From: Methanobacteriota archaeon
Lineage (GTDB): Archaea > Thermoplasmatota > Thermoplasmata > SG8-5 > DAIRED01
Assembly: GCA_043799545.1 (NCBI GenBank)
Contig: JAZDNO010000006.1
Location: 3,413 to 67,412 of the forward strand
Reading direction: 5' to 3'
Length of the DNA: 64,000 nucleotides
Shown here: positions 1 to 64,000 of the stretch, piece after piece
How the letters are laid out: the number at the start of each line of letters is the position of its first letter
Position numbering within the stretch: position 1 is the first letter of the stretch
The notes under the pieces: generated by a model
Told to the model about the DNA's origin: nothing
Database searches by the model: none
Seen by the model: only the letters and a program-made list of their open reading frames with translations
Made by a program: the position numbers and the translations under genes

Positions 1-62
1 AAGCTTCTGGGTCGACACTCTCGGAGAGATAAACCCCGTGGCGGGGTGACGGAGGCGTAAAA

Positions 63-773
63 ATGAAGCAAATGGACAAGTACAGGATGATTGCGGGAGC
101 GTTGCTCTTTGGCTCGATTTGGGGCATGCTCGAATGCGTGCTGGGGAGCATGAAGATGCCGTCGGGCTTCGAATCCTTCCCCCTGGGCGCCGTATTGGGC
201 GGCCTGTTCGGATTCGGCATAATGGCGTACACCCGGCGCATCTACGGCGTGATGTGGATGCAGCTCGGCATGGGCGTCGTGGCGGGCTTCCTCCGCTTCT
301 GGGCGCCCATAGGAACGTGCGTCGTCTGCTCTGCGCTGGCCATAGTCGCCGAGAGCCTGGTGTTCGAGTTGATATTCAACCGTCCTGCGCTGTCGATAAG
401 GGGATTTGCGGCAGAAGGCGCTGAGGGTAAGAGCCGCGCAGCCGCCATCACCCTCGTGCCGCTCGGTTTCATCGCAGCCTATGCGATTTACGTCACGGGA
501 TATGTCTTCACGCAGGTTATGACGCCCGTAATCACCGGTTCTGGCTTCGTAATGTCGGATTTCGCCTCGGTGCTTCCTCTGATAATCGGGCGAGGACTTT
601 TCGCAGCGCTATGCGGAGCAGTGGCTCTTCCGTTTGCAGTTCTGGTAAGGCAGCTTGACATCGAAGTGACGAAGGTCGCGGTTGCGAAGTACTATGCCGG
701 AGCGCTGGTAGGTTCCGTGATGTGCTGGGGTATTGTCCTCGCGCTCTTCCTGCCGAGGCTGCTGGGGCAGTGA
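63..773 (+). CDS. polytopic membrane protein, ~6 TM helices, function unknown; first gene of the AOR operon
   Basis: 236 aa with several hydrophobic helices and no recognisable motif. Coupled 9 nt upstream of the ferredoxin gene. Confidence 0.45.
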   Translation: MKQMDKYRMIAGALLFGSIWGMLECVLGSMKMPSGFESFPLGAVLGGLFGFGIMAYTRRIYGVMWMQLGMGVVAGFLRFWAPIGTCVVCSALAIVAESLVFELIFNRPALSIRGFAAEGAEGKSRAAAITLVPLGFIAAYAIYVTGYVFTQVMTPVITGSGFVMSDFASVLPLIIGRGLFAALCGAVALPFAVLVRQLDIEVTKVAVAKYYAGALVGSVMCWGIVLALFLPRLLGQ

Positions 774-782
774 GGTGGCACA

Positions 783-1235
783 ATGACGAAGGTCAAGGTG
801 CTCGTTTTCCATCCAGAGAAGTGCAAAGGCGACCTGGAATGCGAGAAGGCGTGCTCGAAAGTGCATTTCAAGACCGAAGACGGCGGCGTCAAGTCGGCGA
901 TACGGATTACCAAGGGGGACGATGGTAAGTTCCGGGCGACTATGTGCAACCACTGCGGATTGTGCATCGACCTTTGCCCCGTCCAAGCCCTGAAGCGGCT
1001 GGGCAGCGGGATCGTGACTCTTAACAAGAACGCTTGCGTCGGCTGCCAGGCCTGCGTGGGGTTCTGTCCCTCGGAGGTCATGCGGAAGGCACCGGGCGTG
1101 ATAGTTCCGTTCAAGTGCATCTCCTGCGGGATGTGCGTCAGGGCCTGCCCCGAGAAAGCGCTGGAACTGAAGGAATTCGAACTATCCGATATCGAGCGCG
1201 AGGTCTATGCCAGACATGGGAAGGTGTGCAAATGA
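783..1235 (+). CDS. 4Fe-4S polyferredoxin with three clusters; likely electron-transfer partner of AOR (YdhY-like)
   Basis: Three CxxCxxCxxxCP motifs: CNHCGLCIDLCP, CVGCQACVGFCP, CISCGMCVRACP. Stop codon overlaps the AOR start in ATGA. Confidence 0.85.
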   Translation: MTKVKVLVFHPEKCKGDLECEKACSKVHFKTEDGGVKSAIRITKGDDGKFRATMCNHCGLCIDLCPVQALKRLGSGIVTLNKNACVGCQACVGFCPSEVMRKAPGVIVPFKCISCGMCVRACPEKALELKEFELSDIEREVYARHGKVCK

Positions 1236-3580
1236 ACGGCCCGGAGAGCATCGTAGACTGCAACTACAAGCCCGTAACCCTGAAAACGGAGAAGGGGTTC
1301 GAGACCGGCAACACGAAGCATCAATGGGACCTCAAGAAGATGCGGGAGAGCCATCGGATTCTGGCCGAGATGAAATACGAGCGGCGCCCGGTAGCAAGGG
1401 GCTACGCCGGACGCACTCTTTACATAAGTCTCTCGAAGAACGAAATAAAAGAGAAGCCCGTGTCGGAGGAAATGAAAAACCAGTTCACGGGGGGCAAGGG
1501 ATTCGACCTCAAGCTGCTTTACGATGCCATCAAGCCCTCGACACGGTGGGACAGCGAGGAAAACGAGCTTGTGATGGCGGCGGGCCCTCTCTGCGGAACC
1601 ACGCAATACTCTGGAATGGGGAAATGCCTGGCAGTGACGATATCGCCCCTCACAAACGTCGTCTGCGATTCGAACGCCGGAGGGTATTTCGCTCCGTATC
1701 TGAAGTTCGCTGGCTTCGATGCGATTGAGATACAGGGGAAGGCCAAGGAAGATGTCGCGATAATCGTTGACGGCCGCGAAGGGGTCGTGAGAATCGAGAC
1801 TGCCCCGCTTGAAGAGGTCAACGCACATCTGGTGGCAGAGCAGCTCACGTACATGTACGCAGCCGAAGACACGGACGTCGAGCGCCAGAAGGTGGCCGTC
1901 GTATCCGCAGGGCGCGGCTCGGAGCACTCATATTGGGGCTGCCTGAACATATCGTTCTTCGACCCGCGTCGCAAGGTGGCCAGGCTGAAGCAGCACGGCC
2001 GCGGCGGCCTGGGGACTGTATTCCGCAACAAGAAGATCAAGGCTCTGGTCGCCAGAATCGAGAAGTTCGACGGCACATCCAACGACCCAGCCGACCCGGA
2101 CAGGCTCGCGGCAACGGGATTGAAGCATCACAGGGAGATGCGCGACCTGGACAGGGACCAGTGCAACATGCGCGTCGTGGGCACTGGCAACATCGTAGAG
2201 GTGATGGACGCCTATGACCTCTTGCCGACTGAGAACTACAGGTTCGGCTCCCATCCCAAAGCAGCGAACCTTCACTCGCCGCAGTTCTACAAGCGGTTCA
2301 CCCAGGTCATACCCGACGGATGCTGGTACGGCTGCACGATGGCCTGCGCCAAGGTCGTGGACGGCTTCGAGGTGATGACCGGGCCGTACAAAGGGATGAA
2401 GTTCTCGGTCGACGGACCCGAATACGAGAACTCTGGCGGATGCGCCAACATGGGGCTATGGGACCCAGACTGGGTCATAGAGTGGAACTTCTACTGCGAC
2501 TGTTACGGGATAGACACGATATCGTTCGCGACTGGCATGGCTTACTACATGGAAATGTACGAGTACGGAATCCTGACCAAGGAGCGCTGCGGCGGCCTGG
2601 AGCTAGTATGGGGCAACGGCGAGGCGATATTGGAGTTCATGCACAGGATAGCACGCGGCGACACAAACGAATTCATCCAAACCGGGGCAAAGGGAATCCG
2701 CAGGACGAAGGACTGGCTGCTATCCAAAGGATGGGGGGACCCTTACTTCATCGAGAACTGCGGGATGGAGAACAAGGGGCTCGAGTTCTCGGAGTACGTG
2801 TGCAAGGAGTCGCTCGCCCAGCAAGGCGGATACGGCCTCACGAACAAGGGGCCCCAGCACGACGAGGCATGGCTCATCTTCATGGACATGGTCAATAAAC
2901 AGATACCGACCTTCGCCGACAAGGCGGAGGCGCTCCACTACTTCCCGATGTGGCGAACGTGGTTCGGCCTTGTGGGACTGTGCAAGCTCCCTTGGAACGA
3001 CGTTACGCCGCCGTCCAACGCCAAGGCGAAGGAGCCGGCCAAGATACCGGAGCACGTCCAGAACTACGCCGACATGCTGAGCGGTACCGTGGGCAAGGAG
3101 TTCAAGCCCGCCGACCTCATCGCTCAGAGCGAGAGGGTGTACAACTTCCAGCGCTCGATGAACGTCTGGATGGGCCGCGGCACACGCAAGGACGACAAGA
3201 TGCCCTTCAGGGCGCTCGGGCCAGTCACCGAGATGGAATACCTCTCCAGAAAGGACCGGTACGACAAGCAGCTAGCCGAGATAATCGGCGTACCTAAGGA
3301 GAGATTATCCAAGATGATAACTCGCGACAAGCTCGCGCTCCTGAAGGAATACCGCATCGACCAGTATGAGAAGCTCACTGACGCTGTGTACCACAGACGC
3401 GGTTGGACCCCGAACGGGATTCCGACGCCGGAGAAGATGAAATCCCTGGGCTTCGCGGACGAGCGGCTGCTCGGCACGCTCCAGAAGAAGATTGAAGCTG
3501 ACGAGAAGGCTGGCCTGAACAAATGGGGCGGCAAATACAAGGGCGATGAGAAACCGCCGGGTGTAAAGGGGACCCGTTGA
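1232..3580 (+). CDS. aor: aldehyde:ferredoxin oxidoreductase family protein, tungsten bis-pyranopterin enzyme; long YdhV-like variant of ~782 aa
   Basis: N-terminal AOR domain signature YAGRTLYISL...QFTGGKGFDLKLLYD. Fe-S ligand cluster CWYGCTMAC. ATG at 1232 overlaps the ferredoxin stop; the longest ORF from 1034 lies inside the ferredoxin gene. Confidence 0.85.
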   Translation: MNGPESIVDCNYKPVTLKTEKGFETGNTKHQWDLKKMRESHRILAEMKYERRPVARGYAGRTLYISLSKNEIKEKPVSEEMKNQFTGGKGFDLKLLYDAIKPSTRWDSEENELVMAAGPLCGTTQYSGMGKCLAVTISPLTNVVCDSNAGGYFAPYLKFAGFDAIEIQGKAKEDVAIIVDGREGVVRIETAPLEEVNAHLVAEQLTYMYAAEDTDVERQKVAVVSAGRGSEHSYWGCLNISFFDPRRKVARLKQHGRGGLGTVFRNKKIKALVARIEKFDGTSNDPADPDRLAATGLKHHREMRDLDRDQCNMRVVGTGNIVEVMDAYDLLPTENYRFGSHPKAANLHSPQFYKRFTQVIPDGCWYGCTMACAKVVDGFEVMTGPYKGMKFSVDGPEYENSGGCANMGLWDPDWVIEWNFYCDCYGIDTISFATGMAYYMEMYEYGILTKERCGGLELVWGNGEAILEFMHRIARGDTNEFIQTGAKGIRRTKDWLLSKGWGDPYFIENCGMENKGLEFSEYVCKESLAQQGGYGLTNKGPQHDEAWLIFMDMVNKQIPTFADKAEALHYFPMWRTWFGLVGLCKLPWNDVTPPSNAKAKEPAKIPEHVQNYADMLSGTVGKEFKPADLIAQSERVYNFQRSMNVWMGRGTRKDDKMPFRALGPVTEMEYLSRKDRYDKQLAEIIGVPKERLSKMITRDKLALLKEYRIDQYEKLTDAVYHRRGWTPNGIPTPEKMKSLGFADERLLGTLQKKIEADEKAGLNKWGGKYKGDEKPPGVKGTR

Positions 3581-3588
3581 CCGCCCGC

Positions 3589-4461
3589 ATGAACAAATTA
3601 TCGATGGTCTCCTACCTGGCGTACCTCGAGATTAAGCGAAAAGTACGAGGCGCGAGATACTTCGCCGAGGTCGACGTCACGGACAATTGCAACCTGAGGT
3701 GCGCCCATTGCTACCATTTCCACGGCAAGGAGGATTTTGAAAAGGCCGAGCTGCCGCTGGAGGCGTGGGCGCAACGATTCGAAGCGCTGCATGGCGAAGG
3801 CGTCCGTTTCGTCCTGTTGGTCGGCGGGGAGCCAGCGCTGAGGAACGACGTTCTTATGCTCGCCCACAGGACGTTCCCATTCGTTTACGTGATAACGAAT
3901 GGCACGATTCCTATTCCCAAGGAGTTCGACCACCTGTTGTTTGTATCGCTGGACGGACTGGAGAAGACCAACGATTCGATACGAGGCGCTGGCACATTTT
4001 CCAGAGTCCTGAAAAATTACTCCGGGGATCCAAGGGTCGCCATCAACATGACCGTCACCATGGGCAACCACAAAGAGCTGGAAGATGTCGTCGAGCTATC
4101 GAAGGAGCACGGCTTCAGGGGGGCCGTGTGCAACATCTGCGCAACCGGGACCGACAGGGCCATCCCACTGGCCATCAAGAAGGGCGAGCGGAAGCAGATT
4201 GTCGACGAGCTGAGGCGGGTGAAGAAGGCCCATCCGAGGCACTTCCTGCTTAGCCCGAAGATGCTTGACTGGTACGAGAAGGCGGACCATAGGGGGCGGT
4301 GCTACTGGGGCGACGATGTGCGGCATTTCGATGTCTCGTGGAACACGAGGAGGTGCTTCGGAACGAATGCGGACTGCTCCAACTGCGGCTGCCTGGCGGG
4401 CTCTTTCCAGAACCCGCTGGCGATGGCGCTCAGCCCGAGGGAGTTCGTCCATCTGGTTTGA
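3589..4461 (+). CDS. radical SAM protein, Cmo-like tungsten-cofactor oxidoreductase maturase, with C-terminal Cys-rich SPASM/twitch-like region
   Basis: CxxxCxxC motif DNCNLRCAHCY. C-terminal segment CFGTNADCSNCGCLAG. Sits immediately downstream of aor, as the radical-SAM cmo does in Pyrococcus. Confidence 0.7.
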   Translation: MNKLSMVSYLAYLEIKRKVRGARYFAEVDVTDNCNLRCAHCYHFHGKEDFEKAELPLEAWAQRFEALHGEGVRFVLLVGGEPALRNDVLMLAHRTFPFVYVITNGTIPIPKEFDHLLFVSLDGLEKTNDSIRGAGTFSRVLKNYSGDPRVAINMTVTMGNHKELEDVVELSKEHGFRGAVCNICATGTDRAIPLAIKKGERKQIVDELRRVKKAHPRHFLLSPKMLDWYEKADHRGRCYWGDDVRHFDVSWNTRRCFGTNADCSNCGCLAGSFQNPLAMALSPREFVHLV

Positions 4462-4569
4462 GGGAGCGTGGAAGAATGATGCATCGCTGGATGGAATCCT
4501 CAATGGTCAAATCCCCTTGATGGGAATTCTTCAACAAGCCTTTTATCCATACCGAGCCATGTCGTGTTG

Positions 4570-5172
4570 ATGGCGCCCCTTACCAAGGAGGACGTGGAGG
4601 AGCATCTCATGCTGGCCAGCGTCGGCATAGCAGGAGCTGGCGGCCTGGGCTCCAACGTCGCTATGGCGCTCGCCAGGGCGGGTGTGGGGCACATAGTTCT
4701 CGTGGACTTCGATGTCGTGGAAGAGAAGAACCTCACGCGCCAGTACTTCTTCAGGGACCAGGTGGGCGAATTGAAGGTCGAGGCACTTAAGCGCAACATA
4801 AGCCGAGCAATTTGCGGTGTGAAGGTGGATGCAGTCAACCGCAAGCTGACGCCCGGAAAGATGGCCGAGCCATTCAAGAAAGTAGACGTTGTCGTCGAGG
4901 CACTCGACAACGCTGAGACAAAAGCCCAATTCATAGAGGAAATCCTGCTGGAGCTTCCAGGCAAACCGATAGTCGCCGCATCCGGCGTGGCCGGCTGGGG
5001 AACGTGCGAGAGCATCGAGATGAGGCGAATCCCGCCGCTTTACCTTGTCGAGGACAAGCGGGCGAAGTCGAGCGACTCCGGCGTTTTGTTGGCGCCCAAG
5101 GTAGGTTTGCTGGCGCACATGCAGGCGAACATGGTCATGGAGATAATATTGGGGGTGGAAAATGCCCGTTAA
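4570..5172 (+). CDS. ThiF/MoeB/HesA-family E1-like adenylyltransferase; minimal ~200 aa with no CxxC zinc site and no rhodanese domain
   Basis: Nucleotide-binding motif GIAGAGGLGSNVAMALARAGVGHIVLVDFD. Overlaps the downstream ThiS-like gene by 11 nt. Confidence 0.75.
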   Translation: MAPLTKEDVEEHLMLASVGIAGAGGLGSNVAMALARAGVGHIVLVDFDVVEEKNLTRQYFFRDQVGELKVEALKRNISRAICGVKVDAVNRKLTPGKMAEPFKKVDVVVEALDNAETKAQFIEEILLELPGKPIVAASGVAGWGTCESIEMRRIPPLYLVEDKRAKSSDSGVLLAPKVGLLAHMQANMVMEIILGVENAR

Positions 5173-5362
5173 GGTGAATGGAAACGGCGTGGAATACGTG
5201 AAGGACGAGACGATAACGGAGCTCCTGGAGCGGATGAAGTACAACTTTCCCCTTGTTGTCGTAAAGGTGAACGGGAAGGTCATCCCCCACGAGCGCTTTC
5301 CCGAGGCGAAGGTTCCGGACCGCTCGAAAGTCGAGGTCATACACCTGATAAGCGGTGGATGA
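5162..5362 (+). CDS. ThiS/MoaD-like ubiquitin-fold sulfur-carrier protein with C-terminal Gly-Gly
   Basis: 66 aa, MPVKVNGNGV...VIHLISGG. Beta-grasp length and terminal GG typical of ThiS/MoaD/SAMP. Confidence 0.75.
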   Translation: MPVKVNGNGVEYVKDETITELLERMKYNFPLVVVKVNGKVIPHERFPEAKVPDRSKVEVIHLISGG

Positions 5363-5363
5363 G

Positions 5364-5546
5364 ATGCATCTGGAAGGCAAGGAGCTGGAGAAGGCTTTGC
5401 TGAAGCGGGCGAAGGGCGGAAAAATCTCGTGCCGCAACGCCCTTGCAATCGCCAAGGAGACGGGGACACCCCCAGCCAAGGTCGGGGCGATGCTGGACGA
5501 CCTCGGCATCAGGATTACCAACTGTCAGCTCGGATGCTTCGAGTAA
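5364..5546 (+). CDS. small hypothetical protein of 60 aa with 4 Cys; co-operonic with the sulfur-carrier pair
   Basis: ORF fills the gap between the ThiS-like gene and mobB. Cys pattern C-x31-C-x3-C. No family recognised. A GTG at 5355 is an alternative start. Confidence 0.3.
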   Translation: MHLEGKELEKALLKRAKGGKISCRNALAIAKETGTPPAKVGAMLDDLGIRITNCQLGCFE

Positions 5547-5561
5547 GGGTGGCCACCGCCA

Positions 5562-6095
5562 ATGATAACAGTCTCGGTTCTCGGCCTGAAGAAAAGCGGC
5601 AAGACCACTTCTTGCGAAGCTCTCATACGCGAGTTCAAATCCAGGGGACTCAGGGTCGGAGCAGTCAAATCCATGCACCACGCTAGGATGACAATCGACA
5701 CCAAAGGCAAGGACACATGGCGCCACCGTCAAGCGGGGGCGGATTTCGTCGTTTCCCTGTCGAAGGGTGAGATGGGGTACATTGAGGCGGTCATGGGCCG
5801 CGCCACGTTGCGAGAGGCAAGAAGGCATTTCCCCAAAGGGACCGGCATCCTCGTATGCGAAGGGGTGGAGGGCCTCGGAAGCGAGGCTATCAAGGTCGTG
5901 GCGCTGAAATCCGCCGCCCTTCTCCCGGAGACTTTGAAGATACGCGGTCTGGGCCGTGGAAAGAATGTGCTGGCGCTGACTGGAATTTTCACAAACGCAA
6001 CCAAGAAGCACTCGAAATATCCTGTTTTCAACTGCACAGTCAAACGCGACGCAAAGGCTCTGGCCGACCTGATATTGGAAGGAGGCATGCTATGA
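5562..6095 (+). CDS. mobB: molybdopterin-guanine dinucleotide biosynthesis adapter protein MobB, a P-loop GTPase
   Basis: Walker A motif VLGLKKSGKTT at the N-terminus. Size of 177 aa fits MobB. Confidence 0.7.
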   Translation: MITVSVLGLKKSGKTTSCEALIREFKSRGLRVGAVKSMHHARMTIDTKGKDTWRHRQAGADFVVSLSKGEMGYIEAVMGRATLREARRHFPKGTGILVCEGVEGLGSEAIKVVALKSAALLPETLKIRGLGRGKNVLALTGIFTNATKKHSKYPVFNCTVKRDAKALADLILEGGML

Positions 6096-7492
6096 CGTGC
6101 GGGGAGGCTGGGGAAGGGAACTGCGGGGGCATAATTCTGAACCCCGCCGACAGGCGCGAGGTCGTGGGGTTCGCGCCACCATCCGACAAGCCGGGCGTGG
6201 CAGGTGCGGTCGATTGTGCCGCGGAAGGGTTCCGGGCATGGTCTGGCGTTTCGATGATCGGAAGGCGGAAAGCGCTGCTAGCCATTGCCAACGCTTTGGA
6301 GGAAAATGCCAAAAGCCTTGCGCGCTTGCTGACAATGGAAGTAGGCAAGCCGCTTGCGGAGGCAAACGCCGAGGTCGCCGGGGCGGCTGCAACACTTAGA
6401 TACTACGCGGGGCTGAAAATCCGGGAGCGAGTGGAAACGAGGGGCGAGGGCCTGGCTCAGACGTTCTACGAACGGGAGCCGTACGGCGTTTGCGCCATCG
6501 TCCTGCCTTGGAATTACCCCCTTTCGCTGTTGATTTGGAAGGCGGCGCCGGCGCTCCTGGCTGGGAACTCGATTGTTATCAAGCCTTCGGAGCACGCTCC
6601 CCTCACAGTGGCGACGGCAGCCAACCTCGCCGCCCGCTCCTTGCCGGCTGGAGCGTTAGAAGTCGTTTGCGGGGGAGACGATGTGGGGGGGTGGTTGGTG
6701 TCCGATAGGGGTGTGGCGCGCGTCGCCGTCACGGGCTCTCCCGAGACCGGTCCAAGGGTGCTCGCGCTGGCGGCGAACCGCCCCGCGAAGGTCACGCTTG
6801 AGCTCGGGGGGAACGACCCGCTCATAGTCATGGACGACGTCAATCTGGACATGAGGTTCGAGCCGATTTTCTGGACATCGCTCAGGAACTGCGGGCAAGT
6901 GTGCGTCGCTGCAAAGAGGGTGTACGTCCACCGGAAGCTGTACAAGAAATTCGTCCATCGTTATGTCACGCGCGTGAAGGCCCTGAGGATAGGCAACGGC
7001 TTAGAGCCGAACATCGAGCTCGGGCCGGTGAACAACGAGGCTCAGCTTCGAAAGGTCCAGTCGCTCGTCAACAAGTCTGTAAGGTCGGGGGGCAAGCTGG
7101 AGGTGGGCGGGCGGCGTTTATCCGGCCCTCTGAAATACGGTCTCTTCTACGAGCCAGCGGTGGTGACGGGACTCGACAACGGCAGCGGCCTTGTCAAGGA
7201 AGAGCAGTTCGGGCCGGCCGTGCCCATCATTCCTTTCGAAAGCGTCGGAGAGGCGGTCGATATGGCGAACGACTGCGGACTGGCGCTTGGCGCCACTGTA
7301 TGGTCCGGGGACAGGCCGCGCGCTCTGAAAATCGCCCGCGAACTGGATGCGGGCGTAGTGTGGGTCAACAGTCCGCTCGCGGTGGACATATCGGCTCCGT
7401 TCGGGGGGTTCAAGGGGAGCGGATTCGGAAGGGAGCTTGGAGAGCAGGGCTATTGCGAATACGCGGCGACGAAGTCGTACGTTCTCAGGTGA
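6092..7492 (+). CDS. NAD(P)+-dependent aldehyde dehydrogenase
   Basis: ALDH superfamily motifs ELGGNDP (catalytic Glu) and NCGQVCVAAKRVYV (catalytic Cys). An RBS GGAGG lies 7 nt upstream of ATG 6092, which overlaps the mobB stop. The longest ORF from 5855 runs through mobB. Confidence 0.85.
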   Translation: MTCGEAGEGNCGGIILNPADRREVVGFAPPSDKPGVAGAVDCAAEGFRAWSGVSMIGRRKALLAIANALEENAKSLARLLTMEVGKPLAEANAEVAGAAATLRYYAGLKIRERVETRGEGLAQTFYEREPYGVCAIVLPWNYPLSLLIWKAAPALLAGNSIVIKPSEHAPLTVATAANLAARSLPAGALEVVCGGDDVGGWLVSDRGVARVAVTGSPETGPRVLALAANRPAKVTLELGGNDPLIVMDDVNLDMRFEPIFWTSLRNCGQVCVAAKRVYVHRKLYKKFVHRYVTRVKALRIGNGLEPNIELGPVNNEAQLRKVQSLVNKSVRSGGKLEVGGRRLSGPLKYGLFYEPAVVTGLDNGSGLVKEEQFGPAVPIIPFESVGEAVDMANDCGLALGATVWSGDRPRALKIARELDAGVVWVNSPLAVDISAPFGGFKGSGFGRELGEQGYCEYAATKSYVLR

Positions 7493-7548
7493 GCGCAAGC
7501 GTCCCTTGGGACTATGTGAAATCCGGACTGGTCAAACGAGCAAATCAC

Positions 7549-8220
7549 TCACGTAATTTCAACAGTCACGACCACCCGGCTCCCGTCCTTGAGCTTCAGG
7601 GCATCCCGCAGCTTCGAGCCAGCCACTATCTCGAGCGTGTCAGTGTAGTGCGTTCTGGAAGGGATGACCACGACCGCGGCCATCTCGCCGATGCGCGCCT
7701 TGAAGCACTTAATGGGACCGAACGTCCTGCCCCCCTCTTCGAAACCGGGTATGACAAGGCCTGTGGACCCGCGCAGACTCTCCAACGCCTCCATGTCTGT
7801 TCCCTCGACCCTGACGTTTAGGGTGCCGCCGTAGGGTACGGTCCCCAGGATACTTCTCAAACCGCTCTCGTACGTTCTCCTAGCCAGGTAGTAAGCTCCT
7901 TCGCCGAGCCCGCTTGCCACGGTGCCTGAGAGCTCTACCGCGTTCCCGGCCTCGAAGATGCGCTTGTAAACGAGATATTCGGTTTTGAGCAATGAGGCCC
8001 CTGTCTTTGTGATTTTCACATGCTGGCCTCTCGCGGCCATTGCCCGTTCCACAAGCCCCTTACTCTCCAGCCTTATGAGTGCGGTGGAAACGGCCTGCTG
8101 GCAAACATCGAGCTCCGTTGAAAGGTCCGACGAGGTAATGCGAATGCGCCTTTGCATCGCGCCCCTGGTTGCCAGCGCACGGAGAAGCCTCATGTCCGTT
8201 GACTGCATCGCAGTCTTCAT
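7549..8220 (-). CDS. RbkR-like protein: N-terminal winged-HTH fused to an archaeal CTP-dependent riboflavin kinase
   Basis: N-terminal HTH region. C-terminal RibK-type motifs SGLGEGAYY and PYGGTLNVR. Matches the architecture described for archaeal riboflavin regulators. Confidence 0.65.
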   Translation of the reverse strand: MKTAMQSTDMRLLRALATRGAMQRRIRITSSDLSTELDVCQQAVSTALIRLESKGLVERAMAARGQHVKITKTGASLLKTEYLVYKRIFEAGNAVELSGTVASGLGEGAYYLARRTYESGLRSILGTVPYGGTLNVRVEGTDMEALESLRGSTGLVIPGFEEGGRTFGPIKCFKARIGEMAAVVVIPSRTHYTDTLEIVAGSKLRDALKLKDGSRVVVTVEIT

Positions 8221-8588
8221 GAGACATCCCCGACAATCACCAGATGGTTGCGCCCCTTCATCCGCACTATTGGTATGCGAGCCTTTTTCAACAAGGTGAT
8301 GAGGCCGACATCGTTCGTCAGGACGTACGCCTTTCTATCGCGGGCGAGGGTTATGAGCGCCTCGTCCGGATTTGACGCGACCACGGTTATGCATTCGCAC
8401 CTTCTCGCCAGGCCGAGTGCGGCCCTGGCCTCCGGTATTCGTTTCGAAAGGTTGACGAGCTCGCCCACGACAGACTCTGGGACGAGGATGGTGTATGAGC
8501 CTAGAAGGCGCGTGAGCTCGGAATCGAGATTAAACTTGAATTGAAAAGGCATCATCAGTCCGTTGACGTCGGCGACTACGAATGGCAT
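8217..8588 (-). CDS. PIN-domain protein of the aIF2-gamma operon
   Basis: 123 aa with acidic residues in a PIN-like arrangement (VVADVNG...TNDV). Sits in the conserved position downstream of eif2g. Confidence 0.55.
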   Translation of the reverse strand: MPFVVADVNGLMMPFQFKFNLDSELTRLLGSYTILVPESVVGELVNLSKRIPEARAALGLARRCECITVVASNPDEALITLARDRKAYVLTNDVGLITLLKKARIPIVRMKGRNHLVIVGDVS

Positions 8589-8594
8589 GGCCCC

Positions 8595-9830
8595 TCACTC
8601 GGAAAGTATGCCGTACCCAATGAGGCGCCACTTGCCGGCTATCTTGCGGCTTATGGCCACGCGCTGGCCTTTCTCCGCGCAAACCGGAATCTTGAGGGCG
8701 ACATCCGCGCTCTCGCCCCTGGCGCTCGTGACCATGCCGACCGTGTTCGTGGTTCCGACGCTTAGCATGAGCGGCTCGCTGCTCTTCAGCGCCTCGACGG
8801 CGATGTCCTTGGCGTAGCCGACCACGCGCTCGAGAAGCTTGATGTCCATCGAAAGCTTCGAAAGGACCGGAGGAAGCGTGCCCGGGCGGCCCACGACCTT
8901 TCCAATCATGGAATCGGACTTGGTGAGGTACGGGTCGAGGAGAGTGCCGATGGCTATGAGCCCTCCGGGACGAATTTCATCCATCTGGGTGCCACCGGAG
9001 AAAAGGCTGGTAATCTCCGTGACAACGGGCTCGAGCCTAATCTTCCCCTTGTCTTCCACCCTTCTGCCCGGAGCTATCTCTATCTCGTCTCCAATCTTGA
9101 GCTTGCCTGACAGCAGCGTGCCTCCGAGGACCCCGCCGACCAGCTCGTCCAGCTTCTTGCCGGGCGGGTTGATGTCGAAGGAACGGGCGACGAACATCCG
9201 AGCGGGTTTACCATGCTCGATGGCCTGGGTGGGGATGTGCATCTCGATTGCTTCGATCAAAACATCGATGTTCGCCTCCTGGTGCGCGCAAACGGGGACT
9301 ATCGGCGAATTCTCCGCTATCGTCCCTTTTGTAAAGGCCTTAATCTCCGCGTAATTCTCGCGGGCCCGTGCTTCGTCGACGATGTCGATTTTGTTCTGGA
9401 CTATGACTATCTTCTCGACACCGCTGATTGTGAGCGCCATTAGGTGCTCCTTTGTCTGGGGCTGGGGGCACTTCTCGTTCGCCGCGATGAGCAGCAGAGC
9501 GCCGTTCATCATGGCAGCGCCGGAAAGCATCGTCGCCATCAGCGTCTCGTGGCCGGGGGCATCGACGAAAGAAACCGTCCTTAGCAGGGCGGCCTCACCG
9601 CCGCATGTGGAACATTTTGGCATATTGTTGTAGGCTTCAGCCCCCTGGCATCTGGGGCATTTGTAGAACGCCGCATCGGCGTAACCTAATTTGATGGATA
9701 TACCGCGCTTTATCTCTTCCGAATGCCTGTCGGTCCACTCGCCTGTCAGGGTCTTGGTGAGGGTCGTCTTTCCGTGGTCAACGTGGCCAATCATGCCGAT
9801 GTTGACTTCCGGTTGACGTGGAACCTTCAT
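8595..9830 (-). CDS. eif2g: translation initiation factor aIF2 gamma subunit
   Basis: G1 motif GHVDHGKTTL, zinc ribbon CPRCQ...CSTCGG, and EF-Tu-like domains II and III. Confidence 0.92.
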   Translation of the reverse strand: MKVPRQPEVNIGMIGHVDHGKTTLTKTLTGEWTDRHSEEIKRGISIKLGYADAAFYKCPRCQGAEAYNNMPKCSTCGGEAALLRTVSFVDAPGHETLMATMLSGAAMMNGALLLIAANEKCPQPQTKEHLMALTISGVEKIVIVQNKIDIVDEARARENYAEIKAFTKGTIAENSPIVPVCAHQEANIDVLIEAIEMHIPTQAIEHGKPARMFVARSFDINPPGKKLDELVGGVLGGTLLSGKLKIGDEIEIAPGRRVEDKGKIRLEPVVTEITSLFSGGTQMDEIRPGGLIAIGTLLDPYLTKSDSMIGKVVGRPGTLPPVLSKLSMDIKLLERVVGYAKDIAVEALKSSEPLMLSVGTTNTVGMVTSARGESADVALKIPVCAEKGQRVAISRKIAGKWRLIGYGILSE

Positions 9831-9853
9831 AAATCATCAATCGCCCGGCGGGC

Positions 9854-10258
9854 CTACTTCGCCTCGCCTTCCGCTGCTTTCGGGGGGAATATTTCCTTGA
9901 CTGCCCTGGGGCCGTACTGGATAATCTTCATGTTGAGCTGGATGGTGTCGGGAGAGACGGTGTTTCCCCGGAAGTTCTTCCTCTTGCGGGTGCCCTTCCT
10001 CTCGGGGTGGAAGCCGGTGCTTTCGGCCGTCAGAATCATCTTTCGCCTTGGACCGGGAAGGTCGCTACGCATGGGGACTCCGTCCTTGTCCGAGCCGCCC
10101 GATATCTGGAGCTTGTAACCAGGCATCTCCACAAAAATCCCGTCAATCTTGTCCCCGATTTTCTTGCCGACCAGCGAGTTCGCTAAGTTGCCGCCGACGA
10201 CCTTCTGGTACGTCATCCCCGTTTTGGGGTCCGATATCACGGCTCTGAATTCAGCCAT
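9854..10258 (-). CDS. rps6e: 30S ribosomal protein S6e
   Basis: MAEFRAVISDPKTGMTYQK...GFHPERKGTRKRK, typical of S6e. Confidence 0.9.
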   Translation of the reverse strand: MAEFRAVISDPKTGMTYQKVVGGNLANSLVGKKIGDKIDGIFVEMPGYKLQISGGSDKDGVPMRSDLPGPRRKMILTAESTGFHPERKGTRKRKNFRGNTVSPDTIQLNMKIIQYGPRAVKEIFPPKAAEGEAK

Positions 10259-10333
10259 CTGTCATCACCATTTTCAGCGAGTTCACCTCAATCTTCTTCT
10301 CCCATATAAATGTTGAGTAATGCGCCCAGGCGC

Positions 10334-12082
10334 TTACTTCCCCCAGAACTTCTTCTCCTTGGCCTTGATGGCGAAGATTCGCTCGAGCACGTCCCGCTCG
10401 TCCTGGTTCAGGCCCATTGTCGACAGGCAGCGCGCGTCTCCCTCCGGGATATCCACGTACAGCACGTCGCCGACGTTTATCTGGCGCCCGACCGTTGGTC
10501 CCTCGATTGCGAGGGCGACCTCCTTCCCCTGTATTGTCTCCCCGACCGTTTCCTCTCCGCTCCTTATGCTCTTTATCCGCCCGATTTCTAGGCCGTCCTC
10601 CCGGATGAGTTTTTGTCCCGCTTTGATCCGCCCAGCAAGCACGCGCACGCCAACAATGGCGGGCTTCGACGCCCTGAAGACGCAATCCGGCAGCAGCAGG
10701 ACTTTGCCGGGGTAGCATAGTTCGGACCTCGAAGAAGACTCCAGCTCGCATTTCTTCTTTGCCAACCAGGCCTTGTAATCGTCCAGCAGCCGATAGATGA
10801 TGTTGCTCGAGATGAAGTCGAGCTTCTGAGCCTCCAGCTCATCCTTCGCCTCCGGGATGACGCTGACGTTGAAGCCGAGGAGGACGCGCCTTGTGGGGTC
10901 GTTTATCGTTGCGGCGTCCACGACGTCCCTCCTGGTCACGTCGCCCACGTCCGCCCGTTTAATCAGTATGCCAGCCTGCTTCGCCTCGAATGCGAGCGCC
11001 TCAAGGGAGCCGATTGCGTCTGCCTTGATGATTATCCCATCGTCGGATGTTTCGATCGATATGGCGCTCTCCTCCGCCACTTCCTCTATTACTCGGGACG
11101 GGTCGTCGCCAAGCACGCGGATGGGTGCGCCCGCGACGACTCCTTCGGAATCCTGGCATACCACCTTGATTCCCGAAGCGGCAGTGACCTCGCTCATAAG
11201 GTCGAACCTCTCGCGGGGATCGCGTATTTCGTCGAGGGCCTTGGGTTTGAGTATCGCCTTGATTTTGGTCACCTTCGGCTGGCTTCGCGTGCCGAGGGCA
11301 ACCATGTCCCCGACCCTGAGCTTGCCTTTGAAAAGGATGACATCCACGGTCGTGCCGAGGCCCCTCTCCTCCTTCACTTCGAGTATCGTACCCTCACCGG
11401 GGCCGTCCTCCTTCTGGAGCTGCTCGTCCAGGAATCGTTGAGCCAGGCCGACGAGCATCATGAGGAGGTCGGCTATCCCGAGATTCGCTTTGGCGCTGGC
11501 CGGTATCAATGCCACGGTCTTGGTGAAATCCGTGATTCGGTCGTACCTGTCAGCTGAGAATCCCTGCTCGTAGAGCTTGCCGGCGATATTGTAGATTCGC
11601 TGGTCCAGCGCGTCATTGACCGTGGTCGATTGCTCCTTGAGCGCGGCCTGCAGGTCCAGATTCAGAACCTTTCTCCAGCCTGGAATGAGGTCTATTTTGT
11701 TGAGGACAATGACGAAGGGGGTCTTGTACTGCTTGAGAATTCGGATAGATTCGATTGTCTGGGGCTTCGGGCCCTCGTTCACGTCTATTACCAACACCGC
11801 TATGTCTGCCAGCGAACCTCCCCGGTTTCGCATGGCTATGAAAGACTGGTGGCCGGGGGTGTCGATGAAGAGCAGCCCTGGTGCGACGAAGGATTTCCCT
11901 TTCAGCAGCTCCCCGCATATTTCGTGCACCACCTTGATTGGAACCTCGGTGGCGCCGATGTGCTGCGTTATTCCGCCCGCCTCCCTGGCGGCGACGGTGC
12001 TGCCCCTGACTGCATCCAGCAGGGTGGTCTTGCCGTGGTCGACATGACCTAGAACGCTGACTATGGGCTGGCGTATTGCCAT
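10334..12082 (-). CDS. infB: translation initiation factor aIF5B (IF2 homologue)
   Basis: G domain IVSVLGHVDHGKTTLLD, DTPGH and NKID motifs. Start re-set to MAIRQPIV at 12082; the longest ORF from 12160 adds 26 unlikely residues. Confidence 0.9.
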   Translation of the reverse strand: MAIRQPIVSVLGHVDHGKTTLLDAVRGSTVAAREAGGITQHIGATEVPIKVVHEICGELLKGKSFVAPGLLFIDTPGHQSFIAMRNRGGSLADIAVLVIDVNEGPKPQTIESIRILKQYKTPFVIVLNKIDLIPGWRKVLNLDLQAALKEQSTTVNDALDQRIYNIAGKLYEQGFSADRYDRITDFTKTVALIPASAKANLGIADLLMMLVGLAQRFLDEQLQKEDGPGEGTILEVKEERGLGTTVDVILFKGKLRVGDMVALGTRSQPKVTKIKAILKPKALDEIRDPRERFDLMSEVTAASGIKVVCQDSEGVVAGAPIRVLGDDPSRVIEEVAEESAISIETSDDGIIIKADAIGSLEALAFEAKQAGILIKRADVGDVTRRDVVDAATINDPTRRVLLGFNVSVIPEAKDELEAQKLDFISSNIIYRLLDDYKAWLAKKKCELESSSRSELCYPGKVLLLPDCVFRASKPAIVGVRVLAGRIKAGQKLIREDGLEIGRIKSIRSGEETVGETIQGKEVALAIEGPTVGRQINVGDVLYVDIPEGDARCLSTMGLNQDERDVLERIFAIKAKEKKFWGK

Positions 12083-12181
12083 GTTGTCCGGCTGCCTTGA
12101 AGTGCTGAGTGTATAAAAAAGTGGCGAGAATTTATATACAATCAAACAATTCCCGGACACCAGTGAGGGAAGTGAGATAAG

Positions 12182-12616
12182 ATGGGCCGAAACGGTATCA
12201 ACCCAAAACGCAGATGGAACAAACGCGGCGCGATTGAGGGACTGCCTTTGCAGCTTATAATCATGGTGGTCATAGCAGGGATTGCGATTGTGATAATCCT
12301 GTCGTGGCTCCAGCCGTGGAAGAACAAGGTGGACTTGCAGTCCGTAAGCGCCTCCCCGGGCACCGTCGCCCGCGGCGTGGCGACCCAGGTCACGGTGACC
12401 GCATGGGACACCAAGGACAACAAACTTTCAGGCGTGGTGGTGGTCCTCGATGGCGCCGGGGTGCATGCGAGCGGAACGACCGATAGTACCGGCACCGTGA
12501 AATTTACAATCACTCCGTCTCTCCCGCCGGGAACATCGAGTGGACAGGTCAGCATCACCGCCACATACACGGGCTCGATAACGGTAGAGAAGACTAACCT
12601 GATAGTCGTCACATGA
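12182..12616 (+). CDS. pilin-like N-terminally anchored protein; possible class III signal KRG|AIEGLPLQLII
   Basis: Basic N-terminus, then KRGAIEGLPLQLIIMVVIAGIAIVII hydrophobic helix, then a Thr/Ser/Val-rich beta-type domain. Confidence 0.45.
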   Translation: MGRNGINPKRRWNKRGAIEGLPLQLIIMVVIAGIAIVIILSWLQPWKNKVDLQSVSASPGTVARGVATQVTVTAWDTKDNKLSGVVVVLDGAGVHASGTTDSTGTVKFTITPSLPPGTSSGQVSITATYTGSITVEKTNLIVVT

Positions 12617-13089
12617 GAATTCGGCCGGAGAGCGGCGGTCTGGAAGGGCTTCCGCTCAAGATAGCGATAGTCGCTGTGGTAGTGGCGATTTCGTCCCCCA
12701 TAATCTACGGCAGTTTGCGTACATACGAAATGGCAAAACTCGAAGGCCAGATGGACACGGAAGCGAGCGCGATAGCCGAATTGGCGAAGCTGCTGTACGT
12801 CGGCGGCCCTGGGAATGTCCAGCAATTAATCGTCAACCTGCGTGGAGGAGTTACCGCAAGCGCAGACTACATGCTCGTCGGCGATACGCCGGATGGGGCA
12901 TACGAATCGTGCATCCGATACCGGGTAAAGGGGCTTGCAGAAAGGACATTACTCGTCGAAAGCCCGAACGTTCCCTTATACGGAGCCGGGGGCACGTCTT
13001 TTAAGATGCTGGAAGGAAAGCACGTCCTTGTGCTGGAATGCAAAGGCGGGGTCGCAGGCCAGTACATCGAAGTGAGATATGCGCAATAG
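12613..13089 (+). CDS. paralogue of the preceding pilin-like protein; shares the EGLPL-hydrophobic N-terminus
   Basis: N-terminus GGLEGLPLKIAIVAVVVAI aligns with AIEGLPLQLIIMVVIAG of the upstream gene. Overlaps it by 4 nt. Confidence 0.45.
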   Translation: MRIRPESGGLEGLPLKIAIVAVVVAISSPIIYGSLRTYEMAKLEGQMDTEASAIAELAKLLYVGGPGNVQQLIVNLRGGVTASADYMLVGDTPDGAYESCIRYRVKGLAERTLLVESPNVPLYGAGGTSFKMLEGKHVLVLECKGGVAGQYIEVRYAQ

Positions 13090-13130
13090 TCGGCAAACAT
13101 TTAATATCAGTTGCCCATTGAGCCCATCGT

Positions 13131-13241
13131 CCCGACTTAGCTCAGCCTGGCTGGAGCGGCTGACTGTAGTAGGATTACCGGTTCGCCGGCATCGCCGCCG
13201 AAATCAGCAGGTCCCCAGTTCAAATCTGGGAGTCGGGACCA
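13131..13241 (+). tRNA. tRNA-Tyr(GTA) with a 33-nt intron (13170..13202) after position 37; CCA encoded
   Basis: Manual fold. Acceptor CCCGACT/AGTCGGG. D-arm GCTC/GAGC. Anticodon stem GCTGA/TCAGC with loop CTGTAG[intron]A. T-arm CCCAG-TTCAAAT-CTGGG. Discriminator A plus CCA. Confidence 0.8.
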
Positions 13242-13311
13242 TATTTTATTTGACAACGAGACTCCCAGAGAGGACTACTTAGGCATCTGAATCCGTCGTG
13301 GAAGTAGACCG

Positions 13312-13330
13312 AATCTGGGAGTCGGGACCA
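13312..13330 (+). repeat. 19-nt direct repeat of the tRNA-Tyr 3' end, AATCTGGGAGTCGGGACCA, 89 nt downstream of the original
   Basis: Exact copy of 13223..13241. An upstream segment GACTCCCAGA is its reverse complement, giving a long hairpin. Confidence 0.8.
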
Positions 13331-13488
13331 TTTTTTCTTATCTGTATCCAAACAAATCCAAGAAAAAAAGGTAGGACTAGCGGTCTCCGGCAATTACTCA
13401 GCAAGGAGCTAGTCCGAACCATCAAACATCGTCAAAGTAATCACAATCCTTCGACTCCCTTTTTATATCCCTCTCCCGATTTCCCACC

Positions 13489-14634
13489 GTGCCCACAACA
13501 AAAGCCGAAGAGGGGTTGAAGAGCGCCCGGGAGGCCTTCGAGCGCCGTGCGTACGACGCTGCCATGGCGCATTGTAGGAGCGCCTTGAATTATGTGGATA
13601 CCGAAGCGAAGGGCTCGGTGGCGCAGAGGCAGCGCGCTGGAATCCTGCTGCTGCTTTCCGAAATAACAGACATCACGGGCCAGTGGGTCGACTCCCTGCT
13701 GTACCTCGACGGCGTGACGCAGATATCCGCGGCTCTGAGCGACACCAAACTCGCGGTGGAATCGCTAATCCGGGCTGGCAAGATAATCTCCAAGAAGGGC
13801 AAGTGGGAGGACGCGCTGAAGAGGTTCGAGCGCGCCGAGCAGCTGTCGCGCAAGCAGGGCATTCACAAATTACTCGGAAAGGCGTTGATAGGGAAGGGCA
13901 CGATACTGTGGCGCCAGGGCCAGCACGCGGACGCGGCCCGCGAGGCCGAATCGGCTGCGAAGATTGGGGAGAACATCGGCGACCTCCAGATACAGGGCGG
14001 CGCTCACGCGCTGATGGCGAGCGTGAGGTTCGACCAAGGCAACTATGCCGCGTCAATCGATGCCAACGAAAGGGCGCTCAAACTTTTTGAAGCAACGAAA
14101 GACGCGTACGAGACGGCTCGGGTGCTGAACAACCTGGGTGAGACATATAGGGCCGTAGGCAATCTTCCAGAGGCCGTGAAACGCCTCGAAACCTGCCTTA
14201 GAATTTCGGAAGAATCGGATAACAAGCGCAACGCGGGTTATGCGCTCATGAACATCGCGGAATGCAAGGTCCGGCTGGACGATCCCTCGGGCGCCAAGGC
14301 TGCCGCGGTCAAGGCCGATGCGATATTCTCCGCGCTGGAGGATAGGTACGCGCAGGCCAACATCTCGATGGTCTGGGGAATGATACATTCGGCCAGGCGG
14401 GAAGACAAGAACGCGCGCTCTTGCTTCGACAAGGCCTTGGAAACGATGTCCGTGCTGGCCATACCTTACGATATGGGGATAATCCAGCTGGAATACGGAA
14501 AGTTCCTTTCGCGCGCGACATCCTTGGACGAAGGGCGGGTGATGCTCAAGCGAGCGGTGCTCTCGTTTGAGCTGGCCGGAGCCAAAGAGATGATGGCTCG
14601 CGCCAAGAAGGAGATGGATGCTCCGGGGGCTTAA
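13489..14634 (+). CDS. tetratricopeptide-repeat (TPR) protein
   Basis: Multiple 34-aa TPR-like units with the A/L/G/Y/N pattern across 381 aa. Confidence 0.65.
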   Translation: MPTTKAEEGLKSAREAFERRAYDAAMAHCRSALNYVDTEAKGSVAQRQRAGILLLLSEITDITGQWVDSLLYLDGVTQISAALSDTKLAVESLIRAGKIISKKGKWEDALKRFERAEQLSRKQGIHKLLGKALIGKGTILWRQGQHADAAREAESAAKIGENIGDLQIQGGAHALMASVRFDQGNYAASIDANERALKLFEATKDAYETARVLNNLGETYRAVGNLPEAVKRLETCLRISEESDNKRNAGYALMNIAECKVRLDDPSGAKAAAVKADAIFSALEDRYAQANISMVWGMIHSARREDKNARSCFDKALETMSVLAIPYDMGIIQLEYGKFLSRATSLDEGRVMLKRAVLSFELAGAKEMMARAKKEMDAPGA

Positions 14635-15206
14635 TGGAAAAGCCCCAAAGCCCTGCGCCTGGCTCGCGAAACGACTTCGTCATGGAGGTTCTTTCCGGTC
14701 GAATCGATTGCCACGACTAAGGGTCCGAACCTTTCGACATCCAGTTCCCACACGGCTTCGGCGCTTCCGAGATCGTTCCAGAACGGCCCCTTTGCCGATA
14801 CGACCATGGACGATGCCAGCGCCGCCGTGCCGCCGGTCATCGACAGGTAGGGGCAGCCGAGCCCGACCATCGCCGAAACGGCCTTTCCAGACAATCCCCC
14901 CTTACCAATTATCGCCGACGGCCTTACGGTTTTCAAAAATCGTTGCAAAGTCTCTTCCATCCTGTTGCTCGTCGTCGGGCCAGCAGCGATGACCTGCGAG
15001 GTATTTCCCCGTTTGCGGATTATGGGTCCGCAATGGTATATCGCACCGCCGCGAAACTCTTCGGGCAAGCCATCCAATCCACAGTCGACAACCCGCTTGT
15101 GCGCCAGGTCCCGCGCCGTGTAAATTTTACCGGTCAGCGTCACCAGCTGGCCCGCGCGCAACCTTTTTGCTAAAGGACGGGGAATAGGGGTTTCAATTAC
15201 TAGCAT
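14631..15206 (-). CDS. class I fumarate hydratase / Fe-S hydro-lyase, beta subunit
   Basis: Typical beta-subunit sequence LVTLTGKIYTARD...GKGG...AVWELDVERFGPLVVAID. Start set at MLVIETPI; the longest ORF overlaps the alpha-subunit gene. Confidence 0.8.
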   Translation of the reverse strand: MLVIETPIPRPLAKRLRAGQLVTLTGKIYTARDLAHKRVVDCGLDGLPEEFRGGAIYHCGPIIRKRGNTSQVIAAGPTTSNRMEETLQRFLKTVRPSAIIGKGGLSGKAVSAMVGLGCPYLSMTGGTAALASSMVVSAKGPFWNDLGSAEAVWELDVERFGPLVVAIDSTGKNLHDEVVSRARRRALGLFH

Positions 15207-16095
15207 TGGTCGCTCTCCTCGTCGAGTATTTCGTTCGTCCGTTGGCGTCCATCGATAGGAACGCCCCCCGCGCCGCCCAGCATTGCAGGTTGATTGCCAC
15301 TGGCAGGCTGGCGGTGTGGCAAGCCGCGTATTCGATGTGCACATCCAGCGCCGTGGTCTTCCCCCCCAGCCCCATTGGTCCGATGCCCAGCGCGTTCACG
15401 TCCTTCAGAATTGCCTGTTCAAGGAGCGATATCTCGCGCTCGGGGTGGCGATGGCCCACTGCTCTCATGTGGGATTTTTTTGCCAGAAGCCCGGCGCGGG
15501 ACATCGTGCTGCCAATGCCCACGCCGATTATGGTCGGCGGGCAGGTTTTTCCTCCGGCTCCAAGGACTGTTTCCACTACCGCTTGACGGAGGGCTTTTTT
15601 TGGATTGGTCAGGGGGAGATTGAAGTAGCGGCTGGTGTTTTCCGAGCCGGCCCCCTTCGGCATATAGTACATCTCCAACAGGTCGCTCTCTGAGGGTATC
15701 CAGTGTATTTCCGGCACGCCTGCACCTATGTTATCTCCCCGATTTTCACGGGTGATGGGGTGCACGACGCTGGGCCGCAAAGGAACGGAGTTTGTCGCAG
15801 CGCGAACCCCGTCAACGATTCCAGACCGGACGCTTTCATCAAAGCGATTGCACCAAACGAAGAATATCGGAACTCCAGTATCCTGACAGATTGGGATGCC
15901 AAGCTTTTCTGAAAGACCGATGCTCTTCAACACCGCATCGAGTTGCGCCTTTGCCAGTCCAGATTCTTTGCGTCTTGCCGAAGCGATGGCGCTCCTGACA
16001 TCTTCTGGCAGCTCGGTCACGCCCTTTCGCATCAGTTCCTGGACCGCGCGAACGAGCGTCGAATGGTCGAACATCGCCGTTGAGTATCCGCGCAT
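15193..16095 (-). CDS. class I fumarate hydratase / tartrate dehydratase-type Fe-S hydro-lyase, alpha subunit
   Basis: CQDTGVPIFF and downstream motifs characteristic of the FumA N-terminal / TtdA family. Confidence 0.8.
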   Translation of the reverse strand: MRGYSTAMFDHSTLVRAVQELMRKGVTELPEDVRSAIASARRKESGLAKAQLDAVLKSIGLSEKLGIPICQDTGVPIFFVWCNRFDESVRSGIVDGVRAATNSVPLRPSVVHPITRENRGDNIGAGVPEIHWIPSESDLLEMYYMPKGAGSENTSRYFNLPLTNPKKALRQAVVETVLGAGGKTCPPTIIGVGIGSTMSRAGLLAKKSHMRAVGHRHPEREISLLEQAILKDVNALGIGPMGLGGKTTALDVHIEYAACHTASLPVAINLQCWAARGAFLSMDANGRTKYSTRRATNASN

Positions 16096-16111
16096 CCTTA
16101 GAAAAAGGTTA

Positions 16112-16681
16112 TCACGGCACGAAGACCGCAGCGGAAACCACGGTCGTCCAGAGGCCGTGCTTGTCGCAGATGGTGCTCTGGGTTATGTTCGAGGTCTTGA
16201 TGATGCGGCCATCGATTTTGAATATCTCCTTTTTTGCATCGTAATGCTCGTCGAGGTCGAACTCAATTCCATAAGTCGAAGATAGCATCTGTGCGGCCAG
16301 GTCTTCCGCATAATCGCCGTTGCTCTTCTCCGTCTGCCCGAAGGAGTGGTGCTCGCTCAGGTAGCCGTAGTGCTTCTCGTCGGCCGGAATCGCCACGCCG
16401 ATGGATGCGGCCATGAGGCGGTTGGCCTCGTTCGAGCTGTTCTCGGCCAGGACGACAAAGACAATCTGTCCCGGGCTCAGCATCGAGAGCCCCTTGCTCT
16501 TGGGGAGGGTCTTGCAACCGGGCGGGAAGATGCTAGACACGCGCACGAGGTTGAATTTTTCGATACCCGCATCTCGTAACGCCACCTCGAAGCTGCTCAA
16601 TTTCTCCTTGTGCTTGCCGACACCTTTTGTGAAAAACAGGTATCTGGGCACGAAACTCGGACCGAAGGGCTCTTCAGGCAT
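16112..16681 (-). CDS. pdaD: pyruvoyl-dependent arginine decarboxylase
   Basis: FFTKGVGKH and [11 protein letters not shown] serinolysis-site region typical of PdaD. Confidence 0.8.
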
Positions 16682-16745
16682 GGAGCCGGCGATTGTTTTT
16701 CAGTATTTAAGATTATGCGAATTGTTATCGCGTGGGGCGAGGCCA

Positions 16746-16931
16746 TCCGACCCGCAACAGGATTCAATAGGAAACGGTATTGTACGTGCCAGAGGGCGCA
16801 AAATGATGACGATTGCTCAGACGATGGCGACGGAACCGCAATCGTCGGTTGTGACGATTCTACACATCTTATCGGATGAAATCGAATCGTCCAACCCGCA
16901 ACAATCTTTAATACAAAAACGGTATTGGTCG
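16746..16931 (+). repeat. two ~38-nt direct repeats (ACCCGCAACA-N6-AATA-N3-AAACGGTATTG) at 16746..16784 and 16893..16931
   Basis: The second copy places its AATA/TTTAATACA element ~26 nt upstream of tRNA-Ser (promoter-like). The first copy lies 147 nt upstream and could drive a small transcript. Confidence 0.45.
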
Positions 16932-16937
16932 TTTGTT

Positions 16938-17023
16938 GCGGGGATAGCCCAGCCCGGTAAGGCGCAGGATTGCTAATCCTGTGCTCTTTGAGCCCGGGGG
17001 TTCAAATCCCCCTCCCCGCGCCA
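16938..17023 (+). tRNA. tRNA-Ser(GCT) with long variable arm; CCA encoded
   Basis: Acceptor GCGGGGA/TCCCCGC. Anticodon arm CAGGA-TTGCTAA-TCCTG. Variable arm TGCTCTTTGAGC. T-arm GGGGG-TTCAAAT-CCCCC. Discriminator G plus CCA. Confidence 0.85.
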
Positions 17024-17116
17024 TAATTTTTATTTGGGAACGGGATTTGTACCGGAGGTTCACGAGCTACGCGGAGGCGCAGCGAGCAGGACGAGGCACG
17101 AAGTGGCTCGTCCGGG

Positions 17117-17133
17117 AATCCCCCTCCCCGCGC
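17117..17133 (+). repeat. 17-nt direct repeat of the tRNA-Ser 3' end, AATCCCCCTCCCCGCGC, 112 nt downstream of the original
   Basis: Exact copy of 17005..17021. Confidence 0.8.
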
Positions 17134-17155
17134 TCATGTGAAGCGCTCCTCCGTT

Positions 17156-18295
17156 TTACCTGCGCCACCTGTCGCGAATTGTGCCGATGTCTGGTTTGCT
17201 TCGGCGCTGAAGGGCGTAGCCGACAACCAGCACCGAGAGGCCGACGACAATTTGGATGAAAATGTCCTGGTCTTCCGGAGCGTTCGGAAGCCCGATAAGC
17301 CTTTCCAGATAGTTCATCGCGGCAACTGACAGGAACGTGAGGCCGACGATCGAAATGCTCACCCCCCAGAACGTTGGGGGGATGTTGTCCCGCATGACTA
17401 CGGCATTCACAGCTTTTCTCGATTCGAGCACTACCGCCGCCGCTCCGAACCACAAGGCGCTGGCGGACAGGAACTCGACTCCCCTGGTGAACCAACCTTC
17501 ATATTGCGAGTCGAGGGGCTTGGTCGATTCCTCAAACCCATTGGCAAGACCCGTTGCGAAAATTAGAATAGTTCCGATGTAGAACACTAGGGAGAGGTCG
17601 CCGGCATAAACGGAATCCCTGGTTTTTTTGGCCCCTATGACTATCGCGTCTCCGACGGCGTAGGTGCGCCAGAGAACGTAAATCCCTATCAGAACCGAGA
17701 GCGTCGGCAGCGCGTAGGATGTCACCGAACCCAAATACCCGGAGCCGTTCCACAGGTAGGCCAGGACCGGATACAGGTAGAAGAGCCCCACGAGGATGAA
17801 TGCCAGCGACAGCGGAGCGATTATCTTCGTCCTCAGCTTGGTATCGCGGGCGGCCTTTACGATGTAATAATACCAATTCTCCAGTTCCTTGCTTTGCTTC
17901 ACGTAAACGTCGTGGACGTGGTCTATCTTCAGGCGGCTGGACACCATCGGGAAGATGAACTCGTCCTCGGCCCCGTTGCTCACAAGGATGGCGTTGTTGG
18001 GATTGACGACCTCCATCACCTCCTCGAGCTGGCGCATCAGAGCGCGGTCAGATTTGTATCCGACATCCGCGTCGCCGCAGATAGTCGCAACCTCTACGTT
18101 CTCCCCGTCCTTTACCATCCGGTCATAGAGTTTTATTGCTGCCAAGACCGTGTTCGTGTCCGCATCTTCCGGGTCGGCGAGGCCTAAGGCCAGGGCGGCC
18201 CTGACGTTCTCCTCCCTCCCGATTATCGGTCCCTCGACCCCTCCCTTGACTCCAAGGTCGTCGTCGCGGTCTATGCAGAGAATAACTGTCTTCAT
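17156..18295 (-). CDS. archaeal polytopic membrane protein: N-terminal soluble domain plus ~8 TM helices (DUF373-like)
   Basis: N-terminal conserved start MKTVILCIDRDDDLG, then multiple TM helices. Resembles the archaea-specific DUF373 family. Confidence 0.5.
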   Translation of the reverse strand: MKTVILCIDRDDDLGVKGGVEGPIIGREENVRAALALGLADPEDADTNTVLAAIKLYDRMVKDGENVEVATICGDADVGYKSDRALMRQLEEVMEVVNPNNAILVSNGAEDEFIFPMVSSRLKIDHVHDVYVKQSKELENWYYYIVKAARDTKLRTKIIAPLSLAFILVGLFYLYPVLAYLWNGSGYLGSVTSYALPTLSVLIGIYVLWRTYAVGDAIVIGAKKTRDSVYAGDLSLVFYIGTILIFATGLANGFEESTKPLDSQYEGWFTRGVEFLSASALWFGAAAVVLESRKAVNAVVMRDNIPPTFWGVSISIVGLTFLSVAAMNYLERLIGLPNAPEDQDIFIQIVVGLSVLVVGYALQRRSKPDIGTIRDRWRR

Positions 18296-18437
18296 GTTTT
18301 CAGACCTTTATATATATCAGAAGATATTAAAGTTATGCAACGAAAAGTAAATTCACCATGCAGGCGTAGAGATTCACCATTTCCCTTTCGCCCCACCGCC
18401 GCCCGAGCGCCCCCCGCCCAACGGTTATCAGGACATC

Positions 18438-18448
18438 GGGTCCGCCCG
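18438..18448 (-). repeat. partial direct repeat of the tRNA-Pro 3' end (CGGGCGGACCC on the tRNA strand), ~80 nt downstream of the tRNA
   Basis: 11-nt exact copy of the tRNA-Pro acceptor/T-arm 3' segment plus flanking partial matches (TTTAAAC versus ATTTGAAC). Confidence 0.6.
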
Positions 18449-18530
18449 TTTAAACAGGCTGTCCCGACCAAAACGAATTTATGCTGGCTACCCCTTTTAG
18501 GGGTGGCGTAAGCTTTAAATAAAGTAAAAG

Positions 18531-18605
18531 TGGGTCCGCCCGGATTTGAACCGGGGTCTGAGCGTCCCGAACGCCCAAGTATAGACCAAGCTAGCCCACG
18601 GACCC
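18531..18605 (-). tRNA. tRNA-Pro(CGG)
   Basis: Minus-strand fold. Acceptor GGGTCCG/CGGACCC. Anticodon arm GGGCG-TTCGGGA-CGCTC. T-arm CCCGG-TTCAAAT-CCGGG. Discriminator A. The D-arm pairs weakly (GGCT/ATAC). Confidence 0.7.
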
Positions 18606-18712
18606 ATTGGAACGGGCGCGAATATGGCCAAGGGGTTAATAAACCTCGCCCTCGGCAGCTTTTTATTCCATCGTGCGGATGGCGGGTCGTGATAGAGCGC
18701 CTCAGGGAAAAG

Positions 18713-19369
18713 ATGGCTGGGGAGATAGCCCTCTCCGAAGACCCTGGAAAGACAATACGCAAGTGGCGCGAGACTTTCCACATCTCGCAGCAGGACGTGG
18801 CGAGGCACCTCCGCGTTTCCCCCTCGGTTGTGAGCGATTACGAATCCGGGAGGCGCAGGTCCCCCGGGGTGTCGACGGTCCGAAAGATAATCGACGCCAT
18901 AATCGAGCTAGACAAGGCTTCGGGGAGCCCCGTGGCGAAACAATTCGAAACATCGGACAAGCACGAGGCCGTCATGAGCATCCGCGAGTTCCACGTCGGA
19001 ATTCCGGCATCGGTCTTTATGAAGGAAATCGGTGGAAGGAACATAGCCAAGGATGTCAGCCTAATCAGGACGATACACGGCTTCACAGTCATCGACAGCC
19101 TGCGGGCGATAACTTCGCTGGCCTCCGCCGATTACCTGAAGATTTACGGGTGGAGCAGCGAGAGGGCGCTCCTTTTCACAGGCGTCAAATACGGGCGCAG
19201 CCCGATGATAGCAATACGCGCGCACCCGCTCAAGCCCGCGATGGTGGTTTACGTCCAGCCGGAGCAGGTCGACGAGCTCGCGATTAGGTTGGCAACCCTA
19301 GAAGGGATACCCCTTGTCACGACCCAGATGCCCGTCCAGGAGCTCATTTCGAAGCTGGAATCTATGTGA
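18713..19369 (+). CDS. XRE-type HTH transcriptional regulator with C-terminal ~150-aa domain (COG1395-like)
   Basis: HTH segment TIRKWRETFHISQQDVARHLRVSPSVVSDYESGRR. Start set at 18713 (GTG alternative at 18689); the longest ORF overlaps tRNA-Pro. Confidence 0.6.
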   Translation: MAGEIALSEDPGKTIRKWRETFHISQQDVARHLRVSPSVVSDYESGRRRSPGVSTVRKIIDAIIELDKASGSPVAKQFETSDKHEAVMSIREFHVGIPASVFMKEIGGRNIAKDVSLIRTIHGFTVIDSLRAITSLASADYLKIYGWSSERALLFTGVKYGRSPMIAIRAHPLKPAMVVYVQPEQVDELAIRLATLEGIPLVTTQMPVQELISKLESM

Positions 19370-19667
19370 ATAGGTTTTTATACTGAAGAGGTCTCTTTGA
19401 AATGCCCGCGCCACGAAGAATGTGCTGACACGTGATGCACATGGCAAGGCGAGGGGCGACACGAGCGCTCATATGGGTCCTTCGGAGAGACCGGCGGGAC
19501 GCCGAGCTATGATCCGACGACAACCCGGGCGCCCGACAAACCCCCGCTAATGGGTTATGTCCGCGGAGAGAGCTAAGCTTCCTATGAAGCGGAACGTTAG
19601 TGGCGGGGGACATTTTCCATCACTATTTATGGAGTTTCATTTTTAATACTTCGATGGCATCGCCCCG

Positions 19668-20849
19668 TTGATGAACCGCGACTCCAGGCTCCTCACTGCT
19701 GTGGGGCTGTACCACTTCGCCAACGATGGCGCGCTAGCGGTCCTGCCTCTCGTGCTTCCGGTCATCAAGCTGAAGTTCGGCCTGACCTACACGGACATCG
19801 GCACGCTCACCGCCGCCGGGCTCGTCGCGACGCTGCTCGTCCAGCTGATGGTCAGCCAGTTCGCCCACAGATTCAGGGCGGTCCGGTCCCTGACGATAGG
19901 CATGGCCACGATGTTCATGTTCGCGGTAATGCTGGTTTTCGTGTGGAGCTACGCGTCACTGCTGGTATTCGTGATAGGGATGCGCATCGGAGCAGCAGTC
20001 TACCATCCCATCGGTTTGGCGCTCGTCGCCAGCAGGTTCGGCAACGGCAAGATAGACATGGCGATGGGCATTCAGAGCAGCCTGGGCGACATGGGGGTTT
20101 TCCTCGCATTTATCACCACTGGAGCGCTCGGTGCGATATTCGACTGGCAGAGCTCCTTCGCTCTGTGGGGCGCGATATGCCTCGCGGCGGCAATTGTGGG
20201 AATCGCGCTTAAAATGGGAACAGACGAGGATTCGCAAATCGGCAGGACGGTCGCACACAACGACCTCTCCTGGCGCGAGGCGTTGAAGCGGATCGGCATA
20301 CTCATCGTGCCGTTGACTGTGGGCGGCGCTGGGTACAACATCATCATCAACTACGCCCCGCTCATGTTGCAGGATTTGTACGGACTCGAAATCGGGCAGT
20401 ACGCGCTGGCGATAGCCCTCTGGGTGGGGACGGGCGCGGCCTTCACCTTGATATTCGGGCGCATCACCTCCCGGGTCGGACGGGGGAAGGCCATAATGGC
20501 CTCTTACGTGCTAGTGCTCGTCTCGGGATTGCTGGTATGGGCCGTAGATTCTCTGTGGATGGCGGTGCTGGCAATGTTCCTGTACGGAGTGGGGTTGTTC
20601 ATGACTTATCCGGCGCTCTTCGCTTACATCACGGAGATGACTGGCGGAAAACGATCGGAGCGCGCGTTCGGCATAGTATTCACGGCGCAGTTGACTGGCG
20701 GTTTCGTCTTCTCATTCATCTGCGGCGTGCTATCCGACATGTACGACATCAAAACGCCGTTCGTGGTCCTGAGCGCGATAGCCGCCGTCGCGCTCGCGGT
20801 CACCGCGTATTACCTGGCAACGGTGAAGGCGACGCCCGCAACCGCCTGA
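19668..20849 (+). CDS. major facilitator superfamily (MFS) transporter
   Basis: 12 predicted TM helices in a 6+6 arrangement with the conserved loop 2-3 region. Confidence 0.75.
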   Translation: MMNRDSRLLTAVGLYHFANDGALAVLPLVLPVIKLKFGLTYTDIGTLTAAGLVATLLVQLMVSQFAHRFRAVRSLTIGMATMFMFAVMLVFVWSYASLLVFVIGMRIGAAVYHPIGLALVASRFGNGKIDMAMGIQSSLGDMGVFLAFITTGALGAIFDWQSSFALWGAICLAAAIVGIALKMGTDEDSQIGRTVAHNDLSWREALKRIGILIVPLTVGGAGYNIIINYAPLMLQDLYGLEIGQYALAIALWVGTGAAFTLIFGRITSRVGRGKAIMASYVLVLVSGLLVWAVDSLWMAVLAMFLYGVGLFMTYPALFAYITEMTGGKRSERAFGIVFTAQLTGGFVFSFICGVLSDMYDIKTPFVVLSAIAAVALAVTAYYLATVKATPATA

Positions 20850-20861
20850 GCTTGTTAGGCG

Positions 20862-21515
20862 CTATTCGACCCTGACCTTCAGCACTCCTATGCTCTCTAT
20901 CCCCGCCTCGACGATATCGCTGGGCTTTATTGGGCCGACCCCTTCCGGCGTACCGGTTGCGACGATGTCGCCCGGCTCCAGGGTCATGATGTGCGAGACG
21001 TACTCGACAACGTTCGGAATATCGAAAATCATCTGCGAGGTATTCCCCTGCTGGCGGTACTGCCCGTTGACCTTCAGCCAGATTTCCAGCTTGTGCGGGT
21101 CCGGAACGCGCTCGGCAGGCACCGCGTCGGAGATGGGGGCGAAGGTGTCGAAACCCTTTGCGGCAGCCCAGGGCCGCCCCTCTTTCTTCGCCTCCTCCTG
21201 TATGTCCCGCGCGGTCACGTCCACAAGCACGGCGTATGCCGAGACGTGTTCCATGGCGCGAGATTTCTGCACATTGCGTGCTGTTTTGCCAATGATTGCC
21301 GCCAGCTCCACCTCGTGATGGACGTTCTTCGATTGATTCGGGATGACGATGGCCCCTCCGTCGTGGACGATGGAAGTCGAAGGCTTGAGGAAAAAAAACG
21401 GCTCTTTCGGTGGCGCGGACTTCATCTCCGCCGCGTGAGCCCGGTAGTTCCTCAGGAGGCATACGATTTTCCCGACCCTCACTTCCCCCGCGCCAGCGAT
21501 AATAATCGAAGCCAT
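20862..21515 (-). CDS. fumarylacetoacetate hydrolase (FAH) family protein
   Basis: Metal-binding and catalytic region KNVHHEVELAAIIGK...KGFDTFAPI...PGDIVATGTPEGVG. Confidence 0.8.
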   Translation of the reverse strand: MASIIIAGAGEVRVGKIVCLLRNYRAHAAEMKSAPPKEPFFFLKPSTSIVHDGGAIVIPNQSKNVHHEVELAAIIGKTARNVQKSRAMEHVSAYAVLVDVTARDIQEEAKKEGRPWAAAKGFDTFAPISDAVPAERVPDPHKLEIWLKVNGQYRQQGNTSQMIFDIPNVVEYVSHIMTLEPGDIVATGTPEGVGPIKPSDIVEAGIESIGVLKVRVE

Positions 21516-21581
21516 GAGCCCGAATCTCCGCTCCGGTACTTAACGGAAACGGTTATCTGCATCGAAGCGCTTGCCTGAGCG

Positions 21582-22661
21582 ATGGACCCTTTCCGGCTCG
21601 CAAGGTACCCCTTCCTCTCCGAGGCCAGGCAGTACATCCTGGCTCAGGGGATGGAGCTCGAGGACCTTGTCGGCGGCGCCGCGCTAGGTCGGGCGCGCGA
21701 CCGGGGCGAGCGCCGCGTCATGGAGGCGATAGAACAGGGTGCCGTCCAGCAATCTCCCATCATGAGCGAGACCGACGCCCTGGCGGAACTCTTCTCGTAT
21801 CCAATCGCGAGGATGCTGGTAAGCTGCGCCGGAGACGGCTACCTCGTCACCCGTTACGCTCTGGCCGAAGCCGTCCACGCATCAGCTCAGCTGGCGAGAG
21901 AGGATTTGGAAGACGTGATTGCCGCGGCGCAGGATTTGGGCATGGACGCAGAGGCCGGTAATGGGGGCCCGACAGTCCATTTTACCGATTTTCTGGCATA
22001 TTCCGCGCAGATGCGCAGCCCGGAATGGAAGCTGTCCAACCAGGACTTGAGGTGTGGGAGGGCGCTGGTGTCGAGGGACCGTCTCGTGAGGCTGTGCCAG
22101 CAAGCACTTCAGGAAAAGCTGGAAAGCGAGCTGCCGCTTCCCGTGACTGAGCAGATTACGAAGGCCTTCGAGGCGCCGGTCGGTCGAGTCAAGGAGCTGC
22201 TGGAGCAGAAGCGGAAGGAGATAAAGCCTCAGGAGATGGGGCGAGTCAGCTTCCTCCGCATGCCGCCGTGCATGAAAGCGTATGTCAGACTCGTGGAGCA
22301 GGGGAAGAACATCCCGCACAGCGCCCGCTTCGCCCTCGTTGCGTTTCTGCACGCCATCGGAATGGGCAACGACGACATCGTAGCAATCTTCGCTACGTCT
22401 CCGGATTTCAACGAGCACATGACGCGCTACCAGGTGGACCACATCAGCGGAGTGACGTCCGGCGTGGAGTACCTCCCACCGGAGTGCTCCACGATGAAGT
22501 CCTACGGTATCTGCATCGAACCGGACTCGCTCTGCTCGAAGCCGTGGATGCAGCACCCGTTATCGTATTACCGGGTCAAGGGAAAGCCCAGGGGCGGTCC
22601 GACAAAGCCGAAGGCAGTACAGAAGAGAGCCTCGGAAAAGAGAGAGCTGGCGGAGAAGTGA
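21582..22661 (+). CDS. priL: DNA primase large subunit PriL with C-terminal Fe-S domain
   Basis: HSARFALVAFLHAIGM motif. C-terminal cysteines CMKAY...C...C...C for the 4Fe-4S cluster. Confidence 0.75.
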   Translation: MDPFRLARYPFLSEARQYILAQGMELEDLVGGAALGRARDRGERRVMEAIEQGAVQQSPIMSETDALAELFSYPIARMLVSCAGDGYLVTRYALAEAVHASAQLAREDLEDVIAAAQDLGMDAEAGNGGPTVHFTDFLAYSAQMRSPEWKLSNQDLRCGRALVSRDRLVRLCQQALQEKLESELPLPVTEQITKAFEAPVGRVKELLEQKRKEIKPQEMGRVSFLRMPPCMKAYVRLVEQGKNIPHSARFALVAFLHAIGMGNDDIVAIFATSPDFNEHMTRYQVDHISGVTSGVEYLPPECSTMKSYGICIEPDSLCSKPWMQHPLSYYRVKGKPRGGPTKPKAVQKRASEKRELAEK

Positions 22662-22737
22662 CGGGAAAGAAGGGCACCGGGGATTCATGGGGTGTCAGTA
22701 ACGGTTTTGATAAATTCCGGACTGCCTGCCCGTCAGG

Positions 22738-23382
22738 CTACTTCGTTTCCAGCCCTTTCCATATCCTCATCGCCCTCTGGATGGCCGTCAAGTTTCCGGC
22801 CACGGCGAACCAGATGAGCATCAGCTCGATGAGGTTCAGCGGGAAAAGCCATGGAAGTGGGAGCTCCAGATTGATGCCTATAGTCACTAGGGTGAAATGG
22901 AGGAACGGAACCATGACGAGGAGCACGAGCCTGTCCGCGCGGCCCAGAACCCCCCCGTAATCGCGCTTGACCCCGAGCGCCTGAGCCTGCGTGCCCATGT
23001 AGCTCGTCAGGAACACGCCCATGAGGGCCAGTAGGCCGAGGGACAGGTGCCGCGAATAGGGGCTGAGCATTATCCCGCCCAGCATGAAGAAGTCCGCATA
23101 GCGGTCGACGACGTGGTCCAGAAGGTCGCCGCGCGCCGACGCCAGCCCGGACATCTTGGCCAGCTTTCCATCGAGAGCGTCCAGCACGCCGTTCATGGCG
23201 ACGAAGACCGCGCCGACGAACAGCCAGTACACCCCATAAACGCTCGCCGCAAAGCAGACTCCCGCGAATATCGCGCAGCCCAGCGAGCTCCACGTGAGCG
23301 TGTCCGGGTGAGTGTCGCCCATGGCCTTCGCCATCGGGTCCAGGACTGCATCGGCGTCCTTTCGGTACTCGTCTAGTACCAA
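22738..23382 (-). CDS. CDP-alcohol phosphatidyltransferase; candidate archaetidylinositol-phosphate / archaetidylserine synthase
   Basis: D-G-x2-A-R-x8-G-x3-D-x3-D motif present as DALDGKLAKMSGLASARGDLLDHVVDRYAD. Six TM helices. Confidence 0.75.
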   Translation of the reverse strand: MVLDEYRKDADAVLDPMAKAMGDTHPDTLTWSSLGCAIFAGVCFAASVYGVYWLFVGAVFVAMNGVLDALDGKLAKMSGLASARGDLLDHVVDRYADFFMLGGIMLSPYSRHLSLGLLALMGVFLTSYMGTQAQALGVKRDYGGVLGRADRLVLLVMVPFLHFTLVTIGINLELPLPWLFPLNLIELMLIWFAVAGNLTAIQRAMRIWKGLETK

Positions 23383-23942
23383 GAGAGCACCTCCGCGCTC
23401 CAGTCAACCTGGCCGGGTCTAAAATCCTTAGTGTCGCCGGAGATTATCCGCTCGATGTCGCTGGCCACGCGCGAGGCCTTTTTGCGCGTGGCATTAATCT
23501 CGCTTGTGCGGGCGCAGGCGTCCAGAGCTTCCATCAGGACCAGGTCTATGGCCTCGGCCTCGATGTTGTCGCGAAGCTTCCTATCGGAATATCCGCGCCC
23601 GGCCAGCCGCTCGGAGAGGACCTTGGGGGAGCACCGCAGAACTATGCAAAGGTCGGGGCGGAGGTGATGGCTCAGGTGACCTTCCACTATGGCGAAAGGC
23701 TCCGCCTTGCGAAGATCGTCCATGCAGCCAGCCAGTTTTTCCACATCCACGGTAAGTTCGCCCCGCTTGCGACCGGAAACAGCCTTGCGCTCCTCGGCCA
23801 GACCAGCGACGTCCCTGACACTGCGACCATGCAACCTCAACATGTCGCACGCAGTCGTCTTTCCCGTTCCGGGGGTTCCTGTCACGGCTACCAACACGCC
23901 GGGTGATTCCCTCCGGAGGTTTAAAAACCCTTCCCTGCACAA
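23373..23942 (-). CDS. Fap7 / adenylate kinase 6-like P-loop NTPase
   Basis: Walker A VAVTGTPGTGKTT and downstream AIVEGHLSH. Overlaps the downstream gene by 10 nt. Confidence 0.6.
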   Translation of the reverse strand: MCREGFLNLRRESPGVLVAVTGTPGTGKTTACDMLRLHGRSVRDVAGLAEERKAVSGRKRGELTVDVEKLAGCMDDLRKAEPFAIVEGHLSHHLRPDLCIVLRCSPKVLSERLAGRGYSDRKLRDNIEAEAIDLVLMEALDACARTSEINATRKKASRVASDIERIISGDTKDFRPGQVDWSAEVLSWY

Positions 23943-23954
23943 CCCCCTTTCTCG

Positions 23955-24030
23955 CTTCGCTGCGCTGAAACGCTTTCTTTGGCCCTCGCTGCGCTGGATG
24001 AGCCCTCACAAAGAAAGCATTTGGAGCAAA
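23955..24030. promoter_or_regulatory. divergent-promoter repeat structure: inverted repeat GCTTTCTTTGG (23972..23982) / CAAAGAAAGC (24009..24018) plus direct repeat TCGCTGCGCTG x2
   Basis: Read directly in the 280-nt spacer between divergent genes. The same GCTTTCTTTGG motif recurs at 63391 and 63469. Confidence 0.4.
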
Positions 24031-24223
24031 GAAACTCGGGCCATTCGAAGGTGGCGGAGTCACCGAGACACGGGCTTTGACAAAATGCATGGCTAGCCCA
24101 GTGCCAGCTCGGCTCGACCGTGCCTGTCTTTTCGCTGGGCGGGGGCAGAGGTGCAGCCTACTAACGCCTCAATTTTGGTCGCCCTCCCAAAGATTATATA
24201 TTGCGCGAGTCATCACACATCCG

Positions 24224-25372
24224 ATGGCGAAGGTTCTGATGTTGCTGACGAACCCCTTCAGGCCCGACCCAAGGGTCCACAAAGAGGGTAAAGCACTCGT
24301 CGCAGCCGGGCATCAGGTCAAAATACTGGCGTGGGACCGCCCCGGCGGAGCTCCGAGCAAGGAGGGTGTGGACGGCATCCAATTACATCGCTTCGGGCCC
24401 CCATCCGGGTGGGGGGCGACGATGTCGGTCGTCCCGGGCATGACTCTTTTCTGGGGGCGCGCGGCACTGGCAGCCCTTTCGGAAAGGCCAGATGTCGTTC
24501 ACGCCCACGATTTCGACACGCTCCCGCTGGGCTGGCTCGTTTCCAAGATATCGGGCGCAAAGCTGGTGTACGACGCGCACGAGGGCTACGCCGACATGGT
24601 TGGGCCCAGCGTTCCTCCATGGGTGGCCCGGCTCATCAACACCGGTGAGGCTCGGATGGCGCGGAAGGCAGAGCTGGTCATCGCCGTGAACGAGCTTTTC
24701 AGGGAAGAGTTCAGTTCCAAGGGCTGCGGGAACGTGGTGGTGATTGCCAACCTCCCAGAAAGTTACGGCCGCGCAGACCCCGTCAGGGTCGAGGCTTTGC
24801 GCAAGGAAATGGGCGCGGAGGGCAAGAAGCTGGTATTGTACGTGGGCGTCCTGGAGCCGCAGAGGGCGCTCGTTGATCTGGTGAATGCGGTGAGGGCTTT
24901 GCCTGCAGACGGTTACGCGCTCGCCATCGGCGGTTTCGGCACGCTCGAGGCGCAAGTGCTCAAAGCGGCGGAGGGGATGACCAACTTCAAATTCCTCGGC
25001 AGGGTTCCAGGCAATGAGATACTGGATTATTCGGCCGCCGCGGATGTCCTGTTCGCCGTATACGACCCGTCGAACCCCAACAACAGGAAGGGGGCGCCAA
25101 ACAAACTTTACGAGGCCATCCACCTCGGCAAACCCATAATCGTCGCCGAGGGCACTTTCGCCGCGAGGGAATCGGCGTTGGAGGGGATAGGCCTGCCTGT
25201 AAAATACGGCTCGGTCGAATCGATATCTGACCGGATAAAGTCGGCGGCCGTCGGCGGTGCGCCATTTCCCGCGAACCGCTCGAAGGAAGCCGGGGCGGAG
25301 CTTCGCACATGGGCCGGGATGGCCGAACGCCTCGTGAAGGCTTACGTGCGCATGCTGGAAGGTGGAAGCTGA
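24224..25372 (+). CDS. glycosyltransferase family 1 (GT4-type, retaining)
   Basis: GT-B fold signatures; C-terminal E-x7-E region LYEAIHLGKPIIVAEG. Start re-set to MAKVLMLL at 24224. Confidence 0.75.
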   Translation: MAKVLMLLTNPFRPDPRVHKEGKALVAAGHQVKILAWDRPGGAPSKEGVDGIQLHRFGPPSGWGATMSVVPGMTLFWGRAALAALSERPDVVHAHDFDTLPLGWLVSKISGAKLVYDAHEGYADMVGPSVPPWVARLINTGEARMARKAELVIAVNELFREEFSSKGCGNVVVIANLPESYGRADPVRVEALRKEMGAEGKKLVLYVGVLEPQRALVDLVNAVRALPADGYALAIGGFGTLEAQVLKAAEGMTNFKFLGRVPGNEILDYSAAADVLFAVYDPSNPNNRKGAPNKLYEAIHLGKPIIVAEGTFAARESALEGIGLPVKYGSVESISDRIKSAAVGGAPFPANRSKEAGAELRTWAGMAERLVKAYVRMLEGGS

Positions 25373-26895
25373 TGGAGGGAATGGCGCGCAAAGCCGCATT
25401 CAACATGCTGGCAAAAAGTGTCGTCACAGTGGTCACCCTCCTGAGCTTCCTCTACATGGGAAAGAACGCGGATCCGGGCGCCGTTGCGATGCTGGCTTTC
25501 GCGCTGGGTTTCGTCGGAATCTTCACGTTCGTGTCGGACCTTGGTTTCGGGGCAGCGCATGTCAAGCGGCTTTCGGAGGGGGGTGACGAGGCGAAGTGCA
25601 ATGCGACCTTCTTGTATGCCAAGCTCGCGCTGACGGGGGCGATGGTCGCGTGCGTCCTCGCGGCGGTCTTCGTCTGGGACACGGTCAACCCCGAAGGGGC
25701 ATTCAACAACCCTGAGCAGCGCTGGGCGGTCTACATCATACTGATTTACTACGCCCTTTTCTCGCTGGCCCAGGTCCCGGTGGTGACATTCAGCGGCAGG
25801 ATGGAGAGTGCGAAGCAGCAGATGCCCGAGACATTGGGCACGCTTGCCAGGGCGCCGCTCATCGTGTATGCGGTCATGGCAGGATTGGGCGCCGTGGCTC
25901 TGTCGCTTTCATACGTGGGCACGGGGCTGGTCATGCTGATCGTTGCCGCGCTTCTTTTCAGGTCTTATAAGGTGGGCCACCCGGACAGGGAGACATTCAA
26001 GAGCTACTCGGGATATGCGACGCCGATAATCCTCATACTGTTAATACTCGTTCTCAGCCAGAATCTGCCGCCCGTGCTCATCGCTTACTTCACCGGAAGC
26101 GATGTCGAGGTTGCGGGCTATTTCATGGTCCAGAGGGTGACGCTCATCTTCATACTCGTTTCTTCGTCCGTGTCGCCGATACTCTTTCCGAAATTGTCGA
26201 AGGACCACGCGTGCAAGGACATCGGGGCAATGAACGACACGTGCAAGGCGTCGGAGCGCATCATTTCGATGTACATGGTGCCGGTTGTTGCCGCGACCGC
26301 GGCACTGGCTCCGGCGCTCATTCACATCTTCCTTGCGGACACATACCTGCCCATGGCGAGCGCGCTGGTCCTCCTCGTCGCATACGCGTTCGTCACCTCG
26401 ATTGACATGACGTACGTCAACGTGCTGTACGGCATCGGCAGGCCGGACATCAACCTGCGCCTGGGCATCGTGACCGTGAGCGTGACCTTGGCTGGATTCG
26501 CCATCCTGATTCCCCGGACGTTTTTCGGGCTCACGCTCCTCGGAGGCGGGGCCACCGGAGCGGCTGCCGCGCTTCTTCTGGGCGGGTGCGCCGAGTACGC
26601 CGTGTCCAGATACTACGCTAAAAAGATGGCGGGCATCGAAAGCTATCAAAGGATATGGATTCACATCTTCGCAGGGGCGACGATGGCCGGCATACTCTAC
26701 GGGCTTCACGCGGCGCATTTGGTCGACCGCTGGTACACGCTTGCGGGGGCAAGCGCGCTGGGGCTGGGATTGTACGCAGCCATATTATGGGCCGCAAACG
26801 AGCTCAGGCGGCGCGACCTTAAATTCATCGCGGAAATCCTCAACGTCCGCAAGATGCTCTCGTACATTTCGACAGAGCTCAGGGGCAAGAAATAG
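25372..26895 (+). CDS. Wzx-like oligosaccharide flippase (MOP superfamily)
   Basis: ~12-14 TM helices. Polysaccharide-biosynthesis-protein-like N-terminus. Start overlaps the GT stop (TGATG). Confidence 0.6.
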   Translation: MEGMARKAAFNMLAKSVVTVVTLLSFLYMGKNADPGAVAMLAFALGFVGIFTFVSDLGFGAAHVKRLSEGGDEAKCNATFLYAKLALTGAMVACVLAAVFVWDTVNPEGAFNNPEQRWAVYIILIYYALFSLAQVPVVTFSGRMESAKQQMPETLGTLARAPLIVYAVMAGLGAVALSLSYVGTGLVMLIVAALLFRSYKVGHPDRETFKSYSGYATPIILILLILVLSQNLPPVLIAYFTGSDVEVAGYFMVQRVTLIFILVSSSVSPILFPKLSKDHACKDIGAMNDTCKASERIISMYMVPVVAATAALAPALIHIFLADTYLPMASALVLLVAYAFVTSIDMTYVNVLYGIGRPDINLRLGIVTVSVTLAGFAILIPRTFFGLTLLGGGATGAAAALLLGGCAEYAVSRYYAKKMAGIESYQRIWIHIFAGATMAGILYGLHAAHLVDRWYTLAGASALGLGLYAAILWAANELRRRDLKFIAEILNVRKMLSYISTELRGKK

Positions 26896-26936
26896 TATTT
26901 ATCCAAGCTCGGCATCACAAACATAGAACGGGGGGC

Positions 26937-27902
26937 ATGCAAATGCAGAGGGCGTTCGTCACGGGCGGTTGCGGCTTCATAGGGAGCCACTTGATAGACA
27001 ATCTGCTGGCCGGCGGCAGCGCGGTCACAAATGTGGACAACATGTCCACGGGCTTCCGCGAATTCGTTGCGCATCACGAGAAGAACGGTTCGTTGAAGAA
27101 CGAATTCTACGACCTCAAGGACCTGGGCCGCCTGTCAAAGTCCATGGTAGGCAGCGACGCCGTTTTCCACTTCGCAGCCAACGCGGACATCCGCCGCGGG
27201 CTCGAGGACACCTATCGGGACCTGGAGCGCAACGTCCTGACCACGTACAACGTCCTGGAATCCATGAGGAAGAACGACGTGAAGGAGCTGGTCTATGCGT
27301 CATCCGCCGCCGTTTACGGCGACCAGGCCAAGTTCCCGACGCCGGAGGACGCGCCCAAGACTCAAACGTCGTTCTACGGGGCTTCGAAGCTCTCGGGCGA
27401 GGCGTTCATCGAGGCTTTCTGCGAGGCCTACGGGATGCGCGCGTGCATGCTCAGATTCGTCTCGGTCGTCGGAGAGCGGCACCCTCACGGCGTCACCTTC
27501 GATTTCGTGAAGAAGCTTCTGGCGAATCCCAAGGAGATGGAGATATTCGGCAATGGGAAGCAGCGCAAATCTTTCCTGTACATAGGCGACTGTGTGGATG
27601 GTTTCATGCACGCTCACAGGCATGCAAAAGGGAAGGTCAATATCTTCAACATCGGAAACCTGGACACAATCGAGGTCACGGGGGTCGCCGACATCGTCGT
27701 GGAGGAGATGGGCCTGAAGGGAGTGAAATACAATTACACCGGCGGCGAGCGCGGATGGATAGGGGACGCGCCAATCGTGCATCTCTCGGTGGACAGGCTG
27801 ATGGCTCTTGGTTGGAAGCCCAAGGTTTCAGTCGAGGAAGGAATCAGGCGCACGGCTAGGTGGCTGCTCCAGAACAAATGGATATACGGGCCAAGGAGTT
27901 AG
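26937..27902 (+). CDS. NAD-dependent sugar epimerase/dehydratase (GalE-like SDR)
   Basis: GGCGFIGSHL Rossmann motif and YASSAAVYG...YGASK catalytic YxxxK. Confidence 0.85.
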   Translation: MQMQRAFVTGGCGFIGSHLIDNLLAGGSAVTNVDNMSTGFREFVAHHEKNGSLKNEFYDLKDLGRLSKSMVGSDAVFHFAANADIRRGLEDTYRDLERNVLTTYNVLESMRKNDVKELVYASSAAVYGDQAKFPTPEDAPKTQTSFYGASKLSGEAFIEAFCEAYGMRACMLRFVSVVGERHPHGVTFDFVKKLLANPKEMEIFGNGKQRKSFLYIGDCVDGFMHAHRHAKGKVNIFNIGNLDTIEVTGVADIVVEEMGLKGVKYNYTGGERGWIGDAPIVHLSVDRLMALGWKPKVSVEEGIRRTARWLLQNKWIYGPRS

Positions 27903-27905
27903 TAG

Positions 27906-28610
27906 ATGCCTATCAACCAGGTCGTCATCCTGGCGGGAGGGCTCGGCACGCGCCTAAAGCCAATCACGCAGGTAATGCCGAAGCCCATGGTCGAGGTAGG
28001 TGGCTCGCCTTTCCTCGAAGTGCTGGTCGAGCGATTGAAGCGCCGGGGTTTTGATGATTTCATCATGCTCGTAGGGCATCTGGGAGACCAGATAATACGC
28101 CATTTTGCCGACGGCTCCGAATTCGGCGTCAAAATCCGCTACTCCGTTGAAAAGGAGCTGCTGGGCACGGGCGGAGCGCTGAAGCAGGCGGAGCCGCTCC
28201 TGGCGGAAAGATTCATGGTGGTGTACGGCGACAGTTATCTGCCACTGGATTACAGCGAGCCGATGCTGGCTTTCGAATCGAGCGGAAAGGCGGGGCTAAT
28301 CACAGTCTATTCCAACCATCCGAGGATTGCCAGGAACAACGTGGAAGTGGGCGGGGACGGCATAGTCAAGCTATACGAGAAGTCCGCCGAGACGCAGGCG
28401 ATGAACGGCGTCGAGGCTGGCGTATTCTTCCTCGAAAGACAAACCTTGAATTGTTTGGAGCCAGGCAAATTCTCGCTCGAGCAGGCGCTCTTTCCAAAAC
28501 TGATAAAAAGGGGCGAGCTGATGGGGTTCATGACCAGCGTGCGCTTCTGGGACATAGGAACTCCCGATGGCCTGGAGGCGGCGCGGAGGACATTGCATGA
28601 CCTTGATTAG
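27906..28610 (+). CDS. sugar-phosphate nucleotidyltransferase; HddC-like D-glycero-D-manno-heptose-1-phosphate guanylyltransferase
   Basis: LAGGLGTRLKPIT motif. Operon context with HddA, GmhA and GmhB. Confidence 0.7.
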   Translation: MPINQVVILAGGLGTRLKPITQVMPKPMVEVGGSPFLEVLVERLKRRGFDDFIMLVGHLGDQIIRHFADGSEFGVKIRYSVEKELLGTGGALKQAEPLLAERFMVVYGDSYLPLDYSEPMLAFESSGKAGLITVYSNHPRIARNNVEVGGDGIVKLYEKSAETQAMNGVEAGVFFLERQTLNCLEPGKFSLEQALFPKLIKRGELMGFMTSVRFWDIGTPDGLEAARRTLHDLD

Positions 28611-29604
28611 CCGGGCACCGGTCCGAATTAGCTTCGGGGGCGGCGGCACGGATCTGGCATCGTATTACGAGAAGCACGGCGGAATGGTAATCAGCGCTTC
28701 CATCAACAAGTACTTCTACACGATTCTCGAGATGCGGGAGGATGACCGCATTCAGCTTATTTCGTCGGACCTCCAGCTCAGCCAGACCGTGCGCGACTTT
28801 TACCACCTTAAGCTCGGGGAAGGGCTGGACATACCGGTGGCTGTGATAAAGCATTTCAACATCCAGAGGGGGATGAACCTCTTCATGGCATCGGAGGTCC
28901 CGCCGGGCACTGGCCTGGGCTCGTCCGGCACGGTGTGCGTCAACCTGGTGAACATGTTCAACAGCCTCGAGCATATGAAAATGACGAAGCAGGAGATTGC
29001 CGAGACTGCATACAAGGTGGGTCACGACGACTTGGCGATGCCTATCGGGAAGCAGGACGAGTACGCCGCGAGCTTCGGCGGCCTGAACGTTTTCCACTTC
29101 ACGAAAGAAGGCGTCACTGTCGAGCCGCTGGGAATCTCAAAGGAGGTTCGCAAGCGCCTCGAGGAGGACATCATGCTCTTCTTCACAGGACGCACGCGAG
29201 ACTCTGCGAAGATACTGGCCTGCCAGGACAAAGGCGGCAAGGACGACGAGAACGTCGTTGTCAGTTCCCTCCACAACATCAAGAAGCTCGGATACGAAAT
29301 CAAGGACGCGATAACCGAGGGGGACCTCCGCAAGTTCGGGGAGCTCATGGGCATGGCATGGGAGAGCAAGAAGAAGCTGGCCAAGGGCATCACGAACGAG
29401 CGGATAGATGGGCTGTACAAAATCGCCATCGAGAAGGGGGCGCTGGGGGCCAAGCTGACTGGTGCAGGCGGCGGAGGCTACCTGATGCTATTCTGCGAGA
29501 AGCCCAACCAGAAAGCGGTGCGCGACGCCCTTTCGGCGCAAGGTTTAAAGCCCATGGACTTCAAGTTCGACATGCACGGGGCCAAGATAATCGGAGGCGA
29601 TTAG
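28597..29604 (+). CDS. GHMP kinase; HddA-like D-glycero-D-manno-heptose-7-phosphate kinase
   Basis: N-terminal RAPVRISFGGGGTD and ATP-binding PPGTGLGSSG. Start set at MTLISRAP (28597). Confidence 0.7.
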   Translation: MTLISRAPVRISFGGGGTDLASYYEKHGGMVISASINKYFYTILEMREDDRIQLISSDLQLSQTVRDFYHLKLGEGLDIPVAVIKHFNIQRGMNLFMASEVPPGTGLGSSGTVCVNLVNMFNSLEHMKMTKQEIAETAYKVGHDDLAMPIGKQDEYAASFGGLNVFHFTKEGVTVEPLGISKEVRKRLEEDIMLFFTGRTRDSAKILACQDKGGKDDENVVVSSLHNIKKLGYEIKDAITEGDLRKFGELMGMAWESKKKLAKGITNERIDGLYKIAIEKGALGAKLTGAGGGGYLMLFCEKPNQKAVRDALSAQGLKPMDFKFDMHGAKIIGGD

Positions 29605-29605
29605 G

Positions 29606-30214
29606 ATGAGCGAATTCAGGAAAAAGTACATGAAGGGGTATCTGGAGGAAGTCAGGCAGTGCCTCGTGGCGATGGAGGGGCAGCTCGACGTCTTCGACGA
29701 GCTGGGGCAGATGTTGCTCGATACCCGGGAGCGCGGCGCGACGGTATTCCTCTGCGGGAACGGCGGGAGCGCATCATGCGCGTCACACTTTACGAGCGAC
29801 CTGGCAAAGGGGACGATACACCCGAAGGAGGCGCGATTCCGCGTGCTCTCGCTTGCGGACAACATCCCCCTCATGACTGCCTGGGGGAACGACTCAAGCT
29901 ACGCCGACATCTTCGTGGAGCAGCTGAAGAACCTGATGAAGCCGGGTGACCTGGTCATCGGGATAAGTGGCTCGGGGAACTCGCCGAATGTCCTTAAGAC
30001 CATCGAGTGGGCGAGGGCGAACGGCGCGAAGACTGTCAGCATCACGGGTTTCCAGGGCGGCAAAATGGCGTCGGCCGCAGAGTGGGCGTACGTGATTCCC
30101 CTGCACTACATGCAGCAGATCGAGGACTTGCACATGCTCATCGAGCACATGGTCACCTCGTCCATCCGCGAGGAGTTCCACGCCAAGCACGGAACGGACC
30201 CGAAGGGCTGCTGA
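29606..30214 (+). CDS. gmhA: phosphoheptose (sedoheptulose-7-phosphate) isomerase, SIS domain
   Basis: CGNGGSASCASHF and GISGSGNS SIS motifs. Confidence 0.8.
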   Translation: MSEFRKKYMKGYLEEVRQCLVAMEGQLDVFDELGQMLLDTRERGATVFLCGNGGSASCASHFTSDLAKGTIHPKEARFRVLSLADNIPLMTAWGNDSSYADIFVEQLKNLMKPGDLVIGISGSGNSPNVLKTIEWARANGAKTVSITGFQGGKMASAAEWAYVIPLHYMQQIEDLHMLIEHMVTSSIREEFHAKHGTDPKGC

Positions 30215-30218
30215 GGCG

Positions 30219-30764
30219 ATGACCGCACCCGCCATGGCCGCACACGCCGCTGCTGAAATACACGCAATCCAACCGGGCACCCTGAAGGCGATATTTCTCG
30301 ACCGTGACGGAGTCATCAACAAGATGTACAAGGGCGATTGGGTGCGCACATGGGAGCAGTTTGTCTGGCTCCCGGGGGCTATGGACGCAGTGGCGCTCAT
30401 CAGCAAGAAGGGCTACCTCTGCGCAATAATCACCAACCAGTCGTGCGTGGGGAGGGGCGTCGTGCCTCGGGAGACGGTGGACGACATCAACGGCCGCATG
30501 GTGGCCGAGCTGGAGAAAGCCGGGGGGAAAATCTCCGGCGTCTACGTGTGCCCGCACAGGCCCGATGAGGGCTGCCCGTGCCGCAAGCCAGGAACTCTGA
30601 ATTTCGAGAGGGCCATGAAGGATTTGGGAGTCAGGGCGGACGAAATACTTTTCGTCGGGGACAACGAGAGCGACAGGGAGGCAGCGAGGCGCGTGGGGTG
30701 CATGTTCGAGATGGCGGGCGGGGAGCGCACTCTTCTCAAAATCGTGGAAGAATTACTGGCTTGA
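30219..30764 (+). CDS. gmhB: D,D-heptose 1,7-bisphosphate phosphatase (HAD family)
   Basis: HAD motif I FLDRDGVIN and Zn-binding CPHRPDEGCPCRKP typical of GmhB. Confidence 0.8.
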   Translation: MTAPAMAAHAAAEIHAIQPGTLKAIFLDRDGVINKMYKGDWVRTWEQFVWLPGAMDAVALISKKGYLCAIITNQSCVGRGVVPRETVDDINGRMVAELEKAGGKISGVYVCPHRPDEGCPCRKPGTLNFERAMKDLGVRADEILFVGDNESDREAARRVGCMFEMAGGERTLLKIVEELLA

Positions 30765-30842
30765 AAATTCATGGTATCGACGCGGAGGAAGGCATTTATA
30801 TCAATTCCCAAATGAGACGTCAATAAGGTGGAGTGTTAGAAA

Positions 30843-32348
30843 TTGAAGGTTCCCAATCCATTCGAGAATCCGAAGCCCGGAGAATGCTGGACGGAGCGGG
30901 GAGCCAAATATTTCAGGTACGCGTTTGTGATTTTGAGCGTTATCCTCATACTCAGCGCCGTAAGTTCATTTTTCATCAGTAGGGAATTATCCAAGGCGAG
31001 CGGAACGGTCGTGGAATCTCCCGAATTGATTGCACTTGTTGCAGCAGATATGATACTCGGTAGCCTTCAAATAGGACTGGGCGCTCTCATGAGCTTGCTC
31101 CTTCTGTTGGGACTGGTCGGATTCTATACCGGTAGAAAAGAGTTCGGGGAAAAGCACGAGAAGAATGTCAAAAGAGCAATGGTCACCATCGTATTCGCAA
31201 TTGGTTTTATTGCAGCATCGTTCGCCTTACTACCGCAAGCGACAAGCGGGGGTTACGAGTTTACAGATGGGCAGGTAATTGTTCTCGGAGCATCGGATAC
31301 CAACATAGACGGTGCGACCGTCTTCAACACATTGTTGAGTGGCGTCATGGTTCTGATTGGACTGGTATGCATTACCTTATTTTTATACTTCTTTATCGTG
31401 GAATTAAGCAGTCAGCAGCAAAAAGCAAACATCGTCGGGGCAGCTGGCGTTATCATTGTTTCCGCAATCGTCTGGCAAATAATATTGTCTTATCTGGTTA
31501 TGACATCTGATATCGAATCTGCGGCCGACATTTTAAATGTTCAAGCCATAGCCATACTTTTGTTTATTCCGATTGCTGTAGGCTTATCGATGATGGCCAT
31601 CGCCTATAACGGTGTTTTCAAGAGAATCAAAAACAGGGAGATAAAACCGAAATTGCCAGAAGTTGTTTCTGTTCCTCCGATAACCTCATCGTCCGTACCA
31701 TGTGCGGAGATGTCGCCAGTCAACGTGTCGTCGATACTTGCTTCAGCGCACCCGTTGGTCGAGGAAATCGTCCGATTAGAATACAAAATTCGAATGCCGC
31801 TAACTTGGATTATCGCAATAATTTATACGATGCTCATTTGTTGGTTTCTGGGCATATGGGTTGGGCTCGTAATATTGGCAATAACCATAGTCCTTTTGGG
31901 TTGGACGTTATGGGGTTTCAAGGCATACCAGACAAAGTACCAATATAAGCCTATGGGGCAGGTTACAGTCTGGCACATTCTTTATTGGCGGACCCACCTT
32001 AGAAACGCACAGGATAAATCTTACGAAGTTAAGGATTATTATCCGTATGTTGTCAGTGACACGCTCCTAATGATAACCGATATCAAAGGTTATTTTGAAT
32101 ATAAAATTATCAGCGCCATAGTGTTCGTACCACTATTGCTCGTATTTTTCTTGAATAGTACTCTCCCGGTGAGCGATGGGAACGGTCCCCCGTGGGCTAT
32201 GTGGATCGCAGCGATTGGTTTTATCGCCTCTACTATGTTCATCGACTTGGCCATTTGGGGTGTTCTGCGGAGCCGATTCAAGGACGTCCGGAAACGATTG
32301 GAGACCTTCAAATCGAACATAGACGCCTTCTGGCGGGCGTATGGGTGA
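30843..32348 (+). CDS. AT-rich polytopic membrane protein of ~13 TM helices, no conserved motif; candidate Wzy-like glycan polymerase
   Basis: 501 aa, highly hydrophobic. GC content drops markedly over exactly this ORF. Located between heptose genes and glycosyltransferases. Confidence 0.45.
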   Translation: MKVPNPFENPKPGECWTERGAKYFRYAFVILSVILILSAVSSFFISRELSKASGTVVESPELIALVAADMILGSLQIGLGALMSLLLLLGLVGFYTGRKEFGEKHEKNVKRAMVTIVFAIGFIAASFALLPQATSGGYEFTDGQVIVLGASDTNIDGATVFNTLLSGVMVLIGLVCITLFLYFFIVELSSQQQKANIVGAAGVIIVSAIVWQIILSYLVMTSDIESAADILNVQAIAILLFIPIAVGLSMMAIAYNGVFKRIKNREIKPKLPEVVSVPPITSSSVPCAEMSPVNVSSILASAHPLVEEIVRLEYKIRMPLTWIIAIIYTMLICWFLGIWVGLVILAITIVLLGWTLWGFKAYQTKYQYKPMGQVTVWHILYWRTHLRNAQDKSYEVKDYYPYVVSDTLLMITDIKGYFEYKIISAIVFVPLLLVFFLNSTLPVSDGNGPPWAMWIAAIGFIASTMFIDLAIWGVLRSRFKDVRKRLETFKSNIDAFWRAYG

Positions 32349-32352
32349 TTGA

Positions 32353-32625
32353 ATGGAACGTCCTGACCTCTACGTTCTCGCCCGGTTCCTCGAAGCGCTC
32401 TGGCTAAAGGGGAAGGGGCAGATGCGCAGGACGGAACTTCAGATGGCCGTCCGGCTGAATTACGACCTTTACACGAAATACCTCGAATTCCTCGCCGCAA
32501 AAGGGCTGGTCTCGGAAACGGAAGAGGGCGGCGAGCGCATCGTCAAGATAACGCAAAGGGGAGTCGAGGCGTTCAAAACGCTGGGGGACCTCATGAGCCA
32601 GGTGTTCGAAAATAAAAAACCGTGA
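32353..32625 (+). CDS. small winged-helix DNA-binding protein
   Basis: 90 aa. wHTH-like pattern LARFLEALWLKGKGQMRRTELQMAVRLNYDLYTKYLEFLAAKGLV. Confidence 0.45.
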   Translation: MERPDLYVLARFLEALWLKGKGQMRRTELQMAVRLNYDLYTKYLEFLAAKGLVSETEEGGERIVKITQRGVEAFKTLGDLMSQVFENKKP

Positions 32626-32693
32626 CGCCCAGCACATTCGAGCTTTTGCCGCAATCCAAACCATTTTATCCGTTGTCTCATTAAACTGCTTCG

Positions 32694-33389
32694 ATGCCAA
32701 ATCCCAAAGTCTCTGTCATCATCCCCACGATGAACGAGGAGAAAGCCGTTGGCGCGGTCATGGACGCCGTGCACGAAGCCTTGAAGCCGACTGGCTGGCC
32801 TTACGAGGTTCTCATAGTCGATACAAGCTCCAAAGACAAGACCCGCGAAATCGCCTCGTCCAAGGGTGCAATAGTCGTCGACGAACCGCGCAGAGGCTAC
32901 GGGCGCGCCTACAAGACTGGATTTGAAAAGGCGCGTGGCGATTACATCGCCACGCTGGACGCGGACTGCACGTACCCAGCCGAGGACATTCCAAAGTTCG
33001 TCGAAATACTTGAGAAGGACGAGCTGGACTTCATAACCGGCGACCGCCTGAGCCAGATGAAGAAGGGCGTGATGTCTGGCACGCACAAGCTGGGCAACTG
33101 GGTGCTGGTGAAAACGTCGAACATTCTTTTCGGTACAAAGCTCCGCGATTCGCAGAGCGGGATGTGGGTTTTCAGGCGCTCGATAATACCAAAGCTCAAT
33201 CTCGTGAGCGACAAAATGGCCCTGTCCGAGGAAATAAAAATAGAAGTCAAGCTGAAAGGACTGAAGATGCGGGAGATACCCATCGAGTACCGCCCTAGGG
33301 AGGGCGAGGTCAAGCTTAACACATGGCGGGACGGGACGGGCAACCTAAAATACATGTGGCGCAAGAAATTCGGAAAGGCGCGGGACTGA
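32694..33389 (+). CDS. glycosyltransferase family 2; dolichyl-phosphate hexose synthase (Dpm1-like)
   Basis: VSVIIPTMNEE, DxD (LDADC) and the GT2 catalytic region. Confidence 0.8.
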   Translation: MPNPKVSVIIPTMNEEKAVGAVMDAVHEALKPTGWPYEVLIVDTSSKDKTREIASSKGAIVVDEPRRGYGRAYKTGFEKARGDYIATLDADCTYPAEDIPKFVEILEKDELDFITGDRLSQMKKGVMSGTHKLGNWVLVKTSNILFGTKLRDSQSGMWVFRRSIIPKLNLVSDKMALSEEIKIEVKLKGLKMREIPIEYRPREGEVKLNTWRDGTGNLKYMWRKKFGKARD

Positions 33390-33435
33390 GCCGATGAGAA
33401 ATGTTATAACTGCAAAGTGTTTTTAGTCTGAGACC

Positions 33436-34440
33436 ATGGCCGACGAGGATTTCGCGCTTCCAGATGCGCCCGCGATACCTGGCCTTACAACAAGGGGCTT
33501 CGTGTTGAACAAGGATTGTCCAGGGATTGCCCAGCTCTGCCTGGCAATGAAGGATGCTGACCACTACGATTACGTCCCCGACGCCGAGGAGCTTTTCAAG
33601 GAGTTCAGCGCCGAGGCCAAGAAACGCGATCTGGGCAAGGATATTCTCATAGTGGAGTTGGACGGAAAAATCGTGGGCGAATCGTTCGTCTCGTGGGACG
33701 ATGCCCCTTCGGGCGAGAGGCTTTATCAGCTCGACGCCAACCTCGTTCCCGAGCTGCGCGGTACCGGGCTGAGGCGCTCGATGCTGTTATGGGCAGAGCG
33801 GAGGGCGAGGAATATGGCATCCTCGCATCCAGGTGAAACACGAAAGCTGTTCCACGTTTTCACAGACCAAGGCGAGGACCACTGGCGCTCCGTCCTCGAG
33901 TCCAGCGGGTACGCTATTTTCCGGCACGGATTGAAAATGGTCAGGCCGGCGCTGGACGACGTCCCGGAGCTTCCCCTGCCCGAAGGAATAGGGGTGCGCA
34001 AGGTCGAGCCAGCGCACTACGAGAAGATCCGTTTGGCCTGGAACGAAGCGTGCAGGGACATGAGGGGCCAGCTGCCGATAGACGACGAAAATTTCAAGGT
34101 CTGGTCGGAGTTCCCGACTTTCGACCCAACATTATGGCAGATAGCCTGGCACGGCGAGCAGGTCGTTGGCACGGTTTTCGGAATGATTAACGCCAAGGAG
34201 AACGAGATGAACGGGCGCAAGCGCGGGATGACGGAGCTAATATCTGTCGCCAGGCCTTGGCGCGGCAAAGGCATCGCCAAGGCGCTGATGGCGCGATGTA
34301 TGCGCGAACTGAAGGCGAGGGGGATGGCCGAGGCCGCTCTCGGCGTCGATGCGGAGAACCCCAGCGGGGCTCTGAAGCTCTACGAGAAGATGGGTTTCAA
34401 AGTCGTGAAGCGGGTCACGTTCTACCGGAAGCCGTTGTGA
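33436..34440 (+). CDS. GNAT family N-acetyltransferase with tandem GNAT folds
   Basis: C-terminal acetyl-CoA site RGKGIAKALM...GFKV. The N-terminal half also has GNAT-like topology. Confidence 0.6.
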   Translation: MADEDFALPDAPAIPGLTTRGFVLNKDCPGIAQLCLAMKDADHYDYVPDAEELFKEFSAEAKKRDLGKDILIVELDGKIVGESFVSWDDAPSGERLYQLDANLVPELRGTGLRRSMLLWAERRARNMASSHPGETRKLFHVFTDQGEDHWRSVLESSGYAIFRHGLKMVRPALDDVPELPLPEGIGVRKVEPAHYEKIRLAWNEACRDMRGQLPIDDENFKVWSEFPTFDPTLWQIAWHGEQVVGTVFGMINAKENEMNGRKRGMTELISVARPWRGKGIAKALMARCMRELKARGMAEAALGVDAENPSGALKLYEKMGFKVVKRVTFYRKPL

Positions 34441-34453
34441 TGGCGAGCCCTCA

Positions 34454-35836
34454 TCACTTCGTCGATTTTGTCACGTTCACTTTCTCAATCACCATGTCTG
34501 GCACGAACGTGGGCATCCCGCCCATGTCCATCTCCCACCAGAAGACCTGCTTCTGCACCTTGCCCAGCGCGCTCACGCCCTTGAGCATCCGCTCCATGTT
34601 GTCGCTGATGCGCACCCCCTTGACCGAGCCGACTATCTCCCCTTTCTTGACCAGCAGTATCGCGTCGCGGGGAATTGTCGAGTAGTCGCCTGTGGCGTAG
34701 TTCTGGAAGCGGGAGTACCAGACGTTCGTGACCACGATTCCATCGCGCATCCCCTCCAGCAATTCGTCCCTGCTCATGTCTCCGGGGGGCACGACCACAT
34801 TTCTCGGGCGCGGGCCTATGAGGCCAGCGTTTGCCGTGTTTGTTGCCTCGTATTTCTTCGCCGTCGAGGTGTTGTGAAGGTAGGTCATCAGCTTTCCGTT
34901 CTTGATTATCTCGGTCCTCCTCGTCGGTACGCCCTCGTCGTCTGCGCAGCCGCTAGCCAGCCCGTCCGGCAATGTGCCGTCATCGATGATTGTGATTGCC
35001 TTGCTTCCGACCGTTTTTCCAATCTTGTCTTTAAGGAAGGACATCCCCGCGTCGACCGCGGAGGCCGATGCGAATTGCGCAGTCATCATAGGCATATCGG
35101 CCCCGGACATGTGAGTGAAGAGCACGCTCATCTTGCCGTCGGGTCCGGGCTTGGGCGCACTTGCCAGCTTACAGAACGCGGCCGCCTCCTTGCCCGCGCC
35201 GACCGGGTCGAGGGCGCGCATCGAGGTAGCGCAGCTCACGGCGTGGCCGGAACCTCCCCCCTTTCCGAAGGCCCTTATTGAGAAATTTAGAGAAGCCCCC
35301 TCCTCTTCGAACGACGGCCCTCGGGACGACGCCATGGTATCTGTCGTGTGGTAGCGATGCAGCACGCCAGCGCAGCGGTCCGCGCCGTTGGATTCTGCCG
35401 CCTCTATTCCCCTCCAAGCCATGTCGACCAGCGCATCCTCAGAGTCTATTATCTTTTTGTCGAGCGGTAGCTTCCTGTATTTGTATTTGCCTTCCGCTAC
35501 CCCAAAATAGTCTTTGTTCTCCGGAGTCTTGGCGGAACTTTTCTTCAATTCCGCAAGCACCGCATCGATGCGCGAGACATCGTTGAGGCTCGACGTGACC
35601 ACGCGCTTCCCGAAGGCCAGGAAGACATCCATGCTCATCTCCGACCAGGCCTGCGAGACCACGACCTCGCTGTTGGCGAACTTAATCTGGCTCTTGTCAA
35701 GGCGGTCGAGGGACACCACAGCATCGGTTGCGCCGATGCGCAGCGCTTTGGCAACAGTCCCGTCGACCAGTTCGCGGTCATCGACCTCGCTGCGAGACTT
35801 CTTCGTGCTTGCTATCAAACGCTTCCTGTTCTGCAT
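34454..35836 (-). CDS. PmbA/TldE-type modulator protein (peptidase U62 family; lacks HExxxH)
   Basis: U62 family sequence similarity over the full length. Forms a pair with the upstream TldD. Confidence 0.7.
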   Translation of the reverse strand: MQNRKRLIASTKKSRSEVDDRELVDGTVAKALRIGATDAVVSLDRLDKSQIKFANSEVVVSQAWSEMSMDVFLAFGKRVVTSSLNDVSRIDAVLAELKKSSAKTPENKDYFGVAEGKYKYRKLPLDKKIIDSEDALVDMAWRGIEAAESNGADRCAGVLHRYHTTDTMASSRGPSFEEEGASLNFSIRAFGKGGGSGHAVSCATSMRALDPVGAGKEAAAFCKLASAPKPGPDGKMSVLFTHMSGADMPMMTAQFASASAVDAGMSFLKDKIGKTVGSKAITIIDDGTLPDGLASGCADDEGVPTRRTEIIKNGKLMTYLHNTSTAKKYEATNTANAGLIGPRPRNVVVPPGDMSRDELLEGMRDGIVVTNVWYSRFQNYATGDYSTIPRDAILLVKKGEIVGSVKGVRISDNMERMLKGVSALGKVQKQVFWWEMDMGGMPTFVPDMVIEKVNVTKSTK

Positions 35837-37267
35837 CTAAGCACCCCCCAGGCGCAGGCCGCGGAGGCGCATGTGCGGGCCGCCCATGCCGACGGGCACA
35901 CCCTGACCAGGCTCTCCTTTTCCGCACGTTCCGACCGAGAGGAAGAAGTCGCTGCCAACGGCGTCGACAGCCGACCAGAAATCAGGGGTCGTGACCTCGA
36001 TGCGCGGGTCTTTGACGGGGCCCTTGAGCTCTCCCTTCTCGATGAGGAACGCCTCCCGGCCGACGTACTTCTGGTTGTAGCGCGTGTCGTCGATGTTCCA
36101 CTCGTTGAACGAATTGACGTAGACGCCGAGCTTGACGTCCTCGATGAGCTCTTCGAACTTGTGGTCTCCTGGCTTGACGAAAGTGTTGGCCATCCTGACC
36201 AGCGGCTCGCGGTTGAATCCGTCCGCCCTCGCCGAGCCGTTGCTGCTGCGTAAACCGGCTCTCGCGGCAGTCTCCCTGTTGTGCAGGAACTCGTTGATGA
36301 TGCCGTTTTTCATCAGAGTTCGAGGCCTGGCCTTGACCCCCTCGTCGTCGTAAAGGTAATGGCCGTAGCTGCCGGGGAGCGTCGGGTCCTCAATCACCGT
36401 AGCGGCCTTGCTCCCTATGCGCTTTCCGAGCATGTCCAGCTTTACAAATGACTCCCCGGCTTGGGCAGCCTCGCGCCCCATTATCCTGTCAGCCTCGTAC
36501 GGATGTCCGCAGCTCTCGTGCGTCGCTATTCCCGTGACCTCCGGGCCAACGACAATGTCAATCTTCCCCTTCGGCGGCGCCTTGCCCTTGGTGAGGTTCG
36601 CATTGAGAATCCTGCACTCCCTCTCCATCCTCCCTGGACCGTCGAGCGCCAACATCGCTTCCCAGCCACCCGTGCCGCCCATCCAGAGCATCGCCTGCGC
36701 GTTTTTTCCTTTTGCGTTTACTGTCGCAGTCGCGGACATGTAAACTATTGGCGTTGTCGTGCGTATCCTGGCTCCGTCGGAGTTCACGAAAAGCTTCTCC
36801 GACTTCGTAAGCTGCATGTAGAGGTTGCGCCCCGGGACCTTCACTCCCTCGGGCACGGACTTGTCCACTTCGTTCAAAAGCGCGAGCTTCTCCTCTCGCG
36901 ATACGCTGGAAAGTTTTCGCTTCTCCTTCACCGCCACCGTGGCGACGTGCGCCTTCTCGCTGCAGAGCCTGATTTTGCGCTTTGCGCGCTTGGCCGCTGC
37001 TCCAGCGAGGCGCACGCAGCGCTCGGCCTGGGCGTCCGCCGCCTCGGGCGTAAGCCTGTCCAGCGAGGCGAAGGCTAGGGCTCCGCCGACGAGGGCGCGC
37101 ATCCCTATGCCCGTGGCGCGCGACTCGTTGGCCGCGTCGAGATTGCCCTTCCTCATAACGTAGTACTCGTAGCTGACGTCCTCTATCCTCGCCTCGGCGT
37201 AACTGGCGCCCAGCGCCCCGAGCTTCTTCACAACCCTCTCCGCCAAATCATCGTCCATTTCCTTCAC
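35837..37267 (-). CDS. tldD: TldD-type metalloprotease (peptidase U62)
   Basis: HESCGH zinc motif and GxC motifs conserved in TldD. Confidence 0.8.
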   Translation of the reverse strand: MKEMDDDLAERVVKKLGALGASYAEARIEDVSYEYYVMRKGNLDAANESRATGIGMRALVGGALAFASLDRLTPEAADAQAERCVRLAGAAAKRAKRKIRLCSEKAHVATVAVKEKRKLSSVSREEKLALLNEVDKSVPEGVKVPGRNLYMQLTKSEKLFVNSDGARIRTTTPIVYMSATATVNAKGKNAQAMLWMGGTGGWEAMLALDGPGRMERECRILNANLTKGKAPPKGKIDIVVGPEVTGIATHESCGHPYEADRIMGREAAQAGESFVKLDMLGKRIGSKAATVIEDPTLPGSYGHYLYDDEGVKARPRTLMKNGIINEFLHNRETAARAGLRSSNGSARADGFNREPLVRMANTFVKPGDHKFEELIEDVKLGVYVNSFNEWNIDDTRYNQKYVGREAFLIEKGELKGPVKDPRIEVTTPDFWSAVDAVGSDFFLSVGTCGKGEPGQGVPVGMGGPHMRLRGLRLGGA

Positions 37268-38508
37268 CCCTTGAAGTCCATCAATGCAGTCTGACCTTTA
37301 AGGCTTTTTCGCACGGGCTTCTCGTCGGGCGGGGCTCCGCTGAGCGAGATGGTTCCGTACTGCCCCCCTCCTCCAGGAATCAGCCTGACCTTTCCCTCCC
37401 TGAACAGCCTCACGGCGCTCGCGACTTCCGGGCTTGCGATATTCTCTATCGGATCGTCGACGAGGACCGCGACCTCGCTTCCGGCCTTGGATACGAGCTT
37501 GGCCCAGAGGTCTCCGACGATTTTCGCGTTTGCGTTGGGGGCGCCGATGGCTTTCGCAATTATCTCGGAGAGCGGGATGATGTGCAGGTACTGCGGCCTG
37601 TGCTCCGGGTGCTTCGGCTCTGGGAGATCCGCTAGCTCCTCGATGCGGTCCCGGACGCCCTTCTTTACGACACCCCCGCAAACGCAACGCCATTTCAAAG
37701 CCATGGCCTGGCGCAAATCGTAATGCTTGAAGCAGGCGATGCAGGCGCTCTCGTTGTACTTTCCCTCCTCCGGCGGAAACCCGACGTTCAAAACGAATTT
37801 TCGCCCCCCTTCCCGCAAAATGGCCTTTCTCAGTTCCGCGAAGGTCACGCCCCTGACATCGAGCCTGTTGAACTCCCTGGCGATTCTGCTAGGGTAGGGG
37901 GAATGAGCGTCCGAGTTGGTGAGGAATGTGAGGCGGTGAAGCTCTGAAATCCGGTCGGCATAGTCAGTGTCCGCGCTCAACCCCAGCTCCGCGAAACTCG
38001 CCTTCGGGGCGAGGTCTCCGTAGCATCCCGCCAGCTTCGCATGGTGACCATACATGCCGGTCCAAGGAGTGAACGCGTGCGACGGGCCGAAGAGCGCGCC
38101 GCAATCGACCGCGGCCTGCGCAATCTCCCCTCCGCCCATATGGACTTTCGGGCGCCCGTCCGAATCGAGCGGCGAATGCCTGCCTTTCAATCCTTCGATG
38201 AAGCCCTCAACCGAAGCAACGTCCGGGAAGATGATGATGTGGTGGACTCGATGGTTGTCTTCGACCTCGGTCTGCAGAACGAACGAGACCTTCCCCAGGT
38301 CGAAGACGCCGTCGCGCTCCTTCGTCCCTTCCCGAATCTCGGCCAGCCATTTGGGGTGCAGGCAATCGCCAGTCGCTAGCAGGCGGATGCCCTTCTTCGG
38401 CGATTCCTCCGCAAGCGTCCGGACGGTCATGGCGCTGCTGGTTCCCATGGCGAACCTGCTGTGGATGTGGAGGTCTGCGTCGACGAGCACGCTCCCGCAT
38501 CGACTCAT
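37264..38508 (-). CDS. PHP-domain phosphoesterase with C-terminal Zn-ribbon (COG1379-like)
   Basis: N-terminal ADLHIHS PHP motif. C-terminal CIACFKHY...CVCGG ribbon. Confidence 0.6.
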   Translation of the reverse strand: MSRCGSVLVDADLHIHSRFAMGTSSAMTVRTLAEESPKKGIRLLATGDCLHPKWLAEIREGTKERDGVFDLGKVSFVLQTEVEDNHRVHHIIIFPDVASVEGFIEGLKGRHSPLDSDGRPKVHMGGGEIAQAAVDCGALFGPSHAFTPWTGMYGHHAKLAGCYGDLAPKASFAELGLSADTDYADRISELHRLTFLTNSDAHSPYPSRIAREFNRLDVRGVTFAELRKAILREGGRKFVLNVGFPPEEGKYNESACIACFKHYDLRQAMALKWRCVCGGVVKKGVRDRIEELADLPEPKHPEHRPQYLHIIPLSEIIAKAIGAPNANAKIVGDLWAKLVSKAGSEVAVLVDDPIENIASPEVASAVRLFREGKVRLIPGGGGQYGTISLSGAPPDEKPVRKSLKGQTALMDFKG

Positions 38509-38537
38509 TCGGTTAAATGGTTGCGGGACGCGGGAAC

Positions 38538-40310
38538 CTACGGTTTTTCAGTTTGGCACAAAAGCATCGCAAGAAGTGCCGCGTAAATCCCAAAGGCGGA
38601 GATGCCCAGCGCGGGCAACCACAATCCCACCTTCTCGTCCTCTACGACGAGGTCCATGTTCAATTCTCCTGGCCCGCCAGCGTCGGCGGTCGCCGGATGG
38701 GCGCCCACCGTTGATGCCGTTATCGTTCCGTTGACAAAATGGGTGGGGCAAAGAATCTTGACTTCGAAGCGCCCTGCTTCGCCGGTGGTGCCGTTCGCAC
38801 GCCCTCCATCCCCCCATCTGACCTCGACGAATGCTCCATCGATTGGAACGCCTTCTTTGTCCGTCACAGTCCCGTTGACGTGGAGCCAGGCCTCGATGAC
38901 GAGTTCCTCCGCGGGCTCGGCGATGGCCGCCAGGTTCCCGTCTTTTCCATAGATGTAAGCTGAGACGGGATACGTTCCGAAGGGAAGTCCTGTGAAACTC
39001 GCGGAGGCGTGGCCGGATGCGATGGTGCGCTCCTCGCTATCCATCGGCAGGCCATCGATAAGGAACACGGCAACCCCCTCAGCATCGGTGTCGACGGATA
39101 ATGTCGCGGCATCCATCGCGCCATCGCCATCAGTATCCTCCCGTTGGATGGAGAGGTCCGCACGATAATGCGGCGCCGGGGCATACGTTCCATAGGTGTC
39201 GAGGAACTCGGCCCACCCGGTGTCGGCGGCGAGGGCCAGCGCCCGATATGACGGAGTTGCGCCATTCAGCGGAAACCACACTGAAAGACCGTTCGCATGC
39301 TCCGCCGACTCGTCGCCGAGGCGCGTCCACGCGTCGCTGTAGACGATGGAGCCGTAAACGGCCTGCTCAAGGTCCCCCGTGAGTCCTGCTAGCATCCTGC
39401 TTCCGCCCTTGGAGGCGATGTTTTGCGCTAAGTGCGCCAAGTCGTATTCCGCGTCGCCATCGTATCTTTCCGTTGTACCGCGCGCGCTTGTTATGTTGTT
39501 GCGCAGGAGGCTGGTCGACCGTCGCAGTTCGTGTGCGAAGCTCGAAAAAGATTGCGCGACGGAACCCATCATTTTGAGGTCGATGACCGAGACTGTTGTC
39601 GAGTATGCGCTGTGGTTTCGGGCCCAGGACATGTAGGTCTGCGCAAGAAGAGTGCCCGCCAGGGACGCGACGCCGGCGAACTGAATACTCGAGAGCCAAT
39701 AGCCATAATGCCATCCCTCTGCAGGCACGTCCTTCTCCGACGCAACCAGCACATCGGCGCTGTTCCGGAGCTGGTACGCGACTTCGACCATCCCCATTTG
39801 GCAGGCGTCGATTGATAGCAAATCGGGCTCGTGGCCGGCGAGCGCGCACTCTATTTCAGGCATCGTGAGCCAGCTCCCGCGGTCCATGCAGACGCCGGGC
39901 CAGCCGGCGCCGTGTCCCCAGAGGTCGAGCGCGTGCATGCACTCCGGCTGCTGCGAATCCGCCCAGGACACGAAATCGCGTAGCGTTTCGGGTGCGCCCA
40001 TGTCGAGCTCCGGGCCCCATGACGCATTGATGGCCGCGAGCCCCAAATCGAGCCACGAATCTCCGCCGAACTCCAGCAACCTGGAGTCTCCGACCCCGTC
40101 CTGGTCCACCAAGGCAAAGACATCGACGCTCCCCTGAGAGACGAAGGATGTAATCTCGTCCAAATCCTGCTGCACGTTGTCGGACAGGGTGTTGTCGGCC
40201 GAAACGTAAATCGCAACGACCCAGTCGTAGCGCGCGGCCTGCGCCCCGGCAGGCAAACACCCAAGGCTCGTAAACAGCAACGCTAGCCCAAGAATTGCAG
40301 CGGCCTTCAT
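38538..40310 (-). CDS. secreted clostripain-like (C11) cysteine peptidase with signal peptide and C-terminal TM anchor
   Basis: Signal peptide MKAAAILGLALLFTSLGCLPAGAQA. C11 start WVVAIYVSADNTL. His/Cys dyad region LWGHGAGW...IDACQMG. C-terminal hydrophobic anchor. Confidence 0.6.
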   Translation of the reverse strand: MKAAAILGLALLFTSLGCLPAGAQAARYDWVVAIYVSADNTLSDNVQQDLDEITSFVSQGSVDVFALVDQDGVGDSRLLEFGGDSWLDLGLAAINASWGPELDMGAPETLRDFVSWADSQQPECMHALDLWGHGAGWPGVCMDRGSWLTMPEIECALAGHEPDLLSIDACQMGMVEVAYQLRNSADVLVASEKDVPAEGWHYGYWLSSIQFAGVASLAGTLLAQTYMSWARNHSAYSTTVSVIDLKMMGSVAQSFSSFAHELRRSTSLLRNNITSARGTTERYDGDAEYDLAHLAQNIASKGGSRMLAGLTGDLEQAVYGSIVYSDAWTRLGDESAEHANGLSVWFPLNGATPSYRALALAADTGWAEFLDTYGTYAPAPHYRADLSIQREDTDGDGAMDAATLSVDTDAEGVAVFLIDGLPMDSEERTIASGHASASFTGLPFGTYPVSAYIYGKDGNLAAIAEPAEELVIEAWLHVNGTVTDKEGVPIDGAFVEVRWGDGGRANGTTGEAGRFEVKILCPTHFVNGTITASTVGAHPATADAGGPGELNMDLVVEDEKVGLWLPALGISAFGIYAALLAMLLCQTEKP

Positions 40311-40353
40311 TGTTGCCGATTAGGCCCACCCGGCGTAATAAACTTTTGCCGTT

Positions 40354-42117
40354 TCACTGGCCCAACAGCTCCCAGAGCAGTCTCTCCTGGTCGTCGTTGA
40401 GGGCAAGCAGCACCTTCTCGAGCCTCTCCCTGCGCTCCTTCGGGACGCGGCCAACGGCCAGGTACTTATCTATCTTCTGACCCAGCTTCTCCAGCTGCTG
40501 CTTGCTGCGCACCGCGGTGGGCATTACGCGCTTAAGCTCCCCTCGCTCGGCCAGCGCCCTGAACTCGTCCCGCAGGCGGAACTTCTGCACCTTCCCGCGT
40601 CCGCTCAGGGGCAACGCCATCCCTATCGTAACATACCGTGGAACCTTGGCGCTGGCCACGTTGCCGTAAAGGTGGTCGACGACATCCTCCGGCGTCAGCG
40701 ACGCCCCAGGCAACGGTATCACTGCCGCCCCGACGACCTCTCCCAAATCTTTGTCGGGAACGCCGAAAACGGCGACCTCCTGGATGAGAGGATGCTTCAT
40801 CAGCTCCTCCTCGATTTCAGTCGGATAGACGTTGAATCCGCCGACAATGACCATGTCCTTCTTCCGCCCGACTATGGCGTAGTATCCGTCCTTGTCCAGC
40901 ACGGCGAGGTCGCCGCTGTGGAGCCAGCCCTCAGGGTCGATCGCCAAATCCGTCGCCTCGCGAGCCTTGTAGTAGCCCTTCATCACGTTGTATCCGCGGC
41001 AGCACAATTCGCCCACTGTGCCCTGCGGGACCGGATGGTTCTCATCGTCCACGATCCGAACCTCGACCTCTGGCAGCTCCTTTCCGACTGTCTCGACCCT
41101 CTTCTCCACCGGGTCCTCGAACCTTGTCATCGTGATGAGTGGGGAGGCCTCTGTCAGCCCGTAGCCGATGCACACGTTGCAGTGCAGGCTCTCCATCACG
41201 TCGCGCATAGTCTCGACCGGGCACGGCGCCCCCGCCATGATTCCGGTCCTCAATGTCGAAACGTCATACTTCTGCCTGTCCAGCACCTCCAATTCGCGTA
41301 TGAACATCGTCGGCACGCCGTGCAGGATGGTGCACTTCTCTTTCTCGATCAGGTCAAGCACATCCTCGGCGTTGAACGCTTTGACGGGGACCATCGTGGC
41401 GCCGTATGCGGCGCACAGCGTGAGGCTGAGCACGTTGCCGAAGCAGTGCGAGAACGGGACGGGGATGAGCATCCTGTCGCGCTGGCTGGTCTCTATCACG
41501 CGACCGACGTCGGTGGCGTTGCGGACGACGTTGTTGTGGGTGAGCATCGCCCCCTTCGGCTTGCCCGTCGTTCCCGAGGTGTACAAAATGAAAGCAACGT
41601 CGTCCGGGTCTATGGAGCGCATGAGGTTGAAAAAATTCGGCGTGGTCCGCCATTCGATGCCGGACTGCTGGATATCCTCGAATCTCAGCGTGTCCGCGCC
41701 CGGCTCGCCCGAAACGACGACGTGCTTGAGGATGGGGAGCCTCGTTTTGATAGTGGCGACCATCTCGACATAGTCCGCGCCTTGGTACTTGTCGGCGACT
41801 AAGACCGCGACTGACTCAGAATGTCCGAGAATGTACTCGGCCTCGGAAGGCTTGTACCAAGTGTCCATGGGTATTATGACCGCGCCGAGCTTAGAGAGAG
41901 CGAACCAGGAGACAATCCACTCTGCGGAGTTGGGCATCCAGAGCCCGACCTTGTCGTCCTTTGCGATTCCGAGCTTCATCAGGCCGACGGCGAGCTTGTT
42001 GGACTCCTCGTTGAGCTGGGCCCAGGTTATCCTTCGGTCTCCGAAAATTATCGACTCCTTGTCTGGGAAGACGAGAGCGCACCTGTCGAGGAGCGCGCCC
42101 ACTGTCAGTTTGTCCAT
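40354..42117 (-). CDS. AMP-forming acyl-CoA synthetase with ~80-aa C-terminal extension
   Basis: AMP-binding motif YTSGTTGKPKGAM, and GYGLTE. Start re-set to MDKLTVG at 42117. Confidence 0.85.
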   Translation of the reverse strand: MDKLTVGALLDRCALVFPDKESIIFGDRRITWAQLNEESNKLAVGLMKLGIAKDDKVGLWMPNSAEWIVSWFALSKLGAVIIPMDTWYKPSEAEYILGHSESVAVLVADKYQGADYVEMVATIKTRLPILKHVVVSGEPGADTLRFEDIQQSGIEWRTTPNFFNLMRSIDPDDVAFILYTSGTTGKPKGAMLTHNNVVRNATDVGRVIETSQRDRMLIPVPFSHCFGNVLSLTLCAAYGATMVPVKAFNAEDVLDLIEKEKCTILHGVPTMFIRELEVLDRQKYDVSTLRTGIMAGAPCPVETMRDVMESLHCNVCIGYGLTEASPLITMTRFEDPVEKRVETVGKELPEVEVRIVDDENHPVPQGTVGELCCRGYNVMKGYYKAREATDLAIDPEGWLHSGDLAVLDKDGYYAIVGRKKDMVIVGGFNVYPTEIEEELMKHPLIQEVAVFGVPDKDLGEVVGAAVIPLPGASLTPEDVVDHLYGNVASAKVPRYVTIGMALPLSGRGKVQKFRLRDEFRALAERGELKRVMPTAVRSKQQLEKLGQKIDKYLAVGRVPKERRERLEKVLLALNDDQERLLWELLGQ

Positions 42118-42190
42118 GAATATCGCTCCGAGGCGCCGTAAAGCGGGGATTGGAATAAGCTTTTTCCCTGGTTGGCCTCCTGGTTTCGCA

Positions 42191-43369
42191 TCACCTGCCC
42201 AGATGCTCCAACATCCTCTCGGCAACCTTGCGGGCGCCGTCGTGCCGCACCGCAAGCTCCTGAAGCCGCTTGGCGCTCTTCTCGTAGTCTTCGGCACGGC
42301 TCACCATATCATCCAGCGCCTCACGCAAAGTGTCCCGGTCGACCGAGGCCTGATCGACGACGCGGGCCGAACCATGGTCTGCCATCGCCCTGGCGTTTCC
42401 CTCCTGCTCCGACTGCGTCGGTGTGGGAATCAGGACGCAGGCCTTTCCAAACCTGGCAATCTCGGAAAGGGTTGTGAGCCCGGGCCGCGATACGACTACG
42501 GAGCACGCCTTCAGAAGTTCGAACCTGCTGTCCGTCCAGCCGCGCACGTTCACTCGGCTTCCCAGCCATTCGGATGAGGCGTCTGAGGGATCGCCCTTGA
42601 CTATCAGCGATTTGCGATCGAACTCGGGCAGTACGCTTTTCAAGGCGTCGATGATGGGGGCGCGCGTCCGGCCAGGCCCGCTCACGGCCGCGTAGACGAA
42701 CAGCCCGCCGTCGAAGCCGTTGCGCCTGCAAATCTCGCCCCTCTCAGGAAAATCCTCGGGCTTGGCTCGATAGATAGGGCCTACGAACGTCAACCGTTTC
42801 ATCAAGCGCTCCGGAACAGCGGCGTTGTCCCTCGAAATAGTGTCTGGGGGCGGGAAGTCCGGGAAGAATATCGCCTCAGCCCTCCGCAGCCAGTGGTGAT
42901 TCGCCCGCGTGATTCTGTTGCTCGCCCAACGCATCAGATATCGTTCCTCCCATCGTGGCATCAGGAACCTTATCTGGTTTGACAGGAAGAAATGTGGGGC
43001 GTCGTAGTGCCCGGTCGCGAAGACGGTCGAGTACCTGGTGTCGACGAGGATGGCATCCGGCTTCACGTGCGAGAGCCTCTTCCGCTCCTGCTCCATGTGG
43101 ATGCCGAACTTTCGGATGTAGAGTCCCATCTTGGCCACGGAGCTGGTGACGGCAATCGAGCCGTCCTGGTACTCGTCCCACATTAGCACCGGCGAATCGT
43201 AGGCCTCGTATCCGGCGGCGGTGATGTATTTGTAAGCTGGCCCATAGGTCGAGAAGATGCACTCCACCCCGTTGTCCCGAAGGATGTCCGCCACTGCGAC
43301 GACCCGCCCGATGTGGCCCAGCCCTATCCCGCAGGCGGAGATATAGACTTTTTTCTTCGCGCTCGACAT
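42191..43369 (-). CDS. UDP-glycosyltransferase / MGT (GT1/GT28-like) family protein
   Basis: N-terminal KVYISACGIGLGHIGRVVAVADIL. C-terminal GT-B donor-binding region. Start re-set to MSSAKKK at 43369. Confidence 0.6.
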   Translation of the reverse strand: MSSAKKKVYISACGIGLGHIGRVVAVADILRDNGVECIFSTYGPAYKYITAAGYEAYDSPVLMWDEYQDGSIAVTSSVAKMGLYIRKFGIHMEQERKRLSHVKPDAILVDTRYSTVFATGHYDAPHFFLSNQIRFLMPRWEERYLMRWASNRITRANHHWLRRAEAIFFPDFPPPDTISRDNAAVPERLMKRLTFVGPIYRAKPEDFPERGEICRRNGFDGGLFVYAAVSGPGRTRAPIIDALKSVLPEFDRKSLIVKGDPSDASSEWLGSRVNVRGWTDSRFELLKACSVVVSRPGLTTLSEIARFGKACVLIPTPTQSEQEGNARAMADHGSARVVDQASVDRDTLREALDDMVSRAEDYEKSAKRLQELAVRHDGARKVAERMLEHLGR

Positions 43370-43439
43370 GCGGAGGTGGATGAATGGATGGCATATAAAA
43401 TACGTTAGTTTTATGAACGACGAGGCCATCCACGCGCCA

Positions 43440-44630
43440 ATGGCGAAAAAGTCGAGCGCGCTAAGCCGACTCCCCCTCCAGTTCTGGAAGCCGATGCGAA
43501 GGCATCCCACGCTGATGCTCGGAATGATGCGCGGGGCATACAAAAAGTACGTCACTGCCAACAGAGCCCACGGTCGGGCGGACGGGACGAGCGACGCCCT
43601 CTGGCTGATAAGCATGAGGATAACCGCGCGCTGCAACCACCGCTGCGCCATATGCGGCCAGCAGGGGGAGAAGGGATACAACAGGCTCGAGAACGTCCAA
43701 AAACCGACCGACGAAGTCCCTGTCGAAACGTACATGCGGATGGTGGACGAGGTAAAGCACCTCAAGCCGCACATCTACATAACGGGCGGCGAGCCGTTCC
43801 TCTATAAAGATTTGATTCCCCTGGTCAGATACATGAAGCAGAACGGCCTTTCTGTTCAAGTAGTCACGAATGGCGTGGGGCTGGAGAAGAACGCCGAGGC
43901 GATTGTGGACGACGAATGGGACATGCTATGCGTTTCGTTGGACGGACCGAGGGAAGTGCACGACAAGTGCCGCGGGCTGGTCGGCGCCTACGATACGATG
44001 CAGAGGGGAATGCGAAAGATACAGAAGATAAAGAAAGAGAAGAAAAAGAAATACCCGACGTTCTACACCCTATCGACCCTTTCGCAGGCGAACCAGGCGA
44101 ACCTGATGGACACGCTCCGCGAGGCCGAGGACCTTGAGCCAGACGTGATCGGCGTCTATTACTCTTGGTTCACCAGCGAAGAGGTCGGGTGCAGGCATTC
44201 TGAAATCATCAAGAAGGAGCTCGGCGTCGAGCCTTTCGCCTGGAAGAGCTACGCCAGGGACATGTCCGGCATGGACCCGGAAATCATTGCAGAAACGGTG
44301 AGCAGGGTAAAGAAAACGAAATTCAGGGCTCCCGTAGTCTTTATCCCTCAGATACAGCCGGACGAGATCGAGGAGTACTACCACCACCCGGAGAGCTTCC
44401 TGGGCTGGAAGAAATGCCTGGCTCCGTGGTTCCAGATCGACATCATGCCGAACGGCGACGTGGTGAACTGCCGCGATTTTCCCGACATTCACATGGGGAA
44501 TATGCAGAAGACGCCGTTGCTGGACATCTACAACGGCGAGATGTTCAGGAGGTACAGGAAGGCGCTCGCCAAGCAGCCGGACGGGGTGTTCCCGCTGTGC
44601 TCTAGGTGCTGCGGGCTGATGGGGTACTGA
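43440..44630 (+). CDS. radical SAM protein with C-terminal SPASM-like Cys cluster
   Basis: CNHRCAICGQ CxxxCxxC motif. C-terminal segment C...C...CSRCCG. A TATA-like ATATAAAAT lies at 43393. An alternative ATG at 43413 is too close to it. Confidence 0.7.
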   Translation: MAKKSSALSRLPLQFWKPMRRHPTLMLGMMRGAYKKYVTANRAHGRADGTSDALWLISMRITARCNHRCAICGQQGEKGYNRLENVQKPTDEVPVETYMRMVDEVKHLKPHIYITGGEPFLYKDLIPLVRYMKQNGLSVQVVTNGVGLEKNAEAIVDDEWDMLCVSLDGPREVHDKCRGLVGAYDTMQRGMRKIQKIKKEKKKKYPTFYTLSTLSQANQANLMDTLREAEDLEPDVIGVYYSWFTSEEVGCRHSEIIKKELGVEPFAWKSYARDMSGMDPEIIAETVSRVKKTKFRAPVVFIPQIQPDEIEEYYHHPESFLGWKKCLAPWFQIDIMPNGDVVNCRDFPDIHMGNMQKTPLLDIYNGEMFRRYRKALAKQPDGVFPLCSRCCGLMGY

Positions 44631-44647
44631 GAGTTTTCCTGGCGCAT

Positions 44648-44700
44648 GTTTTGCTGAAGTTGAAACTATACTTTCAAGTTTCGCGCGAAAGTTGAAAATA
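44648..44700. promoter_or_regulatory. cluster of palindromes upstream of the GIY-YIG gene: TTGAAACTATACTTTCAA (44660..44677), GTTTCGCGCGAAAG (44678..44691), and a second TTGAAA at 44692
   Basis: Perfect 6-N6-6 inverted repeat and a TTCGCGCGAA palindrome, read directly in an AT-rich spacer. Confidence 0.45.
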
Positions 44701-44784
44701 TGATGTTGACTTTCCCATAATTATTAGATGGAGCGGACGAAACAATTATTACATGGAACTTGTTTCTTCACGTTGGTGTAGGTT

Positions 44785-45636
44785 ATGATTGGCGTAGCTA
44801 AATTGCTTGGAATTGAGGAGTTCGTAGAGAATATCAAAGTACACATGGCTACGGAGCCGGGGGATGCCTACAGGCCATTGAAAGAATATGAAGCAGGGAT
44901 AGAATCTTTCAAGAAATGGCAGGACTACCAAGGCAACGATATCTTCAAGAGGAAATATGTAGCTTCGTTCGTCCAATATCGTAAGAACGTCTGGTTGTTT
45001 GTCGGGGTCTGGGAGATTAAGGGTTTCGTTAATAAACCACGCGATAAGGATGCAGGGGATTGGGCTAATCCGGGAGCCAAGATACGTTATAATTCTTCCC
45101 TCACGAGTTACGGGAAGGATTTGGTCGGACGCTTGCTCATAGACTGGGTGCGCACCCAACGAGACCGAAATTCATACCGGAACGGTGAGAATTTTTTCCA
45201 TCAATTAGGTGTGAAATACATCAAAGAGAAGAAGCATGAAACATCCGAATACCCAGGTCCCGATGATGTTCACCTTACGCACTCAGAACTCACGACTATT
45301 GTCGATAAAGAGGTGGAGTCTTGGAAAGTTTCCTTGTCCTATCTAAAAGGAGTCTATTTAATAATGGACAATAAAACGGGCAAAGGTTACGTTGGTAGCG
45401 CTACAGGCGAGGATTATCTCTGGCAGAGATGGTGTCAATATGCAAAAACGGGGCATGGTGGCAACAAGCTACTGGTGCGCCTTTTAAAAAAGGAGGGCGA
45501 TGACTACGCTGACAACTTTACGTTTTCTCTATTACAGGTCTTCAACCCCTCTGTTGATGATAACGTTGTGATTGAGCGTGAAAGTTTCTGGAAGAGTGTT
45601 TTACTCACACGAGATTTCGGGTATAACGACAATTGA
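44785..45636 (+). CDS. GIY-YIG nuclease-domain protein (C-terminal ~100 aa) with ~185-aa N-terminal domain of unknown function; lies in an AT-rich island
   Basis: GIY-YIG elements GVYLIMD ... GYVGSA ... QRW ... GHGGN ... IERESFW ... GYN. GC content is well below that of the flanks. Confidence 0.6.
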   Translation: MIGVAKLLGIEEFVENIKVHMATEPGDAYRPLKEYEAGIESFKKWQDYQGNDIFKRKYVASFVQYRKNVWLFVGVWEIKGFVNKPRDKDAGDWANPGAKIRYNSSLTSYGKDLVGRLLIDWVRTQRDRNSYRNGENFFHQLGVKYIKEKKHETSEYPGPDDVHLTHSELTTIVDKEVESWKVSLSYLKGVYLIMDNKTGKGYVGSATGEDYLWQRWCQYAKTGHGGNKLLVRLLKKEGDDYADNFTFSLLQVFNPSVDDNVVIERESFWKSVLLTRDFGYNDN

Positions 45637-45742
45637 CACGAGGTTATTATAATCGAACAGCATAAAAGAAAGTATACGCTGGATTTTGTTATCATTACCT
45701 ATTTATACAAGCTTGCCTTCGAAGGACTGCTCTTTTCGAAGA

Positions 45743-45763
45743 GCCGATGACTGATGAAGCGGC
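45743..45763 (+). promoter_or_regulatory. candidate K-turn/K-loop RNA motif in the L7Ae 5' leader: GCCG-AUGACUGAUGAA-GCGGC
   Basis: Stem GCCG/CGGC closes a loop with C-box-like UGAUGA and D-like CUGA elements, ~50 nt upstream of the L7Ae ATG. Confidence 0.4.
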
Positions 45764-45815
45764 GGTCCTCCGGGTGTTTGTCCCGCGCGGGCCTGCCGTG
45801 GAACGAGGTGAAAAT

Positions 45816-46186
45816 ATGGCAAAGCCAATGTACGTAAGGTTCGAGCAGCCGAAGGAGATAACGGACAAGGTCTTCCAGCTAGCGGACGCGGTCCGCGAGA
45901 GCGGGAAGATGCGCAAGGGAACGAACGAAGTCACGAAACTCGTTGAGCGCGGCGACGCCCAGATGGTCATAATGGCCGAGGACGTCTCCCCGGAGGAGAT
46001 ACTGGCCCACATGCCGATACTCTGCGACGAGAAGAACGTGCCCTACGCCTACGTCGCCAGCAAGGCCGACCTGGGCAAGGCCGCCGGGATGGAGAAGCCG
46101 ACGGCGTCCGTTGCGATCATAGACATCGGCAAGGGAAAACCATGCTGGACGAGATCGTCGCCGCCGTCAAGGCGCTGAAGCAGTGA
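45816..46186 (+). CDS. rpl7ae: 50S ribosomal protein L7Ae; apparent +1 frameshift in the A-run near 46137
   Basis: [19 protein letters not shown]...[18 protein letters not shown]...[10 protein letters not shown], then the natural C-terminus [14 protein letters not shown] continues in the +1 frame (46142..46186). RBS GAGGTGA upstream. Confidence 0.8.
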
Positions 46187-46199
46187 GGGGGCGCACCCG

Positions 46200-46409
46200 A
46201 TGGACGCGGACGGAATACCGGCTGAAGTGGTCGAGGTCGTGGGCAGGACCGGGATGACAGGCGAAGCGACGCAGGTCAAGATACGGGTTCTCGACGGCCG
46301 TGACAAGGGCCGAATAATAACCAGGAACGTCATGGGGCCTGTTCAGATAGGCGACGTGCTGGTGCTTAGGGAGACGGCGCGCGAGGCACGGAAGCTCGGC
46401 GTGAGGTGA
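46200..46409 (+). CDS. rps28e: 30S ribosomal protein S28e
   Basis: [60 protein letters not shown]. Confidence 0.9.
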
Positions 46410-46984
46410 TTCAAATGGTCGAGAGGAAGAACTGCTCGTTTTGCGGAGGGGAGATCGAGCCCGGGACTGGCTCGATGTTCATACGCAAGGACGGGGTGAC
46501 TTACAACTTCTGCAAGAAGAAGTGCAGGAAGAACCAGATTATACTGGGCAGGATACCCCGAAGGACCCGCTGGACTAAGGCGTTCTGCGACCTGAAGGCT
46601 GCCGGTCTGAGCAAGGAAGCGATGGCCAAGAAGGATGAGGACGACGAAGCAGAAGCGGCGCCCGCCCCGGTCAAACCCAAGGCGTCGAAGAGGCCAGTCA
46701 AGGCCGAGGCTGAGGCGCAGGCCCCTGTGAAGGCGCCATCGCCCGCAGCGGAGCCGAAGAAGAAGACTGCCTACCAGGAGCTGAAGGAGCTGAGGCCCGA
46801 GGTGCCCCAGCAGAAGGCGCCGGAGGCCGCCGGACCGGCGCTGAAGCCAAAGCCGGCAGCATCCAAAGCCCCGGCACAACCCAAACCCGCAAAGCCGGCC
46901 GAGCCGAAGCCCGCCGCGGACAGGCCATCCGAGGCAAAGCCCAAGGCGCCGGCGAAGAAGCCCAAGGCCGAAGCCCCGAAGTAA
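46406..46984 (+). CDS. rpl24e: 50S ribosomal protein L24e with ~125-aa Ala/Pro/Lys/Glu-rich C-terminal extension
   Basis: N-terminal zinc-ribbon [31 protein letters not shown]. Low-complexity PAKPK tail to 192 aa. Confidence 0.8.
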
Positions 46985-46995
46985 TTGGACGGAGC

Positions 46996-47448
46996 ATGAC
47001 TCGCACATTCGCGATGGTCAAGCCCGACGGGGTCCAGCGCGGCCTTGTCGGCGAGGTCGTTGCAAGATTCGAAAGGCGCGGCCTGAAGATTGCCGCGATG
47101 AAGATGATGCAGATATCGCGCGAGCTTGCCGAGCGCCACTACGGGGAACACAAAGGGAAGCCTTTCTACGAACCGCTTGTAGGGTTCATAACCAGCGGAC
47201 CGGTCGTCGCGATGGTGTTGGAAGGCGAGAACGCGGTCCAGGTCGTCAGGGACATGATGGGCAAGACCGACCCGCAGAAGTCCGCACCTGGCACGATACG
47301 GGCGGACTTCGGAATGGCTATGTCCAGGAACATCATCCACGGTTCCGATTCGGACGCGAGCGCGGAGAGGGAAATCGGGCTGTTCTTCAGGCCGGACGAG
47401 CTCATCGCGTATACGAGGATTGACGAGGCCTGGCTGTACGGGAAGTAA
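46996..47448 (+). CDS. ndk: nucleoside diphosphate kinase
   Basis: [21 protein letters not shown] and NIIHGSDS active-site His region. Confidence 0.9.
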
Positions 47449-47469
47449 GTCATCTGAATTTAAAACCGT

Positions 47470-48702
47470 TCACACTATTCTGTTTACCTTTATCAGCGCT
47501 ATCTCGCTCCTCGTCCCCAGCCTCATCGGCGGTCCCCAGGTGCCCGCGCCCGTCGATGTGTAGAGGTGCATCCCCCCACGCTTGTGCAGACCCCTGTATT
47601 CCTTTCCCCAGACGAGCCTGTTGATGCCCGTGAAGGGGAAGAACTGGCCTCCGTGTGTGTGGCCACAGAGCATCAGGTCCACCCCGGCTGCACGTGCATC
47701 CTCCATGCCGTCGGGCTGGTGGAACATCAGGATGACGTACTTCGAAGCGTCTAACGAAATCACGGCTAGTCGCTCCCTCAACTCCGCCGCGCCGCCGTAG
47801 TCCAAGCCGACGACCTGCACGCCGTCGATTGTGACAGCCTCGTTCCGCAATACCCGCACCTTGGTCTTGGCTAGCATCCCCACAACTTCCTCTATTCCCG
47901 CGTAGTACTCGTGGTTGCCAAGGCAGAAAAAGGTTGGCGCGTTCAGCCCGTCCAGCGCGGCGAACGGTTCCTCTTTCGGGTCCATCGGGCTGTCGGCCAG
48001 GTCGCCCGTTATCAGGACCAAATCCGGTTTCGCGTCGTTCGACATCCGGACGAGCTTGCCGAGGCTCTCGGGCCCGTGGGTCGCGCCGACGTGTATGTCG
48101 CTCATGTGGATGATTCTGAGGTCGCGCTTGAGTTTCCCGGAGGTGATTTCAACCTTCCTCAGGACCACGAAATACGGGACGGCCAGGGAGACCATCAAGA
48201 GCCCGACCGTGCCGACTATGAACGCCGGCGCCGCGTAGGCTCGGTCGTAATCCACGAACCATCCTGATATGTCGAAAATCAACGATGCGAAGATGAAATA
48301 GATGAGGAATCCCAGCCAGGCGGACGCGACAAAGTAATAGCCCTTTGTGGCATGGCAGGACCTGGCGGACCTGAGGCCCATCGCTGCTACGAACGAAAGG
48401 GATGACAATACCGTGAAAGCCAGGAAGAATAGTCCGTGCCTCAGCCCGAGCATCGCGAAGAGCCTGGTCAGAACGTAGAGATTGAAAAGGAAGAGCATGC
48501 CGAAGAAGAAGATGAAGAAGACCAGGAATCCGAATATCCTGCCTGGGCCCTGCCTGGCCCACGGCGGAGCGTGGGGGTTGTCCGAATCTTTCTGCGCTTT
48601 GTCTTCGCTCAAGCGGGCGTTTGAGTGCGCGGGGCGATTTAAAGTTGATGCCGCCTTCGCGGGTTTTTCAGGCGAATCCCGTGTATGCGACAAAGACCGC
48701 AC
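47470..48702 (-). CDS. membrane-anchored calcineurin-like metallophosphoesterase
   Basis: N-terminal TM helices, then MPP motifs IHMSDIHVG, GDLAD, GNHEYY, GHTHGGQ. Confidence 0.75.
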   Translation of the reverse strand: MRSLSHTRDSPEKPAKAASTLNRPAHSNARLSEDKAQKDSDNPHAPPWARQGPGRIFGFLVFFIFFFGMLFLFNLYVLTRLFAMLGLRHGLFFLAFTVLSSLSFVAAMGLRSARSCHATKGYYFVASAWLGFLIYFIFASLIFDISGWFVDYDRAYAAPAFIVGTVGLLMVSLAVPYFVVLRKVEITSGKLKRDLRIIHMSDIHVGATHGPESLGKLVRMSNDAKPDLVLITGDLADSPMDPKEEPFAALDGLNAPTFFCLGNHEYYAGIEEVVGMLAKTKVRVLRNEAVTIDGVQVVGLDYGGAAELRERLAVISLDASKYVILMFHQPDGMEDARAAGVDLMLCGHTHGGQFFPFTGINRLVWGKEYRGLHKRGGMHLYTSTGAGTWGPPMRLGTRSEIALIKVNRIV

Positions 48703-50602
48703 CGGCGAAGACGAGCCACGATGTGGCCAGCGACGTGCCAGCTCTCCATTTCAGCTCCACGTCGTCATCTCCGTGCATCAGTCTGGAACAGAAATATGAT
48801 ATCGCAAGAACCATCAGCATCAGATAGGCGCCCACCACCCCTGCGAAGAGCCAGACGGGCATCATCTCCACCCCATCGCCAACGTCTGCGAACGTGCGCG
48901 AAAGCAGCGCGAACAGCCCGACGGTCACTCCCATTATCAGCGGCGCGAAGAGGGTCGCCGTATTGCGCATGTTCTCGGAAATGCCGGAAAGCTGGAGGCG
49001 TATCTCGTGGTCGGTCTTCTGCAAGTCGCGAAGATATCCAGAGAAGTCCATCATCATCTTGCCGGCCGTCCGGGGGTCCATCTCCGCGGACGCAACCACC
49101 GAGCGCAAAGTCGCGCGGATGGTCCTTGAACCGATTTGCCGGAGGGCTCCCAACTCCGGGTCGAAGAGCGCCCTCTCAGGCGAGAGGCCGGACGTTCCCA
49201 TCGCTCCGCCGATGCCTATGAAAAGCTGGCCAATCTCCGAGCCTTTCATCCTTCCGCCCACGAAGGGGAACGCTGCCTCGAGCGGAACCCCCTCCGCGAC
49301 GCGCCTGCCGAGCTGGAAGAGCGCGTCCGGAAACTCTGCCTCCATGTCCATCATGCGTTTTCGCTCGGCGCGGGCGTGGGATGCGATGGACACGAGATGG
49401 TATCCCGCAGGAATCGATATCGCTCCGAGGGCCAGCAAAGCGGCCGCGAGCAGCTCGCCCTCCGAACCGCCGATGGCGATTGCAAGGGCAAGCATGGCCA
49501 ACAGAACGGCAATGGATGCCGGTTTTACGATGCTTGCCTTGCCAGCGGTAACGCGCGCCGGCGATGAGGTGCCAGGCCTCCGTCCTATCACATAATAGGC
49601 ATAGGCGAAGGCGAGACCGGGGAAGGCTACATCCATCAACAAGACCGTGACGACCGCGGTGGCGCGCGGGTCGCCCCCTGTGGATAGGCCCTGTCCGAGG
49701 TTGGAGACGTCGAGCGTTCCGACGGCCATCATCGGAAGCATGGAACCCACGACCAGGGGGAGGAGGATGCCGAGCGCGAAAAGTATTGTTGAGGGGCCCG
49801 AAAGCCCGGCCGCGAACTCCTCGATTCTCCGGCGGGTGCCGGATAGCGCCGACTCCGTTGCCTTTCCGAGAACTCGCTCCCTGCCTTCCTTGCTCTTTTC
49901 CGAGACGGCACCCCTGATTGAATAGAGAGCCATCTTCAGCTCCTCGCCGTCGCCGGACCATTCGGCGGCAAAATCCATGAACGATTCATCGACGCTGAGG
50001 CTCTGCCTGGTCTCCACGTTCCAAATGATCTTCCTGAGCGCGCTCGACAGCGGCTCCTCCCCGTTCTCGGCGGCGAACTTGACTGCCCTCTCGAGCGAGG
50101 GCACGAGGTTGAGCGACATCGCCATGTAGCACACTGTCTCGGGGCTTTTGCCAAGCGAACGGAGCCTGAGCCTTTTCGCCATGGACAGCGGATATTGCGC
50201 AACGACCATGTAGAGTCCGAGCGCTCCCAGCGCCCCGCATGAGAAGACTATTGGCAATTGCCCAACGACGTTCCAACCCATGGCGAAAAAGACGAGCCAT
50301 GACGCAAGAACCCCTGCCGCGAACCCGGCGAGCCCCCCCAATACGGCCAAGGCGTCCGCTTCGTGGGGCTCGACGTCCAGACCAAGAAGCGCAGCGGCCC
50401 TGCGAAATCTATCTCTGTGGAGCCGTTCCCGCGCCCCCATCGTTGCGGTTTTCACCCTCTCGAGCCTCCTGGCGGCGTCCGCATATTCGCGGCTTGCCGG
50501 CCCCCGCAGCTCCTCCGCCCTTGCGACGGCCGAAGAGGCGTCCTGCTCCGCAAGCATGGACTCCCTGAGCCGGGCTTCCAGGTACGAGCGGCGCCTTTCC
50601 AT
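48668..50602 (-). CDS. type IV pilus/archaellum-like secretion platform protein (FlaJ/TadC/GspF-type) with duplicated T2SSF domains
   Basis: Two GspF-like repeats with TM helices. Start chosen at 50602; the longest ORF overlaps the ATPase gene by ~140 nt. Confidence 0.6.
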   Translation of the reverse strand: MERRRSYLEARLRESMLAEQDASSAVARAEELRGPASREYADAARRLERVKTATMGARERLHRDRFRRAAALLGLDVEPHEADALAVLGGLAGFAAGVLASWLVFFAMGWNVVGQLPIVFSCGALGALGLYMVVAQYPLSMAKRLRLRSLGKSPETVCYMAMSLNLVPSLERAVKFAAENGEEPLSSALRKIIWNVETRQSLSVDESFMDFAAEWSGDGEELKMALYSIRGAVSEKSKEGRERVLGKATESALSGTRRRIEEFAAGLSGPSTILFALGILLPLVVGSMLPMMAVGTLDVSNLGQGLSTGGDPRATAVVTVLLMDVAFPGLAFAYAYYVIGRRPGTSSPARVTAGKASIVKPASIAVLLAMLALAIAIGGSEGELLAAALLALGAISIPAGYHLVSIASHARAERKRMMDMEAEFPDALFQLGRRVAEGVPLEAAFPFVGGRMKGSEIGQLFIGIGGAMGTSGLSPERALFDPELGALRQIGSRTIRATLRSVVASAEMDPRTAGKMMMDFSGYLRDLQKTDHEIRLQLSGISENMRNTATLFAPLIMGVTVGLFALLSRTFADVGDGVEMMPVWLFAGVVGAYLMLMVLAISYFCSRLMHGDDDVELKWRAGTSLATSWLVFAGAVFVAYTGFA

Positions 50603-50672
50603 AATGGCCTTGGACGGCCCGAGAATCGTTCCCGCGAAACGCGCGGCGGAAACGAACAATCCGTCCGCCGCT

Positions 50673-52514
50673 TCAGAGCCCCGCGCCCGCGGTCCCTTCA
50701 AACCACTGCCTCCATTTGGAATAGACTGCGTCGTAATCCGGCGCGCCAGACATCTGACCCACGAGGTTCCAGAAATGCGTGTTCGACCTGGCATTCCATT
50801 GGGCCCCCGCAAACTCCGCCGAGCGGGACGAGGCAGCCACTAGCGAATGTTTCAGCTTCGCCCTGACCTCCATGTTTCCCAATAGCTCCGCGTAGGTCAT
50901 CCCCCATCCAGTTGCTATGGCGGCCATCCTTTCCGAATCCCTCCTCAGGTGCTCCGTCTCGACGAGCGAATCGGCGGCATCGTCGTATCGCATCAGCTCC
51001 CTGAAAGCCCCGTCGCCGCCTCCGGATTTTACAACCTCCGAGATTGATGTCACGCGCCTCACTTGGCGCTGCCCCCCTCCCGGCCGGACGAGCCCGCACA
51101 CCACGACGATGTCTGTGGCGTTGAATGATTTCGCAGGAATCCCGAGGTCGTAGACGATGCGCTCGTACACGGAAACCGGGGAATTGCCGTGGATTGTGCC
51201 GAGGACGGACGAGCCCGCGCTGCCAGAGCGCATCGCCTCGTAGAGGGTCTTGGCCTCGCGCCCCCTGACCTCGCCGAGAACTATGGCCGATTCGCCGAGC
51301 CTGAGGGAGACCCGGAGCGCGTCGTCGGCCGTCATCTCCTCAGTTCCACCGAGCGTCGACCTTACGAAAAGGCTCTGGACCTTGTATCCCAGGCGCTGCA
51401 TCTGAGGTCCCGGGAGCTCTAGCGTGTCCTCGATGGTGAGGATTCGCTGCGTTCGCGGGAATTCGAGCATGAGCGCGCTGAGCAGCGAGGACTTGCCCGC
51501 CCCCCTGCTCCCGGCGATGAGTATAGTCGAGCGCCCATCCACCAGCAGCCAAAGCAGTCCCGCCGCTAGGGGCGTGAGGGAGTTTGCCCCGATGAGCCTC
51601 GGCAGGGTCCACGGCTCAGTCGAATGCCTCCGCAAGGCTATCGCCACGCCGTCAGGGCTCAGGGGCTTGCCGACGACGGTGACTCGCGTCTTGAATTGCT
51701 CCAGGTCCGTTTCCAGAACGGGCATGGCCTCGGAGAACGGCCTGCCGCTGGCCAGCCTCATCCGCGAGAGGACGTTCGTTGCTTCGTCCTCTGTCAACAG
51801 TATGTTGGTGGCGCATTTTCCCGAACCGACGTCGACGGGCATGGGGCCCAGAGCCACGTGAACTGGGATGGCGCCGGCCGGCGCGTCAACGTAAACGTCC
51901 TGGATGTAGGGGTCTTCGAGCGGGATTTCCAAAACCCCCAGGCCCACCGTATATCGCGCGAGGACGTCGGCGAGCCTAGCAGACAGCGCGGCCACCTCCG
52001 CCAGGCTCGCACCAGCCACGCCGCCCTTTCGCATCAGAATCCTCATGAGGGCCGACTCTGCTAGGCTCCGTGCCCTCTCGCGCCCGACTCCACCTGCCGC
52101 CTTGGACGCCGTTCCCGGGGGCCTCGCCGCCATCTCCAGCCTCGCCTCGTGAACGAGCCTGTTCTGGTACACGGGCATCCTGAACTCGTCCGGCGTGACG
52201 TGGTAGATGACCTCTCCGGTGTTTGCCACGCGATAAATCCCCACCGTCGCGCCTCCGGCCCGGTACTCAAGAAGCAACGCCCCCTCGGGCGGCTCGGGCA
52301 AGACCCAGGAAGACGAGAAAGACGGCCGCATGCGCCTGCCCTTCGACAGCAGCTTGGCCAGCCCCTTCTCCACCTTTGCGGCATCGAAGTTCCTGGCCGA
52401 GTCATCGACCGAAACGACGCTGCTCTCGCCCCTCGGCTGGATTGTGATGGGCGACCGGATTTGCGCCGCTCTGCCATCCTTTTTCTTTGGACGCAAGACG
52501 ACTCCTCCGCTCAA
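50673..52514 (-). CDS. FlaI/VirB11/CpaF-type secretion ATPase of a type IV pilus-like system
   Basis: Walker A LIAGSRGAGKSS, Asp box TIEDTLEL, His-box LGEVRG, plus FlaI-like N-terminal domain. Confidence 0.8.
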   Translation of the reverse strand: MSGGVVLRPKKKDGRAAQIRSPITIQPRGESSVVSVDDSARNFDAAKVEKGLAKLLSKGRRMRPSFSSSWVLPEPPEGALLLEYRAGGATVGIYRVANTGEVIYHVTPDEFRMPVYQNRLVHEARLEMAARPPGTASKAAGGVGRERARSLAESALMRILMRKGGVAGASLAEVAALSARLADVLARYTVGLGVLEIPLEDPYIQDVYVDAPAGAIPVHVALGPMPVDVGSGKCATNILLTEDEATNVLSRMRLASGRPFSEAMPVLETDLEQFKTRVTVVGKPLSPDGVAIALRRHSTEPWTLPRLIGANSLTPLAAGLLWLLVDGRSTILIAGSRGAGKSSLLSALMLEFPRTQRILTIEDTLELPGPQMQRLGYKVQSLFVRSTLGGTEEMTADDALRVSLRLGESAIVLGEVRGREAKTLYEAMRSGSAGSSVLGTIHGNSPVSVYERIVYDLGIPAKSFNATDIVVVCGLVRPGGGQRQVRRVTSISEVVKSGGGDGAFRELMRYDDAADSLVETEHLRRDSERMAAIATGWGMTYAELLGNMEVRAKLKHSLVAASSRSAEFAGAQWNARSNTHFWNLVGQMSGAPDYDAVYSKWRQWFEGTAGAGL

Positions 52515-53074
52515 TCCGATCCCTCCACTATTCCGTAGGCTTCCCTCAGTATCTCCCGGCAGGATGCGCGGTATTCACTCCAAAGATACGCCAGATCCTT
52601 CTCCGACGAGTTGTAGCACGATTGGCAGGACGGGGAGGGCGGCCCCCTCAACATGGCGGCGCTTGCCCTGCCGATTGCCACCTGCCCCGAACCCACCCCT
52701 CCCGAGAAGCCAGCGGAGCATTCCGCGAAGAGACGCGATGGATTGAGGCGGCATTCCGCGCAGGCTTTGGAATCCGAGGGCGCGGGTCGCCCGGCGAGCC
52801 TTCGGGCTGCCGTTCCGATGCGTCTCAGTCTCTCCATCGCCTCAAGTCCCGGACCGGCATATTCTGTTTCCAAATAGCCCGCCAGGACAATGGAGTCAAG
52901 CGACGAAACGTCGGCTATCGCAGACGTGACCCCGCGCCAGCAAACGCGGGATGCCAGATCCGATTCGCGGGCGCAGCCCTTGCAATCGAATACTGCGCTC
53001 AATCCCCCGTGCGACTCTCTCATTTCGACTAGGCAAGACTCGTTTACTCCTTGCGGATGGCCCTTCTTCCCCAT
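52511..53074 (-). CDS. Cys-rich hypothetical protein; first gene of the pilus-ATPase operon
   Basis: CKGC...CAEC...CQSC pairs, no TM helix. Overlaps the ATPase start by 4 nt. Confidence 0.3.
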   Translation of the reverse strand: MGKKGHPQGVNESCLVEMRESHGGLSAVFDCKGCARESDLASRVCWRGVTSAIADVSSLDSIVLAGYLETEYAGPGLEAMERLRRIGTAARRLAGRPAPSDSKACAECRLNPSRLFAECSAGFSGGVGSGQVAIGRASAAMLRGPPSPSCQSCYNSSEKDLAYLWSEYRASCREILREAYGIVEGSD

Positions 53075-53167
53075 GGCTCTCGACAGCCCCCCAATGCATT
53101 TTTGTTATAAATTCTTTAGCGCCAGGGAAAGGCATATATCGGGCAAGCCGTTAAGGGAATAGATAAG

Positions 53168-54856
53168 ATGAAGGACGTAAAAGAGCGGATAGAAGGCTCC
53201 TTTCGATTGATAGCCTTCAGACGCATGAAGAGACGCATCTTTCTGTTGGAAGTCGTGATGCTGCTGATTCTAGCATTCGGGCTCATGGCAATCATGGGGG
53301 CGTCCCTGAACCCGTTCTACATGCCGATGGACTACTTTCTTTTGATGATTTTCGTGCTCCTGATGCTGCTCGTTCCGGAGACGCAGTATCTCGGGCTTCT
53401 GGAGATTGCCCAGACGAAGAGCAAGAGCGGCAAGTATCTCATGGCCAGGAACAACGTCAGGAACGCCACGGTCGTGATAGTGCTGTGCGTCATGTTCGTG
53501 GTAATGTTCGCGCTGCCCCCGTCGGTCAAGGCCATGGAGAGCGGATACACGGTAAGCGAGACCGTATACGTGAACCCGGGAGACGAAGCGGTGTTCAATT
53601 ACACCACGAGGGACTCGATGGGCACCAGGACGGTGATGGACGTAAGGGTTTATGTGGCGGACGCCGTGGGCGGCGACCTGTCGATATACCTGCTGCGAGC
53701 CGAGGATTACGAAGCTGGCGAGCTCGCCAACCGGGCCAACTACGACTTCTCATGGCACGAAGGCGATACGCTCGTCTACTCGTCAGGGCAGTGGCACAAG
53801 GGTTTCGAGCAATTCGTCATTCAAGCGAACGGCACGAGCCCGGCGGCCAGCGGGAGGATAGAGATAGGGATTACCTACGAATTCTCAGAGGCCGTGACGA
53901 AATACATGCCCCTCCTCGGAATCATTTTCATAGTCGTCGAGGGCCTGACAGTTTCATATTTCCTGCCGATACGGGAGAAGTACGCCTCCAGCTCGATATT
54001 CAGCAAGGACTATGTCGAATCCAAGGACTCCGGCGCTGAAAGGCTGAGCGAGCGCGCGGCGGCCTTGGACAAGGCGCTCAGCGAGGACGAGATTGCCAAG
54101 GAGGCTGAGCTTTCGGAGACTGCCGTTCCGATGGAGATGCCCGTCGCTGCCGTCGAGGTCAAACTGGGCCAGGCCAGGAAGAAGGGCGTTCTCGAAGTGG
54201 CTGGGGCCGAGGCGAAGGATGTCGCTTGCTCGACGTGCGGCTCGATGAACAGCCCCGACTCTTCGCTGTGCTTTTCGTGCGGAAACGCGATAGAGGTCAA
54301 GCCAACGGTCACGGTTGGACCGGAAGAGCTCATGGAAAAGGGCAGGTCTTTCCTCTCCCGGGGGCGAAACCAGGATGCGATATGGTGCTTCGACGAGGTG
54401 CTAAAGGGGGACCACAAGAACGAGCCCGCCCTGTTCATGAAGGCCAAGGCGCTCGTCGGCGACGGGCGCAGGGAGCTGGCAATCCAATATCTGAACACAG
54501 TCATCCAGCTCAACCCCGTCAATCAGGAGGCCCACCTCATGCGCGGGGCGATATTCGAGGGCCTGGAGATGTACGACAAAGCCACGGACAGCTATGAGAA
54601 AGCGCTGGGCATAGGCCCGAGCGAACTGGCGGCGGCCAAGCTGAAGGAAATGATGGAAGGCGACCGCGAAGACGTCATCAATCAGTTCATGACCCTGCCG
54701 GGAATAGGCCCCGCGAAGGCCAGCGCACTATTCGATGCGGGGCTCACCAGCGTGGAAGCCCTCAAGGGCGCGAGCCTGGAGAAGCTCTGCACAATCAAGG
54801 GGATAAGCGAGCGCATAGCGAAGAAGCTTCTCAAGGACATGGGCCGCGAAATCTAG
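53168..54856 (+). CDS. membrane protein with Zn-ribbon, TPR repeats and C-terminal tandem helix-hairpin-helix (HhH) domain
   Basis: N-terminal TM helices. CSTCGSMNSPDSSLCFSCG ribbon. TPR units. HhH motifs LPGIGPAKASALFDAGL and IKGISERIAKKLL. Confidence 0.55.
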   Translation: MKDVKERIEGSFRLIAFRRMKRRIFLLEVVMLLILAFGLMAIMGASLNPFYMPMDYFLLMIFVLLMLLVPETQYLGLLEIAQTKSKSGKYLMARNNVRNATVVIVLCVMFVVMFALPPSVKAMESGYTVSETVYVNPGDEAVFNYTTRDSMGTRTVMDVRVYVADAVGGDLSIYLLRAEDYEAGELANRANYDFSWHEGDTLVYSSGQWHKGFEQFVIQANGTSPAASGRIEIGITYEFSEAVTKYMPLLGIIFIVVEGLTVSYFLPIREKYASSSIFSKDYVESKDSGAERLSERAAALDKALSEDEIAKEAELSETAVPMEMPVAAVEVKLGQARKKGVLEVAGAEAKDVACSTCGSMNSPDSSLCFSCGNAIEVKPTVTVGPEELMEKGRSFLSRGRNQDAIWCFDEVLKGDHKNEPALFMKAKALVGDGRRELAIQYLNTVIQLNPVNQEAHLMRGAIFEGLEMYDKATDSYEKALGIGPSELAAAKLKEMMEGDREDVINQFMTLPGIGPAKASALFDAGLTSVEALKGASLEKLCTIKGISERIAKKLLKDMGREI

Positions 54857-54866
54857 GGGGGCTGGC

Positions 54867-55700
54867 TCAACCGACTGCGCAGCAAACCGACCGCCTTCCG
54901 ATGTTCATACCCGACTTCTTCCATGCCTCCATGGACTTTCTAGAAGGATTGACGATGCCCGAGATGCCGAGCTCCATCGCCGCCAGCTCGAATTCCACCC
55001 ATCCCCTCGGCCTCATGCAACCGAGGATGACTGACGCATCGGGGAGCGTGGCCCGCGCGGCTCCGATGATGTCGAGGGCTCGGACCGGGTCGACTGCTCG
55101 GTCCTCGAATGCGGTTCCTTTGGTGGGAACGAGGATGTTGAGGACCAGCCTTTCGGTTTTGTATTCATTCAATCTTGCCAGCGCCGCCAGTTCGCCGCTG
55201 TCGGATCCGCCCCTCAGTCCAATGGTCAGGTGCGGCACGACCCTCAGGCCAGTGCCGAGAAGGATTTTGTAAGACTTCCAGTAATCGTCCACCCGCTTGT
55301 CGAGGCCGAAAACCTCCCGAACGGTCTCGTCGCTCCCGAGGACATCGACCGACACGACGCCGGGTTTTACAGCGGCAAGGCCTTTGGCAAACCCATGGTC
55401 GCACAAACCGACGTGGAGGTTTGTCTTCAAGGCCAGCTCGCGTCCGATTCGCTCGACGACCGGGAGAAAAGGACCGAGAGGAACTCTTCCTTCCACGTCA
55501 CATCCCCCGCTGACCAGGAGGCCCGTTCCCCCCCGCTCCGCCAGTCGGCGGGCGAACTGCCAAAGCGTCTCCGGGTCGGTAGTTGGGGACATGCCCGAGA
55601 GGTACTTGCCCGAGCAGTGGGCGCAGTCAAGGCCACATTCCGGGCCAGTGACCGAAACGGCAGGAAAGTTATTGCCTGGTTCGTAGACTGTGAGGGCCAT
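54867..55700 (-). CDS. radical SAM domain protein of ~277 aa; possibly LipS-like
   Basis: CGLDCAHCSG CxxxCxxC motif and SGGCDVEG glycine-rich SAM-binding segment. Confidence 0.6.
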   Translation of the reverse strand: MALTVYEPGNNFPAVSVTGPECGLDCAHCSGKYLSGMSPTTDPETLWQFARRLAERGGTGLLVSGGCDVEGRVPLGPFLPVVERIGRELALKTNLHVGLCDHGFAKGLAAVKPGVVSVDVLGSDETVREVFGLDKRVDDYWKSYKILLGTGLRVVPHLTIGLRGGSDSGELAALARLNEYKTERLVLNILVPTKGTAFEDRAVDPVRALDIIGAARATLPDASVILGCMRPRGWVEFELAAMELGISGIVNPSRKSMEAWKKSGMNIGRRSVCCAVG

Positions 55701-55774
55701 CGAACACGCAATCCGGTCTGCCTATATCAAACCCGCCGCGAAGGATTATATCCCACCCCGGCGATTTTGGCTCG

Positions 55775-56746
55775 GTGGAAACGATGAAGGCCATGATATC
55801 CGACCTGAAGCCTGGCAGCAGGGTTGGGAGCTACTTCTCAGTGAAGTTAAAGAAAGCGCCGAGGGAATACAAGTACGGCTGGATGTTCGAGCTCCGCGTC
55901 GCGGACTCGAGCGGGGAAATCGCGGCCAAGTACTGGGGTCCACCGAGCCAGGCCGAAGTCCAGAAGGCGTTCGACTCGTTCGCTTCCGGGGACGTGGTCA
56001 GGGTCACCGGAGAGGCGAGAGAGTTCGGGCAGGGAATGGAGATAGGGATAAACCCGAAGAACGGCGACAGCATCACGAGAATGCCGGAAGGGGAATACGA
56101 CCTCGAAGACCTAGTCGGAAAGAGCCCAGTTGACCGGAAGGTGATGGTTGAGGAACTGGCGGTCATCGCAGCTTCAGTGAGGGACAAGCACCTTTCCGCC
56201 CTTCTGGACCGATTCTTCGGAAAGGAAGGAATACTGGACTCTTTCTCTTCGGCCCCAGCGTCGATGCAGATGCACTCCAACTACGCCGGCGGGCTCTTGG
56301 AGCACAGCATCAAGGTGGCGCGCATATGCGATGCGATGGCGGGGCAGTATCCCGCGGTCGACAGGGACCTTCTTGTTGCCGGGGCCTTGCTCCATGACAT
56401 AGGGAAGGTGCGGGAGATGGAGATTGGAACGAGCATCGAGGTGTCGGACGAGGGGATGTTCCGCGGTCACGTCGTGATAGGCGACGAAATGGTAGGGGAA
56501 GCGGTGGCGCTTGTCCCGGGATTTCCAAAAATGCTCGGGTTGAAGCTGAGCCACATGATGCTCTCGCACCACGGGAAAAAGGAATGGGGCTCGCCGAAAG
56601 AGCCTCAGACAGCGGAGGCTCTGCTGCTCCACTTCGGCGATATGGCCGATTCCCAGGTGTTCCAGTACCTCCGAGCCAGGGCGGAGGCGAAAACGGACGA
56701 CGACTGGGCATGGGACCGGCGCCTGGGGCATATCTATCTGAAATGA
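55775..56746 (+). CDS. OB-fold plus HD-domain phosphohydrolase (YhaM-like 3'-5' exoribonuclease family)
   Basis: N-terminal OB-fold region. HD motifs HS...LLHDIGK...HH. Confidence 0.65.
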   Translation: METMKAMISDLKPGSRVGSYFSVKLKKAPREYKYGWMFELRVADSSGEIAAKYWGPPSQAEVQKAFDSFASGDVVRVTGEAREFGQGMEIGINPKNGDSITRMPEGEYDLEDLVGKSPVDRKVMVEELAVIAASVRDKHLSALLDRFFGKEGILDSFSSAPASMQMHSNYAGGLLEHSIKVARICDAMAGQYPAVDRDLLVAGALLHDIGKVREMEIGTSIEVSDEGMFRGHVVIGDEMVGEAVALVPGFPKMLGLKLSHMMLSHHGKKEWGSPKEPQTAEALLLHFGDMADSQVFQYLRARAEAKTDDDWAWDRRLGHIYLK

Positions 56747-56804
56747 ACCCCCGATACGCTTTTAAACCCCATCGCTTTACAGAGAGATGCCAAGAGGTTG
56801 TACG

Positions 56805-57029
56805 ATGAAGGCGTTCAAAGTCACAGGCACGTTCCGGAACAGGCCAGGCATGCAGAAGTTCTCAAAGGAAGTCGCCGCCAAGGGAAAGGACGAAGCGGTC
56901 GAGGCGATTATCTCCGTTATTGGCAGCAAGCACAGGGCCAAGCGGAGGGAGATACTCATCGAGAGCGTTTCAGAGATGAAGAATGACGACATCACCGACC
57001 AGGTCGTGCTTCACAGGATGCAGTCGTGA
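56805..57029 (+). CDS. rplX: 50S ribosomal protein LX (L18Ae)
   Basis: MKAFKVTGTFRNRPGMQKFSKEVAA...REILIESVSE, typical of LX. Followed directly by pfdA. Confidence 0.8.
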   Translation: MKAFKVTGTFRNRPGMQKFSKEVAAKGKDEAVEAIISVIGSKHRAKRREILIESVSEMKNDDITDQVVLHRMQS

Positions 57030-57033
57030 GACC

Positions 57034-57456
57034 ATGGAACAGGCTGAACTAGAGGACAAGCTGGCGCTTCTCGAACAGTACAAGACGCTTCTCGAGCGGC
57101 TGGCCAAACAGGACGAGGGATTGCGGGCCGAACTTGAGGAGCACATGCGCGCCCGAGACACCCTTCAGCGCCTCGACCAGATGAAGAAGGGCGAGGAACT
57201 CCTGGTCCCCATCGGCGCAAACTGCTTCGTATACGCGAGCGTGAAGAATGCCAGGAAGGTCATCAACTCGGTGGGCTCGGGCGTCGCGGTCGAGGACACG
57301 GTCAAGAAGGCCATCGAGCGCCTGGACGATGCGGTAAAGCAGCTCAACGAGGCAGGGCAGAAACTAGCCGAGAGGGTGCAGGAGATGGACGGCAAGGCGC
57401 GGGAGCTCGCGGCAGAGGTCGACCAGGCATACCAGCAGATGACCCACAAGCACTAG
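57034..57456 (+). CDS. pfdA: prefoldin alpha subunit
   Basis: Coiled-coil/beta-hairpin pattern LVPIGANCFVYASV. Conserved position upstream of ftsY. Confidence 0.8.
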   Translation: MEQAELEDKLALLEQYKTLLERLAKQDEGLRAELEEHMRARDTLQRLDQMKKGEELLVPIGANCFVYASVKNARKVINSVGSGVAVEDTVKKAIERLDDAVKQLNEAGQKLAERVQEMDGKARELAAEVDQAYQQMTHKH

Positions 57457-57464
57457 GGGTCCCA

Positions 57465-58391
57465 ATGTTCAATTTTCTCAAAGAGAAGCTCGGGCTGATA
57501 AAAAACGAGGCTTCTGCGGACAAAGATCTCATAGTCGAGCAGGGCGGCTTTTGGTCTATCAAGGAGTCGAAACTCGAGGATGTCCTGTGGGCGCTGGAAG
57601 TATCGCTGATGGAGGCCGACGTAGCCGTCGAGGTGATAGCCGAGATAAAGGACAGCCTCAAGAAGGAGCTGGTGGGAAAGAAGCTGGCATGGGGGGCGAA
57701 CATCGGGGAGGCGGTCGAGGGCGCGCTTCGCAAGAGCGTCACGTCGCTGCTGTCCCGGCAAAGCTTCGATTTCGATCAGTTCGTCGCCGGGCACGCCCGG
57801 CCAGTCGTGGTGATGTTCGTCGGGGTGAACGGGACGGGCAAAACGACGGCCATCGCGAAGGTGGCCAATCGGCTGAAATCTCAGAAGATGGGATGCGTTT
57901 TGGCCGCCGGTGACACGTTCCGCGCCGGGGCGATAGAGCAGCTCTCGCTCCACGCCGACAAGCTAGGGGTCAAGGTAATCAAGCACTTGGCCGGCAGCGA
58001 CCCGGCTGCGGTGGCCTACGACGCCATAGAGCACGCCCGCGCCAGGAACAAGGACATCGTTTTGATTGATACGGCGGGCAGGATGCAGACGAACGCGAAC
58101 CTGATGGACGAGCTGAAGAAGGTCAAGCGCGTGGCCGAGCCCCATCTCGTAATATTCGTAGGAGACTCTCTCGCGGGAAACGACGCCATAGAGCAGGCGA
58201 AGGCGTTCGATGCGGCGGTGGGAATAAACGCGGTCATACTCACGAAAATCGACGCGGACTCCAAAGGCGGCGCCGCGCTGAGCATCGCGCACGCCATCAG
58301 GAAGCCCATCGCGTTCGTCTCCACGGGCCAGGAATACGACCAGTTCCAGAAGTTCGACGCGGAGTGGATGGCGAAGAGGATATTCGAGTGA
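57465..58391 (+). CDS. ftsY: signal recognition particle receptor FtsY
   Basis: SRP GTPase motifs VVMFVGVNGTGKTTAIAKVA, DTAGR, TKID. Confidence 0.9.
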   Translation: MFNFLKEKLGLIKNEASADKDLIVEQGGFWSIKESKLEDVLWALEVSLMEADVAVEVIAEIKDSLKKELVGKKLAWGANIGEAVEGALRKSVTSLLSRQSFDFDQFVAGHARPVVVMFVGVNGTGKTTAIAKVANRLKSQKMGCVLAAGDTFRAGAIEQLSLHADKLGVKVIKHLAGSDPAAVAYDAIEHARARNKDIVLIDTAGRMQTNANLMDELKKVKRVAEPHLVIFVGDSLAGNDAIEQAKAFDAAVGINAVILTKIDADSKGGAALSIAHAIRKPIAFVSTGQEYDQFQKFDAEWMAKRIFE

Positions 58392-58394
58392 TAC

Positions 58395-60701
58395 TTATTT
58401 CTTAGTGGCTTTTATCCTAGCGCAAACTGGACACCAGGTTCCATTATTTTTAATACTGCTTGGTCTTGCTTCCCAAGTATGTCCTTTATTGCACATCCAT
58501 TTTATCTTAGTATTATTGTTCAGATATTTGTCTGAAACACATCGCCCTCCTCGTTTTTGTGCAATTTCTTTCATTAACTCTATGTTTAACCTTTGGGATG
58601 CTCCTTTCTTCGATTGTGCACATATAGGGCACCATTGCCCCCTTTGAATATGACCTGGTGTATTCTCCCATTCATGACCGAAACCACAGCGCCATTTTAA
58701 CTTTGTTTTAGAATTAACATATCGTTTGGATAGACACATACCTCCGCAATTCTCTGCAATTCGTTGCATATGGTCTATTGTTTTGCCACGGCCAACACAA
58801 AAAGGGCACCAGTGGCCTTGCCTAACTGTTGATGGTCGAGCTAAGAATATATGCCCTTCTTTACATCTCCATTTCAATTTAGTTGATGAATTAAAATATT
58901 TTGGTGATATGCATTTTCCACCTTTCAATATTGCTAATTTCTCCATATCTTCAATCGACGGCCGTTGTGCATCAATTACCTTTTTGCGACTACAAATGTG
59001 ACACCAATGGCCTTTTGCTATTGATGTAGGTACTGCCAACCATTCATGGCCTTCACTACATTTCCATTTCAATTTAGTTGAAGAATTGATATATGCCTGA
59101 GATTGACAAATTCCATTCTTCACCGAAGCCAATTTATTCATATCTTCTATTGTTTTTCCATAGCCAACGCAATAGGGGCACCAATGACCCATGAAAATGC
59201 TTGCCGGGGGGGCCTCCCAAATGTGCCCATCTTTGCATTTCCATTTTAATTTGACATTACTTTTAATATATTTTTCCGAGAGACAATCTCCTCCTTTATT
59301 TTTCGCATATTCTCTCATATCTTCTATTGTTTTATGGCGTCCGACACAATAAGGGCACCAGCTCCGTCGCTTCACGTGAATTGGCATGGCTGACCAAATA
59401 TGGCCCTCTTTACATTTCCAATCTAATGCAGTATGGCTGTTTATATATACTTTTGAAAGGCAGGTCCCACCCCTTTCGCTCGCTATTTGTCTCATTTCAT
59501 TTATCTTGTTTGGCTTATAAATATTGAAAGATTTGTAATTATAAATATCTAAATTGTTAATGGTAAATTTCAAGTCTCTATTTTTGCACTGGTTGATGAT
59601 AAATTCCGCCATTTTATCGAATTCAATATCGTATGGTACTTCTATTAAAGCGATGTTATGTTTCACACATAACTCTCTTTTTACTTGGTCCCTCATCTGC
59701 CTTTCTATTAACGATTCCTTCTGATCAAAAAACTTCTTAGTTTTATAATGTTGCACTCCAGAATATTCAAAAGCTATGCCTAGTTCTTTGCAGTAACCAT
59801 CTAATTCCATTTTATTGCCCGTCTTTGGATTTATCAACCAGGATGGTTTTATCCTTGGAAACTCCTTTTTGAAAAGTCGTTGAAAGATCTCTCGACATAT
59901 TTTCTCGCTCACGCCAGTTTTACATACTGGACACCATTGTCCTTTTTTAATATTACTAACTATATTTACCCACGAGTGCCCCTCGCTACATTGCCATTTT
60001 AAAGGAGTTCGATTACTGGAATATTTGCTGGATAGTAATAGTCCACCTCTTGCTTTGGCAAGGTCTTGAATATCCTTAATGCGTAATCTTTGTCTGTCGG
60101 TATTGCGTTCTATAGCGCAAGTAGGACACCATTGACCACGTTTTACACTATGTGGCGCCATATAAAACGTATGTCCTTTTTTACAACGCCATAATAACTT
60201 TAAAAAGGCATCACCACATTTTTTTGATAGGCAAGTACCACTCCGTTCGGCAGCAATTGTACGAAGATCTATTATATCGGTTCGGGCTTTGCCAGCACAA
60301 CGTGGACACCAAGAACCTTGGTCCTTCACACTATTGACACTGGCACTCCACTCGTGCCCTTTTGAACACTTCCACTTATATCTATTTCCACTGCGTGTAT
60401 AAACTAAAGATAAAAACTCTCCACCTCTGTCTTTAGCTAATTTCTGAATATCCTCAATTTTTAACCTACTTCGATTTGCATTGTTTATGTTACGACATAT
60501 AGGACACCAGTGACCTTGAACTAATGAGCTCGGAACAGCTGACCACTCATGACCACATTTGCATTGCCACTTCAATTTTGAATGCATATCAATATATCTT
60601 TCAGATAAACATTTACCGTCATGATTGGCAGCGTAAGTTCTCATATCCTCAATCGTTTTTTTCTTATTCATAGGCAAAGAACCATATCTGGGACCAATCA
60701 C
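58395..60701 (-). CDS. 768-aa protein with ~11 tandem zinc-ribbon repeats (K-W-x-C-x2-G-H-x-W ... G-x-W-C-P-x-C) flanking an embedded DUF559/Vsr-like PD-(D/E)xK nuclease domain; AT-rich island
   Basis: Repeats such as KLKWKCSEGHEWLAVPTSIAKGHWCHIC. Central domain ELDGYCKELGIAFEYSGVQHY matches the VDF-x-IE-DG-QH core of DUF559/Vsr-like endonucleases. GC content far below the flanks. Confidence 0.65.
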   Translation of the reverse strand: MIGPRYGSLPMNKKKTIEDMRTYAANHDGKCLSERYIDMHSKLKWQCKCGHEWSAVPSSLVQGHWCPICRNINNANRSRLKIEDIQKLAKDRGGEFLSLVYTRSGNRYKWKCSKGHEWSASVNSVKDQGSWCPRCAGKARTDIIDLRTIAAERSGTCLSKKCGDAFLKLLWRCKKGHTFYMAPHSVKRGQWCPTCAIERNTDRQRLRIKDIQDLAKARGGLLLSSKYSSNRTPLKWQCSEGHSWVNIVSNIKKGQWCPVCKTGVSEKICREIFQRLFKKEFPRIKPSWLINPKTGNKMELDGYCKELGIAFEYSGVQHYKTKKFFDQKESLIERQMRDQVKRELCVKHNIALIEVPYDIEFDKMAEFIINQCKNRDLKFTINNLDIYNYKSFNIYKPNKINEMRQIASERGGTCLSKVYINSHTALDWKCKEGHIWSAMPIHVKRRSWCPYCVGRHKTIEDMREYAKNKGGDCLSEKYIKSNVKLKWKCKDGHIWEAPPASIFMGHWCPYCVGYGKTIEDMNKLASVKNGICQSQAYINSSTKLKWKCSEGHEWLAVPTSIAKGHWCHICSRKKVIDAQRPSIEDMEKLAILKGGKCISPKYFNSSTKLKWRCKEGHIFLARPSTVRQGHWCPFCVGRGKTIDHMQRIAENCGGMCLSKRYVNSKTKLKWRCGFGHEWENTPGHIQRGQWCPICAQSKKGASQRLNIELMKEIAQKRGGRCVSDKYLNNNTKIKWMCNKGHTWEARPSSIKNNGTWCPVCARIKATKK

Positions 60702-60725
60702 AAATAATTTACCCGACGTGGGGGA

Positions 60726-61574
60726 CTAATCGTCGAACCCTTCCCCGTACACCTTTCTCGGCAGCCCGTCGTGTATCCATCGCACACCCTCCTCGTCCAG
60801 CAGCCCCTTCTCCAGAAGCATCTTCGTTCTGCGAGGAACCGTCGCCGGGCCAAGGACCGCCCCCGGCCTGCGCGGGTCGTCCATGTAGTCCGTCTCCAGC
60901 AGGAAATCGCGCCCTTGCTTCGCCGCTTCCTGGGCGTTCCTATCGCTCGCAAGCACCGAGGGCGTTAAACCGAAGTTCTGTTCACGCGTGATGTGGGGTG
61001 GCGCGAAGTGCTTGACGACCCGCTCCCTGGCAAGTCCCGCTTTATCGGCCATCAAGGCCAGCTCCTCCCAGACCTTCGCTGTCGCGCTCTCGCAATGGAT
61101 TACCACGGCGCAACCCTCTCCCTTTGCCACGCTCATTGCGTATGCCATGACGTCGTTCGACGCGTCCATCACGGGCTGTTCGACAGGAAAGTGGGGGCGC
61201 CCGACCTCGCCGATGGCCAGCGCCTTTCCCTCCGCGATGTACTCTGCCGCGAGGTCCATCCCCTCCATCATCAGGGCCTTCGCCTCAGCGAGGGGCACCT
61301 TCTCCATCATCTCCATCATCTCGACCGGGTAAGGCCCGAGGGTGCAATGGCAGCGCATGCCCGTTTCCGCCCGCACCTTGCGCGCCATCTCCACGGTTCT
61401 GTCGTACCCCTCTCTGAAATCGAAGTTGCGGACGATTGGAATGTCGTGGTAAGGCATGTGAGAGAGGATGATGCGCGTGCCGCCGGCGCGCTTGAACTCC
61501 TCGACAGCCGCCACGTGGCGCCCGGATGGCTGGAGATGCATGTGGTTGTCGAGTATCGGAACCGCATCGCTCAT
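60726..61574 (-). CDS. TatD-family metal-dependent hydrolase / deoxyribonuclease
   Basis: N-terminal DNHMHL; His/Glu/Asp ligands in a TIM-barrel pattern (EVGRP, VVIHCE). Confidence 0.65.
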   Translation of the reverse strand: MSDAVPILDNHMHLQPSGRHVAAVEEFKRAGGTRIILSHMPYHDIPIVRNFDFREGYDRTVEMARKVRAETGMRCHCTLGPYPVEMMEMMEKVPLAEAKALMMEGMDLAAEYIAEGKALAIGEVGRPHFPVEQPVMDASNDVMAYAMSVAKGEGCAVVIHCESATAKVWEELALMADKAGLARERVVKHFAPPHITREQNFGLTPSVLASDRNAQEAAKQGRDFLLETDYMDDPRRPGAVLGPATVPRRTKMLLEKGLLDEEGVRWIHDGLPRKVYGEGFDD

Positions 61575-62089
61575 TCCAATTCCAGCCCCAGCGTGTCCAG
61601 GATCTGCACCAGGACCTTGTTAATAGCCTCCTCGTCGTTCGCGCCCGTGACCGCAATCCGTCCAGAGGGGAAGATTGCCGCCTTGGCGCCGTCAAAAGGT
61701 ATTTCGAGGCGCGGCTCCTGCATGGACGGGTCTGGAGGGCCGATGCCGAACGACTCTGCCGCCGCCGCCAAATCGATAGATGACGCAATCTTCGCTTCGC
61801 AGACGACGTTCTCGACCTGCGAGGATTCGACAATGACGTCGTCAGATATGAGGAACGCCGTCGCCTCCCCAACGCCGATGAGCGTGTGAGGGAGTTGCGG
61901 ACCCGTAATGAGAAGCTCGCCGTGCGGAAATGCCAGCACCGTGCACTGCGGCTCCGCCCGCTTCTGAACTCCCGCGCCGAGCGCTTCGTCAGACACCATT
62001 CCGGGAATCCGGGCTGACGCATCGGCGAGGTTGAACGGCCTGGAAAGCTTGCAGACGACCACCGCGGAAACGACAATTACATCGGGCAT
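61571..62089 (-). CDS. tbp: TATA-box-binding protein (divergent)
   Basis: Two imperfect TBP repeats. The second carries IENVVCEAKIASSIDL...AIFPSGRIAVTGA, aligning with IENIVAS.DL...LIFSSGK.VVTGAK. Start re-set to MPDVIV at 62089. Confidence 0.6.
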   Translation of the reverse strand: MPDVIVVSAVVVCKLSRPFNLADASARIPGMVSDEALGAGVQKRAEPQCTVLAFPHGELLITGPQLPHTLIGVGEATAFLISDDVIVESSQVENVVCEAKIASSIDLAAAAESFGIGPPDPSMQEPRLEIPFDGAKAAIFPSGRIAVTGANDEEAINKVLVQILDTLGLELE

Positions 62090-62139
62090 GCAATCCTCTT
62101 CCGGTGAGTGCCGTGGTTCTCTAATAATACTTTCGCGGC

Positions 62140-62610
62140 TCACTCGATGTTGTTCGCAGAGACTGCGAGCGCAGCCCCTATGGCACCGAGCGGAAGGATG
62201 GCCAGGGCGGCGACAAATCCGGCGGTCCATGCCAGACCGGTGTGCCTGCCAGTGCTCTCCACGGCATCGATTGTGTACGGGATGGCGAACAGGACGGCTG
62301 TTGAGATGGAGGCAGACAATCCGACGGCCCACGAAGTGACGATGGCCCTCTTCATATTCTCGAATGCCAGGCCGATGCCGGCTCCTGCGACGACCGGGGC
62401 TCCCATGATGATGACCAGCCCCCACCAGGAATCGAAGGTGCTCCAGTCCAGCTCCAGCGCCGAATAGAGGAAGAATGCCGTCGTTTCGAGGGCGAAAGCC
62501 AGAGGGACCGCCAAGCCGAGCCACAGCTTAGGGAGGACGAGCGTTTGCTCAGTCGTGCCCTTTCCCTGCGAACTCCAATGGGCAAGGGTTCCAGCCTCTT
62601 CATCCTCCGC
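62140..62610 (-). CDS. small membrane protein with 4 TM helices, unknown function
   Basis: Hydrophobic helices only. Start uncertain (ATG at 62610 or 62688). Confidence 0.35.
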   Translation of the reverse strand, partial: AEDEEAGTLAHWSSQGKGTTEQTLVLPKLWLGLAVPLAFALETTAFFLYSALELDWSTFDSWWGLVIIMGAPVVAGAGIGLAFENMKRAIVTSWAVGLSASISTAVLFAIPYTIDAVESTGRHTGLAWTAGFVAALAILPLGAIGAALAVSANNIE

Positions 62611-62612
62611 CA

Positions 62613-63098
62613 TCACGATGCCTCCAGCGGAACGCTCTGGGATCCCGCGAGCGCCGAGCCGCTGCCCCTGTCTGGTACGTTGACCCAAATCCAGTAATCG
62701 ACGACGATTCCCTCGTCGTTTGCCAGCGCGGCAAATTGCTCGGCGGTTACGGGGACGGACGAAGTGTCGATGTCCGAAACACCCCGCATGAATGTTTTAT
62801 CGACCGAGCCCGTGAGGCTCAAAGCCACTCCATTCGCGCTCAAGTTGAACCAATACTCCCCCGGTTTGGTCGAGAGCCGGTCTGGTGATGTATACCTGAA
62901 CGTCAAGACCAGGATGTGCACTCCGTTTGTCGTATGCAAGCTGGCGTTTTCAATCTCCAGCCCGGCGCCGAACCCTTTTTTGCACACGTCGATGTACTGG
63001 ATTACGCTGTACGGGAGGACGGCGCACGCGGTGACGGAAGCGGCGACGAACATGACGACGAAGACGGAGTGGCGCGATTTCACAATCTCGGATGGCAA
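62613..63098 (-). CDS. N-terminally anchored extracellular-domain protein, unknown function
   Basis: One N-terminal TM helix, then a ~120-aa beta-rich domain. A TATA-like TATAAAT sits ~40 nt upstream at 63137. Confidence 0.4.
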   Translation of the reverse strand: MPSEIVKSRHSVFVVMFVAASVTACAVLPYSVIQYIDVCKKGFGAGLEIENASLHTTNGVHILVLTFRYTSPDRLSTKPGEYWFNLSANGVALSLTGSVDKTFMRGVSDIDTSSVPVTAEQFAALANDEGIVVDYWIWVNVPDRGSGSALAGSQSVPLEAS

Positions 63099-63339
63099 AG
63101 GGGGGAATTAAGCTTGCCGGAAAAGGCGCAATTCATTTATATGCAGTGAAGGATGATTTGCTTGAACCCCATGAGCACCAGGAGAAAAATTGGAGACGGC
63201 GCCCTCAAGGGAGCTCCGCCCAAGGCCAGCAAACACAGTCTCCCCGCCATCATGGCGGTGGCTGTGGCTATGGGCGTTTACCTCATTCTATACAAATTAA
63301 AAATCGTGTGAGAAGGAAATTTAGTGAAAGGTTTTGCGA

Positions 63340-63545
63340 GCGGTTATCGGTCGAGAAAGATGGCTCAGTCCGATTTTCTATGCATCAAGAGCTTTCTTTG
63401 GGAGGACTATAACAATCCGTGTATCGGTTGAGCCGAGCTGGGAGAGCCCGAATTTCTTTGCTCCAAATGCTTTCTTTGGGAGGGCTCTTCCAGAGAGGCG
63501 AAACTAAAGAAAGCGTTTCAGCGCAGCGAGACTCAAAGAAAGGGC
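63340..63545. repeat. imperfect ~78-nt tandem duplication carrying GCTTTCTTTGGGAGG (63391, 63469) and inverted copies AAAGAAAGCG / CAAAGAAAGGG (63505, 63534)
   Basis: Read directly. Units begin CGGTTATCGGTCGAG / CGTGTATCGGTTGAG and end CTTTCTTTGGGAGG(A/G)CT. Confidence 0.5.
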
Positions 63546-63546
63546 T

Positions 63547-63993
63547 TTATTTCATCGTCTTGACCCATTCGTATATCGGCGCCACGAGCTTCTTTATGCG
63601 CTCCTTCTCCGGGGTCATCGGACCGGGTTTCCAGCCCTTCGCAGGCTCGAAGTGGAAGTCCGTGACAGCGCCCACGCGCTCCCTCTCCGGCACGAAGACC
63701 ACCTGAAGCGGCATGCCGAATTCGACCTCCCATGGTTTGATGCCGGTGAGGTAGTTGGCGATGGCCACAGTGCTGCCCTCTATCTTCGCGTAGACGAGCA
63801 CGAAAGGCAGCTTCTTCAGCGACGAGCGCCCGCTCCACCCCGCGACCGTCCATGTGTGAACCTTCGCCTTCAGGGGGAACTCGACCCATTTCGTCTCCTG
63901 GAGGTTGCAATCGAGGTTCCAGCAGTTCGTCCTCGGGGGCACCCAGGCCGCGCCGCACTTCGGGCACTTCGTGCCGACGAGCTTTCCCTTCAA
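63547..63993 (-). CDS. DUF35-family Zn-ribbon/OB-fold protein (scaffold subunit of archaeal thiolase/HMG-CoA synthase complexes)
   Basis: N-terminal rubredoxin-like CPKCG...CWNLDC, then OB-fold. Size of 148 aa fits the family. Confidence 0.65.
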   Translation of the reverse strand: MKGKLVGTKCPKCGAAWVPPRTNCWNLDCNLQETKWVEFPLKAKVHTWTVAGWSGRSSLKKLPFVLVYAKIEGSTVAIANYLTGIKPWEVEFGMPLQVVFVPERERVGAVTDFHFEPAKGWKPGPMTPEKERIKKLVAPIYEWVKTMK

Positions 63994-64000
63994 TAAATTC

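Follow-up and report, generated by a model that had tools for sequence, protein, structure and literature searches.

The duplication of a tRNA 3' end is normally read as the scar of a dead provirus or plasmid. CIMEs (cis-mobilizable elements), which were described in streptococci, are kb-sized bacterial derivatives of integrative elements. They are bounded by attL and attR and lack an integrase or any recombination gene, and their mobilisation or accretion is presumed to occur in cis or trans. Integron attC and CTX-phage attP(+) sites recombine as folded hairpins, that is, as imperfect palindromes of 60 to 140 nt with a variable centre, in which structure is conserved over sequence and the stem rebuilds the duplex of the target site.

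Several related systems are known from archaea. Tyrosine-integrase elements duplicate the 3' part of a tRNA gene, starting in a tRNA loop and restoring the gene, and may be integrated in tandem at one tRNA (PMC8371274). IMEs in general have been reviewed (PMC5704250), and archaeal integrons with attC sites have been reported (PMC9668308). Casposons have tRNA 3' ends as targets, produce a fixed target duplication of 14 to 15 bp, insert in tandem, leave solo remnants, and carry terminal inverted repeats with Cas1 and PolB genes (PMC4779613). The haloarchaeal SMR elements, among the MITEs/PATEs, are non-coding units of 80 to 110 bp with inverted repeats and a strong target preference; they insert at IS605-type palindromes with no target duplication, and their copies are >95% identical (PMC3119063). 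In Methanopyrus kandleri, about half of the tRNA genes are followed, at a distance of ~10 bp, by a lineage-specific palindrome that has been suggested to be a maturation signal (PMC5217627).

Here we describe modules downstream of the tRNA genes in a stretch of archaeal DNA of 64,000 nucleotides, referred to as the window. In these modules the tRNA 3'-end copy is part of a compact, structured hairpin unit of 70 to 110 nt, which tracks the tRNA and is kept across species.

The tRNA-Tyr locus

ARAGORN with intron search places tRNA-Tyr(GTA) at 13131-13241, with a 33-nt intron at 37/38. The first-pass annotation of this DNA had reported that the 3' end of this gene recurs downstream and that the spacer holds its reverse complement, and both observations are exact. 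The sequence AATCTGGGAGTCGGGACCA at 13223-13241 is repeated without mismatch at 13312-13330, 89 nt start-to-start with a gap of 70 nt, and the repeat stretches to 28 nt at 93% identity if the T-rich trailer is included. The inverted arm (13260-13269) is 100% complementary to 13225-13234 and 13314-13323, and hence to both copies; in reverse complement, it corresponds to the final base of the T loop, the 3' strand of the T stem, and 4 nt at the start of the acceptor 3' strand. The features of the locus are as follows.

13131..13241, + strand: tRNA-Tyr(GTA), CCA encoded (ARAGORN -i and sequence)
13223-13241, + strand: copy S1 (attL-like), the last 19 nt of tRNA-Tyr
13242..13259, + strand: T-rich trailer TATTTTATTT and linker, brought by the inserted unit (sequence)
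13260..13269, + strand: inverted arm A, GACTCCCAGA (repeat search)
13272..13310, + strand: inner hairpin of unit A, GGACTACTT ... AAGTAGACC, with a hypervariable loop (MFE fold)
13312..13330, + strand: direct copy S2 (attR-like), T-loop AAT through CCA (repeat search, species comparison)
13331..13372, + strand: ancestral trailer TTTTTTCTT and inverted partner AAGAAAAAAAGGT (repeat search, alignment with L127)
13368..13427, + strand: unit B with hairpin X, GGACTAGC ... GCTAGTCC, ending in AGTCCGAACCA (pattern match, covariance model)

We tentatively take the repeat at 13312-13330 (S2) to be the distal, attR-like boundary of a non-coding unit of 89 bp inserted where tRNA-Tyr ends; the proximal, attL-like boundary could well be the tRNA 3' end itself (S1). 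The trailer TATTTTATTT is likely to be the oligo-T terminator of tRNA-Tyr and to function as such. S2 is identical at 19 of 19 positions in the window, L116, and L121 (three species), and the ancestral trailer region (13331..13372) has 87-95% identity between species. In the inner hairpin of unit A the stem is kept between species and the loop is 33-59% identical; for the loops neighbouring S2 the range is 30-59%. This hairpin is a diverged member of the hairpin-X family; for its orthologue in L121/L093 the X model gives 29 bits (E 7e-6). Unit B is an older module of the same kind as unit A, with a terminus (AGTCCGAACCA) that is a degenerate copy of AGTCGGGACCA. Its hairpin X, the single occurrence in the window, was found with a pattern for which 0 matches are expected by chance, scores 70 bits with covariance model R1, and has compensatory G-C to A-T changes between species.

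Modules at tRNA-Ser and tRNA-Pro

As had been noted earlier, a like arrangement is present at the other two tRNA genes. Exact copies of 17 nt (Ser) and 11 nt (Pro), each with an inverted arm, lie downstream of these genes, such that modules occupy three of the three tRNA genes in the window.

16938..17023, + strand: tRNA-Ser(GCT), CCA encoded (ARAGORN, Rfam 58.5 bits)
17005-17021, + strand: Ser copy S1, within tRNA-Ser
17024..17116, + strand: Ser module spacer, with T-rich trailer, inverted arm, small hairpin, and hairpins A and B
17036-17053, + strand: Ser inverted arm GGGAACGGGATTTGTACC, 18 nt, 83% (repeat search)
about 17066-17083, + strand: Ser hairpin A, within the spacer
17089-17113, + strand: Ser hairpin B, GGACGAG...CTCGTCC, within the spacer
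17117..17133, + strand: Ser direct copy S2, AATCCCCCTCCCCGCGC, exact 17-nt copy of the tRNA-Ser 3' end
18530..18605, - strand: tRNA-Pro(CGG), CCA not encoded (ARAGORN)
18532-18542, - strand: Pro copy S1, within tRNA-Pro
18449..18529, - strand: Pro module spacer, with T-rich trailer, small hairpin, inverted arm, and loop TTTAAA (sequence, repeat search, and fold)
about 18491-18505, - strand: Pro small hairpin CCCCT-aaa-AGGGG, within the spacer
18455-18467, - strand: Pro inverted arm TCGGGACAGCCTG (repeat search)
18436..18448, - strand: Pro direct copy S2, CGGGCGGACCC, exact (11 nt) at 18438-18448, with the hairpin arm reaching 18436

The Ser S2 lies 23 nt past the stop codon of a convergent DUF373 gene. 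The tRNA-Pro gene scores 43.9 bits in a local Rfam search, and its absence at the gathering threshold is a filter effect.

The modules share one order of parts: the tRNA 3' end (S1), a T-rich trailer, inverted arm A, one to three hairpins with free-running loops, and S2, which begins in the T loop. S2 is the 3' arm of a hairpin whose 5' arm, A, is the reverse complement of the tRNA T-stem/acceptor 3' strand; in the Pro module this hairpin spans 18436-18467. A T-rich run directly follows S1 in each module, and an equivalent trailer lies behind every tRNA of the clade. The extent of the arms depends on the tRNA. In Pro they rebuild 7+3 bp (acceptor and T stem) and lack CCA, in Tyr 4+5 bp (acceptor and T stem) with ACCA, and in Ser 4+3 bp together with a complement of the T loop; a full acceptor/T-arm minihelix would have 7+5 bp and end in discriminator-CCA. 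A loop motif, CAGTTGGT, is conserved in the Pro module.

The expected chance frequency of an exact 19-mer or 17-mer recurrence within 300 nt is about 1e-9 to 1e-8. The upstream flanks of the three window tRNAs have no match of at least 8 nt, and in another archaeal lineage 24 tRNA-Tyr loci that share the Tyr 3' end have 0 copies of at least 9 nt within 250 nt, so the repeats are not due to chance. Among the bacterial tRNAs in the examined loci, downstream 3'-end copies essentially never occur. The same arrangement is present in independent assemblies from different samples (L116-L119; L093 and L121), which excludes an assembly artefact.

Conservation and covariation in related archaea

At least seven related uncultured archaea have the module at the orthologous tRNAs. 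Within this clade, where the sampling consists of three independent tRNA loci (Tyr, Ser, and Pro) and one negative (tRNA-Arg in L127), a sense copy of at least 9 nt is found 70-115 nt downstream of the tRNA at 15 of 16 loci. The deeper relatives L210 and L211/L212, in which the neighbouring DUF373 protein is 63% and 49% identical, respectively, carry modules as well. All seven substitutions in the tRNA 3' ends (two in L127 Pro, two in L210 Tyr, and one each in L127 Tyr, L210 Ser, and L211 Ser) are copied in S2, and the five of these that A covers are copied in A. Since the copy changes whenever the tRNA does, the module looks maintained and not like a decaying scar.

The spacers (70-110 nt) are conserved structured hairpins with compensatory changes. 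RNAalifold of the Ser module from five species gives 27 pairs, six of which have compensatory changes, and the covariation score was matched in 0 of 500 shuffles. In the Pro stems, 93% of cells are paired and five pairs are changed on both sides, a result matched in 3 of 500 shuffles.

The first-pass annotation had proposed, as one possibility, that the repeats are att-site footprints of elements that integrated and were then lost. Such passive scars would be kb-sized integrative elements that lost their interior, leaving attL, a remnant, and attR to decay neutrally. Consistent with this, other archaea have kb-scale elements, cassettes without an integrase, and partial extra copies at the 19-mer, and some distal units are degenerate, namely window unit B and the second units of L123 and L211. 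However, independent deletions would not yield one 70-110-nt architecture at three tRNAs in eight species, and the proximal copies are perfect, following the tRNA substitutions seven times out of seven. The structured, covarying spacers, the retention of modules to relatives with 49% identity, and the tracking of the tRNA by both copies make a passive scar a poor fit. On these comparisons, conservation and covariation appear largely to refute this explanation, which we regard as highly improbable. The part of the proposal that concerns the origin of the repeat is supported by the integrase-bearing insert at L109, the integrase-less cassettes, and the empty site at L127 described below.

Empty site, tandem units, and hairpin X

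At L127, the 89-bp Tyr unit is precisely absent. Here the tRNA-Tyr is followed by sequence that aligns with the window from 13331 onwards (81% over 104 nt) and does not align with 13242 onwards. Tandem units are present at three loci, L123 Ser, L211 Ser (distal unit degenerate), and window Tyr (unit A and degenerate unit B). Of the units in the Tyr and Ser arrays, the intact one adjoins the tRNA and the degenerate one is distal; the order is reversed in L210. In the 256 kb searched, hairpin X was found only downstream of tRNA-Tyr and tRNA-Pro, and nearly identical forms of it are present at these two different tRNA loci in different species. This confinement points to movement between tRNA sites.

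These observations bear on the possibility that the modules arose by rearrangement independent of a recombinase, through fold-back or template switching at the T-arm/acceptor hairpin of highly transcribed tRNA genes. The sense-antisense-sense order is the classical signature of such events, and in unit B even the trailer has its complement in the inverted arm (AAGAAAAAAAGGT versus ACCATTTTTTCTT). The tandem units and the precise, repeat-bounded deletion fit slippage, which together with palindrome gene conversion would expand and homogenise the copies, and repeat-mediated deletion has been documented in archaea (PMC3119063). However, this process leaves unexplained the near-identical hairpin X at two tRNA loci in different species, the inner hairpins of non-tRNA sequence, whose stems are conserved, and the left boundary shared with integrase-borne elements. 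We consider it improbable.

Integrative elements at the same 19-mer

A metagenome scan with the 19-mer recovered loci that have this sequence two or three times, at distances of 1.2-8.3 kb. At the tRNA-Tyr of L109, the 19-mer bounds an 8.2-kb insert with a 342-aa Phage_integrase (PF00589, E 2e-17), whose gene ends 33 nt before the distal copy, and in L091 a homologous integrase adjoins tRNA-Tyr. The tRNA-Tyr genes of L103, L104, and L112 are followed by integrase-less cassettes of 1.2-2.1 kb, also bounded by the 19-mer, which encode MNT/HepT (toxin-antitoxin) and DUF3800. The left identity boundary of the kb-scale inserts lies in the T loop (AATC; in L112 up to three bases earlier), as it does in the window. 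Arm A is missing from the bona fide integrase element and also from the kb-scale cassettes, and is therefore not a general requirement of the 19-mer att site. An absence of the pattern elsewhere, together with an absence of integrase-bearing elements, had been named earlier as grounds for abandoning the att interpretation; the pattern recurs, and such elements exist.

With the L109 integrase as the single query, tblastn matched only L109 and L091 and gave no match in the 64-kb window or the clade loci (~150 kb); inspection of a few ORFs likewise showed no integrase, the search as a whole being weak. A full-length parent element with A-hairpin-S ends was not found. In viral contigs, the Tyr and Ser 3' ends have 0 matches, and two conserved spacer motifs have 51 and 30, which are chance 15-mers since none of them has a flanking module.

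RNA families and a possible host function

In searches against Rfam 15 only the tRNAs gave matches; no family reached E below 1 within 13242-13430 or within the module of Ser or of Pro. Sense and reverse-complement folding energies are alike, with no strand asymmetry. A box C/D reading of the spacer in Hydrothermarchaeota was rejected by eye, since the motifs are not conserved in L026 or L035.

The modules might instead be a structured element that benefits the host. Such an element could take part in processing the tRNA 3' end, in termination, or in insulation, or could mimic the coaxial acceptor/T-stem helix and be read by tRNA-handling enzymes; the hairpin would then be selected for its use to the cell, and its match to the tRNA would be functional. 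The retention of modules at 15 of 16 clade loci and down to 49% neighbour-protein identity, the compensatory changes in the Pro and Ser stems, and the tracking of tRNA substitutions by both arms are all consistent with such a function, and a direct repeat of 11-19 nt with copies ~90 nt apart is deletion-prone, yet it persists. The Pro module adds its conserved loop motif and arms that rebuild the full 7-bp acceptor stem and 3 bp of the T stem, and the palindrome near the tRNA genes of M. kandleri offers a precedent (PMC5217627). Long retention at orthologous sites in many species and structural covariation are equally expected of a host-beneficial element. However, each tRNA is separated from its hairpin by a T-rich run, the signal for termination in archaea, which would make their co-transcription inefficient, and the equal folding energies of the two strands show no G-U asymmetry pointing to RNA. 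These two observations weaken the earlier suggestion of a systematic 3' processing or termination structure. Further, the arm extent varies by tRNA (four of seven acceptor pairs in Tyr; a T-loop complement in Ser), a poor fit to a single RNA-recognition geometry, and the tandem and degenerate units, precise empty site, and swaps in unit order resemble the dynamics of mobile DNA. No Rfam family was matched either. A host element appears somewhat unlikely to be the explanation.

Possible recombination mechanism

Our preferred, though still tentative, explanation is that the modules are miniature, gene-less, att-flanked units that result from integrase-type recombination at the T loop and are maintained instead of decaying. 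As part of this reading, they would form a lineage-specific set in a Thermoplasmatota-related MAG, which NCBI names 'Methanobacteriota archaeon'. Among the GTDB species representatives, which do not include this MAG, the best match to its PdaD protein is 71% identical. The duplication would arise by conservative site-specific recombination of the tyrosine-integrase type, with the crossover in the T loop, which is how the larger elements of other archaea enter the same 19-mer. S1 would then be the replacement tRNA 3' end and S2 the displaced one. A recombinase is thus the putative maker of the mini-modules and, because these are gene-less, it would have to be supplied in trans. The modules may still be recombining. 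Exchange between S1 and S2, by the recombinase or by short-patch gene conversion, would periodically turn S2 into the working tRNA 3' end, such that S2 would stay under tRNA-level selection. The A:S2 hairpin may copy the duplex of the chromosomal target site and be kept by selection on the module itself. The T-rich run after S1 is expected of an element that restores both the tRNA 3' end and its terminator. An 89-bp double-stranded circle, judged by Cre/lox spacing, would be at the lower limit for tyrosine-recombinase excision, a point against this explanation.

A more elaborate version, which we regard as unlikely, is that the modules are active folded-hairpin recombination substrates, or transcribed acceptor-arm mimics that act on enzymes handling or targeting tRNAs. 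As a folded substrate, the A:S2 stem would rebuild the T-stem/acceptor duplex of the tRNA gene from one strand. The tRNA genes would then serve as platforms, as attI and dif do, in an archaeal system of single-strand recombination resembling that of integrons or CTX, with arms 'programmed' for each tRNA and hairpin X as a handle for the recombinase.

If the modules are miniature recombinase substrates, they would provide a route for the repeated exchange of tRNA 3' ends and bear on how tRNA genes keep their integrity despite being prime targets, as well as on archaeal arrays of att-flanked cassettes, such as the toxin-antitoxin cassettes. To our knowledge, they would be among the smallest integrative units described. 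If they are RNA or processing elements, they would constitute a new, tRNA-specific class of archaeal cis-element. In either case they are a signal for annotation, since finding the 3' end of a tRNA repeated downstream is not enough to infer a lost provirus.

Comparison with described systems

The modules have much in common with archaeal tyrosine-integrase elements (PMC8371274), namely a repeat that begins in a tRNA loop and restores the gene, tandem integration at one tRNA, and an identical 19-mer, used in L109. Direct repeats of the 3' end (19, 17, and 11 nt), the L127 empty site, and an att site shared with integrase-bearing elements are all present; an integrase in the insert or genome was not seen with one tblastn query over ~150 kb of clade DNA, which is a weak test. 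Unlike these elements, the inserts are 70-110 nt long with neither gene nor integrase, and they have an inverted copy of the att core, a conserved hairpin, long retention, and covariation with the tRNA. The toxin-antitoxin cassettes of L103, L104, and L112 fit the description of CIMEs well. The modules are likewise bounded by attL/attR-like copies and have no recombination gene, but are under 110 nt and dominated by hairpins.

Size, lack of coding sequence, inverted repeats, and strong target preference are shared with the haloarchaeal SMRs (PMC3119063), which differ in lacking target duplication, in their palindromic targets, and in their near-identical copies, whereas the modules have tRNA-specific arms and an 11-19-nt duplication. 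At its tips (TATTTTATTT... and ...GTAGACCG) the insert has no inverted repeats, and the duplicated length is variable (11 to 19 nt, and 23 nt in L021), not fixed as in MITEs. Variable repeat length and the lack of terminal inverted repeats also separate the modules from casposon remnants, despite the common tRNA 3' targets, target duplication, tandem insertion, and solo remnants; casposons further have Cas1 and PolB genes (PMC4779613), which are not seen here. The M. kandleri hairpin is similarly lineage-specific and just downstream of many archaeal tRNA genes, but it is one generic, short palindrome with no tRNA 3'-end copy and no direct repeat (PMC5217627).

The modules resemble attC and attP(+) sites in being imperfect palindromes with conserved structure, a variable centre, and a stem that rebuilds the target-site duplex. 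As in integron arrays, the intact unit of the window Tyr and the Ser arrays is next to the platform (the tRNA) and the degenerate unit is distal, with L210 showing the opposite, and toxin-antitoxin cassettes are present at archaeal 19-mer loci as they are in integrons. Unlike integrons, the modules are without attI, no IntI was seen among the genes noted, and no common RYYYAAC / GTTRRRY core is visible; the core differs per tRNA, and the arms are tRNA-specific.

The sequence TAGTCCGAA was considered as a genome-wide dispersed repeat and rejected, since its count in the window (8 observed versus 9.9 expected) is not above chance. Hairpin Y of L125 was considered as the 3' end of another tRNA and rejected, since no such tRNA is present in any locus or in the window. 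The C1-G72 pair that hairpin Y implies would be Tyr-like.

tRNA-associated modules in the window and its relatives

The window carries archaeal genes (aIF5B, pyruvoyl arginine decarboxylase, fumarase) at a G+C content of ~58%, and each of its three tRNA genes is followed by a copy of its own 3' end. Here S1 denotes the tRNA's own 3' end, S2 the downstream direct copy, and arm A an inverted copy between them.

13131-13241: tRNA-Tyr(GTA), 33-nt intron at 37/38, found by ARAGORN with intron search
13260-13269: GACTCCCAGA, perfect complement of both Tyr copies
13312-13330: exact direct copy of the tRNA-Tyr 3' end
16938-17023: tRNA-Ser(GCT)
17036-17053: imperfect inverted copy for tRNA-Ser, 18 nt
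17117-17133: direct copy for tRNA-Ser, 17 nt
18530-18605, minus strand: tRNA-Pro(CGG)
18438-18448: direct copy for tRNA-Pro, 11 nt, forming the 3' arm of a 13-bp hairpin

The last 19 nt of the tRNA-Tyr gene, AATCTGGGAGTCGGGACCA, span the final three T-loop bases to CCA and recur 89 nt on, measured start to start (28 nt at 93% identity in a longer form that includes the T-rich trailer). The first-pass annotation had reported this repeat, the reverse complement in its spacer, and a similar arrangement at both other tRNAs, and all three were borne out. The gene itself was picked up neither by a default ARAGORN run nor by a whole-window Rfam scan. Upstream control windows of the tRNAs contained no match of at least 8 nt, and the exact recurrence of the 19-mer and the 17-mer inside 300 nt is not chance. 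Near-complementarity between the tRNA-Tyr 5' leader (ATCGT) and ACCAT at the 3' end (13126-13137 versus 13231-13242, inverted-repeat search) could extend the acceptor helix of the precursor to 12 bp.

The gene between the Ser and Pro modules encodes a DUF373 protein identical to NCBI MFH0815613.1 (MAG "Methanobacteriota archaeon"); its remoter homologues are annotated as Thermoplasmatota. Syntenic loci of relatives were gathered via homologues of this protein, at identities of 91% (L116-L120), 88% (L121 and L122, from the same organism as L093), 78% (L123), 75% (L125 and L126), 68% (L127), 63% (L210), and 49% (L211 and L212). Comparing orthologous loci, as had been recommended, revealed like modules downstream of tRNA-Tyr, tRNA-Ser, and tRNA-Pro in these relatives, as well as an empty Tyr site in L127. 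The order is T-rich trailer, arm A, one to three inner hairpins, and S2; arm A complements the T-stem 3' and acceptor 3' strands of its tRNA, and S2 starts inside the T loop. S2 measures 19 nt (L116, L121) or 14 nt (L210) at Tyr, 15-19 nt at Ser (L121, L123, L127, L210, L211; degenerate in L116), and 12-14 nt at Pro (L122, L123, L125, L127).

Among 74 distinct tRNA loci surveyed, a sense copy lay 70-115 nt downstream in 15 of the 16 clade loci, which are orthologues of only three tRNAs, in none of the 24 tRNA-Tyr loci from a Methanomassiliicoccales-like lineage, and essentially never at bacterial tRNAs. The clade exception is the tRNA-Arg(TCG) of L127. L210 and L211/L212, fetched after the survey, also have modules. 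The exceptional tRNA-Arg(TCG) gene (2398-2506 in locus coordinates, 36-nt intron), the sole sampled clade tRNA without a module, sits in a rearranged region close to an IS240-type DDE transposase gene.

Structure and covariation with the tRNA

RNAalifold pairs A with S2 as an outer stem enclosing the inner hairpins. Pairing reaches 93% of cells in both the Pro and the Ser modules. Among the Pro modules of four species, five pairs are changed on both sides, a result equalled by only 3 of 500 shuffles. Among the Ser modules of five species, six pairs have compensatory changes and none of 500 shuffles attains the covariation score, with pairing dropping to 31-53% in slid controls. Across three species the Tyr S2 is identical at 19/19 positions; between species, identity is 33-59% in the Tyr inner loop and 54-69% in unconstrained intergenic DNA farther downstream. 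All substitutions in tRNA 3' ends among relatives are mirrored in S2 (7/7) and, at positions within arm A, in A (5/5). They are as follows.

L127 Pro: acceptor GGGCTCG/CGAGCCC, A = GTGGGCTCGCCC, S2 = ATCCGGGCGAGC
L210 Tyr: CCGGG and AGACGGG, A = GTCTCCCGGAT, S2 = TCCGGGAGACGGGA
L127 Tyr: one mirrored substitution
L210 Ser: T stem CCCAC, mirrored substitution
L211 Ser: TCCTCGC, A = GAGGAGGGGGAT

A T-loop A-to-G change in the tRNA-Ser of L116 likewise has its counterpart in A, GGGATTCG. On the evidence of these alignments, the modules are structured, and they are being maintained rather than lost to decay.

Integrase-bearing elements and the origin of the modules

Scanning metagenomes with the 19-mer as query yielded 35 loci. 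Several termite-gut and sediment contigs carry it two to three times, at kilobase spacing, downstream of tRNA-Tyr. The scan also contained an integrase-bearing element at this 19-mer, of the kind envisaged in the first-pass annotation: in L109, copies of the 19-mer enclose 8.2 kb whose last gene stops 33 nt short of the distal copy and encodes a tyrosine recombinase of 342 aa (PF00589, E 2e-17). A homologue of this integrase lies 126 nt away from tRNA-Tyr in L091, and L103, L104, and L112 have 1.2-2.1-kb cassettes without integrase, bounded by the 19-mer and encoding a DUF3800 protein and toxin-antitoxin pairs of the nucleotidyltransferase/HepT type. As in the window, identity in all of these loci begins in the T loop (at AATC, or in L112 as many as three bases before it). 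The cassette arrays (L103 105-2252, L104 6272-9006, L112 98-1846), on termite-gut archaeal contigs downstream of tRNA-Tyr, have each cassette between copies of one 19-mer, an integron-like layout.

At the empty site of L127, tRNA-Tyr directly abuts the homologue of window position 13331 onwards (81% over 104 nt), and the sequence 3' of the tRNA is not homologous to 13242 onwards; the 89-bp Tyr unit has thus been either inserted or deleted, with the repeats as its exact bounds. Together with the 19-mer shared with the L109 element, this makes an origin of the repeats as tRNA att duplications well supported. The att footprint proposed earlier thus stands as to origin; its literal form, a scar of integration followed by loss, is unsupported, given modules that are structured, maintained, and tracking their tRNAs. 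Passive scars account for parts of the picture only and are highly improbable; template-switch duplication, which also covers only parts of it, is quite unlikely.

The explanation that we tentatively prefer is that integrase-type recombination in the T loop produces miniature, gene-less, att-flanked modules. S1 and S2 would exchange, and the A:S2 hairpin would rebuild the target-site duplex; modules would be retained because S2 periodically serves as the working 3' end and because the hairpin matters to the module. Counting against this explanation, the integrase-borne elements at the shared 19-mer have no arm A. No integrase was found for the clade by tblastn of the window and clade loci with the L109 integrase as single query, and no parent element in viral-contig scans with Tyr/Ser 3' ends and conserved spacer motifs. 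Long-term retention would fit a host benefit equally well, and a host RNA or DNA function (for instance processing, termination, or acceptor-arm mimicry) is the main rival. This rival is unlikely: a terminator-like T run separates each tRNA from its hairpin, the two strands are equal in folding energy, the extent of the arms varies, and the dynamics are typical of mobile DNA.

Tandem units and hairpin families

Tandem units occur at tRNA-Ser in L123 and L211, the second being degenerate in each, and at the window tRNA-Tyr, where beyond the 89-bp unit A comes unit B (13368-13427), a hairpin with terminal AGTCCGAACCA. Near-identical counterparts of hairpin X of unit B (GGACTAGC...GCTAGTCC) follow the Pro module in L123, L125, and L126, in alternation with another hairpin, Y. 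Across 256 kb, a covariance model built on X gave significant matches only downstream of tRNA-Tyr or tRNA-Pro, and also detects the unit A inner hairpin in L121 and L093 (29 bits); the modules thus share an inner hairpin and differ in their tRNA-specific arms.

In L210 (1889-2070), the units 3' of tRNA-Tyr stand in the opposite order to those of the window. Next to the tRNA is a degenerate unit still containing the ancestral GTCGGGACC, and a perfect unit of A, X, and S2 is distal. This order contradicts a simple rule that the newest unit lies next to the tRNA. The X/Y tandem array of L125 (5413-5620; also in L126, degenerate in L123 at 2710-2900) has a period of ~87 nt, and comparison of L123 with L125 reveals compensatory changes in the stems. 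Y, composed of CCACAGCGAGAG, a loop rich in T, and TCTCGCTGTGG, follows the Pro module; its arm has tRNA-3'-end geometry, yet matches none of the tRNAs seen.

Comparison with other systems

In bacteria, CIMEs are att-flanked elements without integrase. Archaeal tyrosine integrases, for which 3' parts of tRNAs serve as att sites, cleave at the borders of loops and integrate in tandem (PMC8371274). Small mobile repeats of haloarchaea, 80-110 bp long and mobilised in an unknown way, contain inverted repeats (PMC3119063), Methanopyrus kandleri has a generic palindrome 3' of about half its tRNA genes (PMC5217627), and casposons, which have terminal inverted repeats and a target duplication of fixed length, likewise target tRNA 3' ends (PMC4779613). 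Unlike all five systems, the window modules unite a length below 110 nt, tRNA-specific inverted and direct copies, and co-variation with the tRNA.

A similar module follows a Thermoplasmatota tRNA-Arg(CCG) (L021, 13804-13965), with a 23-nt exact copy of the 3' end 136 nt downstream; its spacer contains inverted, rearranged pieces of the T arm along with a perfect 10-bp hairpin. Nothing of the kind accompanies the orthologous tRNA in L044. In three Hydrothermarchaeota (L024 7271-7375, L026 11155-11320, L035 11091-11200), another such module lies downstream of tRNA-Lys, with two hairpins in a conserved spacer and then an exact copy of the tRNA 3' end (16, 10, and 10 nt, respectively). The second hairpin shows a compensatory G-C to A-U change, and L026 has an additional ~60-nt insert bearing an inverted copy. 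The adjoining tRNA-Asp is without such a module.

Other features of the window

58395-60701, minus strand: low-G+C island (0.42), 768-aa protein
44785-45636, plus strand: second low-G+C patch (0.49), 283-aa protein

The 768-aa protein consists of some ten repeats of a treble-clef zinc finger (DUF4379, E 2e-52) with a C-terminal CapR homology domain, and its island was probably acquired horizontally. The 283-aa protein has a weak GIY-YIG nuclease match (E 5e-4, below the Pfam cut-off).

Follow-up and report, generated by a model that had tools for sequence, protein, structure and literature searches.

A conserved, putatively structured duplication of the tRNA-Ser 3' end in a Thermoplasmatota archaeon and its relatives

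The tRNA-Ser locus

The window, by which we mean the whole stretch of 64,000 nucleotides that was analysed, contains a tRNA-Ser(GCT) gene and, convergent with it, a gene for a membrane protein of the DUF373 family. The space between the two genes holds a second copy of the 3' end of the tRNA, as part of a segment of about 100 nt (17036-17133) that we call a cassette. If direct copies of the T-arm/acceptor-3' segment are denoted X and an inverted copy X', the order at the tRNA-Ser locus is direct (X), inverted (X'), direct (X), with 95 nt between the two X copies:

16938-17023, plus strand: tRNA-Ser(GCT), contiguous, no intron, CCA gene-encoded (ARAGORN; Rfam RF00005, 58.5 bits)
17005-17021, plus strand: repeat copy 1 (X), comprising T-loop nt 58-60, the T-stem 3' strand (CCCCC), the acceptor 3' strand (TCCCCGC), the discriminator G and one C
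17024-17035, plus strand: T-rich tract TAATTTTTATTT, immediately 3' of tRNA-Ser; the same place is T-rich in all orthologues
17036-17053, plus strand: X', the inverted copy of the tRNA 3' end, GGGAACGGGATTTGTACC; 5' arm of the basal stem, pairing with X
17054-17062, plus strand: direct half T-arm GGAGG-TTCA, which makes a small hairpin (a) with the tail of X' and is part of the block GGGATTTGTRCCGRAGGTTYACGAGC (alignments A1 and A4; BHB-style scan)
17063-17086, plus strand: hairpin b, stem CGAGC/GCGAG with tandem G.A pairs and a variable top with compensatory changes
17089-17113, plus strand: hairpin c, GGACGAG...CTCGTCC
17117-17133, plus strand: repeat copy 2 (X), intergenic; 3' arm of the cassette's basal stem
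17156-18295, minus strand: DUF373 membrane-protein gene (Pfam PF04123), convergent with tRNA-Ser

The repeat itself, AATCCCCCTCCCCGCGC, is exact (17/17 identity) between 17005-17021, inside the tRNA gene, and 17117-17133, and a pattern search allowing up to 3 mismatches returned these two sites only. In the window CCA follows copy 1, and none follows copy 2. The first-pass annotation of this DNA, which had reported the 17-nt direct repeat, is therefore borne out on this point; its association of the second copy with the DUF373 gene holds as far as nearness is concerned, but the copy lies 22 nt past the stop codon, outside the gene, and the gene is a neighbour of the cassette rather than a component of it.

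According to RNAalifold, X' and X form a basal stem that encloses three hairpins. The sequence of X' may be compared with the true reverse complement of the tRNA-Ser end, which is GGGGAGGGGGATTTGAACC, and within X', at 17043-17053 on the minus strand, lies a match to the T-arm motif GGTTCRAATCC. Reading this 5' arm as a direct copy of the 5' strand of the T-stem or of the acceptor was considered and rejected, because the reverse complement agrees better by eye (11 of 14 bases, against 6 of 11), and because in one relative (locus L025, see below) the arm GAGGA is the exact complement of the acceptor strand and not the GGGGA of the tRNA. The third segment of the locus runs GGAGG (T-stem-like), TTCA, insert, (T)GAA, T, CCCCC and acceptor 3' strand, and so reads as a T-arm interrupted at nt 57/58; in the window, hairpin c is followed by GGG and then by AAT-CCCCC-TCCCCGC-G-C, that is, copy 2. 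Folded in this way, X' and X would give a structure that resembles the acceptor and T-stem stack of tRNA-Ser, known as its "top half" or minihelix, except that the T-loop is larger.

The spacer between the X copies contains no integrase, cargo or ORF remnant. Those listed ORFs that overlap it either start within the tRNA or run out of frame into the DUF373 gene, and indels change their lengths among orthologues. Searches of Rfam 15 at gathering and at permissive thresholds, with the window, a 471-nt locus and the L025 locus as queries, gave no credible match on the cassette or on the 5' units described below; for the tRNA family RF00005 there was no match on 17024-17140 even at E <= 10 with the 471-nt query, and a weak match to mascRNA-menRNA (14.7 bits, E = 3.8) sits on tRNA-Ser itself. 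Readings of the conserved blocks as C/D-box, H/ACA, hammerhead or K-turn RNAs were discarded, as the required boxes were absent on inspection by eye. A repeated hairpin family, TAGTCCGAA, was likewise tried and showed no enrichment in the window.

With respect to transcript ends, the T-rich tract at 17024-17035 looks like an archaeal oligo-T terminator and may serve as one. A scan of 16600-17300 for terminators of the hairpin-plus-T-run kind found none. T-tracts after X are present in the Tyr cassettes (see below) and in L015, L016, L022 and L025; they are missing from L001 and L006 and poorly developed in the window, and this inconsistency weakens the case for a terminator role.

Conservation among relatives and recurrence at other tRNA genes

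Orthologous loci (L001-L011, L022 and L025/26) were fetched via homologues of the DUF373 protein, with protein identities of 91, 88, 78, 75, 68 and 49%. Spacer and copy 2 are present and alignable beside tRNA-Ser in L001, L006/7, L008 and L022, and L025/26 has the same tRNA-Ser cassette architecture with a different insert, so the repeat is not, as the first-pass annotation had named as grounds for dismissing it, a chance match missing from orthologous loci. In L008 the promoter, tRNA-Ser and cassette form one block, which lies in the opposite orientation relative to the DUF373 gene and an arginine decarboxylase gene; tRNA-Ser is also inverted in L009 and L014. Two tandem cassettes are found in each of L022 and L025. 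At L013 there is no copy of the tRNA-Ser 3' end within the 167 nt present, and the L014 sequence ends 25 nt after the tRNA. Three more distant DUF373 loci (L024, L027 and L028) have lost the tRNA-Ser neighbour and were set aside as uninformative.

The cassette is conserved well beyond what its surroundings would suggest. Between the window and L001, L006, L022 and L008, respectively, identity at four-fold degenerate sites of the DUF373 gene is 0.47, 0.50, 0.33 and 0.30, while identity in the core of the Ser cassette is 0.64, 0.65, 0.72 and 0.86; in other words, synonymous sites are at or near saturation (30-50%) while the cassette core is 64-86% identical. The upstream intergenic region is 0.39-0.46 identical between the window and L001, L006 and L022. 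Within the cassette, the 26-nt block GGGATTTGTRCCGRAGGTTYACGAGC is nearly invariant across orthologues.

Where the sequence does change, pairing tends to be kept. Hairpin c reads GCCGCGC...GCGCGGC in L001 and L006, with pairing retained, and hairpin b, which was helix 3 of the covariation test, has 4 pairs changed on both sides. In alignments of five sequences each, with the tested structure derived from the same alignment, 93% of cells at the 27 pairs of the Ser cassette were paired, compared with 33-46% in slid controls, and the covariation score was 0.278 against 0.143 in shuffled alignments, none of 500 shuffles scoring as high. The tRNA-Pro cassette (below) behaved similarly under the same design, with 25 pairs, 84% paired, 9 of them changed on both sides, and again 0/500 shuffles as high. 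Folded as a single sequence, the window's Ser cassette does no better than shuffled sequence (z = -0.93).

The first-pass annotation regarded tRNA-Ser as the second instance of a duplicated tRNA 3' end, after tRNA-Tyr, and the pattern does recur, in fact at two further tRNA genes of the window:

13131-13241, plus strand: tRNA-Tyr(GTA), with a canonical 33-nt intron (ARAGORN, intron mode)
13242-13339, plus strand: tRNA-Tyr cassette, consisting of T-tract, X' (GACTCCCAGA), hairpin, and X plus terminator (AATCTGGGAGTCGGGACCATTTTTTCTT)
18530-18605, minus strand: tRNA-Pro(CGG) (ARAGORN)
18436-18510, minus strand: tRNA-Pro cassette, degenerate; copy AAACGGGCGGACCCGA, 12/16 bases matching, about 78 nt downstream of the tRNA

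Both tRNAs are found by ARAGORN, and Rfam gave no report of either. The last 20 nt of tRNA-Tyr, together with the T-run, are repeated 89 nt downstream: the 20-nt copy is exact (13223/13312), and over 28 nt (13223-13250 against 13312-13339) identity is 93%. Among relatives the Tyr cassette appears as an 89-bp insertion/deletion difference, with a clean empty site in L008. Its arms read GACT+CCCAG ... CTGGG+AGTC, with uncompensated mismatches of X' in L001 and L006. The Pro cassette, whose arms read GGGTCCG+CCC ... GGG+CGGACCC, is degenerate in the window and well-formed in L007, L008, L009 and L022. At all three tRNAs the copy begins at T-loop position 58-60; in upstream control regions the best match to the tRNA end was 11/16. 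The three cassettes share an architecture, an acceptor/T-stem-like helix in which a structured insert replaces the T-loop, and their inserts are unrelated in sequence.

In two instances the arms of the cassette follow changes in the adjacent tRNA. The tRNA-Pro acceptor of L008 is GGGCTCG/CGAGCCC, compared with GGGTCCG/CGGACCC in relatives, and the arms of its Pro cassette are GGGCTCGCCC...CCGGGCGAGC, compared with GGGTCCGCCC...GGGCGGACCC, both arms carrying the two changes of the tRNA. Likewise, in the L025 clade tRNA-Ser ends in TCCTCGC, and both cassettes have TCCTCG(C/T)GC with the 5' arm GAGGAGGGGGAT. Two explanations are possible: the helix may be selected to mimic the tRNA end, or there may be templated correction or unequal exchange between close repeats. 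Arms that evolve together could, by templated correction between inverted repeats or by unequal crossing-over, do so without selection.

An objection to all this is that a C-rich, low-complexity 17-mer might match by chance. First-order Markov simulations gave a mean of 0.23 repeated 17-mers per window, while the actual 64-kb window has exact direct repeats of at least 17 nt at five places, two of which are tRNA 3' ends (Ser and Tyr). As the tRNA-Ser repeat is moreover found in five independent orthologous assemblies, and the same pattern at tRNA-Tyr and tRNA-Pro, we regard coincidence as having a practically negligible probability.

T-loop introns and 5' units in related lineages

We scanned genome and metagenome collections with the anticodon-to-T-stem sequence of tRNA-Ser. 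Three loci (L012, L016 and L015), from MAGs labelled Thermoplasmata or Methanomassiliicoccales, have tRNA-Ser genes with inserts of 37 or 118 nt in the T-loop. ARAGORN misses these genes with the insert in place, and when the insert is removed in silico a valid 84-nt tRNA-Ser(GCT) results; since such genes were missed, the tRNA sets of such MAGs may look incomplete when they are complete. In L012 and L016 the minimum-energy fold has the T-stem, a TTCA/TGAA helix of 4 bp and two 3-nt bulges, one on each strand. In L015 it is a scan for the bulge-helix-bulge (BHB) motif, not the minimum-energy fold, that gives this arrangement, and its 4-bp helix has one mismatch. On these folds the inserts are predicted to be spliceable BHB introns. 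L009 has an insertion homologous to that of L015 at the same T-loop point, with the contig ending inside it; the upstream flank of L014 is identical to that of L009 over more than 100 nt, yet its tRNA-Ser is intron-less. Farther downstream, L015 and L016 each have one more copy of the 3' end together with its terminator, and an inverted T-loop-like segment comes before this copy.

The elements of such an intron are partly present in the cassettes, where TGAA before X and TTCA in the conserved block occur together in 4/5 lineages. An intact BHB is absent from the cassettes of the window, L008 and L022 in the BHB scan, which recovered the L012 and L016 controls without a mismatch. The window's cassette has GGAA instead of TGAA, 1 nt at the second bulge position and no adjacent inner helix, and the one BHB candidate in the window that is free of mismatches relies on an outer helix of 3 bp, which is weak, and has to compete with the uninterrupted basal stem. 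Only the cassettes of L001 and L006 offer a BHB-like register, and the idea of a read-through transcript spliced from copy 1 to copy 2 was dropped because the register fails. A profile search (nhmmer) gave no match between cassette and T-loop introns. Hairpin c does resemble a hairpin in the L015/L009 T-loop intron (of four pairwise comparisons, three gave p from 0.04 to <0.0005 and one gave 0.32), a likeness limited to one 25-nt hairpin. Homology of the whole spacer to this intron, with one hairpin alike and no nhmmer match, was accordingly downgraded, and on sequence grounds we call a common origin of the cassette insert and T-loop introns suggestive.

A mirror-image unit lies 5' of tRNA-Ser in L006/7, L012, L016, L022 and L025/26, and is lacking in the window and in L001. 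It starts with a duplicate of tRNA nt 1-22, continues with some 60 nt of structured insert where the D-loop would be and with a stretch resembling nt 22-36, and is followed by the real tRNA. The tail of the unit is complementary to the copied 5' end in L025, less exactly so in L022, and unpaired in L006. Compared by eye, L025 and L022 agree at about 85-90% of the positions of the insert, though their DUF373 proteins are 48% identical. An SRP RNA was also considered for the DNA that precedes tRNA-Ser in L012 and L016, but had no support from Rfam.

Origin and retention of the cassette

The T-loop is the classical crossover point of integrases that target tRNA genes, and recombination centred on it is the most likely origin of the cassette, because the boundary of the repeat matches the identity block that such integrases reportedly have, and because integration is a documented source of partial tRNA genes and a proposed one of intron gain together with tRNA fragments. 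The explanation that we favour, to which we would give a probability of roughly one half, is that the tRNA end was duplicated around the T-loop and that selection has since maintained the product as a structured hairpin cassette tied to tRNA-Ser. The starting point would have been recombination, or duplication of part of the gene, with the T-loop of tRNA-Ser as its anchor. That the cassette is maintained, unlike an ordinary att scar, shows in its conservation far above the neutral level and in helices kept by compensatory changes, and also in that it moves with its tRNA through inversion, can amplify in tandem and has arms that track acceptor stem changes. Its function is inferred. The weakest step of this proposal is the working form: transcription might read through past the oligo-T tract and yield a hairpin that mimics the tRNA end, and such an RNA may provide a second place where 3' ends are formed or processed, or may insulate. 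In the DNA itself, the X...X repeats would be prone to recombination and would give rise to arrays, empty sites and possibly T-loop-intron alleles in relatives.

An alternative is that the cassette is a miniature non-autonomous element of about 95-110 bp, inserting at the T-loop/3' end with a recombinase supplied in trans, in which case the 17-mers would be att-like and X'/X would be binding inverted repeats. The insert is indeed bounded exactly by direct repeats, the Tyr cassette varies by presence or absence of 89 bp with a clean empty site in L008, L009 and L014 have flanks identical over >100 nt and a T-loop insertion in one only, related hosts carry different inserts, of 37 and 118 nt, at the same T-loop position, and the tandem copies in L022 and L025 are what repeated integration would leave. 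Yet the Ser, Tyr and Pro inserts are unrelated, so that no common element is apparent, and a profile search for further cassette copies found none in the window or in the fetched loci. No candidate recombinase was found, and no attP-like partner: there were no exact matches to the Ser, Tyr or Pro ends in IMG/VR viral contigs, and seven viral-contig matches to the 16-mer of the other clade were dismissed as chance, lying inside coding sequence and without T-arm context. That X' tracks host-specific acceptor variants points instead to long residence. Lateral movement might be seen in the fact that the window's cassette is nearest to that of L008, whose host is the most distant among the five, but the conflict between cassette tree and host tree is not robust, as the three closest hosts are almost equidistant (0.91/0.88/0.87, nearly a three-way tie), and we do not take it as proof of lateral transfer. 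On balance we consider a miniature element fairly unlikely. A casposon insertion, for which the short duplication of a tRNA 3' end might also speak, is not supported, since neither Cas1 nor a polymerase is encoded at the locus and the two ends of the 95-nt spacer do not form an inverted repeat.

Two further alternatives treat the cassette as debris. One of them takes it as the scar of intron loss: the ancestral tRNA-Ser would have contained a T-loop intron, and an intron-less 3' end, with CCA and terminator, would have been patched in by recombination with incoming DNA or with an intron-less attP, displacing the old half T-arm, intron and 3' exon downstream, so that copy 2 would be the old 3' exon. 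This would explain why the third segment reads as a T-arm interrupted at nt 57/58 and why CCA follows copy 1 and not copy 2, it agrees with the BHB introns at the same position in sister lineages and with the likeness of hairpin c to the L015/L009 intron hairpin, and a model of intron gain or loss by attP/attB recombination has been published (PMC3293823). Nevertheless, a scar should decay, whereas the cassette is conserved with its helices kept; the inverted copy X' is left unexplained, the BHB is not intact in the window, L008 and L022, and the profile search gave no significant homology between cassette and intron. We therefore think an intron-loss scar unlikely. The other is the ordinary decayed att scar, in which a virus or plasmid integrated into tRNA-Ser and deletions left some 95 bp between attL and attR; an att pair of this kind was implied by the first-pass annotation, which stated no mechanism. 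As far as origin is concerned the idea fits, for the repeat spans the T-loop to the tRNA 3' end, as does the identity block expected of T-loop-crossover integrases. A gene-free, conserved and structured spacer of 95 nt does not fit, as there is no integrase or ORF remnant between the copies, as near-complete loss to 90-110 bp would be needed independently at three tRNAs, and as deep conservation, compensatory changes, co-variation with the tRNA and an inverted copy are unexpected for neutral debris. A decayed scar thus seems to us quite improbable even though integration-derived partial tRNA genes are common in archaea (PMC9897764). We prefer a retained, structured cassette because a scar explains neither the gene-free spacing at three tRNAs nor the inverted copy, and does not account for the way in which the cassette is conserved, keeps its helices through compensatory changes and co-varies with its tRNA.

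How does such a cassette compare with what is known? The tRNA-Ser finding belongs to known tRNA-gene duplication and disruption, and goes beyond a plain att repeat. With att repeats (SSV-type, pNOB8-type and the T-loop crossover class) it shares the intact tRNA, tandem stacking and presence or absence among relatives. Integration is a documented source of partial tRNA genes in archaea, and the integrated elements cited span about 9-23 kb (PMC9897764), whereas here the copies are 95 nt apart, with no integrase or cargo, the spacer is conserved and structured, there is an inverted third copy and the arms co-vary with the tRNA. Recombination between attP and attB that differ by an intron has been proposed as a source of intron gain and loss and of tRNA fragments (Sugahara et al. 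2012, PMC3293823). The tRNA-Thr locus of Caldiarchaeum in that model is similar in having tRNA fragments beside a full gene and intron-bearing and intron-less versions among relatives; however, the fragment there is 1.8 kb away and varies within one population, while the cassette is about 100 nt away, is conserved over deep divergence and has no recombinase gene beside it. With disrupted archaeal tRNA genes the cassette has in common the T-loop site, which is that of the BHB introns of L012, L015 and L016, but at the tRNA-Ser locus the interruption affects a copy that is separate from the functional gene, and the gene itself is continuous. Minihelices and tRNA-like transcript ends (mascRNA, MALAT1) are alike in that an acceptor plus T-stem helix ends a transcript unit, but the Ser and Tyr cassettes do not form the uppermost two or three acceptor pairs, and a large insert replaces the T-loop. 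As to casposons, of which one known lineage occurs in a relative of the Thermoplasmata, their target-site duplications are also short duplications of a tRNA 3' end, whereas the present locus has no terminal inverted repeats and no Cas1/polymerase gene, and its repeat begins in the T-loop.

A partial tRNA gene that lies next to a tRNA gene is normally taken for the dead scar of a virus or plasmid integration. A conserved, folded copy about 100 nt away that changes with its tRNA suggests a function or an active homogenising mechanism. We tentatively propose that the cassettes may represent an undescribed class of tRNA-linked structured RNAs in this Thermoplasmatota lineage, which would mimic minihelices, be under purifying selection and co-evolve with the tRNA, and which could interconvert with T-loop BHB introns when the repeats recombine. 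The tRNA-Ser locus offers a concrete and testable intermediate for the gain and loss of non-canonical archaeal tRNA introns and fragments, and if the interconversion of cassettes and T-loop introns is true, it would be a direct route by which such introns are gained and lost.

Cassettes at the tRNA-Tyr and tRNA-Pro genes

Besides tRNA-Ser(GCT), two other tRNA genes in the window are followed by a cassette, i.e. a unit with inverted and direct copies of the tRNA end. Their positions, and those of the tRNA-Pro cassettes in related archaeal loci (L007, L008, L009 and L022), are as follows:

Window 13131-13339: tRNA-Tyr(GTA) (13131-13241) with cassette
Window 18436-18605, minus strand: tRNA-Pro(CGG) with cassette
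L007 545-620; L008 12355-12431; L009 5344-5419; L022 2642-2717: tRNA-Pro(CGG) cassette in relatives

The tRNA-Tyr gene contains a canonical intron of 33 nt and is followed by an 89-bp cassette, whose final 28 nt repeat the tRNA end together with its terminator. The corresponding site is empty in L008, where the downstream flank is the same as in the window. The tRNA-Pro cassette is degenerate in the window, whereas it is well formed in relatives; in L008 the acceptor stem of tRNA-Pro and both cassette arms have been altered in concert.

A conserved hairpin (GGTAGGACTAGCGG...GGAGCTAGTCCGAACC; window 13368-13420) lies 3' of the tRNA-Tyr cassette. In L009 and L022, similar hairpins, ending in the T-loop-like AGTCCGAATCC, lie 3' of the tRNA-Pro cassette, and the hairpin within the Tyr cassette itself also looks related.

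Neither tRNA-Pro (18530-18605) nor tRNA-Tyr was reported by Rfam cmscan of the whole window at either threshold. ARAGORN finds both, tRNA-Tyr(GTA) receiving no call under default settings and no Rfam match. The cmscan misses are a gap in tool sensitivity rather than biology.

Units 5' of tRNA-Ser and T-loop inserts

Among relatives, tRNA-Ser may be preceded by a further unit, missing from the window, or carry an insert in its T-loop:

L006 4630-4740, L022 5788-5900 and L025 7459-7570 (all minus strand); L016 ~4110-4300: unit 5' of tRNA-Ser
L012 ~5534-5655; L016 ~4304-4425; L015 ~648-850; L009 8188-8403: tRNA-Ser(GCT) with T-loop insert

The 5'-side units, for which Rfam gave no match, repeat tRNA nt 1-22 and then carry a structured and highly conserved insert of ~60 nt (CCGGCAC...GCGCCGG), followed by a segment similar to tRNA nt 22-36; L025 and, approximately, L022 add a tail complementary to the copied 5' end. 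The T-loop inserts are 37 or 118 nt long, fall at position ~59/60 and are predicted to fold into a bulge-helix-bulge (BHB)-type motif, and ARAGORN made no call for the genes containing them. The upstream flank is identical between L009, which has the insert, and L014, which lacks it; the contigs of both end at this locus.

Candidate small RNAs and other repeats

A conserved element 5' of the tRNA-Ser promoter (window 16797-16905), common to L006, L012 and L016 but not found in L001, combines a C-box-like ATGATGA with a stem formed by GACGATTGC and GCAATCGTC and with another hairpin, and could be an unannotated small RNA. Rfam matched HgcG (Pab40), an H/ACA-type RNA, at window 19348-19617 (plus strand; E = 6.6e-14), with 60.7 bits falling short of the gathering score of 77.

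Elsewhere, a 51-nt segment occurs twice at window 63358-63486 (copies 76% identical, 78 nt apart), and one long ORF contains a periodic DNA repeat whose copies are spaced by 177 and 195 nt:

Window 58395-60701, minus strand: ORF of 768 aa

The 40-nt core of the repeat occurs nine times, and the periodicity suggests a protein of ~59-65-residue repeats.
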